In this document: piece by piece, positions 1-53,623 of the stretch
Numbering within the stretch: the first letter of the stretch is position 1
Layout: each line of letters starts with the position of its first letter
DNA from: a virus
Lineage: Duplodnaviria > Heunggongvirae > Uroviricota > Caudoviricetes
Reading direction: 5' to 3' (one strand)
DNA length: 53,623 bases
IMG/VR virus record: IMGVR_UViG_2718217807_000001
Translations under genes and position numbers: made by a program
The notes under the pieces: model-generated
Told to the model about the DNA's origin: nothing
The model's database searches: none
What the model saw: only the letters and a program-made list of their open reading frames with translations

Positions 1-31
1 ATGGGCAAGCCTATTAAAGGAATGATTTTCA

Positions 32-1117
32 ATGAAAGAGCAAATAGACCTAGCAATAAAAGAAGATAAGATTTTTTTTCTTGGTAAAAAATTACAAGAT
101 GATTGGTATCAGGCTTTTGCTGAGTGGTCTGATATAGCCCGGAAGGATAATAATCCTGAAGCATATTTCAATATGGCGTATTGCTATTTAACAAGCAATG
201 GAACCAAAAAAAATATAGAGAAGGCTATTGAATATTATGAACTTGCTGGCTCATTAGGTTTAAATGAAGCCTACACTCACGCTTACAAAGCAAGAGCGGA
301 ATATATTTTCAAGGATGACATTAATGATTATATTTCTTATCTAGAATCTTTGAAAGAAAAGGGTGTTTGGAGTCATGACCCTGACGAAAAAGGGTGCAGA
401 ACTTATTTTTCTTGTGAGCACGAAGCATTGCAATTTCAGGATGTTATGATACAACTCTCACTGAGATCATCGCCTGGCGATAGAGCGGCAAAAGCTAAAG
501 AGCTGCGGGGAAAATATAAGGCCCACTACATAAATTTGGTTTTAGATCATTTCATTGCAATATCTGAAGTTTCAGCTGAAGTGGAGTACAGAGAATCAAA
601 AATTAGCCACCTAGAACATAAAGGAAGAATACATAAAGGCAATTCATTGTTAAGCACAAGATATTCATATAAGGTTGAATATTTGGCTAAGCTAAAAAAT
701 AATGGCAAGGGAGATGCACATTTTGATTTTACATTCCGCGCTGCGAATATGGCAGAGATGAAGGCAGCACATGACAAAGACCCACTCAATGGGTTGAACA
801 AGCTGTATACAAAAATCTCCAATATAATGTTAAAGCCAGGGGAGCAGGTAGAGAAAATATTGGTAACTGATTTGCCAGTAAAAAACCTGAGTTCAAACTG
901 CGTAAACTTTTCTTATGATTTTAAAAGAAATTTTGAGAGGTATTACGTGTCAAGTAGTTATAGAGGCTATATCACCTATGATTTTGACATCAAACCTGGG
1001 AGTATTTCAGTTGTCAGAAAGGCAAGTGAAACTGAAAAATATAAGATAAAGCAATTTATAGCTTATGCGGTAGTGATCTTGGGTATCTATCTCTACATAA
1101 AGCACTTATTAGGTTGA
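32..1117 (+). CDS. Sel1-like-repeat protein with C-terminal membrane anchor; AT-rich accessory gene
   Basis: N-terminal AYFNMAYCYLTSNGTKKNIEKAIEYYELAGSLG fits a Sel1 repeat. Hydrophobic C-terminus FIAYAVVILGIYLYI. Visibly AT-richer than neighbours. Confidence 0.7.
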   Translation: MKEQIDLAIKEDKIFFLGKKLQDDWYQAFAEWSDIARKDNNPEAYFNMAYCYLTSNGTKKNIEKAIEYYELAGSLGLNEAYTHAYKARAEYIFKDDINDYISYLESLKEKGVWSHDPDEKGCRTYFSCEHEALQFQDVMIQLSLRSSPGDRAAKAKELRGKYKAHYINLVLDHFIAISEVSAEVEYRESKISHLEHKGRIHKGNSLLSTRYSYKVEYLAKLKNNGKGDAHFDFTFRAANMAEMKAAHDKDPLNGLNKLYTKISNIMLKPGEQVEKILVTDLPVKNLSSNCVNFSYDFKRNFERYYVSSSYRGYITYDFDIKPGSISVVRKASETEKYKIKQFIAYAVVILGIYLYIKHLLG

Positions 1118-1155
1118 TCACTCCTGGGCCGTTCTACTCGTTGCCAGACATTCTT

Positions 1156-1177
1156 AAAAGCCCCATGTGGGCTTTTT
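1156..1177. terminator. Bidirectional-type intrinsic terminator
   Basis: AAAAGCCC-CATGT-GGGCTTTTT hairpin flanked by A and T tracts, just after the Sel1 gene. Confidence 0.7.
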
Positions 1178-1314
1178 ATCTTGACCAGTACCATCGCATT
1201 ACCCATCACTGAAAAACGCGATCCCGAGCGTTACAGAGCAGATCCCGACACGTCCTCTTGTTAGTTACAATCAATCCTGTAAAATAAGTAAACATTTACC
1301 TACTTAAGTGGCTT

Positions 1315-1926
1315 ATGAACGGTTCTCAGAAAATCAAAAAAAGAGAGCGCGACGGCAATCTTCGCGACCTCTGGAGAACACCTATATGGCTGTTTCACGC
1401 TATTGAGGTGTATCTCGGAATGAAGTTCCAGGTCGACGTCGCATGTAACAAAGACAATGCGATCCTACCTGATTTTATAGGCGTTGAGCGTGATGCGTTA
1501 AAGTCCAGCTGGGGTTCAGCTGGCACGATCGCATTTCTCAACCCACCCTACTCCAAAATCAAACCATGGATTGACGCGGCAGCGCGTGAACAGGCCAACG
1601 GGGTAACGACAGTCATGTTAGTTCCGCAATCCCTCGACACTCAGTGGTATCTGGACGTAAAGCGCAATGCTAATCAGACAGTGCTGCTTGTAGGAGGGCG
1701 AGTGGCGTTCATGGAGCCAGACACCAATCTGGGTCTGGTCGAAGTCAGAGAGAACACTGGCGGCAGCATGTTGCTCGTTTTCCGTGGGTTCTGTGGCGAA
1801 GCTGGGCATCAAACGACAGAGATCGACATCGGTGTGATGAAAGCGCTGGGTGGCTATGACCCGCTGACTGCGAAGCGGAAACCTCGCAAGAAGCCTGCTA
1901 AGAAAGCCAAGACCCCCCTTAATTAA
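1315..1926 (+). CDS. Phage DNA N6-adenine methyltransferase (phage Dam family)
   Basis: WRTP..LF, DVAC, catalytic NPPYS and GGRVAF motifs typical of phage N6-adenine MTases. Confidence 0.85.
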   Translation: MNGSQKIKKRERDGNLRDLWRTPIWLFHAIEVYLGMKFQVDVACNKDNAILPDFIGVERDALKSSWGSAGTIAFLNPPYSKIKPWIDAAAREQANGVTTVMLVPQSLDTQWYLDVKRNANQTVLLVGGRVAFMEPDTNLGLVEVRENTGGSMLLVFRGFCGEAGHQTTEIDIGVMKALGGYDPLTAKRKPRKKPAKKAKTPLN

Positions 1927-2108
1927 AAAGATTTTAAAAAGAGCTTTAAATACTATCCAGAGCAAGGCTATCTAAGAGATTCAGGCACTTACGTGCCTTA
2001 ATCTCCATTTGTCTCTGGGATTCGTTGTAAGAAACAACCTAACATCCCAGCTTTGCAGCCTGCTGCATGGCTTTATCATAGTGTTAAGAAAACAATAAGG
2101 ACTAAAAA

Positions 2109-2333
2109 ATGACTTATGAAACAAACATCGTCGCCTTGGCTGAAAACGACTTCTTGGCCAACACCCGGAAGTTGATGGAGAACCGGGACCAGGCGTTCAC
2201 GCTTTACCAATGGGTTGTCGACAGCCTTCGCGAAGGTAAGCACTCTGAGGAAATCGGTATGCTGGTTGGGGACCTGATCAACACGAACTTCGCGCTGGAT
2301 GTCCAGTTAAAGGGGCGTCCTGACTCAAAATAG
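2109..2333 (+). CDS. Hypothetical protein, 74 aa
   Basis: ORF with AAGGA ribosome-binding site and phage-like codon usage. Confidence 0.7.
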   Translation: MTYETNIVALAENDFLANTRKLMENRDQAFTLYQWVVDSLREGKHSEEIGMLVGDLINTNFALDVQLKGRPDSK

Positions 2334-2343
2334 TAAGTAACAA

Positions 2344-2372
2344 TTTACTTATATGCTTGTCGTATGTATGAT
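2344..2372 (+). promoter_or_regulatory. Sigma70-like promoter overlapping a TAAGTAA-N4-TTACTTA palindrome
   Basis: TTTACT (2344-2349), 17-bp spacer, TATGAT (2367-2372). Palindrome at 2334-2351. Confidence 0.55.
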
Positions 2373-2377
2373 TGCGC

Positions 2378-2810
2378 GGCCACTTTCATGTGGCCAAATT
2401 TTTAGCAGCCAAGCTATCACAAAATGGCAACGACACCAGTCTCTCGGTGAGAAACGGTCGGGATTGGTGGAGCAGTAAAGAACCTTGAGTCGAGGCTCAT
2501 GGGAAGACCCAGACGGGATTTGTAGCATAGGGTCTGTATTGCCGGTGTGAACGTGGGTTGGTAGCCCACGTTGGTTGAGGGCAAAAGCTACAGGGCTGTG
2601 TGGTGGGGGGAGCGACTTAGATACCTACCGCGCAGAATAAAAGCTCAACCGTTAAATTCTAAGAGGAACCTGTACGAGTAAGCCCTTTCCAGAAGAATGA
2701 GAGTGCTTACCAGTGGGAGGGACTGCTGATACTACGCCTAACTTTTTCGATTGAGAAAACACTGATTCGGCCGAACCGTTAAACAAAATGGGCCGAAGTT
2801 TTTTTAACGG
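2378..2810 (+). ncRNA. Putative large structured non-coding RNA of unknown family
   Basis: ~430 nt with no ORF of 60 codons or more, a promoter upstream and a hairpin+T tract at the 3' end. Many stems: GGCCAC/GTGGCC, AACGTGGG/CCCACGTT, GGTTGAG/CTCAACC, TGTAGC/GCTACA, GTAAGC/GCTTAC, TTCGGCC/GGCCGAA. Confidence 0.5.
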
Positions 2811-2903
2811 AATTGTTAGGATAAGTATGGTCAGCAGCCCCTACCGAGAAACAAAAACATTCAGCGAAACAGCGAAACAGCGAAGCGAAAACGGAAAGGC
2901 AAA

Positions 2904-3467
2904 ATGGCGAAGGCACCAGCAAAACAGGAAGGCATCAAATACAACCGTAATAGTCGTGTTTCCGATGAAAACGGGGCCGCAAAATTTGACCCGTGGCTGA
3001 AAGAGGTTCTTTTGTATACAAATGGCTTCTGTATGAGAAACGGGGCCGGTGGTGCTGCGGCCATTGTTCGTTTTGGCAACCACAACAAAACTGTTCAGGA
3101 AGGTTTCAGATCCTCAACCAGCGACCGCATGGAAATACTTGCCGTTATCAGAGGGTTGGATCTTCTTAATCAGAAATGCAATGTGACGATCTACACCAGC
3201 AACCAGCAGCTAATCAACGGCATGAAGTTGTGGGTTAAAGGCTGGAAAAAGCGCGGCTGGAAGATGGCGAACGGTGAGCGTGTGAAGGATGCCGATCTCT
3301 GGCAGGAACTGGATGCTGCCGCATCTGGACACCGCATTCGTTGGAGCCGCGTCAAAAGCACCAGACATGACGTGAATAACGAGCTGTGCGACATGATGGC
3401 TAAATCCATGGCCGAATCCCCAACGATGGTCGATCGCATGTATGAGGCTATTTATTACCGCGAATAA
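2904..3467 (+). CDS. RNase HI-like protein with substituted catalytic residues
   Basis: Colinear with E. coli RnhA (RMEI, WKKRGWK, VKDADLWQELD, NELCDMMA). TDG is TNG and TDS is TSN. Confidence 0.85.
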   Translation: MAKAPAKQEGIKYNRNSRVSDENGAAKFDPWLKEVLLYTNGFCMRNGAGGAAAIVRFGNHNKTVQEGFRSSTSDRMEILAVIRGLDLLNQKCNVTIYTSNQQLINGMKLWVKGWKKRGWKMANGERVKDADLWQELDAAASGHRIRWSRVKSTRHDVNNELCDMMAKSMAESPTMVDRMYEAIYYRE

Positions 3468-3512
3468 TAAATAAGTGTTTACTTATCTTTTGCGTTATTG
3501 TATGTTTCTTTT

Positions 3513-3592
3513 GCACGGAAGATAGCGCGGTTAGCGCTGGCCTCATGGACGAGGCGCAAATAGGCGGCTGGGTTCTCCCCAGCCGCAACCGT
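3513..3592 (+). ncRNA. Putative cloverleaf small RNA or structured leader
   Basis: Three consecutive hairpins AGCGC/GCGCT, GCCTC/GAGGC and GCGGCTGGG/CCCAGCCGC closed by ACGG/CCGT. Lies downstream of TTTACT-17-TATGTT and the palindrome at 3471-3486. Confidence 0.4.
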
Positions 3593-3616
3593 TTCTAAAT
3601 CATGCAAAGAGGCTTT

Positions 3617-4063
3617 ATGTTCAGTCTCCTATTCCCAAGCAAGCGTTTCGAACAGCAGATTAGGCTGATTGCCAGAGGCCTGGATGCCCAAAATCTGCGT
3701 ATCGAGATGCTTGAGCGCGTCGTTAGCAATCAAGCAGCTACGATCTCTCAGCTGACTGCAGGCCTAGAGAGCGCGCAATCTATCAAGGACCCTATTCGTG
3801 GAAAAGTACCAGAGAAAGCGGCTTCAGCCTCTCGCCCTGGCGATTTGCGTTCTGGTGTTAGCTCCTTTCGTTCTGGTTCCAGTAAGTCAGGCTCTGAGTC
3901 CCGCACCCAGCACTACAGTTCGCCCATCAACACCATTGCAGACGATCCGGCCCCGTCATATCACCACAGCCACGGACATCACCACCACTACTCCGGCGGC
4001 GACACTGGAGGGTATGACTCTGGATGCTCCGATTTGTCGTCCAGCTTCTCCGGTTGTGACTGA
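3617..4063 (+). CDS. Hypothetical protein: coiled coil with Ser/His/Gly-rich tail
   Basis: ORF 3602-4063; ATG 3617 follows AGAGG. Ends in a low-complexity tail HHSHGHHHHYSGGDTGGYDSGC. Confidence 0.7.
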   Translation: MFSLLFPSKRFEQQIRLIARGLDAQNLRIEMLERVVSNQAATISQLTAGLESAQSIKDPIRGKVPEKAASASRPGDLRSGVSSFRSGSSKSGSESRTQHYSSPINTIADDPAPSYHHSHGHHHHYSGGDTGGYDSGCSDLSSSFSGCD

Positions 4064-4120
4064 CACAGCCTGAAGTAGAAAACAAATTATTTTCTAAAAT
4101 AAGAAAACAAAGGAAATCAC

Positions 4121-4546
4121 ATGTTCGGTATTTTTAAAAAGAAAGTTCGTAAAGCCGCTGTTGAAGTCAAAAAGATGGAAAACCGCGATGCAGTAGAAGC
4201 CACCGTGTGGGGCGCCTATGCGATCGCATATGCCGACGGCACCTGCGATGCTAAAGAAATTAGCGTTCTGGAGAAGACCATCTCCGCACTGCCCTCTTTC
4301 TCTCCGTTTGCCGGCGAAATCGCCCAAATGAGTTCAAATATTCGTTCACGCTACGAAGCTTCCCCGCGCTCCGCTAACGCTGAAGCTATGCGTCAGCTGG
4401 CCGATGTAGCTGGAACCACTGATGCGGTCGACGTTCTGTGCCTGTGCCTGGACATCGCTGATAACGACGGCATCGATGAGAAAGAAGAACTGATGCTGAA
4501 GAAAATTGCCCAGGCACTGCAACTGTCTCTGGATCAGTACCTGTGA
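4121..4546 (+). CDS. TerB-like family protein
   Basis: AYAIAYADGTCDAKEISVL and CLDIADNDGIDEKEELMLKKIAQAL match the two TerB-fold helical hairpins. Strong RBS AAGGA. Confidence 0.8.
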   Translation: MFGIFKKKVRKAAVEVKKMENRDAVEATVWGAYAIAYADGTCDAKEISVLEKTISALPSFSPFAGEIAQMSSNIRSRYEASPRSANAEAMRQLADVAGTTDAVDVLCLCLDIADNDGIDEKEELMLKKIAQALQLSLDQYL

Positions 4547-4701
4547 TGGTCCGCGTCAGCGTCGCGCTGGCGCTGCTGGTTCTGTCTGTGCTGGTGGACT
4601 TCACCAGCCGGATTTTATCAGTGGCTGCGGATGGGGTGCTGGTTATTACTGGCATCACTTTATTACTGCCTTTGCTGATTAAAGGCGCCAAAACAATATA
4701 A
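4546..4701 (+). CDS. Small membrane protein, DUF3927-like (51 aa, not in ORF track)
   Basis: Hand translation MVRVSVALALLVLSVLVDFTSRILSVAADGVLVITGITLLLPLLIKGAKTI. TGATG overlap with the terB-like gene. VDFTSR..S..ADG motif. Confidence 0.7.
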   Translation: MVRVSVALALLVLSVLVDFTSRILSVAADGVLVITGITLLLPLLIKGAKTI

Positions 4702-4720
4702 GGAGCTTCGGCTCCTTTTT
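4700..4720 (+). terminator. Intrinsic terminator
   Basis: AAGGAGC-TTCG-GCTCCTT followed by Ts. Confidence 0.8.
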
Positions 4721-4734
4721 GTTGAAGAGAACGA

Positions 4735-5514
4735 ATGAAAGAATTAAGCATCACCACAGCAACGATGACCAGCATGGATATTGCCGAGCTGATCGGAAAT
4801 CGCCATGACAAGGTCAAGCAGTCCATCGAAAGACTTGTAAAACGCGGCGTTATAACTTCTCCCCCAATGGGGGAAAAGCCCACGGCAGGCCGCTCCGCGA
4901 CGTTTTTCGTGTTCTCCGGGGAGATGGGGAAGCGAGACAGCATTATCGTTGTAGCCCAGCTAAGTCCAGAGTTCACGGCGCGTCTGGTAGACCGCTGGCT
5001 TGAGCTTGAGAAGGCTGTAAAAGAACCGGCTCTGCCACGTACCTATAAAGAGGCGCTGATCCACCTTGTTGCTCAGGTTGAAGAAAATGAGCGGCTGACT
5101 GATGAGAATGTCGCTTTGGGTGAGGCACTCAGCGTAGCGAGTCCGAAGGCTGTTCTTATGGACCGACTGGCCGGCACTGCAGATCAGCTGTACGGCGTTA
5201 ATGAAGCTGGCCGCATCCTGGGTACTTCTGGCGCAGTAATGGCATCGTGCATGGAAATGGCAGGAGGTGTGTTCGTTAAGCGCAAATACACCACGACCCC
5301 ACGCCAGCTGTTGAAGACGTTCATTGACCGCGGCCTGGGCCGTAACGTAACCAGTGTTGTCGGTGGCCATACTCAGGCCAAATTTACGTTTAAAGGTCTG
5401 TGCTTTATCGCCCTACTCCTTATCAAGCGCGGGATTATCCGTGTCGATTCAATCTCTCATGACGTCTGTCGAGATAGCGTAAAAGAGATGACCGCAGAGA
5501 AAGCTATCGCCTGA
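4735..5514 (+). CDS. Rha-family phage regulatory / antirepressor-like protein
   Basis: MTSMDIAELIGNRHDKVKQSIERL and SIIVVAQLSPEFTARLVDRWLELE (Rha domain), then LPRTYKEAL..L and PKA.L.DRL as in antirepressor C-termini. Confidence 0.8.
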   Translation: MKELSITTATMTSMDIAELIGNRHDKVKQSIERLVKRGVITSPPMGEKPTAGRSATFFVFSGEMGKRDSIIVVAQLSPEFTARLVDRWLELEKAVKEPALPRTYKEALIHLVAQVEENERLTDENVALGEALSVASPKAVLMDRLAGTADQLYGVNEAGRILGTSGAVMASCMEMAGGVFVKRKYTTTPRQLLKTFIDRGLGRNVTSVVGGHTQAKFTFKGLCFIALLLIKRGIIRVDSISHDVCRDSVKEMTAEKAIA

Positions 5515-5520
5515 TTAAAC

Positions 5521-5549
5521 ATGGGCTGACCCCTTTTGGGTTAGCCCAT
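5521..5549 (+). terminator. Stem-loop after the rha-like gene
   Basis: ATGGGCTGACCC-CTTTT-GGGTTAGCCCAT. Confidence 0.55.
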
Positions 5550-5600
5550 AATTAACCACATCAGAAAACAAATTGTTATCAAAACAAAAAAGGAAAATAC

Positions 5601-6035
5601 ATGTGCCAGAACTGTGAACGAATTAAAGCTCAACGCCAACAAACCCTGTCTCACGCAAACGAAATTGCTGAGCTGGCGATTCTAGCAACCGGTGAAATTG
5701 ACTCTGTAACTGATGCACTGAAGCTAAAGCTGCAACTGGATCATTATGGCGAGGCTGGTCTGCTTGACCCCGCGAACATGCTTCTTCTGATCGCTCACTT
5801 CGCCAGCCAGAATAAAGAGCTTGAAGCAGACAACAAGCGCCTGCACGAGACACTGAGCTGGATGCCTGTTAAAGAAAAAGCCCCCGAGGCAGACGCTAAT
5901 AAAATGTCTCATGAAGAGGCTCTTCGCATCGTCGAAACCATCGTGAATACCTTTGAGTTGGCCCAGACGCGAGCAATGGCCGGCGCGAATGCTCAGATCC
6001 GCGAGCTGAAGAATCGCTTTGGCCTTAACAAATAA
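5601..6035 (+). CDS. Hypothetical protein (coiled coil, N-terminal CxxC)
   Basis: ORF with AAGGA RBS. Confidence 0.7.
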   Translation: MCQNCERIKAQRQQTLSHANEIAELAILATGEIDSVTDALKLKLQLDHYGEAGLLDPANMLLLIAHFASQNKELEADNKRLHETLSWMPVKEKAPEADANKMSHEEALRIVETIVNTFELAQTRAMAGANAQIRELKNRFGLNK

Positions 6036-6090
6036 ACAAATAAACAATTGGCGCAGCGATAAGGTTGCGCTTCTTGTCACGGAGGACCTC

Positions 6091-6408
6091 ATGAAGTTTT
6101 CATACCTCCTGTTGGCGATCGCCCTGACAGGATGCAGCATAAAACCAGATAACACCGTTAAATTCCCTGTTCGCGCATATCAGCACGGTGTGTACGGTAC
6201 TGTTCATGTGAAATACGATGTTAATCGAGTCGGTCGCGTCGAGAATGTTGTTGTAGAGGACGACAAAGACGGCTATTTCACAAAGCAAATCGTCAGTGAC
6301 ATGAAGCATTGGCGACTTGATGCGGGGAAGCCGAAGAAAGGCGAGCGTCTTACTATCGCTTTCGAGTGTCGTCATGATCGAGATGAGGGAGATTTCCTTG
6401 AAAATTAA
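6091..6408 (+). CDS. Lipoprotein with TonB C-terminal-like domain
   Basis: GGAGG RBS. Lipobox LTGC. YPxxA-like FPVRAYQHGVYGTVHVKYDVNRVGRVENVVV...IVSDMKHWR follows the TonB_C pattern. Confidence 0.7.
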   Translation: MKFSYLLLAIALTGCSIKPDNTVKFPVRAYQHGVYGTVHVKYDVNRVGRVENVVVEDDKDGYFTKQIVSDMKHWRLDAGKPKKGERLTIAFECRHDRDEGDFLEN

Positions 6409-6559
6409 ACTCCCGGTCGTCATGGTGGCTGGTGGCTTGCTATTAGCTGGATTCCACGCCGCGTGGCGCGATGGGGGTTTGGCCGATTCTGGAACGATGG
6501 GCCGTTTTACTCGTTCTGTCTGTGGCGTCTGAATATTTATTGGTGGTGGAGATCTGAAA

Positions 6560-6853
6560 ATGGTTAAAAATAAAGTAATTCGTCAAGCAAATGATGGCGG
6601 AAATACCTGGATAGACTGCTCATTGGAAGCCTTTAACCGGGCCAAAGAGAACGGCATACCCGTTCGAGAAGTCTGTTTACGGGAAGAGTCACTCAGCACA
6701 TCCTCGGCAAACCCGGCCGGCTATCACATCATGAACAAAGCTGGTGAAGTTACCGCAGACCGTAAAACACTTTCTGAAGCGCAGCAGGTTGTGAACGACT
6801 GGAATGCGGAGTGGGTTATCGTCCCATATTACTATGCGGGAAAATTGAGTTGA
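6560..6853 (+). CDS. Hypothetical protein
   Basis: 97-aa ORF with GGAG RBS. Confidence 0.65.
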   Translation: MVKNKVIRQANDGGNTWIDCSLEAFNRAKENGIPVREVCLREESLSTSSANPAGYHIMNKAGEVTADRKTLSEAQQVVNDWNAEWVIVPYYYAGKLS

Positions 6854-7011
6854 TGAAAGAGCCTATGGTGAAGTTACCGCCCCACGTCTATCGCGAACTG
6901 GTTTCTGAGCTTGCTGATGTGGCAAAGAAGCACTGTGGCGCCGGGTCCATGCGTGAGTCACTAAGTTACGTGCTTTCTCGCTATGTCGAACCAGATCACT
7001 CGAAGAAATGA
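6853..7011 (+). CDS. Hypothetical protein (52 aa)
   Basis: TGATG coupling to the upstream gene; ends at the terminator. Confidence 0.6.
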   Translation: MKEPMVKLPPHVYRELVSELADVAKKHCGAGSMRESLSYVLSRYVEPDHSKK

Positions 7012-7033
7012 AAAGGGGCTGATGCCCCTTTTC
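7010..7033. terminator. Bidirectional terminator between convergent genes
   Basis: GAAAAGGGGC-TGAT-GCCCCTTTTC. Confidence 0.8.
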
Positions 7034-7034
7034 A

Positions 7035-7685
7035 TTAGTATCCCGGAAAGAGAGCATAAGGGATACGCAGCCCTCCCCTACCACCAAATGACTCTGAGAA
7101 GCTCTTTTGTCTCTGGCGGGCATACTTCACCTGTATTTGTGAACCTGTCCATCGAATGAGTAGACCGGAATAGCCGACGGTCTCTCCGTCGTCAGATATG
7201 TTGCCCGGTGTCGCATTTAACAGGATCCACGGATTGAAGCCCGGCGTGAAAGATATGACCTGGCTATCAACGGGCGAGTTTGCCGGAAGGTCTATGAACC
7301 CTCTTATTCTTGGCACACGGTTGGCGCTTTTGGCACTCCAGATGAGATCCCCATTACCGTTCATCACGTCGAGATATCCGCTTTCAACACTGAGGTTGCG
7401 CGTTGTTCTGATTATCTGACCGCTGTTGTTTTGAAAGCTCCAGGCCCCAGGCATAGCGAAGGCGCCGGCATTTAATCTAAACCAATGCAGGTAGCCGGAT
7501 GTCGGCATGTCTGCCGGCTTCAAAAAACCAAACGGGTATTTCCCCCCAAAAGGGTTATCTATCGCGTAATAGCCGATATCCGTCAGGCCAGAGATGTCTC
7601 TGATGTCAGAGAAGAGCGTCGTCTTGTTTTCGGAGTCGAGTTGCAGCGCCCCCGCATCGTTGTAAACTTCAAATCCGTATGTCAT
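7035..7685 (-). CDS. Phage tail-tip accessory-like protein
   Basis: N-terminus MTYGFEVYNDAGALQLDSE and internal YLDVMNGNGDLIWS resemble small beta-rich proteins that usually follow siphophage tail tip J genes. Confidence 0.55.
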   Translation of the reverse strand: MTYGFEVYNDAGALQLDSENKTTLFSDIRDISGLTDIGYYAIDNPFGGKYPFGFLKPADMPTSGYLHWFRLNAGAFAMPGAWSFQNNSGQIIRTTRNLSVESGYLDVMNGNGDLIWSAKSANRVPRIRGFIDLPANSPVDSQVISFTPGFNPWILLNATPGNISDDGETVGYSGLLIRWTGSQIQVKYARQRQKSFSESFGGRGGLRIPYALFPGY

Positions 7686-7694
7686 GCATTATCC

Positions 7695-7994
7695 CTAAGC
7701 ATATCGATAAACTTCTACCGTGAACGTCTGTTCAGTGTGATTGCCGGAGGCCGAGAAGAGCGTAAAGGCATTGTCGCTGGTGACGCAGTAAACCTCGTTA
7801 AACCCGGAACCCCACGAGCCTGCAACAACAACAGCAAAGGAGTTTCCTGAGCTAATGCCAGAGACCCCTTGGGTAACAGAGCTATCGCTCCCGTTCATTT
7901 TCACACTGTACGTGCCGATGTACCGGCAGTTGTAATCGCTGGTATCCACGACAAGATTGCCGTTTTCGTCCCAGCATTGGAGACCGAATCCCAT
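7695..7994 (-). CDS. Phage tail-tip accessory-like small protein
   Basis: MGFGLQCWDENGNLVVDTSD motif. ATG 7994 is preceded by AAGGGA. Confidence 0.6.
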   Translation of the reverse strand: MGFGLQCWDENGNLVVDTSDYNCRYIGTYSVKMNGSDSSVTQGVSGISSGNSFAVVVAGSWGSGFNEVYCVTSDNAFTLFSASGNHTEQTFTVEVYRYA

Positions 7995-8059
7995 TGCATA
8001 ATCCCTTTGCAATCGCCCGGTTTCAGTCCTAAAGCATTTTACAGCCTAATAAAATAACC

Positions 8060-8072
8060 AAACAACTTGTTT
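8060..8072. promoter_or_regulatory. Operator-like palindrome AAACAA-N-TTGTTT (representative copy)
   Basis: Other copies at 9116, 11657, 13200, 15233, 16678 and 25583; variants at 5565, 9065, 11951 and 13733. Confidence 0.75.
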
Positions 8073-8129
8073 ACTGCCTTTTCTTGTGTGTGAAAATAAT
8101 AAGCATAAGAAAACAATGGAACAATACGC

Positions 8130-8390
8130 ATGATATTCAGACAGAAACACTATCTGTTCATCCGTGAACACTACAAGCACGCCCGGTTTGAAGGACGTAA
8201 TGATGCAACATGGGGGCGCGATTACTCCTACCGTATAGCCCAGAGCGGACTGGACTCGTTAGAAAAGTATGGTTACGGTGTTATTTCACAGCATGAGTCC
8301 AAAACTGGCGAGGCTGTTTTCTATGACCAAAAACTGAATATTTTGAGCGGCGACCAGATTAAAGCCGCCATCAGAGAGAAGCTGGTATGA
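8130..8390 (+). CDS. Hypothetical protein
   Basis: First gene after an operator-promoter cassette; ATGA coupling to the next gene. Confidence 0.7.
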   Translation: MIFRQKHYLFIREHYKHARFEGRNDATWGRDYSYRIAQSGLDSLEKYGYGVISQHESKTGEAVFYDQKLNILSGDQIKAAIREKLV

Positions 8391-9037
8391 ACATTGTCGA
8401 TAAAGCCTATATGTTTGCGGCCGGCGCTCATGCAGGGGTAGGCCAAAAGCGCAAATACACCGGAGAGGACTATATCTCGCACCCAGCGGCTGTAGCAGAG
8501 ATTGTTCGCAACCACGGCGGCACGGAGGAAATGATCGCCGCAGCGCTACTACATGACACTATCGAAGACACGGACGTAACATTTGGCCACCTTTTCGAGC
8601 TGTTCGGGGAGCGCGTTGCTGAGATGATAGATGCACTAAGCAACAAGGCAAAGTCAGAAGACGGTAATCGTGAGGCGAGATTCTTCATCAACGTCACCGC
8701 TCTGCAGGAGCGCCTGGACATGCAAAGTCGAGTTATTAAGCTGGCAGATATTGTCCACAATACTCGGTCAATTGTTAAGCATGACCAAAAATTTGCGGCG
8801 CAATATCTGGCTGAAAAGGCATTTATATTGAGAGTGCTGTTCGTCGGCAAGGACATAGGTGCATCAGTCGAAGAGATCGAAAACAGAAGCGGAGATCACC
8901 CTCTTCTGATTGAAGCCGAGAAAACGATAGCAACCAGCCTTTCACAACTGCCAGAAAAGCTCTTTAGCAAGTCAGATCAGCGCAATGCCGAGTTGATGAA
9001 TAAGTGGAATAGCCTCAATAAACAATCTATCCCATGA
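8387..9037 (+). CDS. HD-domain hydrolase, SpoT/Mesh1-type small alarmone hydrolase-like
   Basis: AH..GQKRKYTGEDYISHP, ALLHDTIEDT and IKLADIVHN motifs. Confidence 0.8.
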   Translation: MNIVDKAYMFAAGAHAGVGQKRKYTGEDYISHPAAVAEIVRNHGGTEEMIAAALLHDTIEDTDVTFGHLFELFGERVAEMIDALSNKAKSEDGNREARFFINVTALQERLDMQSRVIKLADIVHNTRSIVKHDQKFAAQYLAEKAFILRVLFVGKDIGASVEEIENRSGDHPLLIEAEKTIATSLSQLPEKLFSKSDQRNAELMNKWNSLNKQSIP

Positions 9038-9055
9038 CCGCCTAGGCGGTCTTTT
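9036..9055 (+). terminator. Intrinsic terminator
   Basis: GACCGCC-TA-GGCGGTC followed by TTTT. Confidence 0.7.
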
Positions 9056-9140
9056 CATTGCCTTAAATAATTTGTTTATAGCCTTTTATTGTTTGAGATA
9101 ATAACTAGCATAAGAAAACAAATTGTTTAAGGAAATGACC

Positions 9141-10808
9141 ATGTCAACTGCCGTAGCAACCATCAGTAGCACAACCGGCGCTGTCGACTTCCGTAAGGAA
9201 ATGAATGTCATTCACGATATTGTCGCTGAGTGTGAAAACGAAATATCCCTGATGAACCAGGTGCATGATTTTGTTTACTCTAGCGACCGTGTCTCGATGA
9301 TTAATCGTCTGCAGGTACTGAGCCGCCGCCCGAATGATGAAAACTTCCGTAACGTCTCTCAGCTGAACGCCGTTAACCTTGATTTCGTGAAGCAGAACAT
9401 TTGGGCGGAATACTGGCATAAGGTGACGGATATGACAGGCGCACTGTTAATCATGCCAGCTGAGCGCCGAGATCAGTGGCGCAGTCAGTTCACGTTAGGC
9501 GTGCAAAAGACGGTAAAAAAAGACCGCGGCGGCTTTGAGCGTAGAGTTGAGGAGTTCGTTGGCGTTCCCGAGTTCACCGCGGACACTGTTATCCCAACGA
9601 TGACGACGTTACTCAATGACCGCCATAAATATCTGGCAGAGCGTGTCTATGGTCTGTTTAAGGCATTAAGCCCGACCCACAAGACCAATAAAACATACGG
9701 CTTTAGCGAGAAGCTGATCATCTCTTACTGTGTCACTGACTTTTGGAACGAAAGTGTTTCCCTGAATTACCACAAATCGGACGTCATTGACGACCTGCGC
9801 GTCCTGCTGCACTTTTTTGCCCACAAGGAGTTCATTACCCTTAATCGTTGCTCTGAGATGCTCTCAGCGGCTTACAGAGCGCATGGTTGCGAAACCGGGA
9901 AATGGATGAATGTCGATGGCAATTTAATGCGCGTCAAAATCTTCAAAAACGGAAACGCACACTTTGAGATCCACCCGGACGTCGCCTGGAAGCTGAATGA
10001 GGTGCTGGCCCATAGTATGCCTGCAGCAATACCGGCACCATGTCGCAAGGCGCCAACAACTAAGGCACCAAAAGAGTTCGGCTACATCCAGAAGACCGTA
10101 TCGGAAAGAACCAGAGGCGTCATTCGTGATCGTCGCCATAGTAGTAAAGACGGTACGTGGTACTTCTCCGATTCGTCACTGCAAAAGGCTCAAATAGAAG
10201 ACCTTGAACGCACTCTGAGATTTATCGGTGGTGTGAAGGAGAGAGGCAGCTGGTTGTTCCCGTATGAGCCAACCGCGACATTCGACAGTATCGTGTCAAT
10301 GGGCCTCATTCCAGAGGTTAAGTCACACCAGTTCTACCCGACACCGGAATCAATCGCTCAATACGTAGCGCAGATCCTGAAATGCACACCCACTGACCGC
10401 GTACTTGAGCCGTCAGCCGGCCGTGGTGATTTGCTGACATTTCTCAACGCGACACCGGAGAATGTGACCTGCGTAGAAGTGTCGCCATTGTTCTGCGACA
10501 TCCTCTCGGCCAAAGGGTACAGCGTTCACAATAAAGACTTTATCGACTGGTCAAAGCAGCTGCCTTACGACTACGACAAGATCGCCATCAACCCACCGTA
10601 TTCGGAAGGTCGAGCAAAAGAGCACACGCTAACCGCGCTTAACCATCTCAACGAAAAAGGAATTATGGCCGCAGTCCTGCCAGCCGGTTACAAGCCGGAA
10701 GAATGGATAGGTAATCAGTTCGTTTGCGCTAAATCAGGCCGAGAGTTCTCAGGTGAGTTCGAGGACACCGGCATCACAGTCGCAGTATTCGTTTTCAAAA
10801 GAGCATAG
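9141..10808 (+). CDS. DUF4942-like domain fused to a C-terminal SAM-dependent DNA adenine methyltransferase
   Basis: N-terminal LSPTHKTNK..GF and KIFKNGNAH motifs. C-terminal QFYPTP, VLEPSAGRG and NPPYS. Start moved to the ATG after AAGGA. Confidence 0.8.
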   Translation: MSTAVATISSTTGAVDFRKEMNVIHDIVAECENEISLMNQVHDFVYSSDRVSMINRLQVLSRRPNDENFRNVSQLNAVNLDFVKQNIWAEYWHKVTDMTGALLIMPAERRDQWRSQFTLGVQKTVKKDRGGFERRVEEFVGVPEFTADTVIPTMTTLLNDRHKYLAERVYGLFKALSPTHKTNKTYGFSEKLIISYCVTDFWNESVSLNYHKSDVIDDLRVLLHFFAHKEFITLNRCSEMLSAAYRAHGCETGKWMNVDGNLMRVKIFKNGNAHFEIHPDVAWKLNEVLAHSMPAAIPAPCRKAPTTKAPKEFGYIQKTVSERTRGVIRDRRHSSKDGTWYFSDSSLQKAQIEDLERTLRFIGGVKERGSWLFPYEPTATFDSIVSMGLIPEVKSHQFYPTPESIAQYVAQILKCTPTDRVLEPSAGRGDLLTFLNATPENVTCVEVSPLFCDILSAKGYSVHNKDFIDWSKQLPYDYDKIAINPPYSEGRAKEHTLTALNHLNEKGIMAAVLPAGYKPEEWIGNQFVCAKSGREFSGEFEDTGITVAVFVFKRA

Positions 10809-10816
10809 AGGCGCAG

Positions 10817-10996
10817 ATGATTGAGTTAACGTTGAAGGAGTACAACGCCATCCACACAGACTATCGGGGCGTATGGTCAACGGAGCGAACCGACTGGCCC
10901 GATTGGGAAAGCGTGAGAGAGCAATACATGGGCAAACGAACCATGATGAAGCACGGTGGCCTGCTGATTGAAGATCTTCACTTTCGTATTGTTTAG
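10817..10996 (+). CDS. Hypothetical protein (59 aa, not in ORF track)
   Basis: Hand translation MIELTLKEYNAIHTDYRGVWSTERTDWPDWESVREQYMGKRTMMKHGGLLIEDLHFRIV; GAGG RBS. Confidence 0.65.
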   Translation: MIELTLKEYNAIHTDYRGVWSTERTDWPDWESVREQYMGKRTMMKHGGLLIEDLHFRIV

Positions 10997-11037
10997 AATG
11001 AAACGGCTTGTAAAAAATCCACTAATCAGAGATTGAA

Positions 11038-11649
11038 ATGAAAATTAAAAACATTGGCATCGTTGCAATACTTTTTCTGGCTTCAGGTTGTAATGATGTT
11101 GCCGTTAAACCATATGAGATGGTGCTCAACAAAACACCATCTCAGGTAGATATGGCAGGTTATACGATGGTTGATCAGGACGGGAAGGCAACGGACAAAC
11201 CAGTCAAAGCCAAGGATCGTTTTTCTCAGTATCTATACGCACCATCAGAATACGTAGGCAAAGTCCTCAAGGAAGAGAAAGACGCAGATTTAGTCATCTT
11301 TAGCACATTAGACGGGAAAATTGCGTACTCCATCGTCAATGTGAGTGTGAATGAGATGAAGAAGGTGCAGGATGTGCTGAAAAGTAAATATGGCCCAGCT
11401 CTGGCGACTCGCGCTGGCGTGAGAGATCAAGCCGCTTTCGAGTCAAGTCCAGGCTTCTGCAAAGCGTACAATCCAGAAGCAGGGTTAGAACAGAACCACT
11501 GCCCTATGGACTATTACGAAATTTACGGCAATGTAGATGAGGTATATGTGCTGGTTAAGGCTAAGAGCATCTACGCTAACGGCCCTGAGAAGTTGATAGT
11601 GGCAGGAATAACCAGAGACGCAAAAAACTACGAGGACAGCATTAAGTAA
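11038..11649 (+). CDS. Putative lipoprotein
   Basis: Signal MKIKNIGIVAILFLASGC with lipobox. Confidence 0.75.
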   Translation: MKIKNIGIVAILFLASGCNDVAVKPYEMVLNKTPSQVDMAGYTMVDQDGKATDKPVKAKDRFSQYLYAPSEYVGKVLKEEKDADLVIFSTLDGKIAYSIVNVSVNEMKKVQDVLKSKYGPALATRAGVRDQAAFESSPGFCKAYNPEAGLEQNHCPMDYYEIYGNVDEVYVLVKAKSIYANGPEKLIVAGITRDAKNYEDSIK

Positions 11650-11722
11650 TCACCTTAAACAATTTGTTTTCTACCTTTTCTGGTTTGTGATAATAACGCC
11701 AACCAGAAAAGGAGAACCCAAC

Positions 11723-11950
11723 ATGACCCCTTCCAACACATACCTGACAGTCAGCTTGACCCACCCAGAAAAAGTAACCTCAGAGAACCTCGCAGAGCTG
11801 TATCGTGACTGGATGAACAACTACCTTTCCGTCGCTGCGTTCGCAGAGGATTACGGCATTACAGTACTACAGGCAGAGATGACCATCGCGAAAGGACGCA
11901 TGGTTCACGAAGCAGCCGCAGAGTGGTTGAAAGAGTTTACCAAAGCCTGA
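11723..11950 (+). CDS. Hypothetical protein
   Basis: ATG after AAGGAG, downstream of an operator-promoter cassette. Confidence 0.7.
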   Translation: MTPSNTYLTVSLTHPEKVTSENLAELYRDWMNNYLSVAAFAEDYGITVLQAEMTIAKGRMVHEAAAEWLKEFTKA

Positions 11951-12021
11951 AAACAACTTATTTACTGCCTTTAGTAAGTTTAGATAATAACACCACTAAG
12001 AAAACAACAAAGAAAAAGCAC

Positions 12022-12342
12022 ATGAGTCTGAACATCACCGAGTCATATAAAGTCGCCGTTATCAGCACTGCCCACGTCACCCAGGCTGATTCCGAGATAC
12101 TGCCTCGAATCTCCTTCGACCCAATCACTGACCGCGGCCACAACTGGATTCACGGTACTGAGTATGGCTGGATTGTCCGGGCCGGACTTCACGCTGAAGC
12201 ATGGAAAGAGTCTTTGCGCGAGGAAGGTATTAGCTGGTCGGCGATCGAGAACATCGAGAAAGTCCTGAACGCTGGTTTTGAGGTCGTGCATTTCGACTGC
12301 GACGCAGATACGATTGACGGCTTGCAAGTTTGGGATTGGTGA
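12022..12342 (+). CDS. Hypothetical protein, DUF5983-like
   Basis: ISTAHVT...EYGWIVR...VVHFDCDA..IDGLQVWDW pattern; follows an operator-promoter cassette. Confidence 0.6.
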   Translation: MSLNITESYKVAVISTAHVTQADSEILPRISFDPITDRGHNWIHGTEYGWIVRAGLHAEAWKESLREEGISWSAIENIEKVLNAGFEVVHFDCDADTIDGLQVWDW

Positions 12343-12364
12343 ATGCAGAACAAAGGGGTTGGCG

Positions 12365-12745
12365 ATGAGAAGTAAGCTTTTGTTTTTGTCCATATGCTGT
12401 TTTTCAGTAATGGGATGTTCAAGTGAAAGTCGTAGCACAAGACCGTCAGACACCCAGCACATTACATATGTTGGATGCAATGCTAAATTCGGCGATGGTG
12501 CTGTAATGCAAAATAAGGCCACAATTGTTGACCAAGGAAGTAGTTTCATTGTGCGAGGCAGCGCAGGAGATTTCTACAGTGGGGATCTTGTTTTTCGCAG
12601 TGAGAAGATGATTACTAGCGAGCCTTCAGGTGGGCTGGTTTTCTCCAAGGGATTAGGTGAATTTTCTAAAACGTACCTCGTTCATATGATAAAAGAGAAC
12701 AAGGTTTCAGTATTTGATTGCACCTCTGCTATCGTTAAGCAGTAA
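12365..12745 (+). CDS. Putative lipoprotein
   Basis: MRSKLLFLSICCFSVMGC lipobox. Confidence 0.65.
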   Translation: MRSKLLFLSICCFSVMGCSSESRSTRPSDTQHITYVGCNAKFGDGAVMQNKATIVDQGSSFIVRGSAGDFYSGDLVFRSEKMITSEPSGGLVFSKGLGEFSKTYLVHMIKENKVSVFDCTSAIVKQ

Positions 12746-12796
12746 CATTGAAGGGACGATTTGCACTCACTTCGAATCACACTAATGGAGTTAGTA

Positions 12797-13066
12797 ATGA
12801 AGAAAGTAGGCATTCTTGTTTTGGCATTTATGGCGAACTTCAGTGCTTCAGCGGCTGAAAGCTCAATCGCTGATCAGATAACGAATGTATGCGCCCATGC
12901 CCCTGGTGCTGTAGTTTCTCAAAAAGTTCAAGAGGCTTATAAAGCGTACAAGGAAAAATTCAAACCTGACCCTAACGTGGATGATGCAGTTCTACCAAAT
13001 GATCAGAAGTGTTTCGGGAACGTCAGAGAGGAATTAAATAGGCTGTACCCAGACACAAAAGAGTGA
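12797..13066 (+). CDS. Putative secreted protein
   Basis: Signal peptide MKKVGILVLAFMANFSASA-AE; two Cys. Confidence 0.65.
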   Translation: MKKVGILVLAFMANFSASAAESSIADQITNVCAHAPGAVVSQKVQEAYKAYKEKFKPDPNVDDAVLPNDQKCFGNVREELNRLYPDTKE

Positions 13067-13976
13067 TTGACCTTTCACTGACGTAACCAGTCAACCTCTC
13101 GCAGTTTCTATAAGGAGAGGTTGATCATCACTTTCCCACTTAATCAACCACTCATGAACCCGCAATGCCGCTGTAAACAAGGCAATAACGCCCATAAGAA
13201 AACAACTTGTTTGCAGATCAACGTAACGTCAAACCAAAACCCATTTTTACCCTCATTTTTTGACATTTGAGCATAGTCACTCTTACACCCGCTCAACGCC
13301 ACGCCAGAACGCCAGGGATTCGATTAAACAGGAACAGCCACACCAATACATCACCACAAATCAGAGTCGCTTAAAGAGCGTTACAGAGTGTTTTCGAGGA
13401 TAAGCCAATCAGCTCGGAAATCGAGGAAAGAACCACCAACAACACATTCAGGCAAAACCTTTCATTATAACTGAAAGAGTGGAACCGGCATACCACCAAC
13501 CAAAGGAAGCGAGGCTCAAAATTCTCAAGAACACCACTCGACTTACCACAGGCATTGGAGCACCCGCCAAACCCCAACAGGCACAGAAACACTACCCAGC
13601 TTTCACCAGGCACACGAGAGAAACGATAAAGAGACAATCCCATACCCGCCATCCCCCAATAGCAACGTAACCTCAAATCACCAGAATTGCGGAAAGCAGA
13701 CAGGACAAGGCTCAAAGACACATTTACCCAGATAACAACTTGTTTAAACATACAAGAAAACAAACAGTCGATTACCCGCCACAACCCAGAACAAAACGAC
13801 GAAACAATCACTTCGCCTATATGCCATCACCCAAGGTAGAACGAATCCCGGATAAGAGAACAACCCAGAAGAAAACCACCAAGAAAGAACAACCACAGCA
13901 GAGAGAGCGATAGAAGGAAATCCCGTAGAGAAGAACACTCCCAGATACACATCCACCATAGAGAAGGTCAGAAGAA

Positions 13977-14052
13977 ATTTGGGAAGATACCCAGAACAGT
14001 TTGGGAATAGGAAAGGGACAGTTTGGGAAGGTCATTTACCGTTTTGGGAAGG
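13977..14052 (+). repeat. Four direct copies of TTTGGGAA
   Basis: TTTGGGAA in four closely spaced copies within the non-coding tract. Confidence 0.7.
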
Positions 14053-14568
14053 TAGCGTTAAGAGAGTTCTGGGGTATTGGGATTAAGGCGTTATAGAGGG
14101 AAGAGGTTTGGGTGTTTAGGTGTTTGTGTAAGTAGGGTCAGAAAAAAAGTCGCGCTTCCGTCTTCGCATAAATTCAAGCTGTAATTTCCCAGCCCTACAA
14201 AAACGTTGGCGCCGTCCAGTCACCCTACGGCCAGGAAACGGGTCGGTCGCCTTTAGCCGCGGCAAAACGGGGAACGGCCAGATACAGCCTGCGGTCGGGA
14301 AACGGGGAGGTTGCCGTATAGACGAGGCTGCTTGATGAAAGGTCAACCGAGCGGTCGCGGGAGTAGGGCGGCTGGTGGCATGAGGCGACCCAGGCATAGG
14401 TCCGTATAAATACGGTCATACCACCAGCGAGATTCATTCTGTCAGAAAATCGACGGGTGTCAATGAGTTAAGTCCGGCCATTGTATCGCGCTTCCCTTTT
14501 GAAAGTGCTTTTTTGCCTATGGGTTATTGCGACAATAACTCGCATAAGAAAACAACGAAGGAAAGCAC

Positions 14569-14778
14569 ATGTATCAGCATTTAAATATCAGCATCACACT
14601 GCAAGGCGTGAACACGGACGAAATCTCTCTCGATGACGTTATCCGATCTGAAGATGTCGCCGGGCGCGTTGGTGTGTTGATTGGTGAAGGATATCGAGAA
14701 GGCTCGTTTGATTTCTCTATCTCTGACGAACCAATGTCTGTCGCCTGGAATTGCACAATGGCGGAGACATCAGAATGA
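14569..14778 (+). CDS. Hypothetical protein
   Basis: AAGGA RBS after the CATAAGAAAACAA leader; ATGA coupling to the next gene. Confidence 0.65.
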   Translation: MYQHLNISITLQGVNTDEISLDDVIRSEDVAGRVGVLIGEGYREGSFDFSISDEPMSVAWNCTMAETSE

Positions 14779-15143
14779 GCCTGGAAACTAAGCCCCTTCT
14801 GGAACCAACGAAGGCAGTTATGGGCGCCTGTAACGATTTGCGGTTCGTGTTTCCGTACACCGGCAATCTGACGGCGGATAAGAAAACAGAGATGGCCCGT
14901 AAAATCTGTAGCTGGTGGAATAGCGACGCCGGGTGGGAAGTGCTGAAAAAGAATGGCCGCTTGCGAACTGATATTCGCCTTGATATGGCCAATAGCCTGT
15001 CTTTCTTCGATCGCTTCTGTGGCCGGTACAAATCTGTTGAGGCGAAGATCATGGTTATGACGACCGGCGAAGAGATGGTGAGCTATACCGGCGACAACTG
15101 CGGCGGAAGCAATCACCGGCACAACTTTGTGATTATCAGGTAA
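14775..15143 (+). CDS. Hypothetical protein
   Basis: ATGA overlap with the upstream gene. Confidence 0.65.
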   Translation: MSLETKPLLEPTKAVMGACNDLRFVFPYTGNLTADKKTEMARKICSWWNSDAGWEVLKKNGRLRTDIRLDMANSLSFFDRFCGRYKSVEAKIMVMTTGEEMVSYTGDNCGGSNHRHNFVIIR

Positions 15144-15303
15144 GACATGCCACCAGCTACGGTGGCTTTTGTGTGACGACTCCCTACGGCAGTTTCTCTG
15201 GTTTCTTGCCTTTCTTGTTTTCTTAACGCCTTAAACAATTTGTTTTCACCCTCGTCAGCGCTGTTATTATTCTTCTCAACGGAAACGCTGAGAGATTTAT
15301 ATC

Positions 15304-15633
15304 ATGACAAACACTGAACGCCTTTTTGCTGCTTACTACGCTACCCAGCGCAACACGTTTAAAGAGAAACGAAATAACCTAGTCTCTATCGTCACTCTGC
15401 TGGACATTGTTGCAAACGGATCTGCGATACGAGTATTCAAAGAAAGCACCGTGTCGTTCGATGATGGAATTTCTCGCCGCGTTGTCGTTAGCGTGCGACG
15501 CCACCAGCATAAGAGTGGGTGGACCGCAGTGCAGAAAATTTTCCCTGTTTCGCAGCTGGAGACGGCCATCTTGTATGCAAACAAAATGGCTCAGATAGTA
15601 ATTTCAAGAGAGTCTCTCGCCGCTATCGCATAA
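15304..15633 (+). CDS. Hypothetical protein
   Basis: ORF after an operator-promoter cassette, followed by a terminator at ~15664-15692. Confidence 0.65.
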   Translation: MTNTERLFAAYYATQRNTFKEKRNNLVSIVTLLDIVANGSAIRVFKESTVSFDDGISRRVVVSVRRHQHKSGWTAVQKIFPVSQLETAILYANKMAQIVISRESLAAIA

Positions 15634-15759
15634 TCATGTGCTTAGTAGTCACAAAAATTTCTACAGCCCCTTCATCCTTTTGGGGCTTTTTTGTGCTTGT
15701 ATTGTAAGTGTTTACTTACCAGCATATGATTAGTGCCGCTCAACTACATGGAGGTAATT

Positions 15760-16200
15760 ATGAGCCTAAAACGTACCGATCTGGTATACGACCTGTTCTA
15801 TGCATCTAACACTGACCCTATGACTGCCGATCGCATCGCTACACTGACCATTCAGCTGCGTGATGAATCCGGGGCGACCCAACTGTCTACCCAGCTGTCT
15901 CGTACCGTTCTGCGTTCCAATAAGCAGAAAGTCTACACCGTAGGGCAGCAGATGATTAACGACGGCGGCGACGCGCTGCTGGTGGCCGCAGAAGCATTCT
16001 TCCGCAAAGACACCGCCACTCTGACCGAAAGCCTGATTTCCGAGGTCCTGGACTTCATCGAAGGGAACCTTGCCGCCGGCAGCACCTGGATGGGTGTCTA
16101 CGGTATGAAGATTTATTCCGGCGAAGCGCTGACCGAGCTGTTACCTGAAGACGTTCTGAAAGCCGACGGCACCGAAACCGCCACCGAGCCGGCCGCTTAA
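15760..16200 (+). CDS. Hypothetical protein, monocistronic
   Basis: GGAGG RBS. Preceded by GTAAGTGTTTACTTAC and followed by the terminator AAAGCCACG-CTAAGC-CGTGGCTTT. Confidence 0.75.
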   Translation: MSLKRTDLVYDLFYASNTDPMTADRIATLTIQLRDESGATQLSTQLSRTVLRSNKQKVYTVGQQMINDGGDALLVAAEAFFRKDTATLTESLISEVLDFIEGNLAAGSTWMGVYGMKIYSGEALTELLPEDVLKADGTETATEPAA

Positions 16201-16303
16201 CACTTCAAAAGCCTGACAAAGCCACGCTAAGCCGTGGCTTTTTTCTTTTCTGCCTGTCGTCTGGCTCGATAATACTTCTACACCAATTAAAGGAGTTAAC
16301 CAT

Positions 16304-16543
16304 ATGAATCACCATCCAGCCCCGCCAATCAAAAACGCTGAAACTGAAGCCTATTGCAAAGAGATGTCAAAAGAGTACGGCAAGCTCCTGAAGAAGCACG
16401 TCGAAGGCTCAACTGAATTTATCCGGGCGCGGATGAAGCTATCCGAGAGCATCATGGAATGGATGGCATCTCGCAACCTCGTTCGCTGGGAGCAGATCGC
16501 TATCGCCGACCGAATCAAATACCTTGCTATGCATACCGCATAA
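16304..16543 (+). CDS. Hypothetical protein
   Basis: AAGGAG RBS. Confidence 0.65.
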   Translation: MNHHPAPPIKNAETEAYCKEMSKEYGKLLKKHVEGSTEFIRARMKLSESIMEWMASRNLVRWEQIAIADRIKYLAMHTA

Positions 16544-16756
16544 CCACCTGCCAGCCGAAAGGCTGGTGGCCACCCTTCAAACACCCTCCGGCCACCGCAA
16601 GGCTAAAACACACTCAATTACCCTCCGGCTGCGGCCAGGCTAACGGCATAGCGCCGTTATTGTTTTCTTACTGCCTTAAACAACTTGTTTATTGCCTTTT
16701 CACCACTGCGATAATTCATTTCATCGAAACAAGATAAACAAACAACAAGTTAAGGA

Positions 16757-17245
16757 ATGCACATGAACCAGTTACTGACCGTCGATACTCGCTTTGGCAC
16801 ATCCACCGCGCTGTTCAATACCATCCATAAACGCTTAATCACTGTGATGTGCGGTGACAAGGACGTGACAGCCAGCCTCTTAGAGTGGGAACGAAATTCA
16901 TTACAGCAGGATCTGGCGAATGGTCACGGGTACACCCAAACCTTTAAAGCCGCACGCGTCGTCTCTGCTGGCTTCGGTACATTCATCTTCCCTCTACACG
17001 GCAGAGACTGTGAGAGCCGCCGCTTTGAAATGGCTACCCAGATCGCAAGCTGGATGGCCGAGACAAGACCGCATCAGGATAGCGATTATCAGGTAAGCGC
17101 AGCCGTCCGCGCAGTGGAGAACAGCGAAAGGTTTACCAACGTTGTTTACGAAGCCGGCCACGACCAATTTAAAATCATCCTTAATGGACGCACCCTGGGG
17201 AAAACGCGGCTCAAGTCCGACATTATCATTCTCGCCGGAAAGTAA
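16757..17245 (+). CDS. Hypothetical protein
   Basis: AAGGA RBS after an operator-promoter cassette. Confidence 0.7.
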   Translation: MHMNQLLTVDTRFGTSTALFNTIHKRLITVMCGDKDVTASLLEWERNSLQQDLANGHGYTQTFKAARVVSAGFGTFIFPLHGRDCESRRFEMATQIASWMAETRPHQDSDYQVSAAVRAVENSERFTNVVYEAGHDQFKIILNGRTLGKTRLKSDIIILAGK

Positions 17246-17706
17246 ACCGGGAAGAAGAGGGGAGACGATGCTCTCCCTTTTCGCCGTTTAAACAGTGCCG
17301 CAGGGGAGCGATAAAAGCCGATATAGGTGAATTTTTCGGGATACGGCTGGGTTTGCATATACAGAACCGTCGGGAGCGCTCCGGTGTCCCGGCTTAGTGT
17401 ATGCTAGGTACTCGGAAGGCGTCGATTTGAGGGGTGGGGAGAGAATGTCTCAAGCCATCTTTACCACTGGAGCGCTTTACCACTGGGTAGCCAGAAAACC
17501 ACTTCAGACAGATCGCTATTATATGGCACTAGTGACGGGGAAAATTTTTTCGCCTTAACAAACTTTAAAACGCGCTGTAACGCATCCTAAGCGTTTTTTA
17601 ATGCTGGCAATATGATTCTTGTCTGTGACCAAAAAGAGCGCTTAGAATCGCTCTGGCGCATCCTGTTTTGTGTCGTGTCTGATAATGGTTAACGTATAAC
17701 GAAAAT

Positions 17707-17827
17707 AGCGCCACTATGGGCGCTTTTCTTTGGTCTGGTATGTCTGGATCACTGGAAACGTAAAAAGCGCCCATAGTGGGCGCTGGTGGCTTTATAGCGG
17801 AAACAAAAAGCGCCCATAGTGGGCGCT
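17707..17827. repeat. Three copies of palindrome AGCGCCCA-TAG-TGGGCGCT
   Basis: 17707-17724 (inverted, one base shorter), 17766-17784 and 17809-17827. Confidence 0.85.
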
Positions 17828-17834
17828 TGTCTGG

Positions 17835-18479
17835 TTACTTGCTGAAGCTGGTAGCTATATGATTAAACAAATCATTTTTAATAAATTTAAATTTTGCCAT
17901 TCCAAACTCAGATTTTCCGCCATCTTTGATTGCTTCCACGATCCCCAGATCACGGAATAACTTGATTAACTGATTTGCTTGCGTATATGTCGCATCTGGT
18001 TTCATCTCGTTATCTTGTTTAGCTTTATTCATTAACTTGAATACTTCCCCATTGCTAAACGTAGTCGGATCTTTCTTGATAATTTCGACCATTGCGAAAA
18101 CGCGTGAGTTAGTAGAAAGCGAGCTATTAAATACACATTTACCAGAAGCCATTGACGCCATCAGATACGCCAGCTTTTCGAGTGCATAGCTATTCGCTAA
18201 TGTTTCGCGGAAAAACAGCTCTGGATCTTTCTTAGCAATCTTAATAGAGAAGTAGAAAACGCCACACTGTTTGTCATCATTCATCGCTGAAAGGATGTTA
18301 TTGTCAAAGTAAGCGCTTTTGGTCTGTGCTGCACGGAGATCCGCTTTATCCTTTTTGGTATCCATGCCAGCATTCAGACGCTCGTTAAACTTGATAGCCA
18401 TTGCTTCAGCGTTTGCGCTCAATTCTTTTGATACAATGATTGCAGCATTCAGAACGTCGATTTTTTTAATCTGTGACAT
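17835..18479 (-). CDS. Hypothetical protein, possible C-terminal winged helix
   Basis: 214-aa ORF with AAGGA RBS. TYTQANQLIKLFRDLGIVE followed by beta-like segments. AT-rich upstream region. Confidence 0.7.
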   Translation of the reverse strand: MSQIKKIDVLNAAIIVSKELSANAEAMAIKFNERLNAGMDTKKDKADLRAAQTKSAYFDNNILSAMNDDKQCGVFYFSIKIAKKDPELFFRETLANSYALEKLAYLMASMASGKCVFNSSLSTNSRVFAMVEIIKKDPTTFSNGEVFKLMNKAKQDNEMKPDATYTQANQLIKLFRDLGIVEAIKDGGKSEFGMAKFKFIKNDLFNHIATSFSK

Positions 18480-18787
18480 AATTTTTTCCTTTATTTAAAT
18501 GTATTGGCTTTCGCCATAATCGAAACGTTTATTTGTTTGTGTCGTTTCGTTGGGTTCTATTATCGACATACGGAAATTTTACGCAAGCGTTTTTTTAAAT
18601 AAAACGCAGAAAAGTAAAGTCCTAGAAATAAACGCAACTACGTGGAAGGTGTTCCCTAAATAAATAATAGGCTAGGGCTTTTACCCTTATATATAATGAG
18701 CTGTGGTGCGGTCGGGGTTAAATTAAATTAGTCAAAACTGGTGCATATAATAATACCGACACTAGGCCGGCATTATTACCTTATATA

Positions 18788-19096
18788 TTATTTTTTCGCG
18801 CTGCCATCGTACCAGTTCTGTATTATTACAGAGTCCGTCTTGTTGTAGATGCAAACCTTACTACTTACATCATCCCCGCAGTTGGCTGCTGTCTCCCCAA
18901 CCACTCTCGACATTTCCGCAACGGCCGCGATCATCGCATAGCACTCTTCTCTTTTCTCTGGTGACGTGCAAATGGTGGCGGACACATTCGTGAGGACCTG
19001 CGCCATTTTTGGACCTTCCTTTGCGAATGAGGTTGCGGCGAACATGAGGCAGGAAAGAGTAAGAGGTACTGCGACAGCTTTATAAATCATCTTCAT
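18788..19096 (-). CDS. Putative secreted protein with four Cys
   Basis: Signal MKMIYKAVAVPLTLSCLMFAATSFA-KE. Confidence 0.6.
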   Translation of the reverse strand: MKMIYKAVAVPLTLSCLMFAATSFAKEGPKMAQVLTNVSATICTSPEKREECYAMIAAVAEMSRVVGETAANCGDDVSSKVCIYNKTDSVIIQNWYDGSAKK

Positions 19097-19110
19097 CTCT
19101 ACTTGATTGC

Positions 19111-19644
19111 TTAAAGGGGGACAATACGGTCGACCCAATCATAGTATAGCTGGATGGTTTTGTTGTTAGAAAGCCTTAAGCCGACTGATTGCTCATTCAT
19201 GCCGGTTGATACACCTTCCAATACTCGGTTATCGGACAGATAGACCCTTATAGGCTTGCCCTGCTGGTATGCGTAACGAATTACCTGAAAGAAGTCTCTG
19301 CCTGAGCGAATGTAGCCATTGTCTTCAAAATCACCACGCCTCAACGTCAGCTGGCCTTTATGGATTGTGTCTACTTCTGAGGCGTCAATCACCTCTGCGG
19401 AGATTATATACTCGGCTGGTATGATGACGCGATTCGCCTTGGCGTCATCAGTAAAGGGTGAGAAGTAGATGCGACTTGACCGTAGGTCGAACCCAGTCAC
19501 TCGCATTGAGAAAGCCTGCCCATCAGCTGCCACGACCCTTACAGGTAATCTTTTGCTCTGGAGATGTTTAAAATACCCCATAGTTAATGAGAGATCTCTT
19601 TCCTTCTCTGCATTAATTCCGTATGTGAAATCTGTCTTGTTCAT
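19111..19644 (-). CDS. Protein with two tandem Sm/Hfq-like domains
   Basis: RLPVRVVAADGQAFSMRVTGFD and GKPIRVYLSDNRVLEGVSTGMNEQSVGL...IQLYYDWVDRIVP parallel Hfq [20 protein letters not shown]...MVYKHAISTVVP. Confidence 0.55.
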   Translation of the reverse strand: MNKTDFTYGINAEKERDLSLTMGYFKHLQSKRLPVRVVAADGQAFSMRVTGFDLRSSRIYFSPFTDDAKANRVIIPAEYIISAEVIDASEVDTIHKGQLTLRRGDFEDNGYIRSGRDFFQVIRYAYQQGKPIRVYLSDNRVLEGVSTGMNEQSVGLRLSNNKTIQLYYDWVDRIVPL

Positions 19645-19708
19645 AATAGCCCGATTTGTTAAATCAAAAGACGTCTTGTTGACGCCTTTGTGTTAATAGT
19701 AATCTTCT

Positions 19709-20062
19709 TTATTTCTTCTTGTTTCTTTCCATTCTCTTCAATATCTCTAAATCTTCGTCGTTCATATCTGAATTGAGAAAAACTTGGGCTATTTTATTTT
19801 GAAGACGATTGCCGAGTATTGTAGACAAATCGTTAAGGAAAAGTTCTGCATTTAAATTTTCAAGAAGGAGATTTATAACACCGGTTTTTGATAATTTTAT
19901 GTTGTCGTTTCGCAACAGTTGCTGAATCTTAATCAATTGTTTGTCAGCAACCGGTGATAGCTTAAGATGGCAACTTATGAACTTCGTGTCATCTTGCTTG
20001 TGCACGTCTCCGCGTTGCTTCGTGATAGCTACGTCTGAGTTGTGCTGAGATTGCTCTTTCAT
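19709..20062 (-). CDS. Hypothetical protein, possible ribbon-helix-helix DNA-binding protein
   Basis: FISCHLKLSPVADKQL...LSKTGVINLLLE strand-helix-helix pattern; AT-rich. Confidence 0.5.
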   Translation of the reverse strand: MKEQSQHNSDVAITKQRGDVHKQDDTKFISCHLKLSPVADKQLIKIQQLLRNDNIKLSKTGVINLLLENLNAELFLNDLSTILGNRLQNKIAQVFLNSDMNDEDLEILKRMERNKKK

Positions 20063-20107
20063 GGTCTTTCCCCCCATAAGTGCCGGTCAAAAGACCGGCC
20101 ATAAACT

Positions 20108-21685
20108 TTAAGACGCGAGAATCGAGAAGTCGAATTTACCATCAATCCCAAGAAGACCTTCCGCAAACCCGGGCGTCGTCTCGATGATGTTTTTCCGCTC
20201 GTAGGAGTGTGACATGAGGTGCTTGTTGGATGTGTCCAGAAAATCTGCAACGAAGCAGACGTTAGCCTGGTTTTTCTTTTTGCGAAGACCTCGCCCCACA
20301 CGCTGTCTAAGCTCCACTTCCGCTTTTCCGCCACCAGCCATGATTACCGATCCTACGCTCGGGACGTCTACACCCACATCCAGAATCGTTGAGCCTATCA
20401 GTACGTCAATCTTTCCTGTAGCAAGTTCAATCAGCTTGGCCGATCGCGTTGCTGCTGAAGATTTCCCATTGATAAAACTCGCTACTAAACCTCTTTGCTC
20501 CAGCATTTCTTTCAGTATCTGCCCGTGTCTTTCATGCCTAACCAGCGTCATGCAGCTTAAACCACATTGTTTAAAGGTCACGGCGGTGTCAACAATCGCG
20601 CTATTTCGAGCCAGATTATATGTGATGCCGAGCTGATATGCCTTCTGATAAGCTGTCGTCATGCTTACACGGAAGTTTACATGTTTGCCTGTTAATTCCT
20701 TGTTAAGCCGTTCAGTATCAGGAACGTAACCGATTTTACGATAAAGGAAAAAGGGTTTTGCCAAAATACCTTTATCAATCAGATATTTTTCAGACACTTT
20801 GATCTCTATTCGACCAGATACGGCCATCAGTCGCATGTTCGCTTCGGTGCTGTCCTTCATGAAGGGCGTTGCTGTCAGCGCTAAACGATAATCCGCATTT
20901 TTACAGAGCCGGGCTATTTCATAGAAGCTTTCGCCTGATGCCTCGTGCGCCTCTTCGAGAATCAGTAGAGATACGTTGGCCAGCATCTTTTTGATGAGTT
21001 CGCGACGGCGAAGGTGGAAGTCGCGCTTCTCTTTGCTTAAATCTCTGCCAGGCTCACTCAGAAAGCTGGAGAGCGTCTGAACAGTCGCCACGTTAATGAA
21101 GCGAGAGAACTTCAGTTCACCAGAGCCGATGACACCAACCTTTTCATTCTCCAGCCATGGCTCGCCATTTGAGGCGCGGTAATCCATTGATTCCTGAAAA
21201 TTTTCCTGCATCTGGTACATGAGCATAGACCGCGTGGTGATAAACAGCGTCATGCGACCAATCCGCGCAGCCGCCTTACACGCGATCTGAGATTTCCCGC
21301 CACCGGTAGCCACTTGCGCGATCATTCCGCCAAAACGAACCAGACGCTCGCACGTTTCATCTTGGTAAGCGTAATCGGGGTTATATGGGAATGGGCTTAC
21401 TACAGGGTTTGGCTTACCGAGAGGCTTGGTGAGTTCTTTCCTGACAAGAGCGCACTTAACTCCAGACCGACCAAGATCCGCAGCGACGGCTCGCGCAAAT
21501 CCCGCAGGAAACACACCGTTAGCCCAGCTGAACATGGTGCTCTGACCATTCCAGCCACTATCGCCGCCACTGTATCGACCGCCATCCACGTCGTAACTAA
21601 GCATTTTCTGTATTTTCAGCTTAACGTCGTCATCTGCTCCTTTGACGATGGCGTTGACTGCGTCAAAAACAATCCTGACTGTCAT
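20108..21685 (-). CDS. Superfamily 2 DEAD/DEAH-like helicase
   Basis: YAYQ Q-motif, ATGGGKS Walker A, LEEAHE, TAT, STILDVGVDVP and QRVGRGLR. Confidence 0.9.
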   Translation of the reverse strand: MTVRIVFDAVNAIVKGADDDVKLKIQKMLSYDVDGGRYSGGDSGWNGQSTMFSWANGVFPAGFARAVAADLGRSGVKCALVRKELTKPLGKPNPVVSPFPYNPDYAYQDETCERLVRFGGMIAQVATGGGKSQIACKAAARIGRMTLFITTRSMLMYQMQENFQESMDYRASNGEPWLENEKVGVIGSGELKFSRFINVATVQTLSSFLSEPGRDLSKEKRDFHLRRRELIKKMLANVSLLILEEAHEASGESFYEIARLCKNADYRLALTATPFMKDSTEANMRLMAVSGRIEIKVSEKYLIDKGILAKPFFLYRKIGYVPDTERLNKELTGKHVNFRVSMTTAYQKAYQLGITYNLARNSAIVDTAVTFKQCGLSCMTLVRHERHGQILKEMLEQRGLVASFINGKSSAATRSAKLIELATGKIDVLIGSTILDVGVDVPSVGSVIMAGGGKAEVELRQRVGRGLRKKKNQANVCFVADFLDTSNKHLMSHSYERKNIIETTPGFAEGLLGIDGKFDFSILAS

Positions 21686-21750
21686 TTTTTAATTTCCTTC
21701 GTGCCTTATTTATGCTAATTGGGTATTCTATATAAGTAACTACTTACTAA

Positions 21751-22464
21751 ATGGATTGTATCAAAAATATGGACATTAAAATCAGTATTTTGACGGTGGA
21801 GACAGCCCAGCTGCGGCCTAACCCCTGGAATACGAATGTTGTCGGTGCGCAAAACTTCGACAAACTGAAAAACTCAATCGACCGCCTCGGTTTCTTCAAG
21901 CCGCTCCTCGTTCGCGATATGGAAGATGGCACCTATCAGATCCTCGGCGGAGAGCACCGCTGGCGTGCCGCTATTGAGCAGGGCATGGCTTCAGTGCCGG
22001 TGACATCAGTGGGCGTCGTTGAGGACAACATCGCTAAGCAAATGTCTCTGGTCGATAACGAGCGTTACGGTGAGGACGATGCGGTCGAGCTTCAGCGTCT
22101 GATTGAGAGTATTCAGGCTGAAATCGACTACTCGCTGGCTGAAATTGCCCCGTATGACGAGGAATTGACGGCAACGCTGGCGCGTGAGTCCCGAATCGAC
22201 CTCGAAGAGCTGGGCTTGCTGGGTGAGGAAGGTGACAGTGTAGCTGAAGCAGACCCACGCGAAACGAAAGAGCGCCTCGGCGTGGAGCACCAGACCATGC
22301 GCTTTAAGGTTTCTTTTGATACCGCTGAAGGTGTCACTGAAATCGTAAAAACCATTATCCGTGAACAGGGCATTAAGACAGGCAGCGACATGGAAGACGC
22401 TGGCGAGGCCCTGGTATGGCTGACTCAATATTACAAGGACGTTGTCGATGGAAAAGTCGTTTAA
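21751..22464 (+). CDS. ParB/Sulfiredoxin N-terminal domain protein
   Basis: LRPNPWNTN, KLKNSIDRLGFFKPLLVR and ILGGEHRWRAA. Start could be 21769. Confidence 0.8.
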   Translation: MDCIKNMDIKISILTVETAQLRPNPWNTNVVGAQNFDKLKNSIDRLGFFKPLLVRDMEDGTYQILGGEHRWRAAIEQGMASVPVTSVGVVEDNIAKQMSLVDNERYGEDDAVELQRLIESIQAEIDYSLAEIAPYDEELTATLARESRIDLEELGLLGEEGDSVAEADPRETKERLGVEHQTMRFKVSFDTAEGVTEIVKTIIREQGIKTGSDMEDAGEALVWLTQYYKDVVDGKVV

Positions 22465-23122
22465 AATTCAATACTTCGACCCGCGCACGCTCATCCCGTA
22501 TGAGAAAAACGCGAAAAAGCATGATGAACGCCAGATCAAAGACCTGGCTGCTGCCATCAAAAGCCGCGGGTTCGACCAGCCAATCACCGTTGATAAGCAT
22601 CGAGTGATCATCACCGGTCACGGCCGACGTGAAGCCGCTCTGCTGGCAGGGCTTGCTACTGTTCCCGTTATCGTTCGTGACGACCTGTCAGAAAGCGCTG
22701 TACGCGCTAAGCGCCTCGAAGACAACCGACTCGCCAGTATCGATTATGACGCAGTTCGTATGCAAGAAGAGCTGACCGAGCTGCTTCAGGACGATGGTAT
22801 CGATATTTACGGTTTTGAGGATCGCGAGCTGAAGGTGTTTATCGAAGATCTCACTGAAAAGATGGCCGATGACACGCTGATTGACGATCTCAACGAAGAG
22901 GCAGAGCGCCAGCGCGAAGAGTACAAGTCGATTACGGAAGAGGTCGCAGGTGGCCGCACTCGTATCGTCGACATTCTGGGCTTTAAAGATGTCCCGACCA
23001 GCGATGCAATCGTGGTAGGTGATTTGCTGGCGTGGATGGAAGACGAAACCGGTCTTATGGGTGAAGCTGCCTTCCTAGCTTATGCTGCGAAAATCTCCGA
23101 AGGAGTGGCGGAGCATGGGTAA
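22448..23122 (+). CDS. Second ParB/Sulfiredoxin N-terminal domain protein
   Basis: LIPYEKNAKKH, GFDQPITVD and IITGHGRREAA, the type often fused or linked to DNA-modifying enzymes. Confidence 0.8.
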   Translation: MEKSFKIQYFDPRTLIPYEKNAKKHDERQIKDLAAAIKSRGFDQPITVDKHRVIITGHGRREAALLAGLATVPVIVRDDLSESAVRAKRLEDNRLASIDYDAVRMQEELTELLQDDGIDIYGFEDRELKVFIEDLTEKMADDTLIDDLNEEAERQREEYKSITEEVAGGRTRIVDILGFKDVPTSDAIVVGDLLAWMEDETGLMGEAAFLAYAAKISEGVAEHG

Positions 23123-23756
23123 GTACCTTATCAACGTTGCCTTTAACACGCGGGTCAATAAAACGATCCGCACGTTGGAGATTGCAGAGTCGTTTGGCCT
23201 GGGTCTGGACGAAAAAGAGTGGACTCTCTATGACAACCTTGAGCTGGATATTGCTCGTGGCGACGTCGTTTACGTGACAGGTCAGTCTGGTTCCGGCAAG
23301 TCCGTCATTCTGCGTGAGCTTCAGGGTTTGATGGCGAAAAACGGTCTGACTGTTGCGTCCATTGATGACTTTGTCTTTCAGGACGACACCAACGTAATAG
23401 ACCAGTTGGGGAAAACCACCAGCGACGCGCTGGGCCTGTTGTCCATGGCTGGCTTGAATGATGCCTATCTGTTTGTGCGGAAGCCGTCTGAGATGTCGGA
23501 CGGTCAAAAGTACCGTCTCAAAATCGCCAAGCTGATTGAGTCCGGGGCTGATGTCTGGGTAGCTGACGAATTTGGGGCCGTTCTTGACCGTGTCACGGCG
23601 CAGGTTGTTGCGTCGAACCTACAGCGTGCCGCTCGTGCTGCCGGTGCAACGGTTATCGTTGCCACCACGCACGAAGATTTAAAGAACGCGCTGCGCCCGT
23701 CTGTGCAGATCACCAAGCACTACAAAGAGCGTGTGAAGGTGGACTATGAGCATTGA
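23115..23756 (+). CDS. Stand-alone ABC-family ATPase
   Basis: GQSGSGKS Walker A, MSDGQKYR signature and VADEFG Walker B. No permease nearby. Confidence 0.85.
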   Translation: MGKYLINVAFNTRVNKTIRTLEIAESFGLGLDEKEWTLYDNLELDIARGDVVYVTGQSGSGKSVILRELQGLMAKNGLTVASIDDFVFQDDTNVIDQLGKTTSDALGLLSMAGLNDAYLFVRKPSEMSDGQKYRLKIAKLIESGADVWVADEFGAVLDRVTAQVVASNLQRAARAAGATVIVATTHEDLKNALRPSVQITKHYKERVKVDYEH

Positions 23757-24303
23757 TGGCAAGGTTTTTCCAATCTTCGAGGGCGCCCAGCTGCGGCGCC
23801 GTTTCACCACTGAAGGCGAATGGCGTGAATGGCTGAGAGCGCACGGTGCATACGGTTTCCGCGTGGCGCCTTATTACAGTCGCTGCGTGGTTGTCTTCGG
23901 CGCCGCTCGTTATGTCGAAACCATGAAACAGCTATACGGAGTGGATGACAGCCAGTTCATTGATGACGTGGGCGGCTGGGTCACTGATATGGGTTACTTC
24001 GAAGCCGATCGCTCAGTGCATGGCGTGTTCCTGCCAGACAGTCAGGACGAGAAAACACTGTGGCATGAGGCATTGCACGTCGCGATGTCGACGGCTGAAT
24101 CTCACGGTGTACATCTGTCCGATCAGGAAGCCATCACCTATCTACAGGGCTACGTCGCGGAAATGCTCGATGCGGCATTTCGTCAGTTTAAGGCTGATAA
24201 GAAAGCCGGTGGTTTGCCCTCGATCGCCTCAATCGCAACGCGAGATCCTCATATGATTTGCCAGGGTGGGTTTGGGGGCGTAAGAAAGGTGATGAAGCGA
24301 TGA
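23746..24303 (+). CDS. Hypothetical protein with HExxH (zincin-like) motif
   Basis: TLWHEALHVAM followed by EAITYLQGY; overlaps both neighbours. Confidence 0.6.
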   Translation: MSIDGKVFPIFEGAQLRRRFTTEGEWREWLRAHGAYGFRVAPYYSRCVVVFGAARYVETMKQLYGVDDSQFIDDVGGWVTDMGYFEADRSVHGVFLPDSQDEKTLWHEALHVAMSTAESHGVHLSDQEAITYLQGYVAEMLDAAFRQFKADKKAGGLPSIASIATRDPHMICQGGFGGVRKVMKR

Positions 24304-25190
24304 ACGATGTAGTTATCACGCGCCACCAGCCTGAAGAGTTTCCACGCCATCTGGATTTCATGGAGCGCATCGTGGTGAAGAGAGGGACGGTAGAGGATTG
24401 GAACGCGCTGAAAGGGTTGCACTACAAAACAGACGGCAAGCCGTTCGCACCGTCCTACTATCGCGCCGAACTTGACGGCCGTCTTATCGGTGTTCTGGTT
24501 ATGGCCTATCCGAAACTGCTACTGGCGCCGCGTCACCGCATGTTCCCAGACATTAAGCCAACGTCGAACACGAAAGAGGCTAATCAGATCTGGGGTAAGC
24601 GCGTGAATCAGGAGTTCGCCGTTGTCAGTCGTCTTGTGGCGGATACGCAGTACCGTGGGCTGGGGCTTTCGTACCGGTTCATGAACATAGCCAGCCGTAT
24701 GCACGACAAGCCGATTCTGGAAGTTCAGTCGTCGATGAGCAAATACAACCCGTTCGCTATGAAAGCAGGGTTCCAGTTTATCAAACCAGAACGACCACGC
24801 TCCTACGAAAGCGCTCTAAAAGTCTTCCAGCGCCATTTCAGAGCTGACCCTGGCGATAACGAGTCTGTGGTGAAAGAGCTGCTTAAAATGGCGGAGGGGC
24901 GCAGGAAACGTGCATTGCATGATCTGGTTGCGAACTACCACAAAAATTCAAGTCTGGCTAAAGCTGGTCGAAACCGCGGGACGACAGTTCAGGATATTGC
25001 TGACTCGCTGACTGACGAGGTCAGCATTGTGAAGCTGCTGAAGGATATTCACACACTGAGCTTCACCAGCCCTCTGTATGGCGTGTACCGGAACCCAGAC
25101 TTCGGTCGCCAACTGCCGGACGTTTTGCCGCTTCTGGCATTTGATAACCAGCCGCTGGATGCGCCGCTGGATTTAACGAAAATTTTGTAA
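24300..25190 (+). CDS. GNAT-fold acetyltransferase-like protein
   Basis: VSRLVADTQYRGLGLS acetyl-CoA binding motif and MSKYNPFAMKAGF. ATGA coupling. Confidence 0.75.
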   Translation: MNDVVITRHQPEEFPRHLDFMERIVVKRGTVEDWNALKGLHYKTDGKPFAPSYYRAELDGRLIGVLVMAYPKLLLAPRHRMFPDIKPTSNTKEANQIWGKRVNQEFAVVSRLVADTQYRGLGLSYRFMNIASRMHDKPILEVQSSMSKYNPFAMKAGFQFIKPERPRSYESALKVFQRHFRADPGDNESVVKELLKMAEGRRKRALHDLVANYHKNSSLAKAGRNRGTTVQDIADSLTDEVSIVKLLKDIHTLSFTSPLYGVYRNPDFGRQLPDVLPLLAFDNQPLDAPLDLTKIL

Positions 25191-25199
25191 GGATACAAA

Positions 25200-25466
25200 A
25201 TGAACCTGACATCGAAGCAAAAAGACATCATCAAAACAATCAGCCTCGGTTATGAGCGTGGGCATCTTCTCGATCTGGATGAGTTGCTGGAGATCCTGCC
25301 ATACCGAACCTCCAAACAGAGTATGCAGTTTTCTCTACGTGCGCTTATCAAAAAGGGACTGGTTGAAAAGCACGACTGTCGGCCGCGGGGCGAAACGCTG
25401 CATCATCGTCGGACGCTGGGGCTGACTATCTTGGGCAGAGCAAAAGCAAAAATGCTGCTGGTGTAG
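25200..25466 (+). CDS. Small winged-helix-like DNA-binding protein
   Basis: LTSKQKDII...SKQSMQFSLRALIKKGLVEK...TLGLTILGR. Confidence 0.6.
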   Translation: MNLTSKQKDIIKTISLGYERGHLLDLDELLEILPYRTSKQSMQFSLRALIKKGLVEKHDCRPRGETLHHRRTLGLTILGRAKAKMLLV

Positions 25467-25635
25467 TTGAAAGAGCCTGATTCTGTATGTTTTTAAAAGA
25501 AGAACTGCCAGATATATAAATATCCAGAGCACGGCTCTGTTTTTTTTAGTTTTTGGTTGCTTAGTAAACAACCACCACCAGAAAACAATTTGTTTTAAGG
25601 CGTCAGGAAGATGCCGAGCGGAATTAGAGGGAACT

Positions 25636-26226
25636 ATGACAGAAACCGCCAAAAAACCGCGCCTGTCTCCGGCGCAGTGGGCAGAGATTGAGGCAAAGTG
25701 GCGCTCCGGCGAATACACCTTATCAATGCTCGAAGAAGAGTACGGCACGCGCTCTGAAACCTTCTCGCGGTACTTCAAAAAGAAGGGTATCGCCAAAGGC
25801 TCCGACAGTGTCGGTGAGATGATTCGCGAGTCGCTTAAATCGGATGCAGAAATCCGTGCGCGTGCGCGTGCGCAGAAAATCGAAGAACGAAAAGAATCCT
25901 ACGATACCTGGGCGCAAAACATCGGTCGCTTGACCATGAAAGAGGTTCTGAGTGCCACCCGAGAGGGTAAGCCATTGGCGCTCATTGAGGACAACATCAA
26001 ATCGCTTCAGCGAGCCAGTGCGGTCATTCAGAAATGCTTTGACGTGACCAGTCGTGCGTTAGGTCTGGAAAAAGACGATGACATCAGTGACGAGATCCCG
26101 AATTTGGTCTTCGGTGAGCTGACATCAGCCCAGGTTAGCGAACTCAAGAAAATGGACGAGGATAATCTGGTCGATGACGTTGAGATGCTGGATGCGTTCG
26201 ATGAAGACGACGAGGGGGATGACTAA
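25636..26226 (+). CDS. Probable terminase small subunit
   Basis: N-terminal HTH (WAEIEAKWRSGEYTLSMLEEEYG), acidic tail, directly upstream of and overlapping the large terminase. Confidence 0.7.
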   Translation: MTETAKKPRLSPAQWAEIEAKWRSGEYTLSMLEEEYGTRSETFSRYFKKKGIAKGSDSVGEMIRESLKSDAEIRARARAQKIEERKESYDTWAQNIGRLTMKEVLSATREGKPLALIEDNIKSLQRASAVIQKCFDVTSRALGLEKDDDISDEIPNLVFGELTSAQVSELKKMDEDNLVDDVEMLDAFDEDDEGDD

Positions 26227-27482
26227 TGGCTATGCCATCCTCCCTGAGCTTGGTTCAGTTGCATTCGGGGCAGATGAGGGTCTTCAAGTCACCGCACCGC
26301 TTCAAGGTGGTGTGCGCCGGTCGACGCTGGGGCAAGTCACGACTGTCGATTTCTAAAATCATCAAAGCGGCCGCAGCTGACCGCAAACAGCGTGTCTGGT
26401 ACATCGCACCAACGTATCAGATGGCACGACAAATTCTGTGGGATGACCTTCAGGAAGTATTGCCTCGTAAGTGGATCGCGAAGAAAAACGATACCACGAT
26501 GACAATCATCCTGAAGAACGGCAGTGAGATCGCGCTAAAAGGGGCGGATAAGCCGGATACGCTTCGTGGTGTTGCTCTGAACTTTGTCGTACTGGATGAG
26601 TTTCAGGATATGAAGCCGGACACCTGGTACAAGGTGCTTCGACCGACGCTGTCGTCTACCCGCGGTGGTGCGCTGATCATCGGTACGCCAAAGGGCTTCT
26701 CAGAGTTCCATAAGCTATTCATGATCGGCCAGAACCCAGAGATGCAAGCAAAAGGGTTGTGGAAGAGCTGGCAGTTTGTGACGGCAGATTCTCCATTCGT
26801 CCCAGATAGCGAGATCGAAGCGGCCAAAAACGACATGGACCCTAAATCGTTCGCGCAGGAGTATCTTGCTTCGTTCGAAAATATGTCCGGTCGTGTGTAT
26901 TACCCGTTTGAACGTGGTGTGCATGTAAAGCCTCTGCAATTCAATCCACGCTTACCTATCTGGGTGGGGCAGGACTTCAACATCGACCCAATGTCATCGG
27001 TGATCCTGCAGCCGCAGCCTAACGGCGAAGTTTGGGCGATTGATGAGGTTGTCCTGTTCTCTTCCAACACGTCAGAAGTGTGTGATGAGTTGGAGAGACG
27101 GTATTGGCGCCAGAAAAGCCAGGTGACAGTTTTCCCTGACCCCGCTGGTGCATACCGACAGCACGCGCGAGGTGAATCGGATGTGGACATCTTCAAGGAG
27201 AAGGGGTTTATGCGAATTGACCATCCGAAGAAGCACCCGCCGATCGCTGACCGTGTGAACGCAGTAAACCGACTGCTACTGACCGCTTCAGGCGACGTGC
27301 GCATGTACATCGACCCGAAATGTAAGCATCTGATCGATTCACTGGAGAAGGTGGTTTATAAGCCAGGTGGCCGTGACATTGATAAAACTGGAAACGTCGA
27401 GCACAGCGCCGATGCCCTGGGTTATCCAATTCATCGTCGATTCCCGGTCAAGACTCGTGTTATTCTTGGTGGATCGAGATAA
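26226..27482 (+). CDS. Terminase large subunit
   Basis: CAGRRWGKS Walker A, VVLDEF Walker B, IIGTPKG, nuclease GQDFN and HSADALGY. Confidence 0.95.
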   Translation: MAMPSSLSLVQLHSGQMRVFKSPHRFKVVCAGRRWGKSRLSISKIIKAAAADRKQRVWYIAPTYQMARQILWDDLQEVLPRKWIAKKNDTTMTIILKNGSEIALKGADKPDTLRGVALNFVVLDEFQDMKPDTWYKVLRPTLSSTRGGALIIGTPKGFSEFHKLFMIGQNPEMQAKGLWKSWQFVTADSPFVPDSEIEAAKNDMDPKSFAQEYLASFENMSGRVYYPFERGVHVKPLQFNPRLPIWVGQDFNIDPMSSVILQPQPNGEVWAIDEVVLFSSNTSEVCDELERRYWRQKSQVTVFPDPAGAYRQHARGESDVDIFKEKGFMRIDHPKKHPPIADRVNAVNRLLLTASGDVRMYIDPKCKHLIDSLEKVVYKPGGRDIDKTGNVEHSADALGYPIHRRFPVKTRVILGGSR

Positions 27483-27513
27483 GTAAGTATTTACTAACGT
27501 AAGGATATGACAA

Positions 27514-29088
27514 ATGGAATTGTCTACTAAAATGATTCAGGATCTGGTGAACCGTCGCCATCCTGATTACGAAACGCGCAAAGCGCATTGGGACTTCATC
27601 GCGGCCACTTACGCTGGTGGCCGTACATGGTTTAAAGACAACATCTTCCGCTACTTCAAAGAGGGGGATGCTGAATTTAAAGAGCGACTGGAGCGTGCTT
27701 ACCGGTTTAACCACACTCGCGAAGTAGTGAACCTCATCAACAAATACCTGTTTAAAGAGGATATTCACCGCTGCGAGGACGACGCGCCGCAATCTGTAAA
27801 AGACTTTTGGAAACGTGCAACACGCCAGAACATGAATATCGATGACTTCATGGCCGAAGTCGACCTGCAGTCATCAATTTACGGTCGTATCTGGGTTGTC
27901 GTGGATAGCACTGTATCGGGTGAAATTGAGTCGAAAGAGGATCAGAAGAAATCTGACGGCCGCGCTTACGCCTATTGGGTATCGCCACAGCAGATGCTGG
28001 ATTGCGCGTGGGATGAAGAGGGTAATCTGAGCTGGATTCTGATCTGCGAAATCGGTCGTGATGACTCTGACCCTTTCAAATCCTCCGGCAAAGAGTTCCT
28101 TCGTTACCGTTTATGGACAAAGACCGACTGGTATCTGTTCCGTGAAGAGAAAAAGGGCTCACGCGCCGGCAATCGAGCGAAGGTGATTCTGGAAGATTAC
28201 GGTTCGCATGGCCTCGGCATGGTTCCGGTATTCCCGGTCGATTGTATGGGGCAGAGTGAGTCGCAGTATTTCAGCCCGTCGCTTATTGATGACATCGCTT
28301 ACCTCGACCGTGCCGTGGCGAACTATCTGTCTAACCTCGATGCCATCATCCAGGATCAGACATTTTCCCAGCTGGCCATCCCTGTTCAGTCGCTGTTGCC
28401 TGGCGACGAGAACCACAAAAAAGTGCTGGAGTTTGGTACGAAGCGCGTCTTCACCTACGACGGCGAAAACGGAGCGCAACCATTCTACCTGTCGCCGGAC
28501 CCGAAACAGGCGAGCATGATTATTTCGACCGTTCAGCAGATCATCAATGAGATCTATCACTCTGTCGGCGTGGCTGGTGAGCGGACGAAGCAGGACAACG
28601 CTAAGGGTATCGACAACTCCAGCGGCGCGGCCAAGCTGTATGACTTCCAGCGAGTGAATAGTCTGCTTATCAACAAATCAAGCCGCCTGCAGCGAGCCGA
28701 GGAAATGCTGATGAAGCTGGTGACTGCATGGATGGGTGACAAACTGCCAGAAGATGACGAGCTGGTGGCGTACCCTGAGAGCTTCGACATTCGTGGTCTG
28801 ACTGACGAGTTCAGTGTTGCCCAGAACCTGCAATTGCTCCAGGCACCGGATTCTGTGCGTCGTTATCAGATGGAGATCCTGATTGATAAAATCTTCCCGA
28901 ACCTCCCGAAAGAGAAAATGAAGGAGATTGAGAAAGATTTATTGCAATTTCCTCCAAAAAATGAACCTATGGGGGTTGAAAGTAAGTTAGCACTTACTTA
29001 TGATAAAGGTACAGCCCGAGAAACTGGGCAAGAGAAGTCCCAAGGAACAGGGAAAACATCACCCAAGAAACCGGGTAATGACGAATAA
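27514..29088 (+). CDS. Portal protein
   Basis: 524 aa, immediately after terL. NYLSNLD, SGAAKLYDF and YPESFDI features. Confidence 0.85.
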   Translation: MELSTKMIQDLVNRRHPDYETRKAHWDFIAATYAGGRTWFKDNIFRYFKEGDAEFKERLERAYRFNHTREVVNLINKYLFKEDIHRCEDDAPQSVKDFWKRATRQNMNIDDFMAEVDLQSSIYGRIWVVVDSTVSGEIESKEDQKKSDGRAYAYWVSPQQMLDCAWDEEGNLSWILICEIGRDDSDPFKSSGKEFLRYRLWTKTDWYLFREEKKGSRAGNRAKVILEDYGSHGLGMVPVFPVDCMGQSESQYFSPSLIDDIAYLDRAVANYLSNLDAIIQDQTFSQLAIPVQSLLPGDENHKKVLEFGTKRVFTYDGENGAQPFYLSPDPKQASMIISTVQQIINEIYHSVGVAGERTKQDNAKGIDNSSGAAKLYDFQRVNSLLINKSSRLQRAEEMLMKLVTAWMGDKLPEDDELVAYPESFDIRGLTDEFSVAQNLQLLQAPDSVRRYQMEILIDKIFPNLPKEKMKEIEKDLLQFPPKNEPMGVESKLALTYDKGTARETGQEKSQGTGKTSPKKPGNDE

Positions 29089-29100
29089 AAGGATTTTTGA

Positions 29101-29967
29101 ATGAAGTTATGGCAGTGGATGCAGCTGGCCCATACCGGGTACATGGACGTTGCGGGCAAAGAAGAGTTAGGCGGTGGCGGTGGCGGTGGTGAATCCGGCG
29201 CAGAAGTTTCAGATGTTGAGAAGGGCGCAGCCCAAATTGACGATCTGGATGGTCTGAGTGCTGAAGAGCTGATTGCTAAAGTCCGTGAAGAGCGTAAAAC
29301 CTCCGCGACTTTGCTGAAAGAAAGCATGAAGCGAAAAGGCAACGAGCAATCTCTGAAGGAAAAGCTGGCTCAGTACGGTGATATTGCACCGGAACGCGCC
29401 ATCGAGTTAGTCCAAGCTGAGTCCGCTGCTCAAAAAGCTCGTGAAGACGCGGAGCGTCTGGAGCTAGAACGCCGCGGCGAATTTGACGCTGTTAAAAAGC
29501 AGATGGTCGAAGCGCACGGCAAAGATCTGGAAGGTCGTGACACTCGCATCGCTGAACTCGAAGCGGTTATCGCTGGCATGAAAGGTGAGCTGGTTGAGAA
29601 AACCATCGGAACCTCTTTTAGCGAGTCCAACTTCCTGCGTGAGAAAGTCCTGATGACCCCAGCAAAGGCTCGTGTCATTTACGGCGCTCACTTTGAGATT
29701 GGCGAAGACGGCCGCGTCGTTGGTTTTGACAAACCAGCTGGCGCAAAAGATCGCACGGTTATGGTTGATGGACAAGGTAGTCCACTGGCGTTTGAAAGTG
29801 CTATTGAGCGCATTCTGCGTGCTGACCCTGAAGCTGACGCTTTGCTGCGCAGTGAAGCTAAGCAAGGTGCTCACTCTAAGACCACCACCAAACCGAAACT
29901 GAATACCGAAACCAAGATGTCGACACTGGATAAGTTGACCGCTGGCATTGGTAAATTGAACAAGTAA
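29101..29967 (+). CDS. Capsid scaffolding protein
   Basis: Charged coiled-coil protein between portal and major capsid genes. Confidence 0.75.
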   Translation: MKLWQWMQLAHTGYMDVAGKEELGGGGGGGESGAEVSDVEKGAAQIDDLDGLSAEELIAKVREERKTSATLLKESMKRKGNEQSLKEKLAQYGDIAPERAIELVQAESAAQKAREDAERLELERRGEFDAVKKQMVEAHGKDLEGRDTRIAELEAVIAGMKGELVEKTIGTSFSESNFLREKVLMTPAKARVIYGAHFEIGEDGRVVGFDKPAGAKDRTVMVDGQGSPLAFESAIERILRADPEADALLRSEAKQGAHSKTTTKPKLNTETKMSTLDKLTAGIGKLNK

Positions 29968-29996
29968 CAAACATCTTAATCATAAGGAAATGAAAG

Positions 29997-30869
29997 ATGC
30001 CTTTACTGCGTGAAGAAGCTGAAAAGCTGAGTAATAACGAACTGGAGCAGGGCGTAATCGAAACGATTATCGACCGTGATGACCTGTTTGCAATCCTGCC
30101 GTTCTTCAAAGTGAACAGCAAAGCCTATCTGTACAACCGCGAAGCGACCCTGTCTGAAGCCGGTTTCATCGACGTGAACGATGTGATCCCTGAAGGCGCT
30201 GCAACCTTCTCCGAACATACCGCGAAGCTGCGTATTATGGCCGGTGATGTGGATGTTGATAAATTCCTGGCTACCACCATGGATGACACCAACAGCCAGC
30301 TGGCGATTCAGATCCGCGCGAAAGTGAAAGGTCTGGCGCGTGCGTTCCGCCGCAATCTGATCCAGGGTGACGAAACTCTGAATCCGAAGTCCTTCAACGG
30401 TATCGCGAAGCTGATGGCTGCGGACCAGAACATCGCGGCTAACGCCTCTATGACCTTCTCCATGCTCGATGAGCTGGTGGATGCGGTTAAAGATCTGGGC
30501 GCTGACTGCCTGATGGTTCGCTCCGAGCACCTGCGTGCTTATCGTGCGCTGCTGCGTACCGTAAACGCTGGCCCAAGCGAAATCATGGTGGAGAACTTCG
30601 GTCGACCGATGCTGACCCACAACGGCATTCCGTTCATCGTGAACGACTTTATCCCGGTTACTGACGGCGCGGCTCCGATTTACTGTCTGCACATGTCCGA
30701 AGAGAACGGCCTGTCCGGTATCTACGGCGGTGACAATGCCGGTATCGTTGTCGAGTCCATCGGCACCGTTCAGGATAAAGACGCAACCCGTACCCGCGTT
30801 AAGTGGTACACCGGTCTGGTTAACAAGCATGACAAAGCCATTGCAGCTCTGGGCGGCGTTAAGATTTAA
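29997..30869 (+). CDS. Major capsid protein
   Basis: 290 aa. GDVDVDKFL, FNGIAKL and GIPFIVNDFIP; strong codon bias. Confidence 0.9.
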   Translation: MPLLREEAEKLSNNELEQGVIETIIDRDDLFAILPFFKVNSKAYLYNREATLSEAGFIDVNDVIPEGAATFSEHTAKLRIMAGDVDVDKFLATTMDDTNSQLAIQIRAKVKGLARAFRRNLIQGDETLNPKSFNGIAKLMAADQNIAANASMTFSMLDELVDAVKDLGADCLMVRSEHLRAYRALLRTVNAGPSEIMVENFGRPMLTHNGIPFIVNDFIPVTDGAAPIYCLHMSEENGLSGIYGGDNAGIVVESIGTVQDKDATRTRVKWYTGLVNKHDKAIAALGGVKI

Positions 30870-30878
30870 TTAGATTAG

Positions 30879-30896
30879 TAAGTAAATGCTTACTTA
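30879..30896. promoter_or_regulatory. Palindrome TAAGTAA-N4-TTACTTA (representative copy)
   Basis: Related copies at 1285, 2334, 3471, 15704, 21733, 27480, 28980, 34529 and 40948, all just upstream of gene starts. Confidence 0.7.
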
Positions 30897-30900
30897 ATTA

Positions 30901-30930
30901 ACGGGTGGGCTTGCGCCCACCCTTTTTTTT
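30901..30930 (+). terminator. Intrinsic terminator after the capsid gene
   Basis: GGGTGGGC-TT-GCGCCCACCC followed by a long T run. Confidence 0.8.
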
Positions 30931-30942
30931 TGAAGGAAAGAT

Positions 30943-31386
30943 ATGCCTGAGCAAAAAATGAAAATCACGGACGAGCAGTTCACTGATTTCACCGGAACGA
31001 TGTTTAACACACCGTTTACCAAATCAGTGTCTGACACGCCGATGACTGAGTACCGCCAGAATCGCCTGGCCGCATGTTTCAAGTCTGAACCGCACAAAGA
31101 TGCGGCCGCTATCATTCACGTCCAGAGCGTAACGGTTTCCCCGAAGACGGCGACGGTGCTGGTGGGTGAGACGGTTCAGCTGGGAGGCACTATCAAGCCT
31201 GATAACGCCACTGACCGCTCTTACCATTGGGTGACTGACGATTCCGGCATTGCGACCGTCGATGCGTCTGGTCTGGTGAAAGGTGTAGCCGAAGGCAGTG
31301 TGAAGATTCGTCTGGTTGCTAATGATGGCTCTGTATTCGACGAAGCGGCTATCACCGTAAACAATCCAGAGACAGTCCAAGTTTAA
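30943..31386 (+). CDS. Ig-like (Big_2) domain virion protein
   Basis: VQSVTVSPKTATVLVGETVQL...WVTDDSGIATVDASGLVKGVAEGSVKI. Confidence 0.85.
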   Translation: MPEQKMKITDEQFTDFTGTMFNTPFTKSVSDTPMTEYRQNRLAACFKSEPHKDAAAIIHVQSVTVSPKTATVLVGETVQLGGTIKPDNATDRSYHWVTDDSGIATVDASGLVKGVAEGSVKIRLVANDGSVFDEAAITVNNPETVQV

Positions 31387-31427
31387 CCAAAAGGGCGTCA
31401 TATGGCGCCCACATTCAGGGATAGAAA

Positions 31428-31853
31428 ATGAAAAGTGCAAAAGTGAAGTTGCTGGAATCGACCTTTAAGGGATACACCGGTCTGCTTTGTGGCGTTCAGT
31501 TCGAAGATGGTGTTTCTGTCGAAGAGCTACCGTTTGTGGATCAGCAGCGTATCTGCGCGTCGATGCGTGCGGAAACCGTTGATGGCCGCAATGTTTCGGC
31601 AGCTGGCGCTTATAGCGAGCGATACTCCGTTAATGCTGAGGCCGTTAAGGAACATGTCGCAGAGCCAGTGACCAATCTCGCTCGCGGTACTGTCGAGCCG
31701 GGTGTTCAGATCTACACGCGTGAAGAGCTTGAGGCTGTCGCTGATAGTGAAGGGATCGCGGGTCTGCGTTTGATTGGTGGGGTAGTAGGCGTGAAGGCCA
31801 AAGGCATCGTAGAGATGATTGACGGCATTCTGAAAGCGCAAGGCGGCGTGTAA
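31428..31853 (+). CDS. Hypothetical virion-module protein
   Basis: Position in the head-tail module; N-terminus paralogous to the preceding gene. Confidence 0.7.
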   Translation: MKSAKVKLLESTFKGYTGLLCGVQFEDGVSVEELPFVDQQRICASMRAETVDGRNVSAAGAYSERYSVNAEAVKEHVAEPVTNLARGTVEPGVQIYTREELEAVADSEGIAGLRLIGGVVGVKAKGIVEMIDGILKAQGGV

Positions 31854-32686
31854 TGGAGCAGCTTGGCGTTTATAAAGACGGGGATGATGTCACGCTGCGC
31901 TTTTCTCTCGATGTGATGAGCGCCACCTCAGCCAGTTACTCTGTGAAAGACGCCAGCGGAAATATCGTCACGTCCGGCGTCGATGTCCCTGTCTCTGATG
32001 GGCAGATGTTTGTCACTATCACTGTCCCTGGGGCGATTAACGCTCTGGGTGAGCGTGAACGCGATTTGCGACGCGTTACGCTATCAGTTGATGCAGGTGG
32101 CGCTTTCATTACCAAAGAGCAGCAGTACATCGTTTTACGCAGTTTTGAACTGTCTGTCCCGAAGCAGTCGTTTATCTCCATTGGCGAAGCGCAGCTACAG
32201 GCGATCGACATGCTTAACGGCGGAAGTTTACTAACCGGTGGCGAAGGGGACCTGCGGCGTCAGCTGATTGAGGCAACGAAGCGCATTAAGTCGATGTCGT
32301 TTTCAATTCGTCGGATCTATGGCATGGATTGGGATGATTATGATCGCCCTCAGAATATGCTTCAGACGTCGACTCTGCCTTTCCGCTGGGCAGGTCAGTA
32401 CACCTCCGACATTGTTGATTGGGATAAGCTGACCGACGATGACTTTATGGAGTTTCCAGAAGTCTTCCGAAACGCACTTGCACTGGCCGTTGTGAATGAA
32501 GCCAGTGAGATTGCCGGTGGCAGTGATATTCAGCGTGCGCGTGAGGATGGGATCGTCTCTGAATCGATTGGCGAAACGACCATGGCTTACCGCCAGGGTA
32601 AAGGTGCTGTCTCTATTGTCGCCAAAACGACGTGGAGAATGTTGCTGAAGTACATGGATAACCGCGTCATCGTGCGCAGACAGTAA
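31853..32686 (+). CDS. Probable head-tail adaptor
   Basis: Position. C-terminal GIVSESIGETTMAY...LLKYM motif of gp15/gp6-like adaptors. Confidence 0.6.
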   Translation: MEQLGVYKDGDDVTLRFSLDVMSATSASYSVKDASGNIVTSGVDVPVSDGQMFVTITVPGAINALGERERDLRRVTLSVDAGGAFITKEQQYIVLRSFELSVPKQSFISIGEAQLQAIDMLNGGSLLTGGEGDLRRQLIEATKRIKSMSFSIRRIYGMDWDDYDRPQNMLQTSTLPFRWAGQYTSDIVDWDKLTDDDFMEFPEVFRNALALAVVNEASEIAGGSDIQRAREDGIVSESIGETTMAYRQGKGAVSIVAKTTWRMLLKYMDNRVIVRRQ

Positions 32687-32696
32687 GGCGGGTCAA

Positions 32697-33041
32697 ATGG
32701 ATATTGCCTGGCAGGTTGAGGGCGCTCTGTACAAGAAAGGTGGTATGGACTTGTACGGAGAGGCGAAATACGAGTTCGCTGCTCAGATAAAGATGGGCGC
32801 CGTTTCGTTCGTTGACAGTATCGATAAAACGTCTGTTCGTGCGGATAGTTCTGCAAGCCGTGGTAAGGCGGAGATTGCGCTGTTTGATGCAGTCTTCATC
32901 GTGCCACTGTCAGCGCCGATCGCCAAGGAGGATGTGCTTATCGTTAGCGGCAAAAAAATGCGAGTCGAAAGCATCCACCAGCGATGGGGGTTACGCGGCC
33001 GTCCGGGGCATTATGAAGTCGGGGCGAATATATGGGTTTAA
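32697..33041 (+). CDS. Probable head closure protein
   Basis: Size, position and beta-rich sequence. Confidence 0.55.
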   Translation: MDIAWQVEGALYKKGGMDLYGEAKYEFAAQIKMGAVSFVDSIDKTSVRADSSASRGKAEIALFDAVFIVPLSAPIAKEDVLIVSGKKMRVESIHQRWGLRGRPGHYEVGANIWV

Positions 33042-33526
33042 ACATCAACACGCTGAATCTGAAGAAGGCCCAGAGTCGTCTCAGCAACAGCCAGAAAGCC
33101 TATAAACGCGTGCTTGTCTCTGAGATGGCGAAGCTGGCTAATGTCGCTCAGAGAATGGCAAGAGCAATGGCCCCGATGGAAACCGGATCGCTTGAAAGCG
33201 CCATTTTTGCTCGCGTGGTAAAGACCGGTTACGACAGCTTGCACATCGAAATGAAGGTTGATGAAAGCCGGCCAAGACAGAGTAATGGGACTGTGAAGGT
33301 TAAGCCCGGCACTACGGTTGGTGATTATGCGCTCTATATGGAAAAGCACAAATATAGCCTCGGTGCCGGTTCTATTTTGAAGCAGATGACACAGGGGCCG
33401 GTAGATAATCGGAGGGTTAACGTCGGGCGTCGGTACATGGAAAGAGCCGTCGAATACATCCGAAAGCGGTTCCCTGAAATAGTTGAAGATTCAGCGAGAA
33501 AAGCTGGTTTCATAAGGAGACGATAA
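33032..33526 (+). CDS. Probable neck / HK97 gp10-like protein
   Basis: ARAMAPMETGSLESAI, DYALYME and GRRYMERAV motifs. Confidence 0.7.
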   Translation: MGLNINTLNLKKAQSRLSNSQKAYKRVLVSEMAKLANVAQRMARAMAPMETGSLESAIFARVVKTGYDSLHIEMKVDESRPRQSNGTVKVKPGTTVGDYALYMEKHKYSLGAGSILKQMTQGPVDNRRVNVGRRYMERAVEYIRKRFPEIVEDSARKAGFIRRR

Positions 33527-33906
33527 TGTTTGTTGAGGGATTAGCAATGCACCTGGCAAAAATGGGGATTGGGAAGGCCGGGTCGAATGTCTTTGCCGAC
33601 GCCATGCCGCAGGATGTCAAAAGTGCGGTGATGGTGACATCGCCGACCAGTGGTATCTCCGTAGATCATGAGTTACGAGATTTTTATATGGACTCTATGC
33701 TGATTGTGGTGCGCGACGTTTCTCTTTCCACCGCACAAAAGAAGATGAGAGCAATTAGTGATCTGCTTCCTGCGGAAGATATTACGTCAAATGGGGTCTT
33801 TTTTAAGATGGTTAGACCAATGACCCTGCCAGTCGTTTACCCAAGAAATGATGGTGCAATGTTCGAAATAGGGTTACCGGTGGAATTTGCCGGGTATATG
33901 TTGTAG
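33526..33906 (+). CDS. Probable tail terminator / minor tail protein
   Basis: Size and position immediately before the tail tube region. Confidence 0.6.
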   Translation: MFVEGLAMHLAKMGIGKAGSNVFADAMPQDVKSAVMVTSPTSGISVDHELRDFYMDSMLIVVRDVSLSTAQKKMRAISDLLPAEDITSNGVFFKMVRPMTLPVVYPRNDGAMFEIGLPVEFAGYML

Positions 33907-33998
33907 TTTCCTGGCCGCTTCGTGCGGCTTTTTCGTTTGCATGGCCGCTCGAACCTTTTGAATATTAGTAGATAAAAATGGAATGGTCGGATTAAAAA

Positions 33999-34439
33999 AT
34001 GAAGAAAACGTTGATTGGGTTGGTTGTTGGTTTATCGGTCGTTATTACGGGTTGTGACGATAATAAGATGGAAACCGAAGCGATTGAATTTGCGAAGATG
34101 AAGGTCAAGACCCGTCTGGCAGACCCAGAGTCGGCGACATTTTCAGATATGAAGTTCGTTGATCTTCATGCAGAGAACAAGCTCCCGTTTGGCGAGTATA
34201 TCGTGTGCGGCAAGGTTAAAGGCAGGGACGCCCATGGCAATGATTTTGAAACTGAATTTGCTTCTGACCTAATCCTTGAGACAAAAAAATTCAACGATCA
34301 GGAAAAAGATTTTCTTACCGATATATACCCGCGCTATGACTTCGTGACCGGTATGATTAATCGAGAGTATTACAATTACGCAACCGCCTGCTCCGATGGG
34401 GTCGAGGCGTACCAGAAGAAAATGAATAAAAAAGATTAA
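33999..34439 (+). CDS. Lipoprotein, moron-like insertion
   Basis: MKKTLIGLVVGLSVVITGC lipobox and VKTRLADPESATF...VCGKV. Sits after a terminator at ~33912-33933 inside the structural operon. Confidence 0.75.
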   Translation: MKKTLIGLVVGLSVVITGCDDNKMETEAIEFAKMKVKTRLADPESATFSDMKFVDLHAENKLPFGEYIVCGKVKGRDAHGNDFETEFASDLILETKKFNDQEKDFLTDIYPRYDFVTGMINREYYNYATACSDGVEAYQKKMNKKD

Positions 34440-34590
34440 AAAAAGCAGGCAGTTGGCTACGGGGGTGATGGCCCCCATTTCCCTTCTAAGTTTATACCAA
34501 GCGCACTTATGATATTGCAATGCTTAAATAAGTGAGTATATACTTACTTACTGTCAAGATGACGAAACCGGTAAAAGGAGTTTACCAAGA

Positions 34591-35082
34591 ATGGCTAATA
34601 CCCATGTAAAAAATATCAAACTAGGTGCCTGTGCAGTGACCTTTGCAGGTGCTGATCTGGGTTACACAAAGGGCGGTGTAGAGGTGGAAGTTTCTACCGA
34701 AACCCTGAAAGTGACCGTTGACCAGTTAGGCCAAACCACCATCTCTGAGCTGATTCAGGGTCGTAACATCAAAGTAACCGTACCGCTGGCCGAAAGCGTG
34801 CTTGCGAACATGGTTAACCTGATGCCTGGTTCTAGTATGTCAACCGACAGCAAAACGCTGAGCATCAAATCGGCGCAGGGCGTCAACCTCGTTGATGTTG
34901 CTCAGGAATTGGTACTGACCCCGCAAGATGGTACTGACTTCATTCTGACTCTACCGAAAGCCGCTACCGGTGGTAACTTCACCATGGCTTATAAGTCAGA
35001 TGATGTTCGCGTGTTCTCTGTTGAGTTCAATGCGTACCCGGATGACACCGGCGTGTTGGGGACTCTCTCGGCCCCAAAGTAA
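34591..35082 (+). CDS. Major tail (tube) protein
   Basis: LGYTKGGVEVE and FSVEFNAYPD; AAGGAG RBS. Confidence 0.85.
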   Translation: MANTHVKNIKLGACAVTFAGADLGYTKGGVEVEVSTETLKVTVDQLGQTTISELIQGRNIKVTVPLAESVLANMVNLMPGSSMSTDSKTLSIKSAQGVNLVDVAQELVLTPQDGTDFILTLPKAATGGNFTMAYKSDDVRVFSVEFNAYPDDTGVLGTLSAPK

Positions 35083-35336
35083 AAGTGACGGGTGTGACTG
35101 TGTCGCCAGCTTCGGCGTCAGTCAGAGTTGGAGCAACAACGACGCTGACTAAGACGATTGCCCCGTCAACCGCAGATGAAAAAGGTGGTACATGGACTTC
35201 AAGTAGCCCAACGATTGCAACTGTAGACGCCAATGGCGTTGTGAAGGGTGTGGCAACGGGTACTGCGAAGATTACGTTTACCACGAAAGACGGTGCGATT
35301 GTGTCCTCACAAGTCACCGTAACTGTAACCGCTTAA
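35073..35336 (+). CDS. Ig-like (Big_2) C-terminal extension of the major tail protein, reached by probable -1 frameshift
   Basis: Open -1 frame from C CCA AAG (35073-35079). VTGVTVSPASASVRVG...WTSSSPTIATVDANGVVKGVATG. Confidence 0.75.
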   Translation, partial: PKVKVTGVTVSPASASVRVGATTTLTKTIAPSTADEKGGTWTSSSPTIATVDANGVVKGVATGTAKITFTTKDGAIVSSQVTVTVTA

Positions 35337-35348
35337 TTGCAGATTTTA

Positions 35349-35373
35349 GAGGGTCAGGACGGCCCTCTGTTTT
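35349..35373 (+). terminator. Intrinsic terminator
   Basis: AGAGGG-TCAGGACGG-CCCTCT followed by GTTTT. Confidence 0.6.
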
Positions 35374-35387
35374 AAAAGGATTTTTAA

Positions 35388-35705
35388 ATGACTAAGTTAC
35401 TGGATCTGGATTCCATCCTTCCGCCTAAAAAAGAAATCAAACTGGCTGGTAAAACCTATGCCATTGCCGAAATGACCGTTGGTTTGTTTGCCAAAGTCAA
35501 AGCCTTCGAAGGTAAAGACATCGAGTCGATGTCCATGCTGGATCAGGTTGAGGCATACGCCGGTCTGGTGGCTGAGGTTATGCCAGACGTTCCGCAGGAA
35601 GTTATCAATCGCCTGAGCATTCCGCAGCTTCAGCAGATCTTCACCTTTGCCATGGAACAGGCGGATGAAGAGAACGAGGCCGCGGCCGGTGAAGAAGTAA
35701 AGTAA
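35388..35705 (+). CDS. Tail assembly chaperone (lambda G-like)
   Basis: Small acidic protein between tail tube and tape measure genes. Confidence 0.8.
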   Translation: MTKLLDLDSILPPKKEIKLAGKTYAIAEMTVGLFAKVKAFEGKDIESMSMLDQVEAYAGLVAEVMPDVPQEVINRLSIPQLQQIFTFAMEQADEENEAAAGEEVK

Positions 35706-36058
35706 TTTCCCGCGAAGAATCCGGTGTCGTTACGATCTCTATCGACTTCGGATTCTACTTCAGCCGAGTTATTGCTTATTACGCCATTTCGCCGCGAGAA
35801 GTTCTGATGCTGCCACTGGCAACCTTCTGGATGCTAAGTCGCAACATCGACCGTCTAAAAGCCGAAGACGACCTGAGAGGTTTCCAGGCGTCACGAGTGG
35901 CACAGGCGGGGGCGGAAGACGCTTCGGCGTTCATGGAGGGTTTGCAATACCGGATAGGAAGACCAGTCGTAACCGATAAAGTCTACGATCCATCGAAAGT
36001 GAAAGCAGACCCTGACGCCAAAGAGCAATTAATGGAAATCTTTGGAAGAATAGGATAA
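35699..36058 (+). CDS. Tail assembly chaperone extension (lambda T-like), probable -1 frameshift product
   Basis: The -1 frame is open from 35693 through the track ORF 35807-36058 (KVISREESGVVTISIDFGFYFSRVIAYYAISPREVLMLPLATFW...). Confidence 0.7.
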   Translation, partial: KVISREESGVVTISIDFGFYFSRVIAYYAISPREVLMLPLATFWMLSRNIDRLKAEDDLRGFQASRVAQAGAEDASAFMEGLQYRIGRPVVTDKVYDPSKVKADPDAKEQLMEIFGRIG

Positions 36059-36062
36059 GGGA

Positions 36063-39000
36063 ATGTCCGATATTGTAGATTTTAAGTTGACGTTGAATGA
36101 CAAGGAGTTTTCAACGTCAATTAAAAATGCGGGAAATCTGTTAGAGACATTTGGTAAAACGGCCTCTAACAACTCTAAAAAAATGTCATCACTCGAACGA
36201 GCTGTCAATGCGACAGGTCGTTCGTTTTCCGTTCTAAGTGTCGCCCTTGGCAAAGGCGCCGACAAAATGGAGGACTTTGCTGCCGGCACCGAACTGGCCG
36301 GTCAAAGTCTTCGCACTATCCGTGAAAACATTGCAGCTATCAACCGAAGCTTATCTGTCTTTTCTACACGAGTAGACCAGACGAGTGCAAAGGTTGGTAC
36401 GCTCACCTCCGCGCTGAAGAAGGCGCAGTCCGAACTCATGGACTTTTCCGACTTTGCGGATCACGCCGGCAAATCCGCGAAGAGATTTTCCTCTGATGCC
36501 TCAGAGATGGGCAGCACGACATCGTCACTAAACCGCCGCCTGTCAAATACCAGCAAGGTATTAGACCGATGGAAAGGAACGACTGACAAGGCCGCAGATG
36601 GTCTTAAAAACGTTCGCGACCAGATGGATGCAGTTATCGATCGTCAAAAAGCGCTTAATGGGAGGATCCTGGGCGGCGGTCGTGTAGGCGGTAGCGGCGG
36701 CGGCTCAGGTAATTCAGGTGGCCGTGGCCGCTCTGAATCAGGGCTATTCGAGGGGTTGCGTGGCAACATTTTCCTCTTAGGGGAAATTGGTGACGCGGCA
36801 CGTACAGTTAAAGATGTGTTATTCAGCTGGCAAGAGCCGCTGATTCAGGCCATGAGCAAGATGCAGAATACCCGCATCTTACTGCAGGGGCTGGAGAAGG
36901 ACGCGCAGAACCCGCAACAAGCAGCGGAAAGAGACATGAGTTACATCATGGGGCTTTCCGAAAAGGTCCACGTATCGCTAGATGCTGTGTCCGATGCCTT
37001 CGTCAAATTGAAAGCTGGTGGGATTGACCCGACAACTGGCTCGCTAAATGCACTTGTTAACTCTGTGGCTCAGTTTGGCGGAGATTCCGAAATCCTGAAG
37101 CGTGCGGCGGTTGCCATCCAGCAGATGTCCGGCAAGGGCGTTATCTCTATGGAAGAGTTGCGTCAACAGTTGGGCGAAGCCGTGCCAACTGCAATGCAGT
37201 CCATGGCAGATATGATGGGTGTCAGCATGGCGAAGCTCGTTAAAGACGTTTCTCTTGGAAGCGTTGAGGCGAAATCCGCACTGGACATGCTCTTCATCGG
37301 AATGGAGGTTGATAGCGCGGGTGCGGCTGATCGTCTTTCTCACACCTTTACGGGTGCGATGGCGCAGATGCAGACGGCGTTTATGCGCTTCTCTGACAAC
37401 ATGGCCAAAGGCGGTTATCTCGATGCGCTGACCGATAGCCTCAAGCAGTTGTCAACCTACCTGAACACGACAGAGGGTCAGCTGTTTGCCTACAACTTTG
37501 GCCAGGGCATGACGTCAATCGTGAAAACGTTGACGGATATGGCTTCATGGCTCGGGGAAAACATTGGCCTGGTAAAAACTATCGCGTCAATCGTGGGGAT
37601 GGGGTTAGGTTTTAAACTGCTGAGCACGGTCATTACCGGGACTCTCGGCACAGCTCTGGGAATGTTCTCTTCACTGAATAAATCCTTGGGTATTGCAACC
37701 AAAGCGGTTGGTGGTTTTCTTTCTGTCACTGGGCGAATTGTTCAGGATATCCGTAACTTTGGATTGTTTGCGGCTGCAGTCATTAATGTGACTGAAGCGA
37801 TTCGTGGCGCAAAAACAGCATGGCTGGCTTTCACAGCAACGTTGCAGTTCAACCCAATCATTATCGGGATTACTGCAGTGGTTGCGGTTGTAGCGCTTCT
37901 GGCGACGACGTTTGAGAGTGTCGCAGAGAAAGCCGGGGATGCGCTGGAGAAAATCAAAGCCGTCCCAGAAGCGATGGGCAAGCAGGAACAGGCTGCGCTT
38001 AACGCTCGACTGAATCAGCTGGATCAGGACGAGGCCGATTTAAAGCGTCGTCGTAGCATTTACATGTCGGCTACACCAGAACAGCAAAAAGAAATGTCGA
38101 AGGGTGAGAAATTCAACATCGACAATATCAATGCTGGGCTGAAAGATATCCAGGGGAACCGTCAGGATATTCAGAATGCGATGGGCGGAGCGGTTGTTGC
38201 CGTAGCCAGTAAAGAGATAAGCCGAAATATCCAGTCGTCGTTGAGAGATATTGATAATCAGTTCACCAAGGACGCGGCGTCTTTTTCCAATTCCGCCAAG
38301 GATTATCGAGATCGCTACAAGGATATTGAGACTGATAAGTCATTAAGCGCTGATCAGCGGGCTGCAAAACTTGAGAACCTGAACGCCGAGCGTCAGAAGA
38401 AGCTTGCTGCTGCAATGGACAAGCGTTTAGCGGGTTATCAGACTCTGGAGCAAAATCTCCAAGACCAGAAAAAGTCTGTCGAAGACCAGGTAAAGGCCAG
38501 CAACCTTACTGCCGAGCAGAAAAAAACACTCGACACTAAGAATGTTGCTCTGTCACGCCAGATTAACGATCTAAACGACAATCAGATGAAGATGGCACAG
38601 GCGGACGTTGACCGTGCAAAAGGTTCAATGACTGGCGATACGCCAAAATTGAGCACGCAGACGAAAACCGGCGACCGTATTAAGCTGATTACTGATAACG
38701 CAGGTAAGAAAGTCGGCGACTTCGTCAACTCGGACACCGGCGCCGCGCTGCGCGATCTACTCGGGAATGTTATTTCCGGCCAGAACCAGATGAGCGTTAA
38801 CCAGCGTTATCTGTCAGCTGTTGGTGGCAAGAAATTCGAAGACCTGAGTAGTTCAGAGCAGAAGTCGATTAAAAAAGGCCTTGCTGATGCTGTTAAAGCA
38901 GACCAAGCGGCCGCTAATAAGCGTCTCCAGAGCGCCAATATCGCCGCCTCTAAGCAGCAAAGTATTGATGCAATTGTGGCAAAGGCGAACCAGCAGGTCG

Positions 39001-40565
39001 TTTCTAGCGCAAACGAATTGGCTGGGCAATTAGGTCTTACGTCAAAGGCAAGCGCAGGGTTTGATGAATCGGTCAAAAAGACGCTGACTCAAATCGACAA
39101 CGCGCTGAAAGATCAGGATATCAACGGCAAGTCGTTACCGGAAGGTTCCCGGTTCTCGGCTGATCAGAAGCAACAGATGATCCGCGATCGCGACTTCATC
39201 AAGGCCAATGCGTCTGACTACTCTCAGCGTCTTGACCGTGATTCTGCAGAGCAAACGGTGTCCAAGTTCACCACGACCACTAGCGGGATTATGTCTTCGT
39301 ATGATGGCGCAAATCGCCAGGCGACGATGGCGAAGTGGCAGGAGGACTATAAGCGCGATATCAATACGTTACAGAGCTACATTGCAACAACTCAGTCTGA
39401 TGTAATGAAAGACGTGTATCAGCGCAGCCTGAAGGCCATGCAGGAAGGCGGGAACCGGGCATTCGTTGAGCAGTTTGGCACTGAAACACAGAAGATGGCT
39501 CTGGAATATGAAGATGTCGCAGGGCAGATCGAAGGTGTCTGGAGTAACGCCTTCTCCAGCATGACGGACACTATCACCAGTTTCATTATGGACGGGAAAG
39601 CTAGCTTCAGTGATTTTGCTCGTTCCATTGTCAAAGACATTGCAAGCATCATCGTGAAGTCCCAGATTACTGCGCCGATCATGAACATGATGGGGATGGG
39701 GACTAACGGTACGGGCAGCACCGGAAATGTCGCGGGAGCAATGCTGAATCAGGGCGTTAGTCTTGTGGCCGGTGGTGGCAAGTCTAGTGTGAATAATGGC
39801 GACAAGTCGATCGGTCAGTCAGCGAAAGAGACCAGCGTCGGCATGAGTCAAATGAGCACGGCGACGGAAAACGCAAACAGCGGATTGTCTGGCATGGTTT
39901 CCAGCGCCTGGGATTCAACGAAGTCACTGTTTGGTCTCGGCACTGCGACCGGCAATCAGACGAAAGCGATCAGCTCAAATATCCTGAGCATGAACAATCT
40001 GTCGTCGGTAGCTGGTGGCCTGGCCGCTGTATTTGCGTCGATGGGGGCAGGGTCGAACTCGACAAAGGGGCGCTGGCTTAACTTCGGTATGTCCATGGTC
40101 TCGGCGGCAACGTCCGTTTGGGCGGGCAGCATGGCCAATAGTGGTGGCAGTGACAGCGGTGGTAGCGGAGGCAGCGGTGGTGCAGTGGCTCACGCAAATG
40201 GAGGGATTTTTGGGCCAAAAGGAGTGGTTCCATTAAAAACTTACTCCAAGGGCGGTATTGCCACCACACCTCAACTCGCTCTGTTTGGTGAAGGTCGTCA
40301 GAACGAGGCGTATGTTCCGCTGCCAGACGGTCGCTCTATTCCTGTAACTATGACCGGCGGAATGACAGGCGGTTCAACAGTGGCGCCAGTCGCTATCAAT
40401 ATCAGCGTTAATTCTGATGGTTCCAGCTCAACGTCTGGCTCAGACAGCGACAGTAGCGGTTGGAATGATGCGGCTCAGAGGATTAAGAATATTGTCCTCG
40501 ACACGATCACCCAAGAAAAGCGCCCCGGTGGTTCTCTCAATAAGAACACCAACGGCAACCGATAA
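36063..40565 (+). CDS. Tape measure protein
   Basis: 1500 aa, helical. Tape-measure domain AIQQMSGKGVISMEELRQQLGE; lambda H-like C-terminus HANGG...LFGEG..NEAYVPL. Confidence 0.92.
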   Translation: MSDIVDFKLTLNDKEFSTSIKNAGNLLETFGKTASNNSKKMSSLERAVNATGRSFSVLSVALGKGADKMEDFAAGTELAGQSLRTIRENIAAINRSLSVFSTRVDQTSAKVGTLTSALKKAQSELMDFSDFADHAGKSAKRFSSDASEMGSTTSSLNRRLSNTSKVLDRWKGTTDKAADGLKNVRDQMDAVIDRQKALNGRILGGGRVGGSGGGSGNSGGRGRSESGLFEGLRGNIFLLGEIGDAARTVKDVLFSWQEPLIQAMSKMQNTRILLQGLEKDAQNPQQAAERDMSYIMGLSEKVHVSLDAVSDAFVKLKAGGIDPTTGSLNALVNSVAQFGGDSEILKRAAVAIQQMSGKGVISMEELRQQLGEAVPTAMQSMADMMGVSMAKLVKDVSLGSVEAKSALDMLFIGMEVDSAGAADRLSHTFTGAMAQMQTAFMRFSDNMAKGGYLDALTDSLKQLSTYLNTTEGQLFAYNFGQGMTSIVKTLTDMASWLGENIGLVKTIASIVGMGLGFKLLSTVITGTLGTALGMFSSLNKSLGIATKAVGGFLSVTGRIVQDIRNFGLFAAAVINVTEAIRGAKTAWLAFTATLQFNPIIIGITAVVAVVALLATTFESVAEKAGDALEKIKAVPEAMGKQEQAALNARLNQLDQDEADLKRRRSIYMSATPEQQKEMSKGEKFNIDNINAGLKDIQGNRQDIQNAMGGAVVAVASKEISRNIQSSLRDIDNQFTKDAASFSNSAKDYRDRYKDIETDKSLSADQRAAKLENLNAERQKKLAAAMDKRLAGYQTLEQNLQDQKKSVEDQVKASNLTAEQKKTLDTKNVALSRQINDLNDNQMKMAQADVDRAKGSMTGDTPKLSTQTKTGDRIKLITDNAGKKVGDFVNSDTGAALRDLLGNVISGQNQMSVNQRYLSAVGGKKFEDLSSSEQKSIKKGLADAVKADQAAANKRLQSANIAASKQQSIDAIVAKANQQVVSSANELAGQLGLTSKASAGFDESVKKTLTQIDNALKDQDINGKSLPEGSRFSADQKQQMIRDRDFIKANASDYSQRLDRDSAEQTVSKFTTTTSGIMSSYDGANRQATMAKWQEDYKRDINTLQSYIATTQSDVMKDVYQRSLKAMQEGGNRAFVEQFGTETQKMALEYEDVAGQIEGVWSNAFSSMTDTITSFIMDGKASFSDFARSIVKDIASIIVKSQITAPIMNMMGMGTNGTGSTGNVAGAMLNQGVSLVAGGGKSSVNNGDKSIGQSAKETSVGMSQMSTATENANSGLSGMVSSAWDSTKSLFGLGTATGNQTKAISSNILSMNNLSSVAGGLAAVFASMGAGSNSTKGRWLNFGMSMVSAATSVWAGSMANSGGSDSGGSGGSGGAVAHANGGIFGPKGVVPLKTYSKGGIATTPQLALFGEGRQNEAYVPLPDGRSIPVTMTGGMTGGSTVAPVAINISVNSDGSSSTSGSDSDSSGWNDAAQRIKNIVLDTITQEKRPGGSLNKNTNGNR

Positions 40566-40573
40566 CAAAAATA

Positions 40574-40597
40574 CTGCCTACAGGACGTAGGCAGTTT
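40574..40597 (+). terminator. Stem-loop after the tape measure gene
   Basis: ACTGCCTAC-AGGAC-GTAGGCAGT followed by TT. Confidence 0.6.
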
Positions 40598-40611
40598 CTC
40601 AAGGAAGAGAA

Positions 40612-40947
40612 ATGGCTAGACAAACATTCACCTGGTTCCCTGACTTCGAGTCTGAGAAAACCATAAAGCCTGAAGTTACTGTCCTGAAATTTGGCGACGA
40701 CTACGAGCAGCGCCAGTCACAGGGTTTAAACCGCATAAAAGAAGAATGGTCTCTGACCTTCCGACAGCCTTACGCGATCGGCAATGCCATTGACGATTTC
40801 TTGATGGCGCGAGGGGCGGTAGAGTCGTTCTTCTGGACAACACCCCGCAATAAAAAAATTATCTGCGTGTGTGATTCCCATACTGTTAAGCGGTATCCAG
40901 GGTACTTGGAGATCACTTGTACCCTTAGACAAGTTTTTGAGGCTTGA
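40612..40947 (+). CDS. Minor tail protein (lambda M-like distal tail)
   Basis: VTVLKFGDDYEQR...GLN and FLMARGAVESFFWTTP. Confidence 0.88.
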   Translation: MARQTFTWFPDFESEKTIKPEVTVLKFGDDYEQRQSQGLNRIKEEWSLTFRQPYAIGNAIDDFLMARGAVESFFWTTPRNKKIICVCDSHTVKRYPGYLEITCTLRQVFEA

Positions 40948-40995
40948 TAAGTAAGTGTTTACTTATTAATATAAGGTTTTGTTTCGCACTCAAGG

Positions 40996-41700
40996 ATGAG
41001 TATGAGTATTCGCACGGAAATTCAAGGGTTGTCACCCTCCGCGGTTATCGAGCTTTTTGAGCTTGATATGGCCGTGACAACTTCAGGCGGGAAGAGCTTC
41101 TTCCACGCAGGAACGAACAAACTCGGCACGTCTGTAATCTGGCAGGGGGTCGAGTATAAGCCGTGGCCGATTAAAGCCAGCGGTTTCGATAAAACAGGCT
41201 CCGGGACATTGCCCCGACCGAAGCTTGTTGTCTCTAACTATGGGGGCGCAATCTCGGCCGAAGTTCTCGCAAATGATGATCTGGTTGGTTGCACCATCAC
41301 TCGCCGGCGCACGCTGGTGCGTTTTCTTGATGCTTCTAACTTTACTGCTGGAAACCCCACCGCCGACGCCTCTCAGCACTTCCCGGACGAAATATGGTTC
41401 GTGGAACAGAAGACGTTAGAAACCAAAGAGAGCGTTGAATTTGAGCTATCCAGTGTTTTTGACCTGATGGGGGTTCAGCTGCCCGCGCGTCAGATCATCA
41501 AAAACAGCTGCCCGTGGAATTATCGTGGCGCGGAGTGTGGGTACAGCGGTCCGTATTTCGACAAGGACAACAATCAAACCTCTAAGTTGAGCGACGACTA
41601 CTGCACTAAGCGACTGGATGCGTGCAAGGCAAGGAAGAACTTCTTTGCCAACGGGGTGATTGCGTTTGGCGGGTTTCCGGGGGCCACACGTGTTTCGTGA
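40996..41700 (+). CDS. Minor tail protein L-like
   Basis: WQGVEYKPWPIKASGF, LPRPKL, CPWNYRGAECGY and CTKRLDACKAR...FGGFPG. Confidence 0.9.
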   Translation: MSMSIRTEIQGLSPSAVIELFELDMAVTTSGGKSFFHAGTNKLGTSVIWQGVEYKPWPIKASGFDKTGSGTLPRPKLVVSNYGGAISAEVLANDDLVGCTITRRRTLVRFLDASNFTAGNPTADASQHFPDEIWFVEQKTLETKESVEFELSSVFDLMGVQLPARQIIKNSCPWNYRGAECGYSGPYFDKDNNQTSKLSDDYCTKRLDACKARKNFFANGVIAFGGFPGATRVS

Positions 41701-42493
41701 TATTGAATCGATCGGCGGCTCACTGTTCACGCAGTCGCTGTATCAGTGCGCAATTGCCCGTTACCCGAATGAAGCGTGCGGTTTCATTGTCCAGACGACG
41801 GAGAAAAAGTATCGCTTTATTGAAGCGAGAAACGTCTCTGAAGACCCGGTCAATGAGTTCGTTATGCATCACGAAGATGTGATTGCTGCTGAAGACGAAG
41901 GTGAGGTTGTTGCAATCTGGCATAGCCACACTGACCGTTCCCCGAATCCCTCGGACGCTGATCGTGCCGGCTGCGAAGCGACTGAACTGCCATGGCTAAT
42001 TCTTTCCGTCACAAAGAACCTGAACCCGGACATTGAGGCCGAGTTCCGTTTAAGCGAGATGGAAGTAATTACGCCGGGTGGTTTCGAGATGCCGTACACC
42101 GGTCGCCCTTATGTCTTTGGCATTTTCGATTGCTGGATGCTGTGTCGTGACTACCTGAAGCGAGAGTTCGACGTCGAGATTAATGCCAATGCCCACCTGC
42201 ATATTCCGTCATGGTATCTGGGCGACGAAGACATTCTCGATCTGAATTATCGCAACGAAAATCTCGTCCGCCTGGCGCCTAGGGAAGAGCCGCGGAAAGG
42301 CGACATCTTCTTTATCCAGTACGGAAAGATGCCAGATCACTGCGCTGTTTATGTCGGTGACAACCGGATCCTGCATCACCAGATTGACCGTTTAAGTGGC
42401 CACGCCACCTACGGCGGCATGTATCAGAAAAATACGACGCATCATTTGCGCCATCAGGCGTTATTAACAGGGAATGAAAAATGTCTGAATTAG
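41690..42493 (+). CDS. Tail assembly protein K-like (JAB + NlpC/P60)
   Basis: YPNEACG, WHSHT...PSDADR, FDCWMLCRDY and HCAVY..LHH. The GTG start is uncertain. Confidence 0.88.
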   Translation: MFRDIESIGGSLFTQSLYQCAIARYPNEACGFIVQTTEKKYRFIEARNVSEDPVNEFVMHHEDVIAAEDEGEVVAIWHSHTDRSPNPSDADRAGCEATELPWLILSVTKNLNPDIEAEFRLSEMEVITPGGFEMPYTGRPYVFGIFDCWMLCRDYLKREFDVEINANAHLHIPSWYLGDEDILDLNYRNENLVRLAPREEPRKGDIFFIQYGKMPDHCAVYVGDNRILHHQIDRLSGHATYGGMYQKNTTHHLRHQALLTGNEKCLN

Positions 42494-43092
42494 TTCATGT
42501 TCAGCTCGGCGGAGCGCTGGCAAAGCGTTTCGGCCGTCACTGGCATCTTCGCGCGTCCAATGCCGCGCAAGCCATCAATCTGATTGACGCAAATAAGCCG
42601 GGCCTTGGCGCCTGGATTCGTCGCAACGCTAATGCCTACGACCGCTATCACGTTCAGATCACCACTAAAAGCGGCGTCACATGGTCGGTTGACGAAACCG
42701 AATACATGATGCGCGGCGCGAGTAAAGACGTTGAGAAGATCCGCATTACACCTATCCCGAAAGGACGAGGCGGGAACGCTCTTGGCTATGTGCAGGTCGT
42801 GGTAGGCGCGGTGATGGTTGCCGTTGGCGCATTAGCCTCGGGGATTACTGCTGGCACATCAACAGCGCTAATCGGCGCCGGTATGAGTTTGATGATGGGT
42901 GGCCTTGCCCAAATCCTCTCGCCTCAAGCCAAAAACCCGGAAGTAAGACAGGCGGATAACTCCGACTCGTTCTATTTCGACGGGCCACAAAACACAACTA
43001 ACCAAGGAAACCCGGTCCAGCTGAACTACGGCGAAGAAATTCTCGTTGGTTCTCAGATCGCAAGTTCCTCTATCACGATTGACCAGATTTAA
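42481..43092 (+). CDS. Tail assembly protein I-like
   Basis: VQLGGALAKRFGR and YFDGPQNTTNQGNPVQLNYGEEILVGSQIAS. Confidence 0.88.
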   Translation: MSELVHVQLGGALAKRFGRHWHLRASNAAQAINLIDANKPGLGAWIRRNANAYDRYHVQITTKSGVTWSVDETEYMMRGASKDVEKIRITPIPKGRGGNALGYVQVVVGAVMVAVGALASGITAGTSTALIGAGMSLMMGGLAQILSPQAKNPEVRQADNSDSFYFDGPQNTTNQGNPVQLNYGEEILVGSQIASSSITIDQI

Positions 43093-43103
43093 CGGTGGGA
43101 TGC

Positions 43104-46100
43104 ATGGAAGCTTCAGTTTTTAAAAAATCCCGTCTTTCTCAACTCGTCGCTCATGGTCTGATTATCTCAGGCCGTGGTGGCAGTAAAGGAGGCGGTAGCG
43201 CAAGAACGCCAGTAGAGGCCAATGACACGGTAAATAGCCGTGCTATGGCTTCTGTACTGGATTTATTGGGGGAGGGTGTTGTCGGTGGTCTGGTTGATGG
43301 TGCGAAATCCATTTTCCTGAACGACACGCCGCTTCAGAACGCTGACGGTTCCTATAACTTCAGCGGTGTGACCTGGTGGTTCCGGGACGGCTCTCAGGAT
43401 CAGACTGTTATCGATGGCTTCGACTTCATCGAGACGCCAAAGTCGGTTGGGATGCAGCTGAAGCAAACGAGCCAGGTTAACGTTTCTCTGGACTCCGCTG
43501 ACAGCGATCGTGTTCGCGTTGTTATGAAATTCCCGTCACTTCGCAAAATCGACAAGAAAAACGGAGATACAAACGGCACAACCGTTCAGTACAAATTCCA
43601 GATTGATTCGGGAAATGGAAAAGGTTTTGTTGATGCGATAGCCGAAGGCGAAGACGCGTCGATCATTACTTTGACCGCCAAAAAGACAGGCGTTTATTAC
43701 CGCAGCTATGTGTTTGATTTGCCGAAGCCGGCCAAATCCTACACGTTGCGTGCAATTCGTCTGACCGAAGACCATAAAGACGACAGCTATTTGTACGACG
43801 ACACCTACATCGATTCTATTGGTGAAATCGTCAACACCAGCCTGAACTATCCGAACTCTGTTCTGGCTGGCCTGAAAATCAACTCAGAGCAATTCGGCTC
43901 GTCTATGCCGACTCGTTCATACCTGATTAAAGGTATGAAGATCCGCGTACCGTCAAACTACAACGCTGACACCAATACCTACGACGGCAATTGGGATGGC
44001 ACGTTTAAGCTGGCATCAACTTCTAACCCGGCATGGATCCTTTTTGACCTGTTAACGAATACCCGTTATGGCTTAGGCGAGTTCGTTAAAGAGTCAATGA
44101 TAATCATTGGCGAGTTGTATCAGATCGGCCGCTACTGTGATGCGTTCGTTGATGATGGCTTCGGTAGCCAAGAGAAGCGTTTCGCTATCAACACCCAGAT
44201 TACCAGTCGCCAAGATGCTTATCGCGTCGTGCAGGACATCGCAGGGGCATTCCGTGGCATGGTTTATTGGGCTGGTGGCATGGTTCACGTCACGCAGGAT
44301 TCCCCAGCTGACCCGGTGATGCTGTTCTCTAACAGCAACGTGGTTAACGGCTCTTTCGTCTACAAAGGCTCGGCCCGAAAAGACCGCTATTCCGTTGCAC
44401 TCATCACCTACAACAACAAGGAAGATGGCTACAAGCAAAGTGTAGAGTACGTTGAAGACCAGGAGGCAATTAAGCGATACGGCATCCGTAAAACCGAATC
44501 CGTCGCCTTTGGTTGTACTTCACGGGGCCAGGCTCACCGTGTTGGTCTCTGGACGCTTTACACGTCCCGCATGGAGTCCGATGTTATCACTTACTCTGTA
44601 GGCATGGATTCAGTATTCCTGATGCCTGGTGATGTGGTTCTTATCGCTGATAAATTCCGTGCTGGAAGACGCAACAGCGGCCGAATCACTGGATATACTG
44701 CTAACAGCGTTAAGCTGGATTCGCCTGTAGATTTGACGTCCGTCGGAAATCACATCACCTTCCTGAGTTCAGAGGGTAAGATGGTTGAGCGTGACATTCT
44801 GGAAAATGGTAAGAATGTTTCCACTGTGACGTTTAAAACCGCCCTCACATCGGCAGAAACGCCCGTTGCTGATGCTGTATGGGTAATCGCACAACCTGAT
44901 CTGGTTCCGCTTCAGGCACGCGTCGTGAGCGTTGCTGAAGGCACGGACGGGACGTCGTTTAACATTACGGCCATCCAGAACAATCCGACCAAATACGAAG
45001 CCATCGACAACGGCGCACAGCTGATCCCGCAAAATACAACTGTCCTCGATCCGACTTTCTCAAAGCCGTCCGGTCTGACAGTGACAGAAGGTACTTACCT
45101 GTCTTCTCCGGGCAACTTGTCCGTATCGTTAACTGCCGCGTGGCAGGGGAAATCAGCACAGTATTATGTCAGCTGGCGCCGCTCTGACGCTGGTAACGTT
45201 TCTAACTGGCAATCCCAGCGCGTCACTGAAGAGCAATTCGAACTCCGTGGTGTCGCTGAAGACGGGCAGTACGATTTTCAGGTGTACGCTGTTTCCGTTG
45301 GGGGCAGGAAGACTGATCCTATCAGCATCACCTACAAAGTGCTTGGCACACTGTCAGCTCCAGCTGCACCTACTGGCTTGACCGCTGTAGGCGACTACCG
45401 TTCAATCGTTTTGAATTGGATCAACCCGTCTTCTGTGGACTTAGACCACATTGAGGTGCTGGCGTCCAAGATTAACGATAAGGCAAAAGCTCAGGTCATC
45501 GCAAAAGTTAGCGGGACGACGTTTAGCCATAACGGTCTTGAAGATTCTGCCACCTGGTATTATTGGGTACGCGCAGCCAACAAACGCGGGATGCTCAGCG
45601 CTCTAAACTCGTCTCTTGCAACAACCGCAACGACGCGTGATGTACTTTCGTTCCTGAAGAACAAAATCACGGAGTCAGAGCTGGGCAAGGATCTGATTGC
45701 TGACATAGACAGCAAGGCTGTTGCCGTTGAGGTTGACGCCGCAATCGACGAAGCCAAAAGCCAGGCAACTTCCCAGGTTAATGACGCTCGTACTGAGTCC
45801 GCCAATGCGGTCAGTGATGCGAAAAAAACGCTGAACTCCGCGATCAACAAAGAGATAACGGATCGAGCAAGTGCAGTGGCGGACGAGGCCAGTAAACGTG
45901 CTCAGGCTGTTTCTAATGAGACGTCTGCAAGGATTAAGGCTGTTTCAGACGAAGCAACCGCCCGCGCTGCTGCAATCTCTGGTGAGGCTGACGCTCGTAA
46001 CAAAGCAATTTCAGACGAGGCCTCAGCGCGAGCTAAAGCGGTGTCTGATGAGGCCATTGCCCGCGCCTCTGCCATTTCTGACTCTGTAGCAGTTGAGGCT

Positions 46101-49100
46101 AGTAACCGAGCTAAAGCTATTAGCGACTCCGCTACCTCTCTCAATGCCAAAATCGAGAAAGAAGTCAGCGACCGAGCGACCGCCGTTTCTACTCTGGATA
46201 CGAAGACGGCAAATGCCATCACGGCTGAAACATCAAGTCGAATTGCGGACATGGAAAGCGAGGCTCGCGCTCGAGCTGATGGGTTGTTGCAGGAGAAAAA
46301 CAACCGCCAGTCTGAGATTAGTAATCTCTCCACTCAAATGCAGACAGCGAATGAGTCGATGGCGCAACAGATCTCTCAGATCGCGGCCGGCACCGGTGAG
46401 CAATTTGATAGTCTGAACATCTGGTATTTCGATACCAATAACGAAGGCTGGACTGAAGACGATGGCAGTAGCGTGCCGATGAACGTGACCAGCGATGGCT
46501 GGCTGAAGTCCGCGAACAGCACATCTTCGTGCCGTTCGCCGAACAACATGGCCATTGACGCTAACGCTTATCGCTTCATCAAACTGCGTATTAAGAAGGT
46601 CGGTAATCCAGTATGGGCTGGTAAGTTGTACTGGATTGGTGCGTCTGAGCAGGGGTGGTCCGATTCGCGTTCTATCTCTTTCGATGAGCCTGAGTATGAT
46701 GCAAATGGCATTGCCACGCTGTCTCTCCACGACATCGACTGGCGTTCCTCCACGACCATTCGCCGTCTCCGTCTCGATTTTTTGAAAGGTCAGAATGATG
46801 CTAACTATCTTCTGATTGACTGGATTGCGGTAGGTCGCCCGACCCCTGGCGCTGGCATGGCCGCTCTGCAGGAAGAAAAGGCCGCTCGTGTTGACGCTGA
46901 TGCTGCTGAAGCTGCGAGCCGAAACACTCTGGCTGTCCAGATGCGCGGGTCTTACGAAGGGAGTGACCTGGCTAAAGTCGGCTCTGGTCTGATTTTCCAG
47001 GAGCAACAGGCTCGCGTGACTGCTGATAAAGCAGAAGCAGCGGCCCGTCAGTCTCTTGAAACGAAAGTTAACGACAGCGTTTCCAACATCAACAAGTCGC
47101 TCGACACCCTGAACACTCAGGACAGCGCGATGGCGTCGGATATCACTGGTCTTAAATCTTCGCTGAAGGGTAAAGCTGACGCTTCTGCATTGCAGACTCT
47201 GAAGACGTCAGTGGATCAACAGGGTTCGAATATATCCACCCAGGGTCAGTCGATCACCAAACTGCAAAATGACCTGAGCACCACCAACGCCAATGTTGGT
47301 AAAAAGGCCGACCAGACAGCGCTGACCGCACTGCAGGGAACAGTGACGCAACAGGGTAAAGATATTTCCGCCGCGAATAGCAGTATCACTAACCTCAAAA
47401 CGTCTCTTGATACGACAAACAGCAATGTTGCGAAGAAAGCCGACGCGACGGCGGTCAATGATCTGACATCTCGTGTTAGCGCAACCGAGGGCAAGGTGTC
47501 CAGTCAGGCAGACAGCATCGTCCAGCTGAATAACTCACTGAGTAACGCAATTGCCGATTCTGATGCTTCTGCGAAGACTCCAAACAACCTTATTGTAAAC
47601 CCATCTTTTGAGCGTGGATTTGATGGGTATATCGGCGTTGGCTCTAAGAGCACGGTTGTTGAGGTTCAATCCCCGCATACTGGTACTCGCGCATTGAAGA
47701 TCGATCCGGGCAGCATCGCGCCGGGTCAGAATATTGATTTCGTCAAAGACCGCACTTATGAGATCGGGGTATGGGTTAAGCAGATTTCAGGCACGACGGA
47801 TAATGGCAGTGGAAATAACAAACTCCGTGTAGGCAGCAGCGCCGGCAATCCGGTGTTCGAGTTGCCATTTACCGGCGTATCCGGTGACTGGACTAAATTC
47901 AGCCGACGCTGGAAGGCGACCGAGACGGCTAGTTTGCCGGTGACGCTTAACAACTATCTGACGGCAGGAAACCGCTACTTTGATGATTTCTATGTCATCG
48001 ATGTGACAGATAGCGTCAATATCGACGCCAATGCATCTGCGTTGTCATCTATTCAGAATACCGTAACCCAGCAGGGTAAAGACATTGCGTCGCAGTCCAC
48101 CAGCATTACGGATCTGAAAAACAATCTGGACACGACCAACGCGAACGTCGCGAAAAAAGCGGACGCCGCAGCTCTCCAGACACTGCAAAATACGGTTACC
48201 CAGCAGGGCAAAGACATTGCTTCAGCCTCAAGCAGCATTACAAGCCTGCAGAACAACCTGAGCACCACCAATGCCAACGTTGCAAAGAAAGCGGATGCCA
48301 CAGCTTTATCATCGCTGCAGAATACCGTAACCCAGCAAGGCAAGGATCTGACCAGTGTTGGTAGCCGTGCCACTAGCCTTGAGAACAGCCTCAAGACGAC
48401 CGACGCAAATGTAGCTAAGAAGGCTGACGCAGCCGCGCTGTCATCGCTTCAAAATACCGTTACACAGCAGGGTAAGGACATCAGTTCAGCCGGCGATTCT
48501 ATTACTAGCCTGAACAACAACGTCAATGCCATGCTGAACATGGGCGATAATCTGGTTCAGGATGCTGATCTCATCGGTGACGGCTCAGCATTTGGCACTC
48601 AGAAGAACAGTGTCCCGACCGGAAGCCTCGTAGAATTTGGCGCCTATGGTGAAAATTCCTCCGGCGTCCGCATGGTCAGAGTGAACTCTACATCTCCGGG
48701 GCTTTTTGCTAACCGTAAAAAACCTGTCCCGGTAAATGGTTCTCGCAAATTCCGCTATATCGTTCGCGCCAAGGGTGTTTCAGGCTCGATGAACATGCTT
48801 CTGCGCCGCTGGAACTTTAACGGGTCTGTCGAGGGTAATTACGAAGATAAAAACGTCACGCTGACGAGCGACTGGCAGACTATCACATGGGATACACCCT
48901 TCTCCCCGAGCACTGGTGCGGATGGCCAGGCCTTTGGCATCTACTGCCATCCAAGTAATGCGGAAATCTGGATCGATTCATTCCAAGTGTTCGATATTAC
49001 TGACGCAGTCAATAATGATGCGACGGCCAGCGCGTTGAGCGATCTGTCCACGAAAGTGACCAAGCAAGGTGACACGATTAGTTCTCAGGGAACGTCGATC

Positions 49101-52100
49101 ACTAAGCTACAGAACAACCTGACGTCTACGAAGACCGACGTGTCGAAGAAGGCAGACGCTTCTGCGTTGCAGACGTTGCAGAATACGGTCGTAGAGCAGG
49201 GCAAGACGCTGACCAGCCAGGGTAGTTCACTCACAACCCTGAATAATACTGTCAATACCGTCAAAGGCGACGTTGCTAAGAAAGCGGACACGACGGCGCT
49301 TAATGGGCTGACCACTCGCGTGACCAATACGGAGAATGGGGTCTCAAGCAATAGTGACGCGATTACATCTCTCAATAGCTCTCTGAATCAGCAGTCAAAG
49401 CGTGGCGCCAACATTTTGCCTGATGGGACATTTGAGAGTTATAGCAATGGCTATAATCTGTCGAACAACCGCGTAATCGTCACCACGGATGACGCGCAGG
49501 GTGGTGGCAAGTGCATTCGAGTTACTCGCCCGAATGACTACAACCCTAATTCTACAGATAACAGCGACAACCATATCTTCGGCAGTTTTCAGGTCAGAGA
49601 TAATGCAGTCTTCTATCTCGAATATTGGGTGAAGCTTGACGCGAATAAAGCGAATATGGCCGCGAACACCCAAATCACTGTCGGTCTGTCTGTTCAGTAT
49701 CAGGATGACTCCTGGCAATGGCCATCGCTGACAAAGGCAGTAAAAGACCTTTCCGCGACATCATGGACTAAAGTCTCTGGCTATCTTAAGCTGACCAAGA
49801 GCGGCGTAAAGCAGGCTATGGCTCGAATTTCAGTGCCGAACGTATCAACGGTTAAAGCCGGTGATTCGTTCCTGATTGACAACATTGTGCTCACGGAAGT
49901 GACCGACGCCTACAATACTCAGGAGCTGTCCGACGCCAACGCGTCTGCGATTCAGACACTGAACTCTACCGTTGAAAAGAACGGTACTGATATCACATCC
50001 CAGGGCGCTGCTGTGACCAAGTTGCAAAACGACTTGAGCACCACCAACGCCAATGTGAGTAAAAAGGCTGAGTCCTCTGCGCTGCAGGCGTTGCAAAACA
50101 CGGTTACACAGCAAGGCAAGGATATTACTGCCGCCAACAGCAATATCACCAGTCTGAAATCGTCACTCGATACGACAAACAGCAATGTTGCGAAGAAAGC
50201 CGATGCGTCGACAGTAAGCAGTCTGGCTAGTCGTGTTAGCTCAACTGAAGGCAAAGTGTTAAGCCAAAGTGATAGCCTGACTCAGCTTAATAATTCACTG
50301 AACAGCGCCAATGCTGATGCCGACGCCTCGAAAGTTAATCCGGGTAACATGCTCAAAAATAACTCTTTTGAGCGTGGGTTTGATGGATGGAATAACACCG
50401 GGTGGACCACTTTGGCCGCGCAAGCACCGAAGTCTGGGAGCTATATCATTCAGGCGTCAAAGTTGGCGTCCGGTGATCTCTCTTGCGATCAGTCCATCTC
50501 TCTGAAAGCTGGAAAGACATACCGGTTTGGTGCGTGGGTTCGCAAATCTAGCGATATGGCGATTTCCAATACAAACAACACCAAAATTAGCATCAGGACT
50601 GACTCTGGCCCGGTTCAGGATCTGTTTATCTCCGTAAATGGCGTTAGTACCGGTTGGGGGATGGTCAGCAGTGAGTACACGCCTGCAGCAGATGTCACAT
50701 TGCTAATTTCTCTGCGAGCGAGCCTGAGTGCAGGATATCTCTATCTCGATGATGTTTTCCTTGTCGATGTCACGAACGAGAAAGCGATCGACGCACAGGC
50801 CAGCGCAATGACCTCACTGAAAAATACAGTGACCCAACAAGGTAACGCGCTAACCAGCCAGGGCGATAGCATCACAAGCCTGAAGAATAGTCTCAGCTCT
50901 ACTGATGCCAAAGTTGCGAAGAAAGCTGAACAGTCCGCCGTCGATTCTCTGACAGGGCGTGTGACTAAGACCGAAAGCGATATCACAGCGACGAACAGCA
51001 GTGTGAAATCTCTGAATGCTGCAATTCGCGCCGGTAACGCGACAAGCGGCGAGCTGGTCCCTAACCCAACGTTTGATGTTCAGTATGACAGTATGGGCTT
51101 TACTGTCGTTTCTACGGACTCTGACGGTGTGCCAGCTGGATGTCCATTCAAATACGCGGCGAAACTGGCTGCTCGCGACCACCACCCGAATTTCAACACG
51201 ATTGTTGCGACAGTTGGTGATGTATTTGAAATTTCTGCGCTGGTGGCATGTGGAGCGGGTTCAGCTGACTTCAACCTCTACATTGGTACCGCCAACGGGC
51301 CAACAGGTGGAATTGCAAGCCCTCTCTACACTGGTGGGAATACTAAGACGACATCGACCTGGAAACGAGTTACATGGAAGGTGACTGTCCCGCAGTCTGC
51401 CGCGGACAAAGGGTACCTCCGTCCGTTCCTGCAAATAAACCAGTCCAGCCCGTTTGGTACAGTCTGGTACGTGACTGACTGGCACATGCGCAACATCACT
51501 GCGGCTGCGGCAGCGCAAAGCACCGCTGACGCGACATCGAAAGCCGTCGACTCGCTGACATCAACGGTTACGCAGCAGGGTAAAGACGTTAGCAGCGTTA
51601 GTGCTCGTGCGACCGCTCTTGAAAACGGGTTAAGCACCGCCAATACCAATATCGGCAAAAAGGCTGACGCTTCTGCATTGCAAACGTTACAGAATACCGT
51701 AACCCAGCAGGGGAAAGATCTGTCGACCCAAAGCGACAGTCTGACCAATCTTTCCAACTCGCTGAGCAATGTTTCCGTTGGCGGGACAAACCTTATTTCA
51801 CTGTCTGGCACCATGGATGGTTGGGGCAGTAAGATTAGTGAGACTTTCCGCGGCAATGCGGTAAGTGGTGCGACGATTAAAGCCGGCGGCTCATATAGAG
51901 ATCTCAAGGAGGTCAGTATCGATGCGCCTGTCGATAATGCAGAGTATGTCTACAGCTTCTATGCAAAAGGTGGTGTAGATGGACAGTCAATGACGGCGTT
52001 CTTCTATAACCCGAACACGACGGGATCCTCTGAAACCAGCCAGGGCGTTAAGGCTTCAAATACTGATGGCCGTGCTGTATTCACTCTGACAACTGAATGG

Positions 52101-53623
52101 GTTCGTTATTGGGTCAAGTGGAAGCAGAAACCGGGCACTGGCGCAAAACGACTGATCATTGCTCGTATAGAGGCATCGACGACGGCTGATCAGACAGTTT
52201 ATGTTAGCGCTCCGAAGATGGAAGTAGGCAACATGCCTACTGAATGGTCCCCGGCCCCGACTGACCTCGCTGCTTCTGCCGATCTGTCTTCGTTGCAGAC
52301 CACTGTTGCGGCAAACAGCTCTTCGATTCAGTCAGTGACTTCACGAGTGAGTAATGTTGAAGGGACTGTTTCATCACAGGGAACGGCCTTGACCAGTCTG
52401 CAAAATAGCCTGAACACAACGAACTCGAACGTTTCCAAAAAGGCTGATGCCTCCGCGTTGCAGACGTTGCAAAATACCGTAACGCAGCAAGGCAAGGATA
52501 TTACCTCGCAGGGAACGAGGACCACCAGCCTCGAAAATAGTCTGAACACGACCAACGCAAACGTAAGCAAAAAGGCGGATGCTTCCGCATTGCAAACGCT
52601 GCAGAATACCGTAACCCAGCAGGGTAAAGACATTACTGCATCGAATGCCAATGTGACATCTCTTCAGGCGTCTCTGACTCGTCGCACAGTGTTTACCATT
52701 ACTTCTAGAGGGAATGGATCCAGCGCGAAGGACGGGGTTTTTGACGAGTCCGGGGTAAAAGTGTTTGCCCCTGGCCGTAGCTATGCGCTGGTAACGTTTA
52801 AAGCAAATAGCGATGGTTCGACTTCCATCGACACCAGCAAGACGTATGACGTTTTTGGTTCTGCCAATAACGGCAAAACAATGTCGGATGACATTGCAGC
52901 GCTGGCCAACGGTGTCTATGCGTGTGTAATGACATACGATGAGCCTACGGGATCTCGCTCAAGTGTTTATGCCGCTATTGAGTTACTCGGCGGAACGAGT
53001 GAGGTTCTCGCCTCGCTGCCTTATCGCGGCGCCTACATCCTGCTTGGCCGTAAGGGCATGAAGGCAGGTGACGGTCTGGAGCTTCGTTCGCCTACTGGTA
53101 GTGATCAGAGCGCATTTGTCTCGACCTCTGTTGAGTTCGTGAACGGCGTAATGATGGGGCTTGGGGCAGCTGGTGGCGTGATGATGAAAGCAGATGCAAA
53201 CGCATCGGCGATTACCACACTCCAGAACACGGTAACGCAGCAAGGTAAAGATATTACCTCGTCCAGTAGCGCAATCACGAGTCTCCAGAATGGACTGGCA
53301 ACAGCGAACAGCAACATCGGCAAGAAAGCTGACGCAACTGCGCTTCAGTCACTGCAGAACACGGTAACGCAGCAAGGTAAGGATATTTCCACGCAGAGCG
53401 GTAATGTCACCAACCTGCAGAACAGCCTGAGTGCCACGAATACCGGACTTGCCAATCTGGTTGCGGACAGCGACGCGTCGAAAAAAATCATTGGAAACCT
53501 TCTGACCAACTCATCGTTTGAGCGCGGTCTGGAAGGCTTCGGTGGCGGCGCTTCATTCATTACGGTTATTAATGCTCAGTCTCCAAATTCGGGAAGTAAG
53601 ATCCTGTCATGTGGGACCGGTAC
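43104..53623 (+). CDS. Tail tip / central fibre protein J-like, giant and 3'-partial (not in ORF track)
   Basis: ATG 43104. Hand translation GGSKGGGSARTPVEANDT...LDLLGEG...IFLNDTPLQN and SNPAWILFDLLTNTRYG. FN3-like segment, then coiled-coil repeats alternating with beta-sandwich modules. The same frame is open wherever I spot-checked, including the last bases. Confidence 0.9.
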   Translation, partial: MEASVFKKSRLSQLVAHGLIISGRGGSKGGGSARTPVEANDTVNSRAMASVLDLLGEGVVGGLVDGAKSIFLNDTPLQNADGSYNFSGVTWWFRDGSQDQTVIDGFDFIETPKSVGMQLKQTSQVNVSLDSADSDRVRVVMKFPSLRKIDKKNGDTNGTTVQYKFQIDSGNGKGFVDAIAEGEDASIITLTAKKTGVYYRSYVFDLPKPAKSYTLRAIRLTEDHKDDSYLYDDTYIDSIGEIVNTSLNYPNSVLAGLKINSEQFGSSMPTRSYLIKGMKIRVPSNYNADTNTYDGNWDGTFKLASTSNPAWILFDLLTNTRYGLGEFVKESMIIIGELYQIGRYCDAFVDDGFGSQEKRFAINTQITSRQDAYRVVQDIAGAFRGMVYWAGGMVHVTQDSPADPVMLFSNSNVVNGSFVYKGSARKDRYSVALITYNNKEDGYKQSVEYVEDQEAIKRYGIRKTESVAFGCTSRGQAHRVGLWTLYTSRMESDVITYSVGMDSVFLMPGDVVLIADKFRAGRRNSGRITGYTANSVKLDSPVDLTSVGNHITFLSSEGKMVERDILENGKNVSTVTFKTALTSAETPVADAVWVIAQPDLVPLQARVVSVAEGTDGTSFNITAIQNNPTKYEAIDNGAQLIPQNTTVLDPTFSKPSGLTVTEGTYLSSPGNLSVSLTAAWQGKSAQYYVSWRRSDAGNVSNWQSQRVTEEQFELRGVAEDGQYDFQVYAVSVGGRKTDPISITYKVLGTLSAPAAPTGLTAVGDYRSIVLNWINPSSVDLDHIEVLASKINDKAKAQVIAKVSGTTFSHNGLEDSATWYYWVRAANKRGMLSALNSSLATTATTRDVLSFLKNKITESELGKDLIADIDSKAVAVEVDAAIDEAKSQATSQVNDARTESANAVSDAKKTLNSAINKEITDRASAVADEASKRAQAVSNETSARIKAVSDEATARAAAISGEADARNKAISDEASARAKAVSDEAIARASAISDSVAVEASNRAKAISDSATSLNAKIEKEVSDRATAVSTLDTKTANAITAETSSRIADMESEARARADGLLQEKNNRQSEISNLSTQMQTANESMAQQISQIAAGTGEQFDSLNIWYFDTNNEGWTEDDGSSVPMNVTSDGWLKSANSTSSCRSPNNMAIDANAYRFIKLRIKKVGNPVWAGKLYWIGASEQGWSDSRSISFDEPEYDANGIATLSLHDIDWRSSTTIRRLRLDFLKGQNDANYLLIDWIAVGRPTPGAGMAALQEEKAARVDADAAEAASRNTLAVQMRGSYEGSDLAKVGSGLIFQEQQARVTADKAEAAARQSLETKVNDSVSNINKSLDTLNTQDSAMASDITGLKSSLKGKADASALQTLKTSVDQQGSNISTQGQSITKLQNDLSTTNANVGKKADQTALTALQGTVTQQGKDISAANSSITNLKTSLDTTNSNVAKKADATAVNDLTSRVSATEGKVSSQADSIVQLNNSLSNAIADSDASAKTPNNLIVNPSFERGFDGYIGVGSKSTVVEVQSPHTGTRALKIDPGSIAPGQNIDFVKDRTYEIGVWVKQISGTTDNGSGNNKLRVGSSAGNPVFELPFTGVSGDWTKFSRRWKATETASLPVTLNNYLTAGNRYFDDFYVIDVTDSVNIDANASALSSIQNTVTQQGKDIASQSTSITDLKNNLDTTNANVAKKADAAALQTLQNTVTQQGKDIASASSSITSLQNNLSTTNANVAKKADATALSSLQNTVTQQGKDLTSVGSRATSLENSLKTTDANVAKKADAAALSSLQNTVTQQGKDISSAGDSITSLNNNVNAMLNMGDNLVQDADLIGDGSAFGTQKNSVPTGSLVEFGAYGENSSGVRMVRVNSTSPGLFANRKKPVPVNGSRKFRYIVRAKGVSGSMNMLLRRWNFNGSVEGNYEDKNVTLTSDWQTITWDTPFSPSTGADGQAFGIYCHPSNAEIWIDSFQVFDITDAVNNDATASALSDLSTKVTKQGDTISSQGTSITKLQNNLTSTKTDVSKKADASALQTLQNTVVEQGKTLTSQGSSLTTLNNTVNTVKGDVAKKADTTALNGLTTRVTNTENGVSSNSDAITSLNSSLNQQSKRGANILPDGTFESYSNGYNLSNNRVIVTTDDAQGGGKCIRVTRPNDYNPNSTDNSDNHIFGSFQVRDNAVFYLEYWVKLDANKANMAANTQITVGLSVQYQDDSWQWPSLTKAVKDLSATSWTKVSGYLKLTKSGVKQAMARISVPNVSTVKAGDSFLIDNIVLTEVTDAYNTQELSDANASAIQTLNSTVEKNGTDITSQGAAVTKLQNDLSTTNANVSKKAESSALQALQNTVTQQGKDITAANSNITSLKSSLDTTNSNVAKKADASTVSSLASRVSSTEGKVLSQSDSLTQLNNSLNSANADADASKVNPGNMLKNNSFERGFDGWNNTGWTTLAAQAPKSGSYIIQASKLASGDLSCDQSISLKAGKTYRFGAWVRKSSDMAISNTNNTKISIRTDSGPVQDLFISVNGVSTGWGMVSSEYTPAADVTLLISLRASLSAGYLYLDDVFLVDVTNEKAIDAQASAMTSLKNTVTQQGNALTSQGDSITSLKNSLSSTDAKVAKKAEQSAVDSLTGRVTKTESDITATNSSVKSLNAAIRAGNATSGELVPNPTFDVQYDSMGFTVVSTDSDGVPAGCPFKYAAKLAARDHHPNFNTIVATVGDVFEISALVACGAGSADFNLYIGTANGPTGGIASPLYTGGNTKTTSTWKRVTWKVTVPQSAADKGYLRPFLQINQSSPFGTVWYVTDWHMRNITAAAAAQSTADATSKAVDSLTSTVTQQGKDVSSVSARATALENGLSTANTNIGKKADASALQTLQNTVTQQGKDLSTQSDSLTNLSNSLSNVSVGGTNLISLSGTMDGWGSKISETFRGNAVSGATIKAGGSYRDLKEVSIDAPVDNAEYVYSFYAKGGVDGQSMTAFFYNPNTTGSSETSQGVKASNTDGRAVFTLTTEWVRYWVKWKQKPGTGAKRLIIARIEASTTADQTVYVSAPKMEVGNMPTEWSPAPTDLAASADLSSLQTTVAANSSSIQSVTSRVSNVEGTVSSQGTALTSLQNSLNTTNSNVSKKADASALQTLQNTVTQQGKDITSQGTRTTSLENSLNTTNANVSKKADASALQTLQNTVTQQGKDITASNANVTSLQASLTRRTVFTITSRGNGSSAKDGVFDESGVKVFAPGRSYALVTFKANSDGSTSIDTSKTYDVFGSANNGKTMSDDIAALANGVYACVMTYDEPTGSRSSVYAAIELLGGTSEVLASLPYRGAYILLGRKGMKAGDGLELRSPTGSDQSAFVSTSVEFVNGVMMGLGAAGGVMMKADANASAITTLQNTVTQQGKDITSSSSAITSLQNGLATANSNIGKKADATALQSLQNTVTQQGKDISTQSGNVTNLQNSLSATNTGLANLVADSDASKKIIGNLLTNSSFERGLEGFGGGASFITVINAQSPNSGSKILSCGTG

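Follow-up and report, generated by a model that had tools for sequence, protein, structure and literature searches.

What is carried by the 570 bases of annotation-free DNA (2334-2903) which lie 5' of an RNase H-like gene in the viral genome considered here? The window, i.e. the whole stretch of DNA that was analysed, comprises 53,623 nucleotides. In the initial annotation 2378-2810 was described as ORF-free and was taken for a structured non-coding RNA of ~430 nt that has a promoter of its own and a 3' hairpin, forming perhaps a module with the adjacent, catalytically altered RNase H. The evidence discussed below makes it probable that 2378-2805 of the + strand is a gene in its own right, specifying a non-coding RNA of ~430 nt with an extensive fold. 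The locus is composed of the following elements:

2109-2333, + strand: 74-aa ORF (phrog_5343), directly upstream of the RNA
2334-2351: 18-bp palindrome TAAGTAA-CAAT-TTACTTA, overlapping the -35 hexamer
2344-2372, + strand: sigma-70-like promoter TTTACT-17-TATGAT, predicted from consensus match and conservation pattern
2378-2805, + strand: predicted non-coding RNA, ~428 nt (about 430)
2766-2805, + strand: predicted intrinsic terminator, stem UUCGGCC/GGCCGAA (arms 2766-2772/2791-2797) and U7 (2799-2805)
2904-3467, + strand: RNase H-like gene (rnh), Pfam RNase_H, E=4e-27

The RNA region does not code for protein. The longest start-to-stop ORF within 2334-2903 has 59 aa, no conserved reading frame was found there, and the variable sites of the RNA region are distributed over the codon phases as 44/41/57 (p=0.22), which means that codon periodicity is absent; in the adjoining 74-aa ORF, serving as a control, the distribution is 14/14/53 (p=7e-9) and periodicity is strong. 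The segment was thus rightly called ORF-free. Hidden coding on the - strand was considered and rejected: stop-free runs of 80-92 codons are present because the + strand is G-rich, yet they are broken in some copies and show no periodicity. In the nearest record the RNA is single-copy. Annotation pipelines leave the RNA region blank or place spurious short CDSs there.

Transcription is predicted to start at about 2378-2380. In every copy the two promoter hexamers are present at a distance of 17 nt, although the letters of the spacer differ, so the promoter proposed earlier holds as a promoter-like site with conserved hexamers and spacing. The hairpin with its T7 run was confirmed as well, and one G-C pair of the terminator stem is exchanged for A-U (a compensatory change) in 8/21 copies. 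A second version of the last ~70 nt of the RNA exists, co-occurring with a replacement downstream gene. A conserved promoter-like site and a terminator of its own are what is expected of a stand-alone non-coding RNA gene, and the predicted RNA appears to possess both. On the - strand the sole promoter-like site (2551-2524) agrees with the consensus at 9 of 12 positions, as may be expected by chance. The palindrome begins right behind the stop codon of the 74-aa ORF and belongs to ~10 similar palindromes in the intergenic regions of the window; its 14-nt core finds five matches with <=1 mismatch versus 0.03 expected, and it is a candidate operator or promoter element.

The + strand folds into two domains with 12 or more helices, and compensatory changes support several of these. 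The predicted elements are:

2378-2395, + strand: P0, 5'-terminal hairpin GGCCAC/GUGGCC; its sequence varies and the pairing is always kept
2426-2543, + strand: Domain I, closed by P1 (2426-2430/2539-2543) and holding P2, P3 and P4
2434-2443/2460-2469, + strand: P2, with the conserved 16-nt loop UCGGUGAGAAACGGUC
2483-2489/2496-2502, + strand: P3, including TGAG/CTCA
2505-2510/2530-2535, + strand: P4, with a 19-nt loop containing UGUAGC
2544-2738, + strand: Domain II, closed by the long-range P5 (2544-2549/2733-2738) and holding P6, P7, P8, P10 and P11
2550-2557/2565-2572, + strand: P6, AACGTGGG/CCCACGTT, four pairs with double changes
2573-2579/2644-2650, + strand: P7, GGTTGAG/CTCAACC
2596-2607/2624-2635, + strand: P8, with the conserved 16-nt loop GGGAGCGACUUAGAUA and four double-change pairs
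2678-2683/2705-2710 plus 2685-2689/2699-2703, + strand: P10, GTAAGC/GCTTAC
2711-2716/2723-2728, + strand: P11, a local hairpin
2521-2526/2587-2592, + strand: candidate pseudoknot PK1, UGUAGC/GCUACA, joining the P4 loop to a site inside P7
2616-2621/2658-2663, + strand: candidate pseudoknot PK2, CUUAGA/UCUAAG, joining the P8 loop to a perfectly complementary site

The helices P0, P6, P7 and P10 and the TGAG/CTCA pairing of P3 had all been named before and are all present. The TCTC/GAGA hairpin, also named, represents one of two possible pairings around the P2 loop, between which the data do not decide. In P0 the variants GGGCUACC/GGUAGCCC, GGGCCACC/GGUGGCCC and GGGCUAU/AUAGCCC occur, with compensatory C-G to U-A exchanges at two positions. 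Double compensatory changes were found in Domain I in P2 (U-A to C-G), P3 (A-U to G-C and G-C to A-U) and P4 (C-G to U-A), while variation in P1 is confined to wobble-compatible changes; P5, P7, P10 and P11 show single G-U-compatible changes or are invariant. A closing helix UAGCAGC (2403-2409)/CUGCUG (2723-2728), given by the single-sequence MFE, was dropped in favour of P11 because its 5' strand is replaced without compensation in L003-type copies.

The proposal of a TGTAGC/GCTACA pseudoknot fared in part: the pairing does cross the GGTTGAG helix, and 126/126 cells are paired, but the changes seen in it are two independent one-sided, wobble-compatible ones (A-U to G-U and U-A to U-G) with zero double compensatory changes, for which reason PK1 is rated as only plausible. 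It competes with a predicted local 3-bp GGC/GCU hairpin. Both sides of PK2 are invariant across 21/21 copies, so covariation is silent for or against a pairing which we infer.

The MFE z-score is -3.9 for the + strand versus -0.6 for the - strand. The pair statistics were obtained from an alignment of 21 distinct copies, which are close relatives with 91% mean column identity. Standard pairs make up 96.4% of 2037 pair cells, and compensatory double changes occur in 14 pairs versus 8.4 +/- 1.4 in shuffles (0/500 reach 14) and 0-2 in controls with slid partners. It is the slid controls that carry the weight, because among relatives column shuffles can be exceeded even where no structure exists. 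As many as 52/97 pairs are invariant and most helices rest on few independent events, the copies being closely related. G.U cells outnumber A.C cells by 203 to 15, and the proportion of paired cells falls from 96.4% on the + strand to 87.1% on the mirrored - strand, hence the + strand is the folded one. Strand-specific compensatory changes above controls are the mark of a structured RNA; together with the z-score they bear out the claim of a structured non-coding RNA of ~430 nt, as far as comparison of sequences can, and they answer the call for a covariation check across homologues. It is considered very probable that the locus is a real, independent structured RNA gene.

The same numbers bear on the idea that the segment acts as DNA, being a lytic replication origin, a packaging site or a set of single-strand priming hairpins, or, in a related variant, that it specifies a primer of the ColE1 RNA II type cut by RNase H. 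ColE1 RNA II is matured by RNase H. The location within a replication/early block and the G-run GGUGGGGGGAG in the RNA region are in line with such an element. Nevertheless, the excess of G.U over A.C cells describes an RNA fold of the single + strand, unlike duplex DNA or symmetric cruciforms, and the - strand folds no better than shuffles. Inspection of 2378-2805 showed neither iterons nor an AT-rich unwinding tract nor DnaA-box-like repeats, the terminator is strong whereas a ColE1-type primer must enter the origin, and the RNA is retained where RNase H is missing. A DNA-level role is therefore extremely improbable.

Does the RNA belong to a described family? Rfam 15, which covers GOLLD, ROOL, OLE, raiA, HEARO, 6S, RNase P RNA, tmRNA, group I/II introns, CsrB and riboswitches, gave no match at the gathering threshold for the whole window, and for 2200-3000 under permissive filters none even at E <= 10, in agreement with the earlier statement that no known family could be recognised. 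ARAGORN found no tRNA or tmRNA. A CsrA sponge was rejected, since GGA motifs stand at the base-composition level in a simple, informal count and Rfam CsrB is unmatched in the RNA. In the literature no paper describing the Klebsiella-type RNA was found; a preprint on phage-plasmid heteroresistance deals with another family.

Copies were encountered only in ~30 Klebsiella phage-plasmids of ~110 kb and some metagenome and viral contigs. In blastn with 11-nt words the RNA matches 30 records, all Klebsiella, and blastn of the phage collection gave no match. Three pattern scans of viral contigs returned only Klebsiella-type or SSU5-type copies plus chance matches, and motif scans of genome and metagenome contigs added eight further copies of the Klebsiella-type RNA, the remaining matches being protein-coding sequences hit by chance, for example a Ruminococcus P-loop gene. 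The RNA thus seems to be restricted to one Klebsiella lineage of SSU5-like phage-plasmids.

Within this lineage the RNA is the best-conserved among the compared parts (74-aa ORF, promoter, RNA, spacer and rnh). The RNA core has a mean pairwise identity of 92.4%, the 74-aa ORF one of 84.3% and rnh one of 86.3%; when the K. oxytoca type is compared with the K. pneumoniae type, identity is 87.5-90% in the core versus 74-78% in the flanking genes. The whole core of 310 nt is conserved, rather than one short seed.

The sole constant neighbour is the 74-aa ORF, found upstream of the RNA in 25/25 loci. Its product is modelled by AlphaFold as a three-helix bundle (pLDDT 80), but the model has no match in the PDB (Foldseek) and so gives no functional lead, and a synteny search with the protein in species-representative genomes found nothing. 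On the downstream side an RNase H gene follows in 16/25 loci; in 8/25 its place is taken by a 148-aa gene which is unrelated and runs in the opposite direction, and in 1/25 by a 26-codon RNase H remnant with another gene. The RNA is intact in all 25, including the 9 in which no complete RNase H gene is present. As a downstream neighbour RNase H is frequent but dispensable.

These counts decide the fate of the module put forward in the initial annotation, here read as a dedicated pair of the RNA and the altered RNase H-like protein, in which the inactive nuclease would bind the RNA or its RNA:DNA hybrid. The two do adjoin in the window as in the other loci of the majority arrangement, and the protein of the window carries N and S in place of the conserved Asp of TDGSC and TDSQY, positions kept in the K. 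pneumoniae homologues. By alignment, the altered motifs YTNGFC and YTSNQQ are confined to the K. oxytoca/michiganensis sub-lineage, while K. pneumoniae copies combine the same RNA with an RNase H retaining canonical YTDGSC and YTDSQY. Moreover, RNase H genes also trail the unrelated RNA of SSU5-type elements and are exchangeable there too. Linkage of RNA and RNase H across relatives had been set in advance as a test of the module; it is broken in the 9 loci mentioned, and by this test the idea is refuted, so that a dedicated pair is now highly improbable.

It may also be asked whether the RNA is a cis-acting 5' untranslated leader whose terminator works as a regulated attenuator (riboswitch, protein-dependent or of the processive-antitermination type) setting the level of RNase H. 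From the promoter through a long structured leader and a U-run terminator to the gene, the arrangement is that of a classical attenuator, and RNase H is the commonest downstream gene for both RNA types. In addition, the interval from the terminator (2806) to the start of rnh (2904) yielded no promoter-like site; rnh may be expressed by read-through, and to that extent a leader role is conceivable. Against this, control by read-through is impossible in the 8/25 loci with an opposite-strand downstream gene, and in one more locus the gene is a different one, with the RNA intact in each case; the constant same-strand rnh which a cis-leader calls for is missing from 9/25 loci. In the wider SSU5 family the slot past the corresponding RNA is occupied either by RNase H or by unrelated cargo, JukA/JukB and betT among it. 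Conservation of the core exceeds that of the gene under its supposed control, 430 nt with at least 12 helices are far more than in known attenuators, and no riboswitch or leader family is matched. A leader function is quite unlikely.

The wider family offers a further comparison. By blastn, 688/727 SSU5-like plasmids carry at the equivalent position a different, unannotated structured element of ~450-500 nt (SSU5/pHCM2-type; SSU5 78.7-79.2 kb, reference SSU5 L033:3235-3800), for which no paper treating it as RNA was found. It too is situated after the phrog_5343 74-aa ORF, whose homologues there have 50-57% identity, and before a variable slot often with RNase H. It shares with the Klebsiella-type RNA a palindrome in the same relative place (GGTAAGTACTTACC) and a promoter, a covarying 5' hairpin, a long near-invariant core more conserved than its neighbours, a similar size, and the absence of ORFs and of Rfam matches. 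In the phage-plasmid Cyrano a short 'CDS', CYRAN_81, lies inside this element, and its transcription in LF82 lysogens was 12-fold above the prophage median (PMC9928086, Table 1).

Similarity in sequence between the two RNAs was not found. They have no blastn similarity (11-nt words), an nhmmer profile of the Klebsiella-type RNA gave only noise at E <= 10 in SSU5-type loci, and a covariance model of Klebsiella domain I, the one domain modelled, found no significant match in the SSU5-type element. The order of helices differs when the consensus folds are compared by eye, and the 3' end of the SSU5-type element bears tandem repeats, with a canonical terminator absent. One short motif is common to both, the GGGGG..AGCG loop with AAAAGCUCA; it is treated as a coincidence because the structural contexts differ, GCUCA being the P7 3' strand in the Klebsiella RNA and the 5' strand of a helix in SSU5. 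Homology is not demonstrable from these comparisons, and we infer that the Klebsiella RNA is a lineage-specific counterpart of the SSU5/pHCM2-type RNA.

Two non-alignable versions at one locus resemble the heteroimmune alleles of P1/P7-type systems. It could be supposed that the transcript is processed into a small antisense RNA conferring immunity (as with P1/P7 c4 or P4 CI), whose loops would pair with sites in a downstream operon that ends in a Rha/antirepressor-like gene and would so keep the lytic programme off. About 700 nt downstream there is an operon which begins with the same palindrome (3470-3486) and holds a Rha-family gene (4735-5514), and the counterpart RNA is expressed in lysogens (PMC9928086). 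However, within the 53-kb window conserved complementarity to the downstream leader or start regions was not found, matches of 11-12 nt being at chance level, although seeds as short as 7-8 nt would escape such a comparison; conservation of the entire core is not that of a short seed, and the RNA stops at its own terminator, outside the leader of the target operon. An immunity RNA is very unlikely.

Another reading holds that SSU5-like phage-plasmids possess, behind the 74-aa ORF, a conserved 'large RNA slot', in which the RNAs of individual lineages have diverged or are unrelated. The RNA would then be a determinant of lineage specificity (immunity, incompatibility or superinfection exclusion between co-resident phage-plasmids) or, alternatively, a ROOL/GOLLD-like RNA-only assembly required for the plasmid-prophage lifestyle, and the Klebsiella version would represent a second, independent solution to one task. 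With these roles the slot reading is unlikely.

As to the function of the proposed stand-alone gene, it is tentatively suggested, with somewhat less than even confidence, that the RNA works in trans as a protein-binding or self-assembling structural RNA. It would be transcribed from its own promoter up to its own terminator and would act in the folded state as a scaffold or decoy, as the RNA component of a ribonucleoprotein, or else as a self-assembling RNA resembling the large 'ornate' RNAs. Its mode of action would be other than long antisense pairing: complementarity of >=11 nt within the 53-kb window is as frequent as chance, and a duplex-energy scan of ten conserved loops versus both strands of the window gave no outlier at gene starts. 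A 12-nt antisense match to the upstream ORF (2235-2246) was discarded, as it is absent from the K. pneumoniae type. The RNA may serve the phage-plasmid itself, in maintenance of the plasmid state or in the early lytic programme, because it is placed in a replication/early block (exonuclease, Dam methylase, RNase H) behind a palindrome common to other operons.

SSU5-like phage-plasmids are common elements of ~110 kb in clinical Klebsiella, E. coli, Salmonella and Enterobacter, which can bear resistance genes and defence systems. That the best-conserved of the compared parts is an unannotated RNA, existing in at least two non-alignable versions, suggests an overlooked RNA-based function central to these elements. 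The hosts are genetically tractable, so knock-out, pull-down and structure determination should be easy, and with this RNA the small group of large 'ornate' RNAs from bacteria and phages would grow by one family.

Among known systems, P1/P7 c4 and P4 CI are likewise non-coding RNAs of plasmid-prophages, placed upstream of an antirepressor-type operon and occurring in lineage-specific versions; they differ in being processed RNAs of 70-80 nt with target repeats in the same transcript, whereas the RNA described here has 430 nt, a predicted terminator of its own and no target repeats that could be found. ColE1 RNA II is comparable in length, highly structured, plasmid-borne and equipped with a G-run, and an RNase H gene lies near the present RNA. 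The traits of a ColE1-type primer (no terminator, an antisense RNA I, dependence on RNase H) are nonetheless not those of this locus, where an intrinsic terminator is predicted, the RNA persists without RNase H, no RNA I-like antisense promoter is predicted at its 5' end and Rfam gives no match. 6S RNA (ssrS) with ygfA is a parallel insofar as a structured RNA gene is followed by a protein gene perhaps expressed by read-through, and decoy-type action is conceivable. 6S RNA is a single long interrupted helix of ~185 nt mimicking an open promoter, in contrast to the multi-branched 430-nt RNA, which has no Rfam 6S match. From GOLLD, ROOL, OLE and raiA the RNA is set apart by the lack of any match even at E <= 10 and by its very narrow distribution in phage-plasmids of Enterobacteriaceae. 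GOLLD and ROOL are phage- or prophage-borne. With this group the RNA shares a length above 400 nt, a conserved, non-coding, multi-domain build rich in pseudoknots (here candidate ones), and the status of an orphan RNA without an assigned job on a mobile element.

Between the stop codon (2333) of the 74-aa ORF (phrog_5343, 2109-2333, + strand) and the start of the RNase H-like gene rnh (2904-3467, + strand), where the longest ORF has 59 aa, lies a conserved multi-helix + strand RNA-type element, shown to have its own promoter-like and terminator signals and to be independent of the gene downstream. Every feature that the initial annotation had listed at 2378-2810 for a structured non-coding RNA was found in its place on reading the sequence. 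The promoter claimed there, TTTACT-17-TATGAT, was returned independently by a consensus scan as a promoter-like site (2344-2372), in which both hexamers and their spacing are conserved among copies and the spacer sequence is variable, and the claimed 3' hairpin with T7 is made of arms 2766-2772/2791-2797 followed by T7 at 2799-2805.

Predicted layout of the RNA gene (RNA on the + strand)
2334-2351, palindrome TAAGTAA-N4-TTACTTA, overlapping the -35
~2378, predicted start
2378-2395, P0, the 5' hairpin
2396-2425, A/U-rich linker
2426-2543, domain I, helix P1 closing P2, P3 and P4
2544-2738, domain II, helix P5 closing P6, P7 (P8 inside P7), P10 and P11
2739-2765, single-stranded, U-rich tail
2766-2805, terminator, stem and U7

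No three-base periodicity was noticed at the variable sites of the RNA (44/41/57, p=0.22), and the adjacent 74-aa ORF exhibits a strong one (14/14/53, p=7e-9). Antisense to the 5' half of the RNA (2377-2650), most copies have a pair of overlapping stop-free frames on the - strand, 80-92 codons long; these were interpreted as a by-product of the G-rich + strand and rejected as genes, having no codon periodicity and being interrupted in comparison loci L069 and L003.

When 2378-2810 is folded as one RNA molecule, its + strand comes out much more stable than dinucleotide shuffles (z=-3.9, with 0 of 100 shuffles as good), and the - strand is no better than its shuffles (z=-0.6). The structure, written from RNAalifold predictions and inspection of an alignment of 21 distinct copies, comprises 97 pairs in 13 helices, two candidate pseudoknots included, and standard pairs make up 96.4% of its 2037 pair cells. 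In the covariation check proposed with the initial annotation, 14 pairs (48 cells) had changed on both sides, whereas 500 column shuffles gave 8.4 +/- 1.4 such pairs and never as many as observed; the copies are closely related, with few independent events behind each helix. When the 3' partners were slid by 1-3 columns as a control, just 0-2 such pairs were left. The double changes are located in P2, P3, P4, P6, P8 and the terminator; P0, excluded from the pair count because of a register shift in the alignment, shows additional C-G to U-A swaps. Variation in P1, P5, P7, P10, P11 and PK1 is limited to wobble-compatible single changes. Of the structured RNA with a pseudoknot suggested earlier, the + strand fold is borne out by covariation, and the pseudoknot, PK1 (2521-2526/2587-2592), stays a candidate. 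The second candidate, PK2 (2616-2621/2658-2663), is invariant in the 21 copies, which makes the alignment uninformative on it.

It could also be supposed that the conserved pairing belongs to DNA, as in a replication origin, or to a ColE1-like primer. Against the DNA-level reading, G.U cells number 203 and A.C cells 15, and only 87.1% of cells are paired when the structure is mirrored onto the - strand; this asymmetry indicates an RNA of the + strand and not a set of DNA-level palindromes. The core (2426-2738) has a mean pairwise identity of 92.4%, compared with 84.3% for the 74-aa ORF and 86.3% for rnh, and when K. oxytoca-type copies are compared with K. pneumoniae-type ones it is 87.5-90% identical, the flanking genes 74-78%. 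The long conserved loops of P2 (UCGGUGAGAAACGGUC) and P8 (GGGAGCGACUUAGAUA), together with the A-rich junctions, would be the likeliest contact surfaces.

The neighbours were surveyed in 25 loci carrying this Klebsiella-type RNA. The 74-aa ORF lies directly upstream in all 25 and is the sole constant neighbour; an RNase H gene follows in 16, an unrelated 148-aa gene on the opposite strand (phrog_2320) takes its place in eight (L003:3587-4033, - strand, and L010, L012, L013, L017, L021, L022 and L027), and one has a 26-codon RNase H remnant and then another gene. The RNase H link of the RNA is thus facultative, which is newly described here. The initial annotation had suggested that the RNA and a catalytically altered RNase H may form one module. 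The window protein does read YTNGFC and YTSNQQ where K. pneumoniae homologues read YTDGSC and YTDSQY (L002:3657-4157), but both conserved Asp are lost only in a K. oxytoca/michiganensis sub-lineage (the window, L004, L005, L069), in K. pneumoniae the same RNA is accompanied by the canonical motifs, and nine of 25 loci are without an intact RNase H; a dedicated RNA/pseudo-RNase H module is therefore unsupported. The RNA could instead be a cis leader of rnh: the consensus scan placed no promoter-like site in the interval from the terminator to rnh, so rnh may be co-transcribed by read-through; a leader is however hard to reconcile with an RNase H gene in only 16 of the 25 loci. At its 3' end (~70 nt) the RNA gene exists in a second version, seen together with the 148-aa gene, which places a recombination joint inside this stretch. 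The 148-aa protein, without a match in Pfam and PADLOC, shows 100% identity between backbones that have otherwise diverged, a sign that its gene spread horizontally not long ago.

The Klebsiella-type RNA would be a stand-alone, trans-acting structural RNA in the service of the phage-plasmid. Its size, two closed domains, candidate pseudoknots and invariant long loops, and the lack of an outstanding antisense target within 53 kb of the ~111-kb element, tentatively speak for an RNA that binds protein, serves as a scaffold or decoy, or self-assembles, rather than for one that regulates by base pairing. The same search result counts against a precursor of a c4/CI-like immunity RNA, and for every rival reading at least one tested feature is unfavourable.

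The 74-aa protein is predicted as a three-helix bundle (pLDDT 80), and the model has no structural match in the PDB. Its homologues (50-57% identity) occur in 727 plasmids of Klebsiella, Escherichia, Enterobacter, Salmonella, Citrobacter, Cronobacter and others, and also in SSU5, Cyrano and related phages. Some ten intergenic palindromes of the type (A)GTAAGTA-N3-6-T(T)ACTTA(T) were noticed in the window (2334-2351, 3470-3486, ~1272-1291, ~15700-15719, ~21725-21745, ~27470-27486, ~28985-29001, ~30876-30897, ~34535-34551, ~40945-40966), mostly immediately downstream of a stop codon and located at a promoter-like -35 or overlapping one. The 14-nt core has 5 matches against 0.03 expected; the palindrome is probably an operator or promoter element of an element-encoded regulator, and it may double as an AU-rich hairpin where genes end.

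In 688 of the 727 plasmids a different, ORF-poor element of ~500 nt, the SSU5-type element, comes after the 74-aa ORF; its layout is remarkably parallel: a palindrome (GGTAAGTACTTACC), a promoter-like site, a covarying 5' hairpin and a near-invariant core. Its + strand folds far better than shuffles (z=-4.85), and Rfam gave no match. Neither blastn nor nhmmer found similarity between the two RNA types, a covariance model of Klebsiella-type domain I, the one domain modelled, found nothing in the SSU5-type element, and the single short motif common to both has a different topological context in each; they are, as far as sequence comparison goes, positional counterparts without detectable homology, a relation newly described here. 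The gene that follows the SSU5-type element is variable as well: RNase H in SSU5, E. coli and Cronobacter, the anti-phage defence genes JukA (E=1e-65) and JukB (E=3e-12) in K. pneumoniae pZ0117KP0018-2 (L034:3994-5606), and betT in Enterobacter and Citrobacter plasmids (L036, L037). These exchanges make the 3' flank of the large RNA a cargo-exchange hotspot, which is also new here.

In Cyrano the 135-nt 'CDS' CYRAN_81 falls inside the SSU5-type element. In lysogens of LF82 in stationary phase its transcription is listed at 12-fold above the prophage median, in a table of genes at least 5-fold over that median; the highest value of Cyrano, 723-fold, belongs to CYRAN_43, annotated as a 'hypothetical protein' and lying two genes away from the putative repressor (PMC9928086, Table 1). 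CYRAN_43 may represent a further unrecognised RNA, or else a small gene with high expression. In Cronobacter sakazakii pFS2 (L061:~1640-1700) a 25-nt unit in the 3' part of the SSU5-type element, CTCACTTCGTTCGAGGTGAACTTCA, has one extra tandem copy compared with other genera. The structured ~140-nt spacer after rnh in E. coli SSU5-type plasmids (L035:4428-4572, L064:3948-4062) gave weak matches to CsrB/RsmB (21 bits, E=0.028, far below gathering) and to the domain-I model (E about 1), both probably noise. In a distant relative, Pectobacterium carotovorum plasmid Drgb1 (L038:4270-4900), a 74-aa ORF with 31% identity has a terminator and two inverted genes behind it, and a 630-nt AT-rich intergenic region ~1 kb downstream is far more stable when folded than 20 shuffles (z=-5.8); it might be a third RNA type or just long inverted repeats.

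By blastn, the RNA was found at 84-100% identity in 30 complete, non-mobilizable Klebsiella plasmids of ~110 kb (K. oxytoca, K. michiganensis, K. pneumoniae, K. quasipneumoniae) and had no match in the phage collection; further copies were picked up in IMG/VR, ENA, Logan and metagenome contigs by scanning for patterns and motifs and by looking up proteins. A 22-base motif had no copy beyond the Klebsiella phage-plasmid lineage in 185,579 species-representative genomes and a metagenome collection, so the family appears narrow, as judged by an exact-motif search that is blind to distant relatives. That the initial annotation could not match the sequence to a family agrees with Rfam 15, which gave no match in the whole window at the gathering threshold and none at 2200-3000 at E <= 10; no tRNA or tmRNA was found in the window, and the literature search returned no published description of this RNA. 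Belonging to none of GOLLD, ROOL, OLE and raiA, the Klebsiella-type RNA is nevertheless of their kind, a large orphan RNA of the 'ornate' sort that phages and mobile elements carry.

Follow-up and report, generated by a model that had tools for sequence, protein, structure and literature searches.

The DNA analysed here, called the window in what follows, is a stretch of 53,623 nucleotides that encodes on its plus strand, at 2904..3467 with the stop codon included, a homologue of RNase HI of 187 amino acids. This assignment is based on a match to the Pfam profile PF00075, on a match to Escherichia coli RNase HI and on the fold. The region matches, at 100% identity, pCAV1099-111, a circular and non-mobilizable plasmid (111,395 bp) of Klebsiella oxytoca CAV1099, and the window also contains a complete structural module of the siphovirus type. 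Relatives measuring 107-113 kb have been assigned to viral genomes, and one of these has terminal repeats. The plasmid identity, the structural module and the viral classification of the relatives together identify the element as an SSU5-like phage-plasmid. It is filed among plasmids, and a megablast search with positions 2000-4600 against a phage collection returned no match.

The gene is part of a module that comprises, in this order, thymidylate synthase, DHFR, an AAA ATPase, a 3'-5' exonuclease, Dam, a gene of 74 amino acids, a gap of ~570 nt free of open reading frames (ORFs), RNase H, a variable ORF, a terB/tciA-like gene, DUF3927 and Rha. The module has the identical order in Escherichia phage Cyrano. 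Each element examined, including a complete genome of 112.6 kb, carries a single copy of RNase H. The ORF downstream of RNase H differs among relatives, and in some of them the whole cassette has been swapped. Pfam and PHROG searches revealed no informative function for the neighbouring ORFs or for the replacement ones, and a tRNA search found none.

The upstream RNA and the protein product

Ahead of the gene, a promoter-like site (2344-2372) is followed by a conserved structured RNA of ~470 nt, predicted by RNAalifold on the plus strand at 2378..2850 and co-oriented with the gene. RNAalifold proposed 147 base pairs in this region, 22 of them with compensatory double changes, and a predicted long-range helix encloses a terminator-like hairpin and a U-run. 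The RNA had no match in Rfam, either at gathering score across the whole window or at E values up to 10 for positions 2250-2950, and an nhmmer profile found no counterpart of it in the equivalent gap of phage Cyrano. Between the RNA and the coding sequence lies an A-rich leader (2851..2903, plus strand), at which the variable cassette starts; it contains repeats of 8 nt as well as the ribosome-binding site GGAAAGG. Co-transcription of the RNA and the RNase H gene is plausible, since no promoter-like site was detected between 2810 and 2904.

The first-pass annotation had suggested that the protein might be the partner of this RNA, a proposal that the comparison of relatives does not favour. The RNA is equally conserved ahead of active, inactive and absent RNase H genes, and relative to the K. 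pneumoniae elements its region is 87% identical, versus 75% for the RNase H coding sequence. Of 30 plasmids matching the region, four have the upstream RNA only, with the RNase H gene replaced, and homology to one relative that lacks the gene (L028) stops at ~2850. Because the RNA persists without the RNase H gene, it is not an obligate partner of that gene; it appears to belong to the backbone of the element, and the RNase H gene to a replaceable cassette.

The window protein is readily recognized as a member of the RNase HI family. Residues 33-170 match PF00075 with an E value of 4.3e-27 and a score of 95.5 bits (cut-off 25.8; active orthologues score 156 bits), and its PHROG matches are exclusively 'Rnase H', in the form of PHROG 531, and 'ribonuclease'. 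About 40 chains of E. coli RNase HI in the PDB match residues 32-181 (~1e-37; best 2e-39, wild type 5e-37), and identity to the E. coli enzyme is ~41%. An AlphaFold model built from 15 homologues has a core with pLDDT of 85-92 by block. Foldseek superposes this model on E. coli RNase HI with a target-normalised TM-score of 0.85-0.90 and an rmsd of 1.3-2.0 Å over 143-146 alignment columns, and the best 50 matches are bacterial RNase HI chains (48 from E. coli and 2 psychrotrophic), together with one ancestral reconstruction.

The first 31 residues (2904..2996, plus strand) form a basic N-terminal extension that, according to the alignments, is not present in cellular RNase HI. Its GIKYNR motif is conserved in both active and inactive forms, and residues 1-24 are predicted to be disordered (pLDDT <50). 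The whole protein has a pI of 9.6. Eukaryote-type RNase H1 differs in having an N-terminal hybrid-binding domain (PF01693), for which no match was found in the window protein at E values up to 1. An ATG at 2827 is in frame in some relatives and leads to calls of 213 amino acids. It was rejected as the true start: the codon is ACG in two related loci (L008 and L009), in a third (L003) a stop follows after nine codons, and the site falls within a conserved helix of the RNA.

Lost and retained residues of the active site

Catalytic positions were mapped through the PDB chain alignments and through E. coli rnhA taken from NC_000913. The window protein carries N40 (AAT, 3021..3023, motif YTNGFC) in place of the catalytic Asp10, and S99-N-Q-Q (3198..3209) in place of D70-S71-Q72-Y73, S99 being encoded by AGC at 3198-3200 within the motif YTSNQQ. 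The loop K-G-H-A-G-H reads K-S-T-R-H-D (3354..3371, motif VKSTRHD), with T153 (ACC, 3360-3362) at the position of His124; close relatives sharing the substitutions at Asp10 and Asp70, hereafter the dead clade, in some cases have isoleucine here. Substrate-contact residues are also changed, S73 and D74 (3120..3125) standing where active orthologues keep Asn44 and Asn45, and D129 (GAT, 3288..3290) at the position of Asn100. Conversely, E77 (GAA, 3132..3134) and D163 (GAC, 3390..3392) correspond to Glu48 and Asp134, so that the DEDD tetrad reads N, E, S, D, with two of four residues kept. The basic protrusion W110-K120 (W81-K91 in E. coli; WVKGWKKRGWK, 3231..3263) is likewise retained, and is invariant across the aligned homologues. 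The E. coli alignments thus bear out the first-pass annotation, which had reported the absence of Asp10 and Asp70 together with the retention of Glu48, Asp134 and the protrusion, and its codon coordinates and motifs (YTNGFC, YTSNQQ, VKSTRHD) are all exact; it overlooked the additional changes fixed in the dead clade, namely N44S, N45D, S71N, Y73Q, N100D, W120R, G123S and a two-residue deletion behind N16.

The dead clade was compared, in E. coli numbering, with 130 active RNase HI representatives drawn from a library of 1.8 billion proteins. D10, D70, S71 and H124 each occur in 100% of the active representatives and are replaced in the dead clade by N, S, N, and T or I, respectively. N100 (98%) is changed to D, Y73 (97%) to Q, N45 (96%) to D, N44 (95%) to S, G123 (93%) to S or T, and W120 (88%) to R, and P17 (91%) is lost through a two-residue deletion after N16. 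Residues kept in the dead clade are G11, C13, N16, G18, G20, G21, T43, R46, M47 and E48, as well as W81, W85, K87, R88, W90, K91, K99, D102, L103, W104, N130 and D134. The NCBIfam equivalog NF001236, with a cut-off of 160 bits, separates the same proteins: the window protein (P0001, 144.7) and a more distant inactive relative (P0035, 129.9) are below it, and two relatives with an intact DEDD tetrad, P0004 (204.7) and P0003 (168.4), above it. PGAP labels the gene 'RNase H family protein' and not ribonuclease HI.

In RNase HI, the two metals share Asp10 as a ligand, and the attacking water is held by Asp70 and also acted on by His124; site-directed changes of D10 and of D70 abolish activity, according to work cited in the same source (PMC8900815). 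The loss of hydrolysis can be safely inferred, because it is these three residues, with their roles at the metals and the water, that are missing, and on the basis of established enzymology the window protein would not be expected to cleave RNA:DNA hybrids by the two-metal mechanism. It can still be imagined that the protein is an RNase H whose metals are held by alternative acidic residues, namely E77, D163 or the new D74, D129 or D156. Such a site would need acidic residues, and the window clade strictly retains E48 and D134 and has gained aspartates near the groove. We nevertheless regard this as very improbable, since D10 bridges both metals and since D10 and D70 are part of the D-E-D-H-D pattern found in 129 of 223 domains matched by the window protein (the others being mostly degenerate second copies within multi-domain proteins) and in 114 of 119 domains in a search of the Cyrano group. 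Furthermore, the sister form P0035 lacks E48 and D134 too. The earlier designation of the protein as a probable pseudo-nuclease therefore holds, given the loss of two metal ligands and the catalytic histidine and a score below the NF001236 cut-off.

Loss of catalysis does not by itself describe what happened to the substrate groove. By homology to the complex of human RNase H1 with a hybrid (Nowotny et al., 2005, 2007), we take N44 and N45 to contact the 2'-OH groups of the RNA, and T43 and N100 (homologous to human N240) to form the DNA phosphate-binding pocket; offsets to the human residues were checked at the catalytic residues. The first-pass annotation had drawn a parallel with D10N mutants, which still bind hybrids. 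This parallel stands in part, as the basic protrusion and T43 are kept, and fails in part, as N44, N45, S71, Y73 and N100 are all replaced. Because of these replacements the window protein is not simply a natural D10N mutant, and with five contacts changed, two of them to aspartate, its recognition of canonical hybrids appears doubtful.

Distribution, origin and selection of the presumably inactive form

A tblastn search of PLSDB identified 633 plasmids with an RNase HI homologue bearing the N-terminal extension, 621 of them non-mobilizable; those among the matches listed are mostly ~105-125 kb in size. Identity to the window protein is at least 95% in five of the 633 plasmids (from K. oxytoca and K. 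michiganensis), ~73% in 21 (from K. pneumoniae, annotated rnhA) and below 60% in the remaining 607. The dead clade is therefore small, making up 5/633 of the PLSDB plasmids that carry such a homologue. The exact window protein occurs on 68 contigs and is 100% identical in three complete plasmids. Its 90% cluster has 30 members, for which 13 distinct variants are listed, each with N10 and S70. The listed variants, which include K. grimontii and K. michiganensis isolates, are 187 or 213 amino acids long, except for one call of 144 amino acids truncated at the N-terminus. The N/S/T state at positions 10, 70 and 124 is common to the window, an IMG/VR record (G001, 99% identity) and the loci L006 (91%) and L010. 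As the substitutions are shared by 68 contigs, three complete plasmids and 13 variants, they are not a sequencing slip.

Related proteins at the same locus have an intact site. The orthologues P0004, P0005 and P0006, which are 64-73% identical over the full alignment and 67-74% by local BLASTP, retain it, the active residues are kept at the sites checked in IMG/VR and metagenome loci L012-L015 and L021-L026, and the RNase HI of phage Cyrano (36% identity) keeps D-E-D-H-D. Since the syntenic orthologues (67-75% identity) and phage Cyrano keep the full DEDD site with its histidine, the dead form is derived. The two forms are split by host, the dead form occurring in the K. oxytoca complex and the active form in K. 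pneumoniae.

Two relatives bear on how the site was lost. P0003, known from a single contig of 1.5 kb, keeps DEDD as well as S71, Y73 and N100, and has N44S, N45S and a loop without histidine. In the best tree it is placed with the dead clade (71/98), and it looks like an intermediate in which only the His loop and N44/N45 have been lost. P0035, from a K. oxytoca element of 113 kb, occupies the same locus and is 54% identical to the window protein with zero gaps; here the substitutions are D10A, E48D, D70T, H124T and D134L. A tree joining P0035 with the window clade is not rejected (p-AU 0.41). Judged from sequence, either one or two inactivation events could account for P0035 and the window clade, and a single event is favoured because they share the two-residue loop deletion and N100D. 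An E. coli singleton, P0280, in which the catalytic positions read A, K, D, R and D, was a candidate for a third independent dead lineage and was set aside: its changes resemble local frame-scrambled patches, and it is present in one assembly.

Purifying selection on the inactive form was estimated by comparing the window with L006, both of them dead. They differ by 50.5 synonymous and 17.5 non-synonymous changes (dS 0.635, dN 0.041), which gives a dN/dS of 0.064, an estimate that leans mainly on this one deep lineage pair. Under neutrality 79% of the changes would be non-synonymous, and 18 of 68 were observed (binomial p 2.6e-20). The corresponding dN/dS values of flanking genes are 0.041 for the 74-amino-acid gene, 0.032 for the terB-like gene, 0.089 for Rha and 0.20 for DUF3927; these were measured against L010, a close relative of L006 within the dead clade, as the L006 contig has no neighbouring genes. 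Two active orthologues give 0.075. The dead RNase HI is thus under purifying selection about as strong as that acting on its neighbours.

Divergence between clades has a different profile. The dN of RNase H is 0.18 versus the active clade and 0.39 versus P0035, with 0.04-0.05 for Dam. The stem branch of the dead clade has a length of 0.21-0.23, versus 0.04-0.22 for the active end branches, and the branch of P0035 is very long (0.94-1.11). Between dead and active clades dS is saturated (>1 or not computable). The replacement motifs are conserved among the dead-clade variants. Taken together, the alignments point to a burst of change accompanying the loss of the active site and to tight constraint thereafter, and an accelerated stem with later slow evolution fits a change of function.

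The conserved sequence might also be that of a recently disabled gene in which little time has passed since inactivation, and some relatives do lack a functional copy. L010, a metagenome contig present in two samples and lying within the dead clade at a dS of 0.2 from L006, has an 11-nt deletion that takes out the S-N-Q-Q codons exactly and shifts the frame, and its stop codon has become CAG. Its sub-lineage also includes intact copies (P0029, P0031 and P0033). In NZ_CP138770.1, an unrelated minus-strand gene is found in place of the cassette, and a PF00075 search of this entire plasmid gave no match. With L010 broken and four relatives without the gene, the dead RNase HI is dispensable. These cases and the long P0035 branch are what a decaying remnant would predict. 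This explanation is, however, largely refuted and is left with only a slight chance of being correct: the substitutions between window and L006 are far from the neutral proportion despite their considerable dS, no internal stop or frameshift occurs among the listed variants other than in L010, and the rebuilt motifs are conserved. The first-pass annotation had named, as a finding that would refute it, close homologues with intact D10 and D70 together with neutral decay of this copy. This check favours the pseudo-nuclease reading: such orthologues exist, but the window copy is not decaying.

Catalysis itself may have been redundant. A stand-alone 5'-3' exonuclease/flap endonuclease (PF02739) is encoded in all three plasmids checked, one with the dead form, one with the active form and one without RNase H, so primer removal is covered without RNase HI; no family A polymerase was found in dead, active or RNase-H-less elements. 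Redundancy of this type explains a possible loss of catalysis and not the retention of a dead protein.

Possible roles of a presumably non-catalytic RNase HI

The explanation we consider best, at a probability of roughly 60%, is that the window gene encodes a non-catalytic derivative of RNase HI maintained by selection, which binds and does not cut, and which likely acts by occupying a nucleic acid. Its ancestor would have been the RNase HI normally carried in the replication and nucleotide-metabolism module of SSU5-like phage-plasmids. In the K. oxytoca-complex lineage, this protein would have acquired D10N and D70S and lost the catalytic His loop and several substrate contacts, while its fold, N-terminal extension, high pI and basic protrusion rich in tryptophan and lysine remained. 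A binding function is preferred to a cutting one because purifying selection persisted after the active site was lost. Loss of catalysis could be tolerated because of the flap endonuclease of the element and the host's own RNase HI. Most likely, the protein would use its basic protrusion and rebuilt groove to occupy some nucleic-acid structure; a less likely mode is that it docks onto a partner in the replisome. The retained protrusion indicates a nucleic-acid ligand, which, given the rebuilt groove, may differ from a canonical hybrid: candidates are R-loops, hybrids of the primer type and other duplexes. The data show the substitutions, fold, orthology, synteny, derived state, purifying selection and dispensability, and the loss of activity is deduced from established enzymology; what the ligand is and how the element benefits are matters of speculation.

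A more specific version of this explanation, which we hold only tentatively, is that the active site has been rebuilt as a new binding pocket, so that the protein would be a neofunctionalised factor of the phage-plasmid that occupies nucleic acids or R-loops. N-G-F-C, S-N-Q-Q, S-T-R-H-D, N45D and N100D might all be elements of such a pocket. In K. oxytoca-complex hosts, it might for example stabilise hybrids that prime replication, or block either host RNase HI or a defence that depends on hybrids.

[quoted passage not shown] Nucleic-acid binding would then no longer be needed, consistent with the loss of the substrate-contact asparagines, and catalysis would have passed to the flap endonuclease found in all three elements tested and to host RNase HI. 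Phage polymerases with RNase H subunits are known, and in those systems catalysis is required (PMC13648698). Set against this are the invariance of the basic protrusion, known for substrate binding, and the predicted disorder of the extension, and we consider a scaffold fairly unlikely.

Position and host range suggest yet another role. The gene lies at one edge of a variable cassette that is flanked by the conserved RNA and the terB/tciA-like gene, and the restriction of the dead form to the K. oxytoca complex, with the active form in K. pneumoniae, suggests a host-specific pressure. The protein could occupy hybrids or outcompete host RNase HI and so counter systems that need or sense RNase H or hybrids, such as retron msDNA maturation and reverse-transcriptase-based defences; alternatively, the loss of activity could be an escape from a defence triggered by phage nucleases. 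Retrons, which require RNase H, can be triggered by nucleases of phages (bioRxiv 10.1101/2023.03.15.532788). However, the PHROG matches of the window protein include no known anti-defence protein, and the changes at substrate contacts leave its occupancy of hybrids uncertain. The known anti-retron protein Rad appears unrelated: its description, as a primase/helicase-TOPRIM-like protein of 189 amino acids that works by degrading the ncRNA, sets the window protein apart from it. A role in counter-defence or competition is accordingly unlikely, more so than a scaffold.

Comparison with known systems helps to place the preferred explanation, that of a selected, binding-only RNase HI derivative. 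The closest counterparts are the rnhA genes of SSU5-like phage-plasmids of K. pneumoniae, E. coli, Salmonella and Enterobacter, and that of phage Cyrano, which lie in the same syntenic slot and encode proteins with the same N-terminal extension and basic protrusion, in one copy per element. Unlike the window protein, they keep D10, E48, D70, H124, D134, N44, N45 and N100 and pass NF001236. Stand-alone RNase HI homologues of Firmicutes (Bacillus subtilis YpdQ and YpeP, 'Group A' of Kochiwa et al., 2007) are without demonstrated activity (PMC1950709). Like the window protein, they are single-domain members of the RNase HI family, and they fail to take the place of active RNases H; in contrast to the window protein, they are chromosomal and lack the basic protrusion, whereas the window protein has kept the protrusion, is of E. 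coli-type origin and resides on a phage-plasmid. The connection domain of retroviral reverse transcriptase and tandem RNase H proteins also kept the fold after loss of DEDD. Many of the 150 best matches are two-domain proteins that pair an intact with a degenerate RNase H domain; such degenerate domains are fused to an active copy, whereas the window protein is the only RNase HI of its element. Inactive or unproven RNase HI in Firmicutes, and degenerate domains beside active ones, are thus already known, and a literature search found no inactive RNase HI described in phage-plasmids.

The other obvious reference point is the set of active-site mutants of E. coli RNase HI (D10A/N, D70N and H124A), which share the fold of the window protein and one of which, D10N, it carries naturally. 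In the laboratory mutants the substrate groove is intact, whereas in the window protein five contact positions and the loop length have changed, so that equivalence to the laboratory 'hybrid traps' cannot be assumed. Catalytically dead human RNASEH1 D210N is used as an R-loop probe.

Even if the function of the window protein turned out to be trivial, an annotation would be corrected, as some sources label these proteins ribonuclease HI. The system also comes with built-in controls, in the form of ~73% identical active orthologues at the same locus, P0003, P0035 and the natural knock-outs, so that what an RNase HI fold does without cutting can be addressed directly. Phage-plasmids of Klebsiella are clinically common, and little is known about how they replicate and interact with their hosts. 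To trap R-loops, laboratories widely use catalytically dead RNase H1, and a natural, stand-alone version under selection would mean that mobile elements take advantage of the same principle or have redirected the fold to a new ligand. Were the rebuilt pocket to prove true, the window protein would be the first 'dead RNase HI' from nature to which a dedicated biological role in a mobile element could be assigned.

Structured RNA and alternative start upstream of the RNase H gene

Upstream of the gene for the catalytically dead RNase HI homologue, the window carries a structured RNA that is conserved and roughly 470 nt long (window 2378-2850, plus strand), for which 147 base pairs are predicted, 22 of them with compensatory changes. 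The predicted fold comprises a terminator-like hairpin and a U-run, both enclosed by a long-range helix. This RNA is more conserved than the flanking coding sequence and persists in relatives devoid of the RNase H gene; a search of Rfam returned no match.

An upstream ATG at position 2827 is located within a predicted helix of the RNA, and its frame relative to the RNase H ORF is set by the length of an A-run together with 8-nt CAGCGAAA repeats (window 2827-2903). In the window the two are in different frames. Several relatives (P0002, P0030 and P0032, from at least 26 contigs) are called as 213 aa, with a Lys/Arg-rich extension of 26 residues. This ATG is not conserved in K. pneumoniae-type elements.

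Degenerate and disrupted RNase HI homologues

Another dead RNase HI, P0035, has degenerated further than the window protein and is encoded at the same locus in a 113-kb K. oxytoca element (L031:6001-6567). It carries A, D, T, T and L at the five catalytic positions (D10, E48, D70, H124 and D134), shares 54% identity with the window protein in a gap-free alignment and forms a very long branch. The dead gene also occurs as a natural broken copy in a metagenome contig (L010:952-1702), where the codons of the former D70 site are precisely what an 11-nt deletion has taken out and CAG replaces the stop codon; as a result, the copy is split into one ORF of 100 aa and another of 147 aa.

P0280, a singleton E. 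coli RNase HI of 202 aa from the Cyrano group, has A, K, D, R and D at the catalytic positions. Its changes fall in short scrambled patches, which suggests errors of assembly or frameshifts that compensate each other. The top-ranking RNase HI matches P0036-P0182 include many proteins of 290-580 aa in which the RNase H domain occurs two or three times, as a rule with an intact DEDHD set in one domain and degenerate sites in the rest.

Flap endonuclease and variable gene content

A stand-alone PF02739 5'-3' exonuclease/flap endonuclease, whose open frame spans about 334 aa, is present in all three phage-plasmids considered: at 82672-83169 in NZ_CP011594.1 (dead RNase HI), at 44223-44720 in G002 (active RNase HI) and at 3954-4454 in NZ_CP138770.1 (no RNase HI). 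Family A DNA polymerase is absent from all three.

The ORF 3' of the RNase H gene (window 3602-4063) differs among relatives, the equivalent slot holding an ORF of 153, 167, 123, 90 or 172 aa, or none, and in NZ_CP138770.1 a minus-strand PHROG-2320 gene stands in place of the whole cassette. The stretch from the RNA to the terB-like gene thus behaves like a variable hotspot.
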